64,000 bases of DNA, from assembly GCA_051294375.1 (NCBI GenBank), contig CM119271.1:16188770-16252769 (forward strand). Reading direction: 5' to 3'. The DNA is from Paraspadella gotoi (taxonomy: Eukaryota; Animalia; Chaetognatha). Each line of letters begins with the position of its first letter. The stretch's first letter is position 1. The position numbers and the translations under genes were made by a program. This document shows, piece by piece, positions 1 to 64,000 of the stretch. The notes under the pieces were generated by a model. The model ran no database searches. It had not been told where the DNA came from and saw nothing but the letters and a program-made list of their open reading frames with translations.

Positions 1-217
1 CATCTCTCTTTATCTTTTTTCCTCCCCTTCTTATTTTACTTCCCTTCTCTTCACTTTTTCCTTTCCCTTTTTCCTTTCCCTTTTTCCTTTCCCCTTTTCC
101 TTTCCCCTTCTTTTTTCCTTCCTTTACATCTTTTTTTCTTATTTTCCCTTCCCTTTCTTCTCTTTCTCTTCACTTCTCTTTTTTCTTTTTCCTTTACCTC
201 TCTCCTACCATCTTTAG

Positions 218-1696
218 CATCGCCGACAGCGATTCGCGCAAATCCCTTTGGAAATCTTCTTCTGCCGTCAAAGCACCCACTCCCCCGGTTTCCCTGAAGA
301 AAGCAAAAAGGCCAAAGGTATAATATATAATTTAATTATTAATCTCATTAATTAATCCTTTTTATTATCCTCCCCTCACTCTTTCCCCTTCTTCCTTCTC
401 TAAAGAACAAAAAACGCGGGGCTGCGTTCGACAGGGACTCTTCCCCCGCGCGGCGCCGCCGCTCCGAATCCGTATGCCTCGCCGCGCTGACGCTGCTCTC
501 TCTCTTCACTCTCTCCCTCCTCGTTTACTCACTCGTGGAACTACACTCGTTGACTCTGCGCCACGGGGCGCTGGAGTCGGAGGTGGAGCGATTGAAGGGA
601 GGAGGAGGAGCGGGGAGATGGAACGAGCCTGAGTTGAGGTAAGCGGAGAGAAGCGGGGAAAAGGGGAAAGACTGATGAAATGGTTGATGAAAGGAAAGAA
701 AAGAATATTAAAGGGAATTTTATGATACAATAATGAATAATAATAAAAAATATTAAGAATAATAATATGACAGAAATGGAGTAGAAAATATTGAATTACA
801 CTCACCATTATGCGGCTTCAGTATTCTCTCAAGATTTTCTGATTTGAAAAAACCTTTATTCTCCCTTTTTGTCTCTCAAGGCAACGAATCTGGGACGTGA
901 TTTTGGCGGAAAACGAGGACGTCGATCGTGTCAACAACAACAACAACGACATCGCCGATTCGAAAAAACTTTCTTCCTCCGCCAGTTGCGCTCTTTTCGA
1001 TTTCGTCGTCGCCTGTCGAAAGGACCGACCTTCCAACGTCTCGTCCGCCCGCCGCAGCCCAGCCGATTTTGTCGCGTTCGCCGCCGCCGCCGCCTCCGCC
1101 GCTCCGTGTCCCGCCGACGACGCAGATTGTCGTCGCAAGTCAGCCTCCGCCGCCGCCTCCCCGCCCCGCGAGTCCGCCGACGCCGCCTCGGCCTACAATC
1201 AATATCAGTCACTGCGAAACCCCGACGATTCCGGATCCGCTGTCGGTCCGCCGGGCGTGCCGGGACCCCAAGGCCCACAAGGGGTGCCCGGCCCGCCGGG
1301 ACCGAGAGGCCCTAAGGGGCCCAAAGGAAACCCGGGTCAACCCTGCACGAAGGCCATGTGTCTAAAGCAAATGGTGAAGTCAGCTTTTACTGGTGAGAGA
1401 GATTGATGGAGAGAATGATGTAGATATTGACGAAAAGTTTGATGTAGAGATTGATGGAGACATTAGCAGTGAAGCAGATTATTAATTTTTGGTTCATTTC
1501 AACTGAGATTAAGTTCTTCAATCTCATTTACATATTGCAGTAATTTAGATTATTTCTTAGAGACAGTTTGAATTTAGTTTTGACTACGATTTTGTTTTAT
1601 TGTAAAACAGAAATGTTTCGGCTTCATTTCAAGCCTTCATCAGCGTAAATATGAATTTGGAAAATATTTTGTGTAAAGGAAGAGAGAAAGAGAGAT

Positions 1697-1785
<89 letters not shown>

Positions 1786-2936
1786 AAAAAAACGGTGCAA
1801 AAATCTTTGTCTCAAACAAGGAAAAGAAAGGATTTATATCATAAAGATTATTTCTTAAATCTTTTGATACGGTTTTCATTGGAGTTTTTGATTTCTACAG
1901 TTTTTAGTTCAGCTGAGTGCTTTGTTAGGACCCTAGAAACACTGACACCTCTTATTAGATTAATAGGAAAAATTGGAAAGCTCTAATCTCATTTTTGTTC
2001 CAATCATTAACCCATCTTGCCATTACTTTTCTTCTCCCCTCCCCCTGTTCCCCCTTCTGCATTCTCTCACATCCAGCTGTCCGCACGACCTCACTCGAGC
2101 CGGACGCCGACGCCATCATCACGTACGAGATCACGATCCAGAACACGGGACATCACTTCTCCAACAAGACGGGCAAATACCGCGCACCCGTCCGGGGAAT
2201 CTACTTTTTCTCTTTCCACATGATGCATCAATCCGCCAACAAAAATATGGACGTCATTCTCATGAAGAACGCCAGGGGGTAAATATTAAAGTCATAATTA
2301 TTGTGGGCGAAAGATCAAATAAACTTCTTGCATTATTTATAGTACTAATCAGTAATATTTATTTGCGGGGAAAAAGTTAGAATGATAATTATTACGTTAA
2401 ATGGAACGGGGACATGTTTGCTACAATATGCAAATGAGATTTAATATTTCTCGGCAGTTACGTTCGCGTTTGGACGAACCGACGCGACGACCGAATTCAT
2501 CTTCACTCCAACAGCGCGACTCTTTTTCTCAAAGAAGGAGACGAGGTGCGGGGAGGGGAGGGGAAGGGAAGGGAGGGGAAGGGAAGGGAAGGGAGGATAA
2601 GAGAGGGATAAGGAAAGGAGTTTGTGAAGGGAAGAGAGGATAGGAGAAAGAAAGGAAAAAGAAAAAATGAAAAGGAAACAAGAGTTCGTGAAGGGAAGAA
2701 AGAAAAATGTAAAAAAGAAAATAAGGAAAAGAGGAAAAGAAAAAAATAATTTTAAAGCCTCTTCACTCAATGAGCAAACTATAGTAATCATCATCATAAT
2801 TAAAAAAAAACTAAAGGAAAATTTATCTCCTCCGCTCCAGGTCTGGCTCCAGCTGTTCGGCTCTTGCTCCATCCGCTCCCTCGAAAATTGGGCCTGGATT
2901 TCCAGCTTTTCTGGATTTTTACTCTACGAACATTGA
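218..2936 (+). CDS. Type II transmembrane collagen + C1q domain protein, 5' partial. Exons ~218-317, 406-638, 881-1392, 2077-2278, 2458-2545, 2841-2936
   Basis: Phase-consistent GT-AG exons give a hydrophobic segment (VCLAALTLLSLFTLSLLVYSLV), 11 Gly-X-Y triplets, and C1q motifs (AFTAVRT, TGKYRAPVRGIYFFSFH, LFLKEGDEVWLQL, SSFSGFLLY). Confidence 0.85.
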
Positions 2937-5749
2937 AAGTCTCTCCAGATTACAAATTGGTTTTTCATTGACTTTCTCCTCGTCCCGTTCCCGTCCGGAA
3001 CCCCCTCCCCCTATCTCTCTCTTTCTCTCTTTCTCTATTTATTTTTTTATTTTTTATTTTTATTTACAAGGAGTTTATTTTTAATTAATAAATATAAATT
3101 CTTCTCTTACACTAAAATTAATAAAGTTTTCTCTTTTCTGAATTACTTTTTATCGTCTCTTCCTTCCATTCTTTTCTTCCTTTTTTCTCTTTTCCTTTCC
3201 TTCCTTGCCTTTCCTTTCCTTCCTTCCTTCCTTCCTTTCCTTCCTTTCTCCTTTCCATCCAGTTTTGCTCTTTTCCCTCCCTCGTTAAATTATTGAGCTT
3301 TTTGCTTTTTATTTTTGTCTCTCGTGTCTTCGTTTCGTCTTTTTTTTACATTATTTTTATTTATATTGAAGGTTATTTCATTCATTAACTCATAAATTAA
3401 TACGTTATACGTACGTTTGTTAATTACTTTGCCAGTTATAAGATTCTTGTGATGTACCGCTTTTGTCTCTGATGTAAAATGGCGCCTGCAAATTTATCTT
3501 TTCAAACGTTTTCCCATTTATTTTTCGAACCGTTCTTTTGTTTGTTTAATAATTTGGTTTTTAAATGCGGAAGCGAAATCTGAGAACGAAAACCAATGCA
3601 TATCAACTTGAAAAAGAATTTTCTAGTCATATTTTTTTTTTCCTGTAAAATTCCGAGATTACTACATTTGTTCTTGTTAAATTTTTACACCATAATCGAC
3701 ATTAACTAGTTAAGATTTTAATATTTTAAATGCTCATAAAGTTTCCGATTGGTTTCCGCACAAACCTGATTGACAGACCGACTGACCGACTATGTAAGCC
3801 AACCTTTCGTCGTTTCTCCCACAGATTTGATCTCATTTTATTGTTTTACACAAAGATTTTTCAACTCAAAATATTTAAATCTCCTTTTTTAAAAATTTTA
3901 AATGGTTAATTGGTTATGAGTTGTACTCGTAGTTTTTGGTTTCTTTACGGACCGCGTTTGTTTTCGTGGACAATTCTCTGCTTTGTAACTATCTTGCCTT
4001 TTATACAGTTTTGATTAAGTTGTTTCGTTTTGGTTACTAACTTTTTAGTCAAAGAAACAGTGACCTGTAACAGTCAGCGTCTCGGGCCTTTTTCGGGGTC
4101 CGTCGTTGCGCTACTCGAGTTTTACGCTGATTTTTAGTGATTGGCCTCCCGTCCAACGTATTACGCCGTCATGTGTAGCGTTTCTCTTTCGGTTGTCCTC
4201 TCGTTTTTTTAGATTTTTATTGTATTACGTCGACGATTTTTTTTTTAGGTCTATAATAGTATTACGTAATCTGGAATCGGCGGAATCTCTCTCTCTCTCT
4301 CTCTCTCTTTATTTATTTAATAAATATATTTTAATGTCCGAAATACTCGTCTCGATCGACCGATTGATTGATTCCCCTTTCCGTTCTTCATCAATAATCC
4401 ACGTATTTATTTATTACCCAGATAATTTTTTTTTCTTTGGAAAAAAGGTATTGCATTTTTTTGTTCGAAAACCGTCGATGTTAAACGATTTTAAATATCA
4501 TCACGAGTAATTTAATGTCAAAACATTAGCCTTTTTTGGGCTTATATCGACTTAGGGTATTTTTTTATTTCATTTGAAATAATTTTATTTTGCTTTTTAT
4601 TATTTTTGAAAAAAAGTGATTTTGTCGTCGCACTTGTTTCGATCACATTGTGAAATGATCCCTTTTTTTTGTTTTGACATTTTGAGATGACCCCTTCTTC
4701 GTCGATTTCTACAGTGGAGATCGTTTTCGTCGCTTCTTTCTCCTCTCATTCGGCGAGAAGCTTTTCCGTTCCTGCGAATACAATCAAACCCTTTTTCTCT
4801 TTCTATATTTTTCTCCCTTTTTTTGTGTGGAGTCGTAGGTTTATCCTTGCCGGTCGGTCCTTCTTATTCTAATTAACATATGGCTAAGCCGTAACGAGTT
4901 ATTAAATGGTAGTCGATAAGTTAACTTAAACTAAATATATGATTACAAACGGGTTATATTTCTTGATGTATTTTGATTTCCTTTTTCCTCCGAGTTTCGA
5001 ACCTCGGACCTTCGCACTTCAGTAGAAAAGACGACACAATTTTTCTCTCTGACGAAAAAAACCAAAAATGTTTCACTGCCGATTGATTATATTTCGTGTA
5101 GTTAATTCAAGAGAAGGTATCCACATTTTTTTTTTTAATTTTGGGGCTCAACACCAAAGAATGACAAATGAAATTTTCGGCGAAGCTTGTATTCAAATGT
5201 TAAAACTTGTAATTATTTCATGCAAACAAAAAATGGCAATCACGATATTTAACACTAAACTTTTCCTTTTATCGAGCAAAAGAATAAAAAAAAAAAATCA
5301 CTGACCTTTAGAAAAAAATGAATACTCTAGATTTTCTCGGACACTAAATACAAATTACGTTTCTTCCACTTTTTTCGGAACAAAAAAAAATAGCTGCTTT
5401 TTTCCACTTTGTTATTTGACAATTAATTTAATATTGTTAACCTTTGACTGCATCGTGTGATCCCTTGCGAGAAAAGTTGTACTCGTGTGAAAAGAAAAAT
5501 GAACCAAAAAATATTTTTGTTTCTTGCATTTTTCGTTGTTTTGTCGATAATATAATATTAGAATTGTTAGCTAAAAAAAGGACCGCCTCATTAAATAAAA
5601 AGAAATTAAATCCAATTTAAAACTGTTTCGTTTCAGATAAAAACGAAAACCGTCTAATGGAACAAAAAAAGCAAAAATCGTGCTAATGCATTAACAATAA
5701 ACATAAAAATTAAACATAAACATTAAATATAAAGTAATATTTATTAACT

Positions 5750-7317
5750 ATGGATCCTCGAGCAACGACCTTCATCGTTGTCGCCGTCGTCGTCGGCTGC
5801 TTCTCCGTTCTCCTTCCCAACGTCTTTTGGCCTCTGATTCGAGGCCTCCTCGCCGGCGACCGGGGCCCGTCCCCGCAGTCGGACCCGCGCGGACCCGGCC
5901 CGGGACCCAGAGGTATTTGGTGGGCGAGTTACCTTTTTGACGGGATTCGTTGCGCCCATTTTGTATGCGTTTTTTTTTATCTCTCTCTCTCTCTCTCTCT
6001 CCCTTCCCTCTCTCTCCCTCCCTCAGGACGAAATCCGGTCAAATGAATCCTAACCTAAGGTCGACTCATCCAAGTCAAACCGCCCAAACCGCAGGTGAGT
6101 TTTTCCTTTTCTCAGTCCTCTCCCATTTCCCCCCCCCCTTCCTTTCCTCTTTCTTCCCTTTCTCCTTCCTTCATTCACTTCCCCATCTTCACCCCCCCCA
6201 CAGCGCGACACCCCCTCCCAAGGTGGTAAAGGCGGTTACCTCGGCTTCGTCCTCCCCATGTACGCCGTCGGCATCAGCCTCTACTCATCTTCACTCTCTT
6301 CAAGATCTTCGTCGCCGGCGGCGGACGCAACGCCGCTGCCGCCGCCGCCGGCCGCTCGCCCGGCGATTTCGTCAAGGATCTGGGACCCGAAGGACAGGCG
6401 GAGATGTCGAGGAGCATTCGGGAGGTGGACAGATTCTTGCGAATGGCGGTGAGGATGAATGGGGCGGAGGAAAGGGGAAAGAAAAGAAAGGAAAACGCGA
6501 GGAAAGGGAAAAATGAAGAAAGGGATAAGGGAGGAAAGGGAAAAGAGAGAATGGCAAATGGGGAGAAGGGAAAAAGGAGGAAATGGAAAAGGGAGAAAAA
6601 GGAAAAGAAATAGGTATTAGGGAGAAAAGGGAGAAGGGAAAAGGGAGGATGGAAAAGAGAGAAAATGGAAAAGGGGAAAGGAAAGAAAGGTATACCGGAG
6701 GAAATGTAAAAGGGAAAGAAGGAAAAGGGAAGAAAGGTAGGAAAAGGGGAATAATGTCAATGAGGTTTGAGTACTGGGGATTAAAGAATTTTGTTAAAAC
6801 AGGTGGCCAGGCGAAGAAAAAAAAAGAGATAAAGAAAAAGATAATAAAAAGAAAGGAAATGGGGGGAGAAGAAAATGAGAGAAGAGGAAAGAGTAAGAGG
6901 AGAAAAGGTAATGGGGGGAGAAGAAAATGAGAGAAGAGGAAAGAGTAAGAGAAAGAGAAAAGGTAATGGGGGAGGGGCAAAAAGGAAGGTTCATCCATTA
7001 TTCATCCATCGTTGATCCTTTATTCGCGCTCAAACAGGACGGCGCCCCGAGATCCCGACAGAATCGCGTCGAACTCAGCGCCGGAGGTCAATCTCCGCGC
7101 GAAGAACGCCGCGACGACGACGACCCGGCGTCGTTCGAGGACGAACTTCGGCGCCGTCGACGCCGGCTTGAGGAAGAGGAAGATTCAAGGCGGCGCGTTC
7201 AAGAGGAGGAAGAAGAAAAGGCGAATCGACGTCGAGTTCAGTCGATGCTTTACGAACTTAAAGATGAAGCAGAGTCGCAGGGGAAAGAGTTGCAAAGATG
7301 CTTGGGCGCTACGCAGT

Positions 7318-7372
<55 letters not shown>

Positions 7373-8314
7373 TGATGAGGAAATTATTCAAAAATTATTA
7401 ATAAATGACAAAAGATATTTATTGCTTAATATTTATTCATTAACCCAACTCCCCCCCTCCAAAGAGGGCGAGTCTTCCGTCCGCGAAGAGGATCTCGTTC
7501 GCCTCCAACGAAGACTCGAGAAGACGGAGCAGGCGATGCTGCGCGTCCTGGCAGCGATGGGCCACCCCGACGACCAACTCGAGGAGATGCTCGAGGAAGA
7601 TCGTCTCGATGAAGATCAGTTCCGGGCGCTCATTAAGAACGATCCTTTCGCCACCTCGGGAGCCGGCGCCACCGCCGACCCTAGCCCCACTTCGATGGCG
7701 CCGGAAGAAGTCGGCGCTATGGGCGGCGCCACCGACAGCGTCGCTTCGGCCCTCGTCTCAGTACACGTGTTGGAACAGAATCTCGATCGAGAAGGAGGAG
7801 GAGGAGGAGGAGAAGACTTTAGCCTGAACGATTCCTCTTTTCTTGGAGTCGAAAACGAAAGAAAGGAAGAGAGGAAAGAAGAAATAAAAGAAGAAGAAAA
7901 AGAAGAAACGAAATTCGTCAATTCTTCCAGTGAGTCTTCGTGAATACTTTACATAAAATTATTTTTTAGTTTATTAAGAGACGTCTAATTAGTGTACAAG
8001 TGCAATATAATAAGTTATTCATCATTTTTTCATTTTCTCACAGACGCGACTTCAACCTCCCAAGCCTCTTATTCCATTGCCTCTTTCACCGCCCCTGCCG
8101 CCGCCACCGCCGCCGCCGTCACCTCCACCACCGCCGCCTTCGCCGCTCCCCTTCTCGCTTCTCCAGATCGAGATTCACTCGACGACGCGACGGCGGCCGC
8201 GTGGGAGGCCGCCTGGGCGGACTCCACTGCCGCCGCCGCCGCCACCTCCGCCTCCGTGGAGACAATCGGGCGCGGATTCGACGTCAACCGATTACGGGAG
8301 CGGGTGGGCGGCGG

Positions 8315-8345
<31 letters not shown>

Positions 8346-8765
8346 TTCGACTTGAATCTTCTTCGTTCGCGGATTTCGGCGGGAAATCGAAAACGTGAAG
8401 GTTATAGTTTTTTTTTATATATTATTTTTATATATTAAATTTAATTAAATTTTGGTAAATGTTCTATAGATTGGGATGAGGAAGAGGAAGAGGAGGAAGA
8501 GCTTTACGAAAACGACAGCGTCGAAATGGAAGAGGAAGAAAGAAGAGAAATCGATTTGATCGATTCGCTCGTCGAGGACGATGAACTCGATGGACCTGGT
8601 CAATGTGGTCATGGGCGTGGCCCAAACCCGGACGGCGCCTCATCATTAAAACCTCTCAACGTTAAAGAGAATTCCCCCGTGCTACGAACGGCTTTTACGG
8701 ATCAGGAAGTGAAAAATCTCAGACATCGAATCATTTTGGGTCAAAATGATTCGGATCAGGATTAA
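5750..8765 (+). CDS. ric-3: RIC-3 (nicotinic receptor chaperone)-like, about 7 exons; exon 2-3 region has apparent indel(s)
   Basis: N-terminal IVVAVVVGCFSVLLPNVFWP, second hydrophobic segment GFVLPMYAVGISLY(L)IFTLFKI, coiled coil LVRLQRRLEKTEQAMLRVL and acidic C-terminus match RIC-3 architecture. Confidence 0.8.
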
Positions 8766-10006
8766 AGTCAAAAGAAGATTAAACGCATAGTATTTACAAG
8801 ACGTGCAAAAAACATCCTAAACTCTCTCTCTCAATATTCCTTGTGCTTTCTCATATCAAATTGATTACTGATACACTACCGTACAGTATTGTATGCGATC
8901 TATTCTCATCCAGTATTTGCTTCTGGTTATGATCCGTGTCGACATTTTTACGATGGCCTTTTTACTTTTTTTTCCGCGTTAGTCTGTACTAATTGTTACG
9001 CCTGTAGTTGTTGAATATTGAATTAGGTATAAACGAGATTTTACAAAATTATCTCTGCGACTGCAGTGCTTTTGGCTGAACCGGTTCAGTTTGGATTGTT
9101 AAGCAGCATTTTAGTTGATTTTATTTAGTTGTTTATTGTAAAGAAACGTTTGTTATGCTACTTTTTTTCGATTAAAAAAAACTGCGTTAAAAAAATGTTA
9201 AAAAATAAATAATAAGCTAAGACAAATTTTATTTACTCACATAGCGCTCGAGAGTTAAAATTTCACATATAGAAAAAAAATTGATCTCAAATTTTGCTCA
9301 TTCATGCAATTTATAATTTTATTGTTTGTTTTATTTGTTTATATCTCGTAAGTGAAGTACTGCATATTTCATAACTTTTTATTTAACTATTTGAGGTCGA
9401 GGAGGTTTGTTTCCTACGTTTGAACTCTATTCTGCTTAATATATTTTTTCGTTTTCCTAGCAATAAGTCAATCTGAATATTTCGATTTAATTCTAAATTA
9501 AATATTCGATGAACAAATGATTTTTGTTCTCTGAAAAACTTACTAACTAAGCCTTAACCCGTTACTCCCCTCTTTATGCGGAGGCGGATTATTTTATTAC
9601 TATTAGTAATTTAGTATTACTAAATTATACATATGTTGTATTATTCTGAAAAAATCGAATTCGAGGAAACTTGCGACGACTTCAGTGATAGTAAGGCTAT
9701 TTAAGCCGGATATAATTACTATTAATTAGTTGTACAAACGCATGTATGATACAAAGCGACATTTCTTTCTCGATAAAAACGTAAAAACTATTTAAGTTTA
9801 TAAAAAAATTTATGCAACGAAATTTTCTCTTAGATTTTCTTTATTATAAAAAAACGGAACAAAATGAGAGAAAGGGAGAGAGTTAAAATAGGAACTCTGA
9901 CCGCGGGATTTTCTGCATTTGCTGCATCGAAACAATTCTCTGCTGTGTCGAACAAGTCCTCTTCGGCATTGACGGAGTTATTAACGTCGTCGGCTTGGCG
10001 TCATCG

Positions 10007-12986
10007 ATGCGTCGGTTTTTGACGCTGGTAACAAAAACAAAGACAACAACAATGTCTTTTCATAGAAAAAAGTCTTGCGAATGGGATCGACGCCGCGGAG
10101 CATCGGCGACGTCTCAGCCGGCACCCAATCCGGCGTCGTCCGTGTTCCCCTTCAGTCTGGCCACCTATAACTGCCTCTCTCAGGATTGTCTCGATCGTAA
10201 CATCCGCCTTTACGACTCTGTCTCTTCCACTTATCTTCAGTGGGTATGTTTAATCCTTAATCTCATTTACATATTACGGCGATTCGTTATTTGTTATGAA
10301 TTTGTTGTTATTTTGCTGTGGTTTTGCACATAAGTGGCGTCGTCGTTGTTGTCGGCGGCGTTCCAAATTATAGATCGCCTTTTTTATGATTAAATTTGGG
10401 TGTATGAAGCTGAAAATTTATATACAGCTTCTCATCATCAATGTGCTTAAAATTGAGTCTGGACAGTTATTAAATATGTTTTGTTTATGTTTTATCAAAA
10501 CAAACAAATTTTCTCTTTTATTTTTATATTTTTTTCTCTCTCTCTTTTCTCTTTTAATTACATGTCTCTCTCTCTCTCTCTCTTTTCCTAATCACTGATT
10601 CATAAGGGAAAAAAACGAGTCTGCAGCTGGCTCTGCAGGGGCTTTTTCTTTTTCTCTCTTTTTTCCTGCTGCTTTTGCTGCTGCCTCTTGAGTCTGCAGC
10701 TGGCTCTGCAGGTGCTCTCTCTTTTTCTTACTTTTTTCCTGCTGCTTCTGCTGCTGCCTTTTGATTTTTCTTTTTTTTCTCTCTCTATCTCTCTTCGTTG
10801 TTATTAAAAAAAAATTGAATTAGGATTGAACTCGTAAAATTAGGCATCGCATTCGTGTATGTTATCATTTTTTTGACAATGAAATTTTTTTTCCCTTTTT
10901 TTTTCAGAAACTGTAACTTTAATTTTCCTCGGTACTTTATTTTTTTTTTAATTGACAATCCTCAGGGGCTGCGTCTGCTGATCAGTTTATTTGACAATGA
11001 CAATAAAAAACTTTTTCATTGCTTTTTTTTTCAGAAAATCAGTCAATCCAGATTTTTCTTATGCGATTGCGACGATCCTTATGCTTTTAAGATTTTTTTT
11101 TGTTTGTTTCTGAATGTCGTGAATTAGTTAGTTGGTTAAATTAACATAATTGCGATAATCTGTAGTTTTTCATCCAAAGGAAAGTGGACGAGGGTGATGA
11201 TAAAGAGACAGCAATTATCATTACTTAACACTATTAATGACCAATTTATTCCCAGGATTTTCGAAAAGAGCGACTGATGGATGAGTTGTCGTCTCTCGAC
11301 GCCGACGTCGTTTGTCTTCAAGAGATCGACGAGGATCGATTCCACGATTTCTTCTCGCCTTTGATGAAGGAGAAGGTGAATCATTAACTCGGGGTCTCTT
11401 TTCTATTTTGTTAATCAATTTTAATTAAATAAAATTGAAACATCTTCGCAGGGCTACGTAGGACTCTACAAAGGACGCGGCGGTGACAAAATCGACGGCT
11501 GTGCAATTTTCTTCAAAAACTCGAAATTTAATTTGGTGGCGAAGAAGGTTTTTGTTTTGAAGGGGGAAAGTGAAAATAAAATGGGGGTTTGTGGGAAATC
11601 ACATATAGTATCGTAATTGAGTAATGTTGCGAGTTTTTAATTTAATTCGATGATAAAATGAAATAAAATAATTATCTCAGGAAATCGGAATGAATCGCGG
11701 GGTGGGCGTCTTGGATCGAGACAATGTCGCTTTGTTCGCTCTTTTGGAGCCATTGTGGACGACGACGACGACGACGACGACGAACCACAGGTAGACTTTA
11801 AATGATTCTTTTTCTAATAAGTTTCTGAAAAGGATCATTCTTTAAGATTATAATAATACCATGCAGTATTTCGTCTCCGCAACCGCCGATACCTCCTCCG
11901 CCATTGCCTTGCTCTCCGCCGCCTCCAAACCCGCCACTTCCCTCTACGCCTCCGCCTCCCCCTTCGCCTCCCCCACCACCTCGTCGACTTTGCGTCGCCA
12001 CGACCCACATCCTCTTCAACCCTCGACGAGGCGACGTCAAACTGGCGCAACTCTCTCTTCTCTTCGCCGAACTCGATCGATTCTTGCTAGAGACGGATGA
12101 GACGCCCCCGACGGCACGGTCCAAGGCCCGAAAAAATCGTCCCGCCCCCGAGACGCCCGTCATCTTCGCCGGCGACTTCAACTTAGAGCCTTTGTCTCCA
12201 CTCCACGGATTCCTCGTCCACGGGTCCATCTCCTATTTGGGTCGATCAGCCAAGAGGCTGGCGGTGCCGCCGCGGGAGTGTGCCGTCAAGGGCGGGGATA
12301 AGATATTGAAGGAGGACTTGACGAGACCATTGGGAATCGGTGGCGATTGTCGCTTCGAGAAGGAGGAGGAGGAGGCTGCTGAGGAGGCGACTTCCCCAAT
12401 CGGTCGCGCTGCCGACTCCGCCGCCGATTCCCAATCGATCTTTCCGGAAATCTCCGGCAAAGCGGCTCCGATTCTGTCGAACAGCGATTGTGCCTCCTCA
12501 AATATTTCCGGCGATTCTCCCAGCGATTCCCCTATGGAAGTGACGAACGCTGGCCGAGAATCCGGACAAATGGGCACTAAACCGCCGCTATCCGGCCCGA
12601 GTTCGGGTTGGGTCAACGTCTCTGGTCCCGAGCCCGCTAGGCGTAGCTCACCTTCGACCGCCCCCTTAACTCATCCTTTCCAATTTAACTCCGCCTACAA
12701 ACATTTCGTGCCTTCCTTTTCGGTCGACGGATTCTCGAGGAGTATCGCCGCCGAAGTATCTACCTTCAACGACTCTTCAGTCGCCAACGTCGACTACCTC
12801 CTTTTCGATCCCGCTGCCGACGCAAGCCCCGGCATCACCGCCGACGCGGGCTCCCTTCGCTTTTCTCACGCGTCTCGGTTGCCGACGCAACGAGATTTAT
12901 CCGCGATCGGCAAATTGCCCAACGCTTTACGAGGCTCGGATCATTTTCCGCTCTGCGCCTTTTTTTATTTATTGGACAAAGAATGA
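10007..12986 (+). CDS. angel: Angel homolog (CCR4/nocturnin EEP-family phosphatase). Exons ~10007-10243, 11257-11376, 11451-11547, 11681-11790, 11867-12986
   Basis: Motifs FSLATYNCLSQD, DADVVCLQEID, DGCAIFF, LDRDNVAL, VATTHILFNPRRGDVKLAQL, GDFN, VDYL, GSDHFPL. Confidence 0.92.
10321..11100. mobile_element. Dispersed non-autonomous repeat (Helentron/HINE-like), copy 1, in Angel intron 1
   Basis: Colinear similarity to 36500-39750 once the two nested insertions there are removed; shared 3' end cttatgcgattgcgacgatc...tgctttt. Classification is tentative. Confidence 0.7.
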
Positions 12987-13409
12987 TTTTTAAAAACGCA
13001 TTTTTTTTTGCGTTGATTCGGTGTTTGTTTATGGAGACGGCGAATCGTTATTGGTTAATTGCCGGATTACTTAGGTTTTGATTGGTCAGCGAACAGTTCA
13101 ATTTATTTTTTTATCTTGCTGAAATACCTTCGTTACGATTCAATCGAAAAATCTAAATGAAAATCTTCACTTTATTTCCTGTGATTTAAGTCAATCTTCT
13201 TTTCTTTTTTTGCCACAATCTCATTCCGTTTTTTGTTATTGTTTTTAAATAAAGCTGTCTATATCTATTGCTTTTTGGTCGTAGCATCATTTGACGTTGT
13301 TTGGCGCTGAGACGGTGACTCTGACTCCGGGGAAAGAAAAAGAGAAACTATATGAGGAAATTGAAAAAGATATTGAGAAAGCAAAAAAAATATAAATAGG
13401 AATTCCAAG

Positions 13410-15848
13410 ATGGCGGAGGAAACGGAGACTATGGAATTTGGCGAAAACGAATCTCGACGTCGAAGCAAAAATTCATCGAAAGCGAGAAAACCGAGTTATT
13501 CGAGAAAAGGGAGGAAGAGAGAAGAAGGAAGCCCGAATCAATCGCCCACCAGGATAGACTTCAAGTTTGTCCAATATTTTTTGAATTGAAGATTAAATTT
13601 AAGAATTTATGGATTTTAATTAATGATTTAAATTTGCCAGACGCGAAGAGACTGACCTTTCCTCTCTCGAGATCATTTCGCCCACGGGTTCCATTCTCAA
13701 CCAACAAGAGGCGACGCATCGAGGGAAGAGGCTCGATTGGGGATTTAAGGTCGGGAACTTCTGTCTCTCTCTCTCTCTCTCGTTCGGTCTCAGTCTTTCT
13801 TTCTCTCTCTGTTGGAGAATCCTTTTAAAATAGATTTTAAAAAAATGAGTTTCTTAATCTATTTTGCATATTGCTGTTCCTGAAACTGTTTCTTGTCTTT
13901 CTTGATCTAAGTTGATTTTCTTTTCGTCCTACTCAGGTGGCGCTATCTGCAGAAAAGGTTCAAGACCCGGCCATCTACACCTGCGAGTTGTGCGATCTCC
14001 CGATCCTCATCTACGGTCGCCTCATTCCCTGCAAACACGTCTTCTGCTTCGACTGCGCGAAAGATCAGACGGAGAAGATCTGCCCGCGATGTCGAGACCC
14101 TTTTGCGAGGATCGAACAGTCGGCGCTGGGGACAGTCTTTATATGTGGGTTGGAGAGAAATTAATTAAATTTAATTGATTTAGAATTAAAACAATTTTCG
14201 AGCCTGTCAAGCGAACTGTCGACTCGGTTGCAGGCACCTACGGCGGCGGGAAACAGACTCCGCGCGGCTGCAAGAGAACTTACCTGAGTCAGCGAGACCT
14301 CAACGCGCATATACAACACCGACACAAGAAGCCGTCGGGTTCTGGGTAAGGTTTGGCCGATGGGGGTAAGGGAAGTGGGAGAGTAGGTTAATGAGAATAG
14401 GTAAATGAGGGTGGGTCAATGAAAGTGGGTCAATGAAAGTGGGTCAATGAGGGTGGGCGCATGAGATTATCTGAGTGAGGATGTGTGTAAGAAAAGAAAT
14501 AAATAGTATAAATAATAATAAATATACAGCAGCCGCTTATATCCTCACTCTTCTCCCTCGCATCTCCAGCGGACATTCTGCCGCCACCGTCGCCGCTTCG
14601 ACCGTGACCCCATCTACTTCTAGCGCCTCTAACTCCAGCCTGACCAACTCCAGCATATCCAACCCCATCAGCCAACAAATCGTCTCCACGCTGCCTGGTC
14701 AGTTTTTGAGATGGGTTTTCTGAAAGGAAAAACTTTTTCCATTTGGAGTCTTATTTCCTCTTCCTCGTTTTTTCTTTACTATTTCTTCCTTTTTTGTTCA
14801 TCCTCTTCCTCCTCGTCTTCTTTTTTTTCCTTTATTTCCTCCTCTTCTTCTTTCCCCATTTCCTCTTATGCCTCCTCTTCCTCCTCCATTTCCTCTTATG
14901 CCTCCTCTTTCTCCTCCATATCCTCTTATGCCTCCATTTCCTCTTCCTCCTCCATTTCCTCTTCCTCCTCCATTTCCTCTTTCTCTTCCTCCTCCATTTC
15001 CTCTTCCTCCTCCATTTCTTCTTCCTCCTCTATTTCTTCTTCCTCCTCCATTTCCTCTTCCTCCTCCATTTCCTCTTCTTCCTCCTCTATTTCTTCTTCC
15101 TCCTCCATTTCCTCTTCTTCTTCTTCCTCCTCTTCTTCCTTTTCCTCTTTTTCCTCCTCCTCTTCCTCCGTAGGCAACATCGACCTCAGCAACTTGAACA
15201 GCATCACCGACGCTCAACTCAAACAAGCGGCCGACATTTTGGCAGCGACGATAAACGCGGGGAAATCGACGAAACCGTCTGCGGCGGCGTCGTCCGATTC
15301 GGCGCCGGGCTCGTCGGCGTCGACGGCGCCGCCACCGCTCGAGTCAGTCACGAACTTACCGGCAGCGGCTGTGCCCGCCTATCCGCCGGTCGGGGCGCCC
15401 TACCCGCCGCAGGTCAGACAAGTTTTATTATAATTTAGTATTTCTCATTGTTTATTAATAATTAAAAAAATTAAGTCGATTTAAATGGTGTCTGTTTTAA
15501 TAAAAGGGTCCACCTCCCTCTATCGTCAACGGAGCTCCTCCAACCGGCCCGCCTCCAACCCACTTTAACCCGGCTGGTCCAACTGGCGGTGGAGGATTTC
15601 CGCCGCCCCATCCGGGTTACCCTCCCATGTCGGCCCCTTCGCAACCCGGCCCGACGGGCTATTACCCACCGGGTCATCCCATTGGGTCTGCGCCGGGGCC
15701 CAATGCAGCCACGCCCCCCGCTTATCATCCCGGGATGGGAAGGGCGCCCATGAATCACCATCCTCAGTTCGGGAAGGTGATTGGGCGGGTGATTTGGCGG
15801 GTGATTGGTTCACAGTTAACTGACTTCCTTTTATTTTTCTTTCAGTGA
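13410..15848 (+). CDS. CBLL1: E3 ubiquitin ligase Hakai (CBLL1), about 8 exons; the stop codon begins the last exon
   Basis: [30 protein letters not shown]...CPRC followed by HYB motif [20 protein letters not shown] and a Pro-rich tail. Confidence 0.93.
14755..15170. repeat. Pyrimidine-rich low-complexity tandem repeat (about 18-21 nt TCCTCTTCCTCCTCCATT units) filling a Hakai intron
   Basis: Seen directly between donor G|gtcagt (~14698) and acceptor ccgtag (~15173). Confidence 0.85.
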
Positions 15849-16580
15849 TTCTGAAAAATCAAAGGAGAGGAAAGATTACGCGAGGACACACGATTACAAC
15901 TGGAAAGAGGATGACGACAACGATAACAACAAAGGAAAGACGACGACGACGATAACAACAAAAAGACGACGACAACGATAAAAACAAAAAGACGACGACG
16001 ACGACAATGTCGTTTTAGACTTAATTCGCGAATTTGTTTCAACTGTTAAGGTTTTTTCTTCTTGTTCATTTTTCCAGTTTTTTTTTTTGTTGTTTTTTTT
16101 TAAATTGCTAATTAAAATTCAATTTATTCGTTTTTTTTAATTCTGAGATTTTTTTCATTTTTTATCGTTGGAATTTTATCCTTCGACTCAGAATGAATCG
16201 GTGACTCGGGTGTGTGTCACTTGTAATTAAAAACAGGGAATCGGTCTCAATTTTCCTTTCTTGCCTTTTTCACTGTCTGATGCCTTCAGTGATCAAAGAT
16301 CATTGATCACTTAAGGCAAGAAACTTGGTCAAAAACTGGTGATTGAACACTCTTCATCATCATCATCATCATCATCTAGTTTTTCTAACAAATAAAATAA
16401 ACAAAATTGAAAACCTTTTTTTTAATTTGGCCCATTTTTTTTTGTTCCGTAATTATGCCGCAACTTTAAAAATATATATATATTTTTTTTTATCCCCGAA
16501 AAAATGTTTTTCGAAATTAAGGAATTTGATAGAAAACAATAATATCGTTACACTATACAATCAGTGAATTTTTTTCTGTC

Positions 16581-18280
16581 TTAAACATAATAACAAGGGC
16601 AGATTAAACGAAGCAGCGGATTGGCCGCTGCTCCTGCTGCGGCTGCTACGGGGACTGCTTTCTCTCCCTCGTCATCGAGAAGGAAAACTGCTTCGGGTTT
16701 TTCTCCGGACGATTTCCATTTTTCCTCTTCTTCCTTTTTCCATTTCTCCTCCTCTTCCCTTTTCCATTTCCATTCGTCCTCACTTTTCCATTTCTCCTTC
16801 TCTTCTATTTCCACGTCTGAGAATTGAGATTCGTCCAGATTCTTTTTTGGGCTGAGAAGGAAGCGGAGCGGGCCGATTATTCATGAAAAATTCAAAGATT
16901 ACTTACAATGAATATAAAAGTTTAATATATTTCACATAAGTATTAGATTTCTTTATTTCTTTCTTTCTACCTGAATTCGCCCTCTTTCGCTTCTCTTATC
17001 TTTTCTCTTTTCATTCCTATTTTCTCGACGCCTTTCCTCTCTTCTTTTTCCTCTTTTCGCTTCTCACTATCGCTTCTCTTGTTCCGCTTTTCTTTTTCCG
17101 TCTGCGTCTTATTTTCCTTTCGCTTTTCTCCTTCTTTTTTCCGCTTCTCACTTCCCTTTCTCTGCTTCCCGCTCTTGTCCCTCGTTCGCTTCCCTTCATC
17201 TTGGGCCTAAAAAAAGTTAAATTTAAACAAAAAAGAAAAAGAAAGAAAAAAGGAAAAAACTTTGACTGACATTTTCGTCTCCTTTTTCGATTATATCTTC
17301 TTCTTCACTACCAAAAAAAAGAAAACAGTTTCGATATCTCATTCTTTTCTCGGATGTAATGAGTTTATTATTCATTGAGGATAAATATCAATAAACGAAC
17401 TAAATGGGTTTCGAGTCGGTCGAAGTGAGAGGCAACTGTGTCGTCTCCGCGGCGCTCCTTGATAAATATTGATTAATTACTTGATATTTATTATTTAAAC
17501 AAAGAAGATTTCGTCTTTGAGAATTAAACCGACTTAGATTTGCTCTCAGCTATGGAGACGATGATGGACGACATCTTGATTTCCTCTTCAATGATTTCCA
17601 TTTCGATCTCCGCCGCCAACGAACCCAAAGTGTTGCGAATTCTGTTAATTGATTTTGTGAGATGACGATGTCACCATGAGTAGTGATCAGTAATGATTGA
17701 TTCCACCCGTTTGATCCCCACCCAATTCTGAGCGTCTTCAAAGGAACGAATTGATTGATTTATTTATTGATTCCACCTGTTGGATCCCCATCCAATTCTG
17801 AGTGTCTTCAAAGGAACCAATTGATTGATTCATTTATTTATTTATTCCACCTGTTGGATCCCCATCCAATTCCGAGCGTCTTTAAAAGAACCAATTGATT
17901 GATTGATTGATTAATTCCACCTGTTGGATCCCCATCCAATTCCGAGTGTCTTCAAAGGAACGAAACTCGTTTCAGGAATCGAAACCAAACCTTTTCAAAT
18001 TCCAAGGATTAATTTTCGCAAAATTAACCGAAAACAATATTATTTAAATTCGGGCATAGAATCGCATTCCACTCAATTTCCCCCCAAAAAAATATGTACC
18101 CTGCTCGTAGTCACCGCTTTCGGGAGACTCTCTTGGTTCGGCGTTGGGAAAAGTCGGGGAATCTCGGCGATCCGGTTCGTCGCCGCCTCCACCGGGGCCT
18201 CCGCCGCGGTTCCCACTGGGGACTCCGCTCATGTTTTCGTATCCCGGTCGAGAGGGAAGAAGCGCCGTCGCCGTCGCCAT
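16581..18280 (-). CDS. Orphan charged/low-complexity protein, about 7 exons, ending LLRLICPCYYV
   Basis: Seven GT-AG exons join in consistent phase (about 18280-18100, 17990-17921, 17641-17534, 17457-17401, 17307-17271, 17206-16971, 16851-16581). No family recognised. Confidence 0.6.
17695..17962 (-). repeat. Four tandem ~70-75 bp copies of an exon 3' end plus splice donor
   Basis: Repeated plus-strand unit ttccacctgttggatccccatccaattcYgagYgtcttcaaaggaac. Confidence 0.85.
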
Positions 18281-18712
18281 CTTTCGACTCTCAACATCGA
18301 AAAAAAAGAGTCGCTTTTTTTTCGCTTCTCCGCTTCTGAGATTTTCTAAGATCAATTTCTAAGAAATGGGATTTCATCTTGCAGTCAATTTCCAGAAGAC
18401 AACACTAACTTCCCCATCCCAAACAGATAAATAATAATATATTTAAAAATTTAACACAAAAATATTTTAACAAAGAAATACAATTATAAATAATAGTTAT
18501 TTTAAATCTAAGATCCTAACATTAGTTTCAAAAACATTGTTTATCGAAATCGTCGTAAAAAGAAGACGCACCGTTCGATTCAGATCTATTTTTAGAAACA
18601 AATTGGATAAAAAACAATTAGAAAAAAAGAGTTGGCGGCCACGTTCGGCGACTAAAATCGACGCCGCGATTTTTCCATCTTTTTCCATTCTGCTTCTGCC
18701 GCGGCTGCGCCG

Positions 18713-20692
18713 TCACTGCTGTTTTTTCTCTGACGGTTGCTCCGCTACGCAGACCTCGACATCGTCGACGTCAATATCGACGTCGTCCTCCACCGACGTC
18801 GTCCTCAACCGCAAGACCTCGTCGCTCTCCTCGATCAGTTTCGCGTTTTCCTCTCCGCTCGTTCGTTTGTAGGCCTCGACTTCGCTGGAAATTGGGGATG
18901 GGGGGATAGTCGTTCAGTCTGAGCTAGTTTGATATTATCCACCATACTATCGTTCGTGGCCAAAATTCCAAAACTTTCCGTGATCAATCAAGCAATTGTG
19001 CTCATCTTAAATTCCTATCTTTCTTCGTCAGTTCCATCACATTCCAAGCGATTACAGTGGATTTATTTTCGACAGCTATTGCAGGCAATAAGCTTGGTCT
19101 GGTTTTGACAATCTATATATCTCATTAACAAAGTCCAAGAGTCAGGTTGACCCAACCTGGTCTCCTCCGCGCCGGCGCCGTCCTTCCGCTCTTCCTCCTG
19201 CGTCTCTCCGCCTTCCGTGTTGTTATTGAGCGTGAGCATCTGTCCCAAAGAAAGAAGAAGAATTTCACACGAGGTCAAGCGTCTGAGTCGAGAGGCGCGA
19301 GAGAGACGGAACACCTTCGAGGTCAAATCGTACAGAGGCCTCTTTGCCTGATTCTCGTTGTCTCCGCTCACGTCGTCGGGCGAAGAGGAGGGTTTTTGGT
19401 CGATGCTTTGACTTTTGTTTTTTTTGGGGGGATGAGAAACGCGTTTGGTTAGTTATATGTTGATATTATTTCTTGATTAAGGATTTATATTATATGACTT
19501 CGAAGACGGTCACCTGTTATCGTTAACGCTGATGAGTTTTTCCGCAAATGCTGAAAGTGATAATGCCATTTGTTAGATTTTAGCCCTGCGCATCAGGCCA
19601 TTATTGCTGCCCTCATGTCTCCATGTCAATATTTGTTATCCATGCGTATGGTTAAAGTTTTCATTGGTTTCTTAATCACACTTTTTGGCTCATGAAATCA
19701 GGGCGCATTGCAGTTGAAATTACCCATATAGTTAAGTTGCAATTTGGGGCCCTCGTCTCACCGTTGGGGTCTTGTTGAATCTGAGTGACGGCGTCGTTAA
19801 TTGCATCGTCTGCCTTGATTGCCGCTTTTCCCACATTTGGCGCCAGAATCACCGAGTAGAGGTATTCGGCGAAATTCTCATATTCTGAAAAGGATTGACG
19901 GATGGACGCGTTGGTCGTTGGCGGAATCTAATTGTAATACTTGGTTTCTACCTTCGTAAGGATAATGCATGAAGAGCATGAGAATGGCGGCTTGAATCAG
20001 CGGATACATCGGAATCTTTCTCAGAATAAAATCTTGATGTGAGAGGAAAGAATGGATTTGTAATTAGAACATTTACAACGCATGACCGATCATTGTTAAA
20101 CTCAGAGTTCAACTTTAAATTTTCAGACATCCAAGAGTTACAAAAAAATCTTATAACGGGGCCCCGCGTTTCAAATTTTAGACCAGTATTAACTATCCAT
20201 GTTAGAGACAACCTTATCCACAGAATTCACCGAAAAGTCGTTGGACGAGAAAGAAGAGTCCGTAAATGATCCAGTAGATTAGCCACCGACGAATTTTTCT
20301 GTCGTCTTTGCGAAGAATAGCGCAAAGAGACGCGAAGGTGGGATAAACAAATCCTGCGTTAATGGAATGGGTGACGGGAGATATTATTAGTCTTGGATCA
20401 GAGAGATGTCATTATACGTCATTGAGAGAATGTATTGAAGACAAAGAAGATTTAAATAAATGAGTCAACTTACCCACGACATTAACCAAGAAGTTTGCAG
20501 TTGGGCGGAAGATGAAGGGAATGATGAGTATCACTCCAAGGGAACTGTAGAAGATATAGGCCGCCATCTGTGGGAGAAACGAAGATGGAAGCTCATTTAC
20601 ATTTCGAAATCTACAAGAATTCCAGGACCTTTGAAGCAAAATTTGATGTAATTATTATACATTGTATAACTTACCTCTTGTTCGCTCGCCAT
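18713..20692 (-). CDS. REEP/DP1/Yop1 (TB2/DP1/HVA22) family protein, divergent, with acidic C-terminal extension
   Basis: Spliced product contains LVNVVGFVYPTFASLCAIL...RWLIYWIIYGLF...DFILRKIPMYPLIQ...AEYLYSVILAP, matching REEP5/6 motifs. Confidence 0.8.
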
Positions 20693-20953
20693 TTTCTCGT
20701 TTCTCGTTTCTCGAAGAACGAATTTTCTCTAACCAGTTTTGGTAAAGCCTTATTTTAATGCGCTGTTGTTAAGACATACCTTATTTTTAAATCGTAGTAG
20801 TTTCTAACATTTTTTTTCCTTTTAAAATTTTTGCAGACCGTCATAGGCCGAAAATTATCCGGCTTCCCTTTTAAGGTTTCAGACTGAATCTATTTTTTAA
20901 AAAAGTTTTAGTCTAAAAACAAAAGCACAAAAACAAAGATTTTGTGAGAGAAA

Positions 20954-26714
<5,761 letters not shown>

Positions 26715-28439
26715 GATGATGGAGATGGAGTTGGAGACGGAGACTTGGCTCCAGCTGCTCCATCCATTTTTTTGGAAACTGAAAATAAAACTGAAAAGCG
26801 AAAAAAAAGGGAATTGAATTCGAAAGACGAGATATGACCCGGATGAGACCGTGGTGAGACCCGGATGTCGTCGTCGCTTAAAACTTCTTCAAATCGCTTC
26901 TAGTCCATTTTTCATAAAAAACCAAGTTTATTAATTCAATAATTATTAATTAATTAATTTTAATCTCCATCCATCCATTTATATTCCGTTTTTCTCTCGT
27001 GACTCAAACGAGAAAATTAAAGATTTTTTTCTTTTTTTTCCATTTTCTTTTTTTTCTTTTTCTAATTAAAAATTCAGAGATTTTTTTTGGTTAAAATTGA
27101 AAAATTTCGTTCGTTTATTTTTTTTTTGTTTGCGCTTACGAAAGTTGAATTGCTGTTATTTTCATGTACTGATTTAGCCAGTTGAAATTTAAATGTTATG
27201 ATTTTCAGCAGACTTTTTTGTCAGTTCTCTTTAAATTTTAGACAAGAACTTGTTTGTTAATTTTATTTTTGTCCTCCATTTTCTCAAATGATTATGGCTA
27301 GTTTCTGTCACTTAATTATGAATGCTCAAGGCAATTTTAAACTTATTAGATTATTGTTTAATGTATATAGAAAACAGTTTTTTTTAAACTTTGAAGATTA
27401 ATCTGTGATAGTACTTATTTCAAAGCCATTTCAATGACTGTAGTTTTGATTTAGCACTTTTTCAAGGATTCGTGAACATTATTTATGGCACAACTGGATA
27501 TAATCTGATTAGCAGCTACATTTTTTTTTAAATTGCCAATTCTTTTCTATGATGAACAATTCCGTATGTTAGTTTATTCTGCCGTTATTGATTTATATCA
27601 GGCATAAATTACAAATTTTAAAAGTTTGACATTTTGCACAATTGGCCTGGTCTGCATTAGTAACCCAATCTATTTTATCATTTAACTCTTCCATTTTCGA
27701 TACGTTTCTAATTTTTTTTAAGCACAAACGAAAGTTACTTAACTATTTTCATAGTTAATATTTCAAAGTTTTCTAAATTGAGTTATTAATTTTTCCATAC
27801 TTTTCAATTTTGTTCCTTGACTTTCTGAAAAAAATGTTACTTGAAGACCTAAATATTCTAGATCTCTTTTTCTTATACGTTTCCAACTAGACTTTGGAAA
27901 AGTCGACTTAACCTAGTTTTTTGACTGTTGATCCGTGTTCGTTATAATAATATTTAGTTACTAATAAATCTGTTGCTTGGCATGGATTCTTGATTTTTTG
28001 CTTTGAAATGTTTTTTTTTTTTTTGTCGAGTTTATTTTACGAGGTCAAGGAAAGTGGGTCTTTGGCAATAAAGTCTTAGGTTATCTAAAGTATCTCTCAT
28101 ACTTGAGAAAAGAAAAAGAAAAAGTCACATATATGGGAATAAACCGAAAATAATTAAAAAAAAAAAAAGGAAAAAATCCTTTTGTGTTTCTCGACTCGCC
28201 ACCTCCTTCGCTTTTCCAAACGAAGCTCTTACTTGCCGCCCGAATGTCTTCTGTCTCTGTTCATCTGTCTGTCTGTCAGTCCTGATTTTTGGGAAATAAA
28301 TTTTATCAGGAAATTTTTGTTGGATTTATTTTGGATTTATTACTGTTTATTTATATTGTTGTTGGATTCTGAACTTCATATTCGATTCGCTAAAGATGCG
28401 CTGAACCTCCAAAACCGAGGAATATTCTTAGCCCTTTAC

Positions 28440-29489
28440 ATGGCTCGACTCATTCCTGTGGGGCTGAGCTTGGGTCAGGTGGGCCTTGCCGGTCACAGCT
28501 GCCGCCGGCGTGGCTGGTCCAATTTTAAGACTCGAAGGCGACTCACCGAAGGCATCTTCAGCGGATGGCTCAATACTCAATGGAATCGAGGTGACGTTAT
28601 GGGAATCTGTTTTTGTAGTATTTTGCACGTTCCTTAATGTCATTTGCATATTGTAGTAGTTTAAATTATTTCTAAAACATTTTGATTAGGTTTTCTTTGT
28701 TTCCTTTAATGATTTTAGCGATACCTCTGACGGGTAAATAACAAGAATTAGTTTTCTAACTACTATTCATATATTTTAATTAAGTATTGTATCTTTACAA
28801 AATCCTTGTCCACTCCCCACAAAAAAGTCGACTCTAAACGGGTCAAAGAAGTTGGTCCGGACCGCGCATGCGCCGAATGGCTTCTTCGATGCGGCGGCGC
28901 CTGTCGCCTGATCGGACGCGCCTCGTGGCTCACCGACTACAACGCGCTCGTCAACTTGAACCTCCGATCAAGAATCGAAGCTATCGACGCGTCGGGCAGC
29001 TGCGTCAACGCCACGGGATTCCGTCATCTTGAAGGCAGGGTTTAGGGGGGGGGTTCGGGGATCTGTGGATTTTAGTTGAAAATTATCAATTATATGTATT
29101 TGTATATATATTTATGTATATTAATGTAAAAGAAATATCAAAGGGTTGAATTTTTATACTAATTTAAAATCCACTTAGGCTTGACGGAGCTGCGTTTTGT
29201 GAAGATCGATTCTTGTCATCAAGTCACCGACACGGCGCTGCAGCTGCTGGCTACGTTCGCCGCGCCCACCCTGCAGCGCCTTATCCTCTCCAACTGCGGG
29301 ATGGTTTCCGACGTCGGGTTGCAAGACCTCGTCGCTTTGAAGAAACTAGAGATTCTCGAACTCTTTAATCTCCCCGGAGTCGAGAATCTCGAAGGCGTCG
29401 TCGGGAAGTTGAAGGCAGAGTTGAGAGGATGCCAAGTCAGAAGGGAAATTGTGGACAAAGACTTGCATCTCATACAGAGGGACAAGTGA
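28440..29489 (+). CDS. ATP5S: ATP synthase subunit s / factor B (DMAC2L), mitochondrial LRR-like protein. Exons ~28440-28590, 28828-29034, 29179-29489
   Basis: WLNTQWNRVDSKRVKEVGPDRACAEWLLRCG, IEAIDASGSCV, GFRHLEGL, CGMVSDVGL, LFNLPGV. Confidence 0.9.
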
Positions 29490-29964
29490 TGGTGAAGGAC
29501 TATCATAAATCTCATACAGAGGGACAAGTGATGGTGAAGGACTATCATGAATCAAAAATTAGGAAAGAGACATGGAACTCATTGACTAATGGACAAGGTA
29601 GAAGCCAAGATGAAAACCGCAATAAGTCAACGCTTGAGGCAAAAGCCTCGATTTCAGTCAAAATTTGCATCTCACTTTCGGAAGATCCGTCTTGTTCTCA
29701 CTGTCTGAATACGTTAAAGACTGCGCAGAAATTTAAAACGATTACAACAACGATTAAAACAATACAAGGAACGAGATTTGCTCCTTTAAAGGCCATGCGA
29801 TGGAAAAGCAGTAAATATTGTTGAATAAAACAAACAACTTCGCTTTTATACTTTATAGTTTCATACAAAATCATTTTCATTGGTTGTTTTCTTTGCTAAT
29901 TGTTTTGTTTCTATCTATTTCTTATATTAAGTTTATTTCTTCACAAAAAAAACAAACTAAAAAA

Positions 29965-32764
29965 ATGGCGTCGATTGAAAATGTCTCGTCGACGATCGAT
30001 TTTTCTCCTCCTTTCGATCTCGACTGGACGACGACAACGACGACGAGTCCGCCCGACGACGATCTTTTCGGCGAACTCTGCCTCGCGACGAATCGTCCCA
30101 GCGACGATCTTTTCAGCGATCCGAGTCTGAAAACGGCGAGATCGACGACTCCTTGCGGCGAAGATCTCTTCGGCGAACTGGGACTTTCGCCTTTGGACGT
30201 CGATTTAGACGTCCTTCTTTCGGGCGCCGACGTCGACAAAGACTCGGATTACAGTTCCAACGACAGCGAAGGTCTCTCCACCGGCGGCCGCCGCCCCACC
30301 GCCCCTAACTCCGCCGCCTACTCGGATTTTCTGTCTCGATCGATCGACGAGGGACTCGACCCGACTCTCGCTTCAGTGTCGAGTCCGAACGGTGCTTTGG
30401 CGGCGCCGGCGCCCGCATTTCCAGTTCTTGGCGCCGCGGAAGAAACTCTTGGCACCGGATCTAATTCTCTCTTCGACGCATCTCCATTTCTTGGCGATGC
30501 GATTTCTTCGGGTGGCGCGTCTTCTCTCAGCGCCGTACAGTCACCCGGCTCTGCACAATCTCCCAGCGCCGCGCCTCCAGTTTTTAAGGACCTCTTGTTT
30601 TCCGCTTTGGCTCAAAGCAAAGTCGTGGACGATTTAAAGAGAGAACCTCTATCCCCCTCCTCCTCCTCCTCCCCCCCAGTTATCCCCTCCTTCTCTTCCC
30701 CCTCCTCTCCTTCATCGAATTCTAGTTGGACGGTGGCGTCGCCGCCTTCGACTTCCGCCGGCGCCGTCCCGTTTCCACCGGCGTCGGCGGCGCCGCTCCA
30801 ACCCGGCGCTCAGTCATTAGCTTACGTTTTACGTGACGCCAACGGAATCTGTTACGTCTTGGAAAATCCCATCAAAGTCGAGCCGAATCTGACGTCCGAA
30901 TTTCCGGCGGAAGTCTCGCCGAATCTGCTCAATGTTTCGGAAGACACGGTTACGCCGAAGCCGCTGCTGCCGAAGACGGCGGCGGTGAAAGCTGCGGCTG
31001 CGGCGGGGAAGAGAAAGGAACGAGCGACGATGTCGACGACGACACAATCGAAGAGAAGCAGAATGATGACGAACGAATTGGACGCCGTCGTCGCCGACTT
31101 CCCCGCAGTCGCTGCCGACGCCAACGCCGATGCACCCGTCGACCCTGAGCGCCTCAAACTCTGGCGCCGACAACAACGAATGATCAAGAACCGAGAGAGC
31201 GCTCTCGTCTCACGACAGAAGAAGAAAGAATATCTGACGACGCTGGAGGAGCGGCTTCACGCAGCTCAGCAGGATAATCTCAGGCTGCAGCAGGAAAACG
31301 ACCAACTTAAGAATCGCCTCTCGCAGCTGGACAACGAGAACCGGAAGCTCGGCGGCGGCGGCGGCGGCGGAGGGCGCAAAGCCGTCGTACTCATGGTCGT
31401 CGTCTTCGTCGTCGCGCTTAACTTTACTCCTTGGCTGCGTCCGTCGAAATTGGCCGAAAATCGAAAGAGATTCGCGTTGACTGAGAATATAGAGGCGACT
31501 GATCAAGAGTGGGCGATCGGGGCTCCGCGCGGCGGAAAGCGTCGTCTGCTCGGCGATTTTGGATCGAAAGCGGCGGAGGCGATTTCGGCGGCGGCTACGG
31601 CGTCGGCTACGGCGTCGGCGGCGTCTGCTGCTAGAAATGCCTCTGATTCTAGGTGGCGCAACTCGACGCTTCTCTGTCCTCAGCTCCACAATTCGAGCGA
31701 ATCTCTTCGTTTGGCGACAGAATTGAAGGTTTGGGCCGACAGCCTTACCGCCGCCCGACAGTCGGCTAGCAGTGGCGGGCGGACGTCGGCCAAAGACACC
31801 AAGATTAAAGCGCCTTCGTCTTCGTTGTTGTCGCCCGAATTCCGGCGTCATCCTCGTCCTGAATTTGGACGCCGCGGCGCCATTGACTCGCGCCGCTTGG
31901 ATCTCGAGAGGCTTAAGTTCGAGGCGGAGGCGACCGCCCGGCGATTCCGGTCATTTTCCGGCGCCGATGCCAGAGATCGACGTTTTAGATTTTCATCGGC
32001 GGCCGGGAATCACGCCGGGCCTTCCACGCAGGTAGAAATGTCCTTCAGTGATTTTAAAAAAAAATTGAGCATTTGAGAACTTATGTAGAGAACTTCTTTT
32101 TAAAATTATGAGTTCAGTATTTTTTGACTGAATGGATATTGTTTGCATCAATTTAATGTCAACATCGTAATATTTGTATCGCTTCATTCATCTCCAGGTC
32201 GTCGTCTACGATCGAGGCGCCGACCGTCGCCAATCCCGTCCACCCGGCGCTTTCCTTAAAGACATCGGCGCCCGAAACGATTCTTTTTATCTCGTTTCCT
32301 TCAGGAAGGATTATCTCCTCCTTCAGCCCGACGCCTTCAATAAGACGGGCAGGATTAAGATGTCCTTCATGGTCCCCACCGTCTCGCCGGGCAATAGGTC
32401 GGGTCGGGCACCTGAGGGCAGTCTGCCCATGATGCAGATCGATTGCGAGGTCAGTGTTAAGGCTTCTTTGAAAAAATTCGAATTCAGTTAGCAATAGACT
32501 TAGCTTATATTCATCTCTCGATCTCTCTCTCTGCAGGTGATCAACATGAGTCTCGTCCACCTGACGAAGGAATCTCTCCCCGATTACCTTCGCGCCGATT
32601 CGGGCGAGGCCACTTTTTCTGAGGCCCCCTCCAATGAGGCCCCCTCCAATGAGGCCCCCTCCAATGAGGCCCCCTCTGGTGAGGCCTCCTCTTCATTTCC
32701 CGTCGAAAGCGAAGATGTCGTCCGAAAGACTAAACTTCGAAAATCCTCAAAGAAGAAACCTTAA
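29965..32764 (+). CDS. ATF6: ATF6 membrane-tethered bZIP transcription factor. Exons ~29965-32031, 32198-32448, 32537-32764
   Basis: b[26 protein letters not shown], transmembrane [14 protein letters not shown]1P site RRLL, luminal motifs [17 protein letters not shown] and MMQIDCEV. Confidence 0.95.
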
Positions 32765-32835
32765 ATTATGATCGATGATCAAAGTTAAAGGATCGAGACT
32801 CGATCTCACCATTTCGCCTTCGCTGCTTAATGAAC

Positions 32836-33275
32836 TAAAAGAAAAGACAAAAAACTAAAACGAAAGACAAAAACCTAAAACAAAAGACAAAAAACTAAAA
32901 CGAAAAACAAAAAACTAAAACGAAAGACAAAAACCTAAAACAAAAGACAAAAACTAAAACGAAAGAGAAAAAACTAAAACAAAAGACAAAAAACTAAAAC
33001 GAAAGAGAAAAAACTAAAACGAATGACAAAAAAATAAAACAAAGACAAAAAACTAAAACGAAAGACAAAAAACTAAAATGAAAGACGAAAAACTAAAATG
33101 AAAGACGAAAAACTAAAATGAAAGACAAAAAACTAAAATGAAAGACAAAAAACTAAAATGAAAGACAAAAAACTAAAATGAAAGACAAAAAACTAAAACA
33201 AAAGACAAAAAACTAAAACGAAAGACAAACAAAGAAACGACAAAAACCTAAAACAAAAGACAAAAAACTAAAACA
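32836..33275. repeat. 20-bp A-rich minisatellite (about 22 copies) downstream of the ATF6 stop
   Basis: Unit aaagacaaaaaactaaaacg/atg. Confidence 0.92.
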
Positions 33276-33940
33276 AGAAATTTAAAGGAAAGACATTTAA
33301 AGAAAAAAGACATTCCTAATTCCCACTGAAAAATAAAAGAGGTGAGTTTTTCTGAACGCATTTGTTGCTAGTCGCGTTTTTCAAGTTGATTTAACTTGTT
33401 TTCTCTTTTTTTTTTTTTTGCCAATTTTATTTTAATCCTCCGCGTTACGTAATTTGTCCAGATTTTGTACATCGTTTTTCATGTCATTTAATTATACCAT
33501 TTAGTCTTATCGCTTCATTAGTTTATCACTAGAGATCACGTTTAGTGTATTACGGAATACAGAATACAGATCTTCAATAGACGTACTTTACACAACTGTT
33601 AATACCTCTAATCGGGTTAATTGAATAATTCCATTAGTCATTATAATATTGCATTTAATAATTTTTTTTACAAAATTTTCCGACTAATTAATTCTACATT
33701 CTAATTTCAATTAAAATAAAATTCACAAAAAAATGAATTTTTCTTTTTATGCTTGGTTTTTTTTTAAATTGACTTCGCTCAGTTATTATTTAAAAATGTT
33801 TTGAGCTTCAGGTTCACCGAGTTAATCTACTTCTTGATCTCTAAATGAAGAAAATGTCCATCGGGGAAAAAAATTTATAAAATTGTCTGAATAAATTGAA
33901 ATTGTCTTTTTCTATGCAGCCTTAAAATTTTTTTTCAATT

Positions 33941-35294
33941 ATGAGAAATGGACTTGCGCGTTTGCGTCGCTTGGCAACCGAGATAGCCGAGGCTCGATTG
34001 AGGACTATAGCTGGTGGCAGCGACTCTGGCCGACAAGCTACCTGCCTCTCTGCCCGTCAACATGACCGACGATTCGCCCGAAATTCTGCCCGACAATCCC
34101 CTTGCGTCTCCGCCTTTTGCTTCATCCCGACGACGCCATGGAGCGGCACGAGTTCTTTGCTCACAAACTCTAATCTCGCGGCGCCGTCGCGATGGCGCCG
34201 TAGTGGTCTCCCCGTGCCGCTGGCTCCGCACTGGCGCGGAAATGGTCTCGTATCGCCGTCGTCGTCAGATGTGCGCCCCAGAGACAGCGTCCAAACAGCT
34301 ACGCCCACATCGACGCTTCGTTTCTCTTCGCGTCTTTTGGACTCAATCTATCGACCCGATGTTCTGCCCGGTTTGGCGCCCGACGCTCGACCGAGTTTGG
34401 CGCCCGACGCTCGACCCGGTTGGGCGCCCGCTTCTCCGCTCGTGTCTCCGCTCGTATCCGCAACTTCGCCCTTACTCGTCGGGGCTTCTCTTCCCGGCCT
34501 CGCCTACTCCGCCCGCCTTTTCTCCACCCCTTTGCCCGCCTCCTTCGCCCGTCGGTGTTTCCTAAGTTCGACGGCGTTGTCGGCGGACGAAGGCGATGCT
34601 GCCGAGAAGCGGCCGGGGATAGGCAAGAGGTTTAAGGGGAGTTCGGAATAGTTTAATATAAAACAGATAGTTTAAAAATATTATTTATAAGATTATTATT
34701 TCTTTATTTCGAATATAATATTTAATCTAATCAAATTTAATATTTTTATAATCATATAGAGATAAATTTATCCATTATCATACTAAAATAACAACATTTA
34801 AAACGATTCTCTGTTCCCCTTAGAATGCTTACAAGAATTACGGCAAAGTACTGATCGTGTTTCACTGCGTTACTTACTGTATGTGGTTCGCTACTGGTTT
34901 CACCATTTCCTGGACCGGCCTCGACGTTGTGCCAGTTTTGCAGTATTTGCACGATCATCTTGGTCTCTCCCAATCCGTGATCGATCATCTGAGTCACTCT
35001 GGCGCTGGTCACTTTGCCGTCGCTTTCATCCTTTGCAAAATCATCTCCCCAATTCGCTATTTGACCACCATCGTCGGCACCAAATACGCAGCTGATTTCC
35101 TGCGCCGCCGGGGCTGGATCGCGCCCATTCCCGCCGGAGATTCCATCGGAGATCTGGCCAAGGAGAGTTCCAACATCATTAAAACTCAAGTGTCCAGGAA
35201 AAGTAAAAAGATAAAGAAAGTCAATACATTTCGATATAAGAGGACTGTCTCTAAGGTCAAGTCTAAACTTAAGCCTAAGATGCCCAGGAAATGA
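33941..35294 (+). CDS. FAM210: FAM210 (DUF1279) mitochondrial protein. Exons 33941-34636 and 34824-35294
   Basis: KRFK|NAYKNYGKVLIVFH...GLDVVPVL...AGHFAVAFILCKIISPIRYLTTIVGT...FLRRRGWI; Arg/Ser-rich targeting-like N-terminus. Confidence 0.88.
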
Positions 35295-35959
35295 GTTACG
35301 GATTATGGGCGGGACTTTTTTCTTTCTGACCCTGCGCTTTATTCTCGCTTTCTTCTCTTAAATATTCTATCTTTTATCTCAAAAAATAATATTTTTTAAA
35401 AAATATTTAATTTTTTTCTCCCATTTTTGATGTCTGTTGGAAAATAATCGCGATGTATAATAATTACATTTAATTATTGAGCAGATAAAATTCGGTTTTT
35501 AATGAATATTTTTCTTCGACGAAACAAAAAAATTTAAAATTCCCAAACTTAAAATTTTTTTTGGAATAGGAAAATAAAAATATTGTTGATTAAGCGATCC
35601 TTTTCCGTCAAGCCCTTTAAACAATTATTACATTATGATTTATTTTTGGAATGTTTTTTTAATAAAAATAAAAAACAAACTGGATGAGATTTTTTATGGG
35701 CCAAAATAGAAGAATAAAGAGAGATTGTGAGAGAGAGGGAGTGCAGTGATAAGAGAAAAAAGAAGTGATAAAATGATCGGGTGAGAGAAAAAAAAACTGG
35801 GAGACAATCGAAAGTGATTGCGAATTTTATTCTTCGTTTTTTAGACATAAAAATAAAGAAATAAAAAACTCGTCGTTTCGACGGTTTCGTTTTTCTCGAT
35901 CGAGTTTCAACTCGATCCATGATGTAGCGGCGAATCAATAAGACTCGTTTTGACTCGAG

Positions 35960-38900
35960 ATGGAATCCCGAGCGAAGACGACGACGACGACGACGACGAA
36001 AGTCATATCTACATTCCAGGTAAAATGCTTTCTATAAAATCTCTTAATGAAATTAATAAAACCAGTACGAAAATTATAAACAAGCTATCTTGTCGCATGA
36101 CTTTGGACAGGCTATGGTGTGTTAAAGCCTCCTTACCTCTTACAAGATAACATAGCAGGACCCCTTTATGAAGAATCTTTCACGATCTGTTTGTTAGCTT
36201 TACTGATTCTCTGTTTCTTTCCGCAGCTCCACTGATGTATTTCTCATATAATCCCCAGCTCCACTGATGTATTTCCCCTTTATTCCCCAGCTCCACTGAT
36301 GCAGTTCCCCGTTCCCGGCGGGGTCGGGGATTCCCCATCTCGTCGACTCAAGTCCGACGCTTCGCCCGAACTCGATTCCAAGACGAAGAAAGTCGCAGAG
36401 AAATTCGGGGATGCGATGGAGGCCATTTCCAACGAGCCAACCTTGGCCATGTACAGGTGGAGCAAGAGGAGGGTCACTCATTTTTTATCGTCGCAATAGC
36501 AATCGCAATCGCTTTTGCGCATAAGTAGCGTAGTCGTCGTCGTCGGCGTTCTAAATTATAGATTATGGCAACGGAGGATAGCCTGTGATACCCGGGCGCG
36601 GGGTATCTCACCAATGGCGTAGGGCTGCGGACCCTCAGTGACCGCCTCCTGTCACTGGCATGTTTATACCGGCACCGTCACATTTAAGCCAGAACCGGGA
36701 TACCCAGGGATTGAACCCGGACGCATGGATGGAATGAGATGATTTAGCCTGCTCAGCCATTGAGATGAGGCTGAGGACGGACAGCAGTGAGGCAGCTTTA
36801 AGTCTTGCTGCCACAGGATCCCCCACCAGACTTCTCCACAGGGGCCTCAATCCTGAGGAGATGTCTGAGAGAAGGTTTTGATCTCATTGCCATAGTGAGA
36901 GCGAGCGGGCGAGCAGCGAGCGAGTCTGGAGCGTTACCAGAGAAGTAGGGCATAGGCGTGATATGCATACCCTAAGCGATGTAAGCAAGGGCGCACGGTG
37001 CGCAGCGGTTGCGTGTTCGAGAGTAGGGCTCACCACTTATGGCAACGGGAGGATAGCCTGTGATACTCGGGGCGCGGGGTATCTCACCAACTGGTGTAGG
37101 GGCTGCGGACCCTCAGTGACCGCCTCCTGTCACTGGCATGTTTATACTGGCACCGTCACATTTAAGCCAGAACCGGGATACCCAGGGATTGAACCCGGGA
37201 CGCACGGATTGAATGAGATGATTTAGCCTGCTCAGCCATTGAGACGAGGCTGAGGACGGACAGCAGTGAGGCAGCTTTAAGTCTTGCTGCCACAAGATCG
37301 CCTTTTTATGATTAAATTTATGTGTATGAAGCTGAAAATTTATATACAGCTTTTCATCATTGATGTCCTTAAAATTGGGTCAGGACAGTTATTAAATATG
37401 TTTTTGTTTACGTTTTATCAAAACAAACAAATTTCCTCTCTTTTATTTTCATATCTTTTTGTCTCTCTCTTTTCTCCTTTAATTATATGTAGCTCTCTTC
37501 TCTCTCTTTTCCCAGTGCTTATTCATCGGAAAAAAACGAGTCTGCAGCTGGCTCTGCAGGGCTCTTTCTTTTTCTATCTTTTCTCTTGCTGCTTCTGCTG
37601 CTGCCTTTTGAGTCTGCAGCTGGCTCTGCAGAGGCTCTTTCTTTTTCTCTTTTCTCCTGCTGCTTCTGCCTATTGATTTTTTTATTTCTCTCTCTCTCTG
37701 CGTTTTTATTAAAAAAAAGTGAATTAGGTAGGGTATTGCACAAAACTTTAGAAATACTAATTTTCTTCATTTTTTGGTTTTAACCTTATATTAAGCCTAA
37801 CGAAGTGTACTTTAATCGTTAATTCCAAGTTTGACTTTTAAATATTTGATTTACGCCAACTGATTTACGTCAATTTGGAGTAACGTTTCTGCCTCCTAAC
37901 TGCTGTCAAGGATATTCAACAAAATTTTTGAAAACGCTTTTTTCTAATTAAGTATACATTGTTGTATTGGATTCAGATTTGATTTCTTTTTTTTTACGTG
38001 TTTGTTGGCGCTGGTAGCGTAAAAACTACGCCAAAACGTATTATTTCCTAATTACATATGTGGCGTTAATGATTTTTCCAAAAAAAATCTTAAAATATAT
38101 AAGTTAAATAATTGTAAATGTTTATATTTAAATTTTGAAAAGAATTGTGGCGTAAAATGGCGTGAAATGAAGGTAAAACCGTTTAATATGATATCATGAT
38201 GTGGCGTAAAGACTTTCTGATTGTTTTCTAGTAAAAGCTATTCAGTTAAGTGGTTTTAAAGATTTATCTGGCCTCTTTTTATACAGATGTGGCGTAGAAT
38301 GGCGTAAAATGAACAAAAAAGCATATAAATATATTAAATTCCGTGGCGTAAAGACTTTTTGTTTATTTTATAGTAAAAACTACTCGGTTAAGTTGCTTTA
38401 AATATTTTTCCGACCTTTTTTTTAAATTGGTTTGGCATAGAATGGCGAAAAATGAACAGAAAACCATATTAATATCATTTAATTTTGTGGCGTAAAAACT
38501 TTTTTTCATTTTCCAAATAAAACTATTAAGTTAAGATGCTTTGGCGTAGAATGGCGTAAATTGACGTAAACTAAGCCACTTTATCCCCTTATCTCTTTCC
38601 CCTTCCTCCCTTTTCTTTTCTCTTTTATTTTTATACAATCTCCGATTCAAAGTCGATTATTTTTCGGTTTTAATTCTTTAAAATCAAAGAAAAAAACGAA
38701 TACCGAAAATAAATCTCAAAATCATAGATAAAAAGACAAAGATACTAAACATAAAACCCAGTGGACAATTTTAATAAAAATATCAGAAATTGTGGATCAA
38801 TAATGGGTCGTTTGGTTTATGTTTGAAATTTGTTAAAAATAAAGACTATAATAAATGATAATACCCATTATAATAATTACAAGTATCATATATATTAAGC

Positions 38901-40457
38901 AAATGAGGAATGGTTGTAAGCTGAAAAAAGGTATGATAAATCTTAAGATCATAATAAATATATTATATCAGTTTCATACATATTGATGATTCATAGGCCT
39001 TAATATACAGTAGGAAACAATATATAAAATGACTATCGCCCAGAAATGCTACTGGCGCATTTTTGCGCATCATTTTTGGGAATTATCAATGATAAATACC
39101 TGAGAGTAAATACATTTGCATCTCCTATAACCAGAGGTTTTGCGAGAAAGCCTAGTTTTTGCGCTACAACATAAAAAGAAATATTGCTTTCTGTACTATT
39201 CCAATTTTTCTTATTTGAAAGATTCTTTTTTCGGTTTTTAGTTGGAGTTACGCTTACGCTACGTATATTCAAAAAATAAAATTTTTCTTTTCAGTATTTT
39301 CATACAGTAAATATTTCAAAAAGCCTTGTTTTTTGGTATCAAATTCCCTATTATTTTTCGGCCGATAGAGAAATAAAAATTTCGTCGAATACTGCTAATC
39401 CCTAAATTAGGATTGAACTAGTAAAATTAGGCATCGCGTTCGTGCATCTTATCATTTTGCTATCGCAACATCGGGTTTTTATTTCGTCTTTTTTTTTCTC
39501 AGGGGCTTAGTCTGCTGATCAGTTTATTTTTTGACAATAATTTTTTTTTTCTTTTTTTCAGAAACGGTAACTGTAATTTTCCTTGGTACTTTATTATTTT
39601 TTTAAATTGACAATCGTAAAATAGAATTTTTTTTTCTAGTTAATAAAATATATTTTCTTTTCTTAAATTTTATTTTTTTAGTATCAAAATTTGTCGTCAA
39701 TCTAGATTTTTCTTATGCGATTGCGACGATCTTTATGCTTTTAGTATTTTTTAAAATTTATTATTTTTTTTTTATTTGTTTTTTATTCGGAAGTTTCGGT
39801 ATTAATTAGTTTCAATTAGAGGAAAATAAAACAAACATGTTTGGACTTTTTTTACTTAAAGATCTCTCTCTCTCTCTCTCCCCTCCACTATTGCAGAGTC
39901 CAAGAGCACGCCCGCAAGTCCCTCCCGGGTCTCACGTCCCGAGCGATCGAGACACGAAAGCAGCGGACGCGCGTAGAGGGAATGACGTTCGACGTTGACT
40001 CTGCAGCAGCCGCCGCGCGGACGATGCGGCGCAGCGACCTTCATTTCCAGAACATTCAGGATTTGTTGAAAAATAGCATGTTCATGCTGCAGCAAATCGA
40101 GTTCGAGGCTGGGAGGCGGAAAAAGCATGAAAACAATGAAAGGTGGGTTCCAACGGGCCGACCCTGGCCTGGGGTTAGGGGTGAATGAGTTGGTAAATTA
40201 CGCAACCTTTATGACTGAGACTTTATTGTGACCAATCAATCTTTTTCCTTCCCTTCCCTGCACTGCACTGCAGCATGTACTCCCAACCTCAGCTGCGCAT
40301 GTCGCGACCGTATTCCGTTAACGATCTTCCTGTCGGCGTCGGAGGCGGCGGCGTCGTCGCTCGCCAAGACCCGGCGTTGGACGACGCTGCTGCTGTGGAG
40401 GCGGCTGACGCCGCTGCTGTCTCTTCCGCGCCAAGGGATAGGAAGAGCGTCAATTGA
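35960..40457 (+). CDS. BORCS8: BLOC-1 related complex subunit 8 (BORCS8/MEF2BNB). Exons ~35960-36019, 36305-36456, 39897-40142, 40274-40457
   Basis: ELDSKTKKVAEKFGDAMEAISNEPTLAMYRVQEHARKSLP...HFQNIQDLLKNSMF. Confidence 0.88.
36564..37294 (-). mobile_element. TRIM (miniature LTR retrotransposon) with tRNA-like LTRs, Helenus-like
   Basis: Direct repeats 36564-36815 and 37038-37294; 222-bp internal region with PBS-like TGGTGAGCCC and G-rich PPT; 4-bp TSD AGAT; A box TGGCTGAGCAGG and B box GGTTCAATCC in each LTR. Confidence 0.88.
37729..39404. mobile_element. Non-autonomous hAT-like DNA transposon
   Basis: Ends TAGGGtattgca...tgctaatCCCTA, flanking duplication AATTAGG, absent from the paralogous site at ~10818-10830, internal ~120-bp repeats with TGGCGTAAA motifs. 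Confidence 0.75.
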
Positions 40458-41121
40458 TCGCGAGAATTCTAAGAGAAAAAAAATCTAGTCGGTTTTGAGG
40501 TTAAAACTTGGTTAAAATTAATGTAGTAATTCAATTTAATTATGTTAATTATGTATAATAAAAAATACGTGAATGGAAGTATACTTGACTAGCTTTCGCG
40601 GACTAACCGATATACGAAAAAACAAAATTTCTCTACAAATAAAAATGAACTGGATATGAATGTCGAATGCGCATATTTACTTTGAACCTTCTTCTCCTTA
40701 CGAAACTAGTCTTCATGATTCACATCTTCTATTTATTTAAATAAAAAACTTTCGTTATATTGCTTTTTATACTTATTAGAATGTAAGTTTCCGTCGAGCC
40801 AGAAAACTGATCATCTTAACAAAGAATAAAGTGCAGCGCGAAAGATCTAAAAGGAACTAGAAAATGTCTCCGCCGACGATGAAATTGAACGCGAGCCAAT
40901 CACCGTCCGCATTGACGCAAATCGATCATCAACCTCTTCAGCATGGGAACTTCTTAATTCACCCGTCGTCGTCGCTTTCGTCGCTTTGAATTAAAAAATA
41001 GACAAAAGATCTTTGGACTCGGAAGAATTCCGTCGCCGATCGAAAGAGAGACGATGATTGTTCGGTGAGCGGGAAAGGATAGAAAGCGGTCGAGAAAGAA
41101 GCGGTCAAGACAGAAGCGGTC

Positions 41122-43803
41122 ATGGCGAAAAAGACGCGGAGAGACAGAACTGAGGTGAGCGAAGCTGATCTTTCTTCAAACCGTAGGTTTTAATCAGTTG
41201 GCGCTTGTAAAACCTAACCTTAACCCTTACAAAAAGGTGAGCTGCTTGATCAAATACCTCGTGTTCGGTTTCAACGTTTTCTTCTGGTTCATCGGTATCG
41301 CCATCTGCGCTGCTGGGTTCTACGCTTGGATTGAAAAAGACACAATTTCTAATCTGTCCAAACTCTCCAAGATTCCCTTCGATCCCGCCCTCGTTCTCAT
41401 CGTTGTAGGCGGCGTCATGTTTATTCTGGGTAATAGGAATTGATAATACGTAAAAATTCTGGTTTTAATATTTGATAAATATTTAATTAACTTTCTCAGG
41501 TTTCACGGGCTGCGTGGGAGCGTTGAGAGAAAACACTTGTCTGCTTCTCTTTTTCACTGTCAATGTCGGACTCATTCTCTTTTTGGAATTATCTTTTGGT
41601 GTCCTTCTATTTATCTATAAGGTACGAGTAAATTTTAATCTTTTCTTCTCTCTCATTTAAAATCTTTTTTGAGCAAAAATCTCATTTACATATTGCAGTG
41701 TCCAATTATAATTAAATATTTTTTTTGTAGAAGCACAAATATCTTAAATATTTTTTTTATGTTGAGGTTTTCTTACGCAGAGCCGACAGAAACAACGCAA
41801 ATTCGCTCGTAGTTTTTCGTAAATGAATAAAATCTGCCTTAATTCTGTTTATTTATGGTTTAAAAATATCGCGATTTTGATCAATCCAATTTGAGCTGGT
41901 TATAATATAGATAAGCTTAGTCATTACCTTTAGTTCAGAGGACCTGACTTCGTGTGAAACGGTTGATGTGCTTCGGCTTCGTGCTTCCTATGTTGTGCGG
42001 CCAAAACTCGTTGGCAACCGACGTACGAAACTTGAGTTTGAATCCCGAAACTCGAGTCTGAAACCCCCAAACGCTCGGTTCGCTGGCGAGGGCCGCCGAC
42101 TGGCGACACGGCCTTGTCGCAGCCTCGGTCCGCTCCACGGGGTTCGAGAATGACGTCGCTCGCTCGTCCTCTGGTTAACCTTTTGTCAAAGAAAACTTTT
42201 CTATTTTATAATAGTAATGACTTAGTAATAACTTATAGTAATAACTTATAATAGTAATAACTTATCGGATTTAAATATGCTCAGTTGTTGCGAACTTACC
42301 AAAGAATACTCCTCAAGTTACGCTGTTATTGATACCGTTGTTGTTTTTGTTTTCAATTTTGTTAATATCGTTTTTGTTATTAATAAAAAAAACCAAAAAC
42401 GTCCGCTCCTATTAATTAATCCCGCATCTTGGCAGGACTGGGTGAAGGATCAAGCCAAAGCGCAATTCCAAACGATGATCGTCAACTACAGAGAAGATCC
42501 AGATTTGCAGAATTTGATCGATTGGGTTCAAGAAAAGTGGCTCAATTGCTGCGGGGTCCAGGGACCCATTGATTGGGAGGTCAGTCTCTTGCATCAAATG
42601 TAATCTTCCTTTATTTGTCTTAATTATATTTCGATTAAACTCTTTTTTTGAAAGATTTTAATTTCCTCCTAGGTTCATTTATATTTTTTGTTAAGCTTTT
42701 TACGATTTGTTTCATTTTAAACTTTGACCGAGGTTGCCCCGTTCCATTTCACACGATTATCAGATTCACCACCACGAGTTCATTTCCAGTATCCCCTAGA
42801 CATTCCCACGTTTTTTTGAAAATGCGCATAGGTACGAATATAATTAGTTTCTTCAATATTGTTAGTTTTTTCACAAAATTTATTTTTAAAAAAAAATTTT
42901 ATTTGACCGATTTCATTCCCTATTGTATTAGTTAAATCACCCTGAACTTTACTTAATAATTTTCCTTTCATTAAACACGAAATCAAGTTTTTTTTTTTTT
43001 TCGTTCATTCAATTTTGTTCAAATAACAAACAATGTCCTAAAAATTAATTGTCAAATCGTTAATCGCACGTGTTTAATGATAAAAATTGAATGATAAAAA
43101 CTTTTTTCATCCGAAGATAGTAAACCTTTTTTGGCTCTACTATTGCACGATAACATTTTCTTCATACTCTTACCACGCCCCGCCCCCGCCTCCTCATTTA
43201 CCCTCCCAGGCGAACATGTACTTCAACTGCTCGTCCAAGCAGCGCGGTTCGCGAGAAGCCTGCGGTGTCCCCTTCAGTTGCTGCAAACCCAAAGAGGGAG
43301 AGATCATCAAGAACAAACAGTGCGGCTACGATGTCCTCAGCAAAGATTACAAGGGGACGATGGGTCAAGTCATCTTCACTTCCGGTCAGAATTCCATTAC
43401 AATTTGGAATCTTTTGATTTGGCCTCCTTGGATTGCATAGTTAGATGGCATTTTTTACGAAAGTCATTTGATTGCATCATTCGATTGCCTAGTTTGATCG
43501 CATATTTTGATTGTATGATTTTATCCTTTGATTGAATACTTTGAATTCTTCCTTTGCTCGCATCATTTGATTGCATCCTTCAGGCTGCATCGACGCCGGA
43601 GAGAAGTGGCTCGAGCGCAACTTGATTCCCGTCGCCGGCGCCGCCGTCGGGGTCGCCCTCATGCAGGTCATTTTTCAAATTAGTTAATTTAAATATTTAG
43701 GTAAATCTTTTAAAAATAATTATTATCTTTCCAGATTTTGGGGATTTGTTTTGCGCAAAACCTGAGGAGCGACATTTTTGCTCAGATGGCGAAATGGAGA
43801 TAA
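41122..43803 (+). CDS. Tetraspanin of the TspanC8 group (Tspan5/14/17-like), 7 exons
   Basis: EVSCLIKYLVFGFN, GFTGCVGALRENTCLL, YREDPDLQNLIDWVQ, CCGVQGPIDW, REACGVPFSCC, ICFAQNLRSDIFAQ. Confidence 0.93.
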
Positions 43804-44769
43804 AAACTAATAAAATATTTATTAATGTCGATGGGTAACACATATTATTTTAAAACTCACTTTTTTAAAATCATGACTGATAACATTTAATTGACTACTA
43901 GTATTTAATAAGAATATTTCGGAATATGTGAATCTATTTTAACATTCGGTCTGCAAACGAACCAAAAGCGATTATTATTATTAATATAAAATGTCTTTAA
44001 CATTAAATACTACGAATTTTGCTTGTAAATTACTTATTAGGATTGTATTTTTTTTGCCACCTTCAGGTTGGTCATTCAAATACTTTTAAAAATATTTTTT
44101 TAAATCTGCTATCTGAATTTTCAAATGTGTCAAGATTTTAATTGATTACAAAGTAAATACAGTAAATACTATTTCCAGATGCTTGTGCTATAAAAGTTAC
44201 GAAATCGCAATTGTATTATACACGTTATTTATTTTTCGGCTCACATCAATTTCCTTTTCGTGTTATATTAAATTTGTCTTCAAACTGTTTTAAACGATTT
44301 AATTTCTTAAAATTAATTCGATTATGAACTCGGTGTAAAGATGAAATAGTTAATTTAATCGACAAATTAGTTAAATTTTTCCGTTTGATGTCGCGAATGT
44401 CCAAGTTTTTCACTCGAGCGGCCTTGGTTTTGTTTTTTTTAAAACAAAATGTAATCTGTATACATGTCACAGAACCTAACATAAGATGCTGTATTTGCAA
44501 TGTATTATGTATAACCTTGTAACGACGTCGTCGTCGTCGTCGAAGTCTTCTCGGATTAAAATGCTTTTTCCAAAAAAAAAATTGTTTTTATTTCCCAAAT
44601 AAAAGAAATAAGTCAGTTGTTACTTGATAGAGTTAGATCGTTGCTGCCTCAACAATGTGACTGGAAACTAGTGCAAAAATTTCGAAGACAATAAATCGAA
44701 ACATAATTTTCTTTCTTACCTTTTCTGCTCTCGAGAGTCAAAGGCAAATATTTTTGTTTCTATAATTAA

Positions 44770-54745
<9,976 letters not shown>

Positions 54746-55191
54746 CAGAAAATAAAATTCTTTAAAAATAATAATTAACTAAAAATCCGTAATAAATACA
54801 TAAAAAAAATTAAAAGAAAAAAGTTTAGAATAGAGTAAGTTTATCAACAGATTCTAAGATGTAATCTTTTCAGTTGAATTTTCAGATCTAAGACTTCAAA
54901 TAAAAAGGAAAAAAGCAAGAGCTTAGGGCAAGTAACGTTTTACATTGGGGGCCACGAAATTTATCAAGAATTAATGTTACGAAACAAATTAAGTAGATAA
55001 GCATAATAATGTTTTATAAAAGTAATTATAAAAGTTCAAAAATACTATACATAACCATAGAACTAAGTCTTCCTTTTTCAATTTGATAGTCGAATTAGAA
55101 TAACCATCTCACCTTTTGTTTCCGGAATCGACTTTCTTTTTTTAAATTCCGCAAGAGGCGCTGCGGTTTGTCGGAGAATGTGATTTCTCCG

Positions 55192-55214
55192 GTTGCCATG
55201 CGAATCTGTAAACA
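55192..55214. promoter_or_regulatory. Candidate RFX X-box plus forkhead (FoxJ1-type) site in the divergent TTLL3/IFT88 promoter
   Basis: GTTGCCATGCGAAT (perfect GTTGCCATG half of an X-box) followed closely by TGTAAACA. Confidence 0.6.
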
Positions 55215-55445
55215 AGAGAACGACCTCAACGAACTCATCTCTCGGATTTCTCCTTTACAAATTTGGATTTCAATTGCTCTAGATCAAAATAGTGTTATAT
55301 ATAAGTCTTAGCTAATTGTATAAAAATTTGGCGCTTTGTTTTATAACGCGTTACACTTTACTCCGTAATAGACATATTTTAATGAAGCTAAATTTCGATT
55401 GACGAATTAAATTAGTTAAATATTATACAATTATAGTCTCTATAA

Positions 55446-62078
<6,633 letters not shown>

Positions 62079-64000
62079 AAGTTAATTGTAGTGATAATAA
62101 TTTGTGTTATAAATTCACCAAATAATTTTAGTAATTTATTAGATTATTAGATTTTTTAGGATTTTATTGTTTTATAATTGAAGGCCTTGATAATAAATTT
62201 ATTTCTACAGGACATCAGTTTGGATGTTTACTGTTTTAATTTTATTTAGGGTTTACCATGTTTAGCATGTTTTATTAACTATGAGAAGCATCTGTAAATT
62301 CCTTTTTTCCGTTTGTAGTTTGTAGTTTTATTTTACATTATTTTACATTAATCATTAAAAGATAATAAAAATGATTATTGTTTTTCTGACTTGCGCTTTG
62401 CCTTCATCATGAAAATACATGTAGCTATTTTAATTTGCCAAGGACAGAGTATTTGATAACGTAAATGATAACGTAGATCACTTTTAAAATAGTTATGCTA
62501 GTTTTCTTTCTCATCGAATTCTCAAAATAAAGACGTTTATTAGAGATAGAAAAGAGGTAGCCAGCTGTTTAGCAATTATGGTTGTGGGAATTTTATTTCA
62601 TATCAAGAATGATTCAGTAGCAAACATCAGCAACAAACTAAACCAAACAAATAAAAATATAATTAAGAGGTTAACGTGAGATCATTTCTATATCTTCATA
62701 GCGTAAACGTTTACCAAAAAATATCAATGTTTACTAAAGCAATGTTTATTTTAATTCTTAACATTATTGTGAACGAGAAAAAGGGGAAGGATTTTTAATT
62801 CGCAAGTTTCAAGTCGCAAACGCTCCTTAGATCGCGTGGCGGTTGGCGAATGCCTCTCTCGGCTCACCGCTCACTATCTTCGAATTGCTCTCAACTGCTC
62901 CTGACATGCCTCAGGAGCAAAGTCTCTTCTTCTCCTCCGCACTCCTTACTTCGCTTGCCTCTCCTACTCCTCATCCTAGGAGCAAAGCCCTTCCTTTCTT
63001 CTGGTCTTTCTGCATTTGATCCCTTGCTCCCTCCTATGTTGTTGATCAGTGTTTGTGAGCGGAGCGTTTGCTGTTTGTTGGTTTGGTCGATCGAATGATA
63101 GAAATGGAAAGAAGAATGTATCGGCCTTTTTGCAACTATTTTTATTGATCGGAATTACGGAATGGAATGGCTAAAAACGGTTTAGAATTGGATATTTTTT
63201 ATTTCATGGCATAATTTACTGCTTTTAGCTACAGTTTTACCTATTTTTTGTCATTTTTTTATTCTGAAAGGAAAAAGACAGACAGCAATTTTAACACATT
63301 TTGATGAATTTGAATGGTTGAACGAATAAAAGGTGAACAATTAAAAATAGAGTTCAAAGACAGAGGGCAAAGACAGTCAAATGAGAAACTAACGGATTGA
63401 TGGATGTGAGGAGAAAATGTTTTTGAGATGGCCAAATTATTAAAAAATTTTTAATGGGTTCAAGTCAACCTCCCGGTTTGTAATCAGGTTTGCCTTTGCC
63501 TTTGGAGAGCGACAGAAAGGCGGGGGAAAAAAGATTTACATTCCAGGGAATTGTTCAATGTTCATCTCCGCATCGACGAGGCGTTTTGGTGGGGCGATGG
63601 CCTTTATTTTTCTTTAACCTGTCAATTTTCTGGGTTTTTCCCCTATTTCTAGATTATCGAAAAACAAAACGGAGAATCGAAAATCTTCCTCGCCTCAGCG
63701 GGGCTCTTGAAAATATATTTCAAGATATAGATCTTTTAGCCGCTTATTCGGCAAACTTAAATTTTGGCCTCCCAAGGTTATAGTCAGTGCCTGATTAGGT
63801 TTAATGTAAAAGTTTAAAATCAACAAATTTTAGGAATTAATTCTTGAAAACTTATTTTTAGGTGAATACTGATCTATATTTATTTTGGCTTTTTTCATTA
63901 AATGTCAAAACATTAAAATCCTGTTTTTAATTCTGAAGAACCACAGATTTCAAATCCTCATCAAAAGTGTGTCTAAAAAAAAAAAAATTAAAGAATTAGG

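Follow-up and report, generated by a model that had tools for sequence, protein, structure and literature searches.

The window, i.e. the whole 64-kb stretch of DNA that was analysed, contains a 731-bp LTR element whose gene neighbours are a collagen repeat, a tetraspanin, bZIP, BORCS8, FAM210, AdoHcyase and TPR (Pfam matched 8 of the 18 frames scanned). These neighbours indicate an animal host, and the FAM210 gene has six homologues at 51–64% identity. No reverse transcriptase motif was found in the 64-kb window. The element is read on the minus strand and has the following parts.

37294 to 36564, minus strand: whole element, 731 bp, two LTRs and an internal region
37038..37294, minus strand: 5′ LTR, 257 nt, TG...TA, from the LTR–LTR alignment
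37023..37035, minus strand: PBS-like sequence, 11 of 13 letters as in the tRNA-Trp PBS of Kojima Fig. S2
36816..37037, minus strand: internal region, 222 nt, non-coding, adjoining LTR sequence in other copies too
36820..36837, minus strand: purine-rich tract (purine at 14 of 18 positions), ending 4 nt upstream of the 3′ LTR
36564..36815, minus strand: 3′ LTR, 252 nt, with five one-base gaps when aligned to the 5′ LTR, from the same alignment

The original prediction described near-identical LTRs of 257 and 252 bp with TG..TA termini, a PBS-like sequence and no coding capacity, and the anatomy agrees on each point. In the alignment of the LTRs 246 positions match, 6 differ and 5 are one-base gaps; both LTRs begin with TGTGGCA and end with TGCCATA. 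Stop-free frames reach at most 82 aa in the sense and 114 aa in the antisense direction, and the 114-aa frame has no Pfam match. Since the LTRs differ by only about 2.4%, this copy of the element is young. Four of the six LTR–LTR substitutions are CG to CA, a bias that hints at CpG methylation of the element in the host. The PBS-like sequence, TGGTGAGCCCTAC, begins 2 nt past the 5′ LTR and shares 11 of 13 letters with the honeybee tRNA-Trp PBS printed by Kojima. The PPT-like tract does lie upstream of the 3′ LTR, but it ends in five G in the window and not in the six first reported. It is a weak PPT, and is separated from the LTR by the 4-nt spacer ATCC; in most of the depth of other copies the terminal G run has one extra base.

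The insertion site can be read from the flanks and from a paralogous copy of the surrounding repeat.

37295..37298, no strand: TSD AGAT, upstream copy, from comparison of both flanks
36560..36563, no strand: TSD AGAT, downstream copy, from comparison of both flanks
10372..10375, no strand: empty site with a single AGAT, in the paralogous copy of the host repeat

The proposed 4-bp TSD is thus borne out, with AGAT on both flanks of the element and a single AGAT in the paralogous host repeat near 10372–10375. A 3-bp TSD with an LTR one base longer was also considered; it is refuted by at least 16 public contigs of run X1 that exit the LTR at 37038 into other letters.

The element is nested in a larger host repeat, of which a paralogue is found near 10320–10820. 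This host repeat (36487–39730 and 10320–11100 in the window) is AT-rich and present in very high copy, and an inverted 11-nt motif is located near both of its ends (36487 and 39720; 11066 in the paralogue). The host repeat is probably a non-autonomous DNA element. A pair of 257-bp direct repeats, 78% alike and 142 bp apart, lies within it (38146–38542). The window also has a second repeat of about 130 bp in four copies on both strands (36076–36163, 47495–47630, 60625–60748 and 23540–23622), whose summed depth in three DNA runs is very high and which has no B box.

Evidence for a family comes from public contigs aligned to the locus, with LTR-end exits and variants taken from two runs, X1 and X5. 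In X1, at least 38 contigs (22 + 16) leave the LTR into unrelated flanks at one end, and at least 59 (22 + 37) do so at the other. In X5, at least 18 leave at the exact LTR end on one side and at least 42 (17 + 25) on the other. For the contigs exiting at the LTR ends, flank agreement is 0.43–0.47. Junctions between the internal region and the LTR are also found in other contigs, with up to 41 differences. As contigs exit at exact ends and the internal–LTR junctions recur, the element belongs to a dispersed family with an LTR–internal–LTR structure, as had been supposed. Tandem SINEs, the competing description of the repeat, are ruled out by the sharp LTR ends, the unrelated flanks and the LTR–internal junctions elsewhere. 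The TG..TA termini are the family state, because contigs exit precisely where the LTR ends on either side; no variant of the terminal TA of the 5′ LTR was found in other copies among the matches listed.

Four of the six LTR–LTR substitutions (37067, 37095, 37148 and 37210) are private to the 5′ LTR of the window copy, and one (36726) is private to the 3′ LTR. Since no 5′-LTR gap is present among the matches listed, the five LTR gaps appear to be specific to the 3′ LTR in this copy or this assembly. In X1, X3 and X5 the depth summed over the element exceeds that of unique flanks about a thousandfold, a ratio that is not a copy number; along the LTR this depth varies 15-fold in X5. One public contig of the family has the PBS in the form TGGCGAGCCC, which we take to resemble tRNA-Arg ends. 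Some contigs keep the PBS region and diverge at 37007 (at least 6 in X5 and at least 15 in X1), and at least 7 X5 contigs have only the last 9 LTR bases in common with the element, with divergence at 37046. Contigs that share only the LTR end or the PBS region may represent a sister family or the helper element. The flank letters of other insertions (37037–37038 and 37294–37295) lean toward ATAT/GTAT-like 4-mers, a pattern that suggests a palindromic target preference.

Each LTR carries a tRNA-like promoter segment.

37227..37238, minus strand: A box of the 5′ LTR; copy in the 3′ LTR at 36748–36759
37182..37198, minus strand: T-arm-like hairpin with B box at 37185–37195; B box copy in the 3′ LTR at 36707–36717

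The A and B boxes reported earlier are present in both LTRs and have tRNA spacing, their LTR positions being 57 (A box) and 100 or 99 (B box). No other place in the 64-kb window has this pair of boxes, nor does any of 20,000 LTR shuffles. The T-arm-like hairpin is likewise present in the 5′ LTR, with a 5-bp arm and a 7-nt loop. A minor variant at 37184 (at least 13 X1 contigs) converts a T-arm G-U pair to G-C; the change is one-sided and the arm is kept. The segment is not a whole tRNA: ARAGORN finds 0 genes and Rfam gives no tRNA match. Downstream of the predicted Pol III start there is no T run of 3 or more within the element. A T4 run is also missing in 1604 of 2000 shuffles, and the absence is permissive only. 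TATAAA is found at LTR position 149 in both LTRs, where it overlaps the predicted cut site described below; neither AATAAA nor ATTAAA occurs in the element.

The LTRs, A and B boxes, PBS, weak PPT and 4-bp TSD are all those of a Helenus-type TRIM with tRNA boxes, the group to which the element had been compared. That reading of the LTR stands as far as it goes, but it is incomplete in that each LTR also has a twister-type motif behind the tRNA-like part.

37077..37183, minus strand: twister-type motif of the 5′ LTR, type-P5 order, core at 37098–37161
37177–37183 with 37077–37083, minus strand: closing stem of the 5′ LTR motif, 7 bp, in the MFE fold
between 37144 and 37143, minus strand: predicted cut in the 5′ LTR, from the twister-type motif
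36601..36705, minus strand: twister-type motif of the 3′ LTR, core at 36621–36683
between 36666 and 36665, minus strand: predicted cut in the 3′ LTR, from the twister-type motif
36666..37143, minus strand: predicted unit-length RNA between both cut sites, 478 nt, with PBS and PPT

P2, P4, T1, T2 and the conserved core bases are present in P5 order in both LTRs. The type-P5 descriptor consists of a P2 strand, GA, a T1 strand, the P1 region, N^AA, the second P2 strand, GC and the P3 region, followed by P4, the loop U-T1-N-AGC and P4. In the 64-kb window it matches only the two LTRs (37161–37098 and 36683–36621). It is matched by none of 20,000 LTR shuffles, and 30 shuffles of the window give one match. 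It should be pointed out that the descriptor was composed after the sequence had been inspected, and therefore features that lie outside it weigh more. Two such features are present in the MFE fold: P3 forms a hairpin of 7 bp, and a stem of 7 bp encloses the motif where P5 is expected. Judged by sequence, each LTR holds a twister-type motif with the full twister base-pairing pattern.

Covariance models give little signal. Rfam twister-P1 matches the half of the 5′ LTR motif from the cut site to P4 weakly (14.7 bits, E 0.82); twister-P5 matches neither LTR, and the 3′ LTR motif has no twister match in Rfam. On the 1.1 kb around the element Rfam shows two chance-level matches and no hammerhead. 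Both P2 (4 of 4) and T1 (3 of 3) are paired in the two LTRs; among 75 database loci that match the primary-sequence pattern, none has both paired. These loci, in viral (3) and metagenome (72) contigs, yielded no relative of the element from outside this genome: none matches it by BLAST and none has a complete motif. Few variants are seen within the family in X1 and X5 contigs, and no core variant at 1% or more is found among the matches listed for these runs. With eight variable places, none of which falls in the approximately 48 of 257 positions concerned, the chance of such an outcome is near 0.2, and the lack of core variants is therefore uninformative.

The motifs depart from the twister consensus in the core and in P1. 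In both LTRs the loop base is C where most twisters have A (A28 of the rice/Osa ribozyme). In the activity matrix of Kobori and Yokobayashi, A28C has a relative activity of 1.00, and C27G+G47C, which is the same T1 swap as in the element, has 0.86; the column reading of the matrix was checked by A28G, 0.48, against the listed fraction cleaved. A set of 204 viral loci (L076–L279) provides a natural comparison, with complete twister-like motifs of P1 or P5 order in 110 of 206 core matches among the matches listed. Complete motifs are found in 94 of the 125 listed core matches that have A at the A28 equivalent, in 16 of 36 with C and in 0 of 45 with G or T; for the bases other than A the set of loci is complete. 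Since complete viral motifs occur with C and none with G or T, C at this position can be considered a natural variant.

In the second departure, P1 is replaced by a short self-complementary segment.

36667..36674, minus strand: self-complementary segment of 8 nt replacing P1, 3′ LTR; copy in the 5′ LTR at 37145–37152

The element motifs have no P1 hairpin, only these 8 nt, whereas each of 20 natural P5-order motifs has a P1 hairpin of 17–35 nt. The segment forms a duplex at −10.9 kcal/mol, and its own hairpin is at +5.0 kcal/mol. Among random 8-mers, 2% are self-complementary, and the palindromic state represents 99.7–99.8% of depth in two runs. The 5′ LTR palindrome of the window copy deviates at 37148, and its heteroduplex with the 3′ palindrome is at −4.7; the predicted ensemble shows no pairing between the two palindromes. 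P1 has been reported to be dispensable for twister cleavage, and the monomer may therefore still cut. Possibly, as an alternative to cutting by the monomer, the two LTR motifs form a swapped pair.

Several points from the predicted folds count against an active ribozyme. P2 lies outside the MFE fold, in which the T1 strand and the P1 palindrome are paired with a segment upstream of them. Before pseudoknots are counted, the active-type fold costs +5.2 kcal/mol in the 5′ LTR and +11.2 kcal/mol in the 3′ LTR, compared with 1.6–6.7 kcal/mol in 20 natural P5-order motifs. Compared with shuffles, the motif regions show no excess stability (z −0.15 and −1.05), and the predicted 478-nt circle is not unusually stable either (z −1.4). 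The circle is 62% paired, and roughly 70% has been reported for plant retrozymes in the portions of that work covered here. The ends of the predicted unit can form a 5-bp stem with a pairing probability of 0.3–0.4; if formed, this stem would aid ligation and, once the circle is closed, cover the cut site.

An element of this anatomy, inserted with a 4-bp TSD, present at many other sites and carrying A and B boxes and the twister pairing pattern in each LTR, raises the question of how it replicates. With the twister-type motif in each LTR, the likely route shifts from a Cassandra-like to a retrozyme-like one. The reading we favour, with some reservation, is that of an LTR retrozyme, in which both motifs cut and the resulting 478-nt RNA is circularized and copied by a helper, likely of Gypsy type. 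Transcription by Pol III would start about 8–10 nt upstream of the 5′ LTR A box and would meet no run of 3 or more U in the element. Both motifs would then cleave at U^A, leaving a 5′-OH and a cyclic phosphate, and the two 8-nt palindromes possibly would pair with each other in place of P1. The cut RNA would have PBS and PPT but no terminal repeat, and in linear form would therefore be unusable for ordinary strand transfer. Ligation into a circle by the host tRNA ligase, tRNA priming at the PBS and passage of the helper reverse transcriptase round the circle would rebuild two LTRs, and the helper integrase would insert the DNA with a 4-bp duplication. A Gypsy-type helper is proposed because of the 4-bp TSD and because animal Helenus elements have PBS types in common with Gypsy (Kojima).

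A more specific version of this route can be outlined, although it is put forward tentatively and is on balance doubtful. The element would be a ‘natural Tornado’, i.e. a Pol III-driven animal LTR element with twisters that would be active only as a domain-swapped pair formed via the loop-less palindrome. The two-LTR precursor would be cut to unit length, and the circle, with its single, half-active motif, would be immune to renewed cutting and would serve as template for a Gypsy-type reverse transcriptase. The Tornado expression system reportedly combines two twisters of different permutation with RtcB.

A different role for an active twister would be as a maker of 3′ ends that replaces the U-run terminator. 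Only the 3′ LTR would be cut, and the linear RNA, still with some 100 nt of terminal repeat (LTR positions about 50–151), would undergo strand transfer as in Cassandra, which uses a short Pol III-defined repeat. Most Helenus LTRs in the published material covered here have, by eye, a T-run behind the tRNA-like part, and the element has the twister-type motif there instead and no T3 run; moreover, the competing fold could slow cutting. However, both motifs are whole in the predicted transcript and have the same closing stem, so nothing obvious spares the 5′ motif, and plant elements of the same layout give unit RNAs and circles, as described in the portions of those papers covered. This explanation is considered unlikely.

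The twister may also be a passenger. The LTR of a Helenus-type TRIM would have taken up a SINE-like piece with a twister that is inactive or has no role in LTR replication. Kojima proposes insertion of a SINE into an LTR as the way in which Helenus arose (in the part of PMC10886601 covered), and a stunted P1 and a P2 that is disfavoured in the predicted folds would fit this reading. On the other hand, the core pairs and catalytic bases are all intact in both LTRs, no variant at 1% or more is present among the matches listed for two runs, and P1 is reportedly dispensable for cleavage. Retention of the motif also needs a reason, as the linear route would not survive cutting by an active ribozyme in the 5′ LTR. 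A passenger role is quite improbable. A Pol II-driven TRIM, in which TATAAA, present in both LTRs across the predicted cut site, is the TATA box and the tRNA boxes and twister likeness are remnants or chance, is more improbable still, with no AATAAA or ATTAAA in the element and with the A and B boxes and the twister pattern each found in 0 of 20,000 shuffles.

The LTR retrozyme reading can be compared with several known systems. Helenus/TRIMp3 elements (PMC10886601) share with the element two LTRs, PBS, PPT, the lack of an ORF and a size within 311–1263 bp, as well as a TRGCY/YGG-like A box, a GGTTC B box and, in animals, a 4-bp TSD, according to the portions of the paper covered. They differ in the TG..TA ends of the element and in its LTR layout, where the tRNA-like part lies within the first LTR half and has the twister-type motif, not a T-run, behind it. 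In these same portions, Pol III transcription of the published Helenus elements is unproven, no ribozyme is described in them, and animal Helenus share PBS types with Gypsy (Kojima 2024, PMC10886601). The first suggestion was of a probably uncatalogued family, and a motif search of the whole Kojima 2024 consensus file gave no match to it. The search returned 0 matches to the element PBS, the LTR end and four twister loop words, although line breaks can hide words.

The nearest layout is found in Helenus-2_SyJa and Helenus-2_SyUm of Synergus wasps. The entries covered (Data S1, PMC10886601) show an early tRNA-like part, a 277-nt LTR without a T-run, a similar tRNA-Trp PBS and a 4-bp TSD. Behind the tRNA-like part of these LTRs a type III hammerhead can be seen by eye (GUC, CUGAUGA, GAAA), with three stems and complementary loops; it is unremarked in the portions of PMC10886601 covered. 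The Synergus elements thus have an apparent hammerhead where the element has a twister-type motif.

Plant LTR retrozymes (PMC4918200, PMC7761336; portions covered) are likewise non-coding LTR elements with one ribozyme per LTR, PBS and PPT, a 4-bp TSD, a unit RNA without a terminal repeat and an inferred Gypsy-type helper. Unlike the element, they carry type III hammerheads, form circles of 600–1000 nt as established by experiment, and have no Pol III boxes described in these portions; the element is from an animal, has a twister motif and a 478-nt unit, and is known here from its sequence. By sequence, it has the ribozyme motif in each LTR that marks the LTR retrozyme class, but it falls outside the original definition, which is by hammerhead.

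Metazoan non-LTR retrozymes (PMC7229834; portions covered) resemble the element in being animal sequences with a ribozyme-bounded unit RNA, and some need dimeric ribozymes. They differ in having type I hammerheads in tandem repeats, and LTR, PBS and PPT are stated to be absent; RtcB circularizes their RNAs in vitro (PMC7229834). The twister variants found in Schistosoma Perere-3 (Liu et al., 2021, PMC8501958; portions covered) also have a weak or absent P1 and reside in an animal retrotransposon, but they are of type-P1 order, and the non-LTR element has just one, at its 5′ end. In the same paper a figure legend places some twister variants within 10 kb of LTR-type RT domains. The Tornado system, as presented in the portions of its description covered (10.1101/2023.07.11.548538), resembles the element in joining a Pol III promoter and twisters to produce a small circular RNA in animal cells; unlike the element, it is engineered. 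No paper reporting a twister in an LTR element was found in the open-access literature, as far as its texts were covered (subscription journals, Repbase and Dfam being outside this scope), and the portions covered of PMC10085705, PMC9901934, PMC11722881 and PMC6765202 contain no such case.

In the portions of reviews covered, LTR retrozymes are confined to plants and to hammerheads, and animal retrozymes are stated to be without LTR, PBS and PPT. If the motifs cut, LTR-type replication via a ribozyme-made circle would also exist in animals, and such replication could run on a ribozyme class other than the hammerhead. Twister ribozymes would gain a defined biological job, and TRIMs with Pol III boxes, Helenus and Cassandra, would be linked to retrozymes, two lines of work that have so far been apart. 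The 8-nt palindrome makes dimer-dependent twister cleavage testable. If the domain-swapped reading is true, the element would represent a dimer-dependent twister and an animal class of LTR retrozyme, and the hammerhead-bearing Helenus of Synergus would be an independent parallel. The finding also suggests that catalogued TRIM consensus sequences may hold ribozymes that have been missed.
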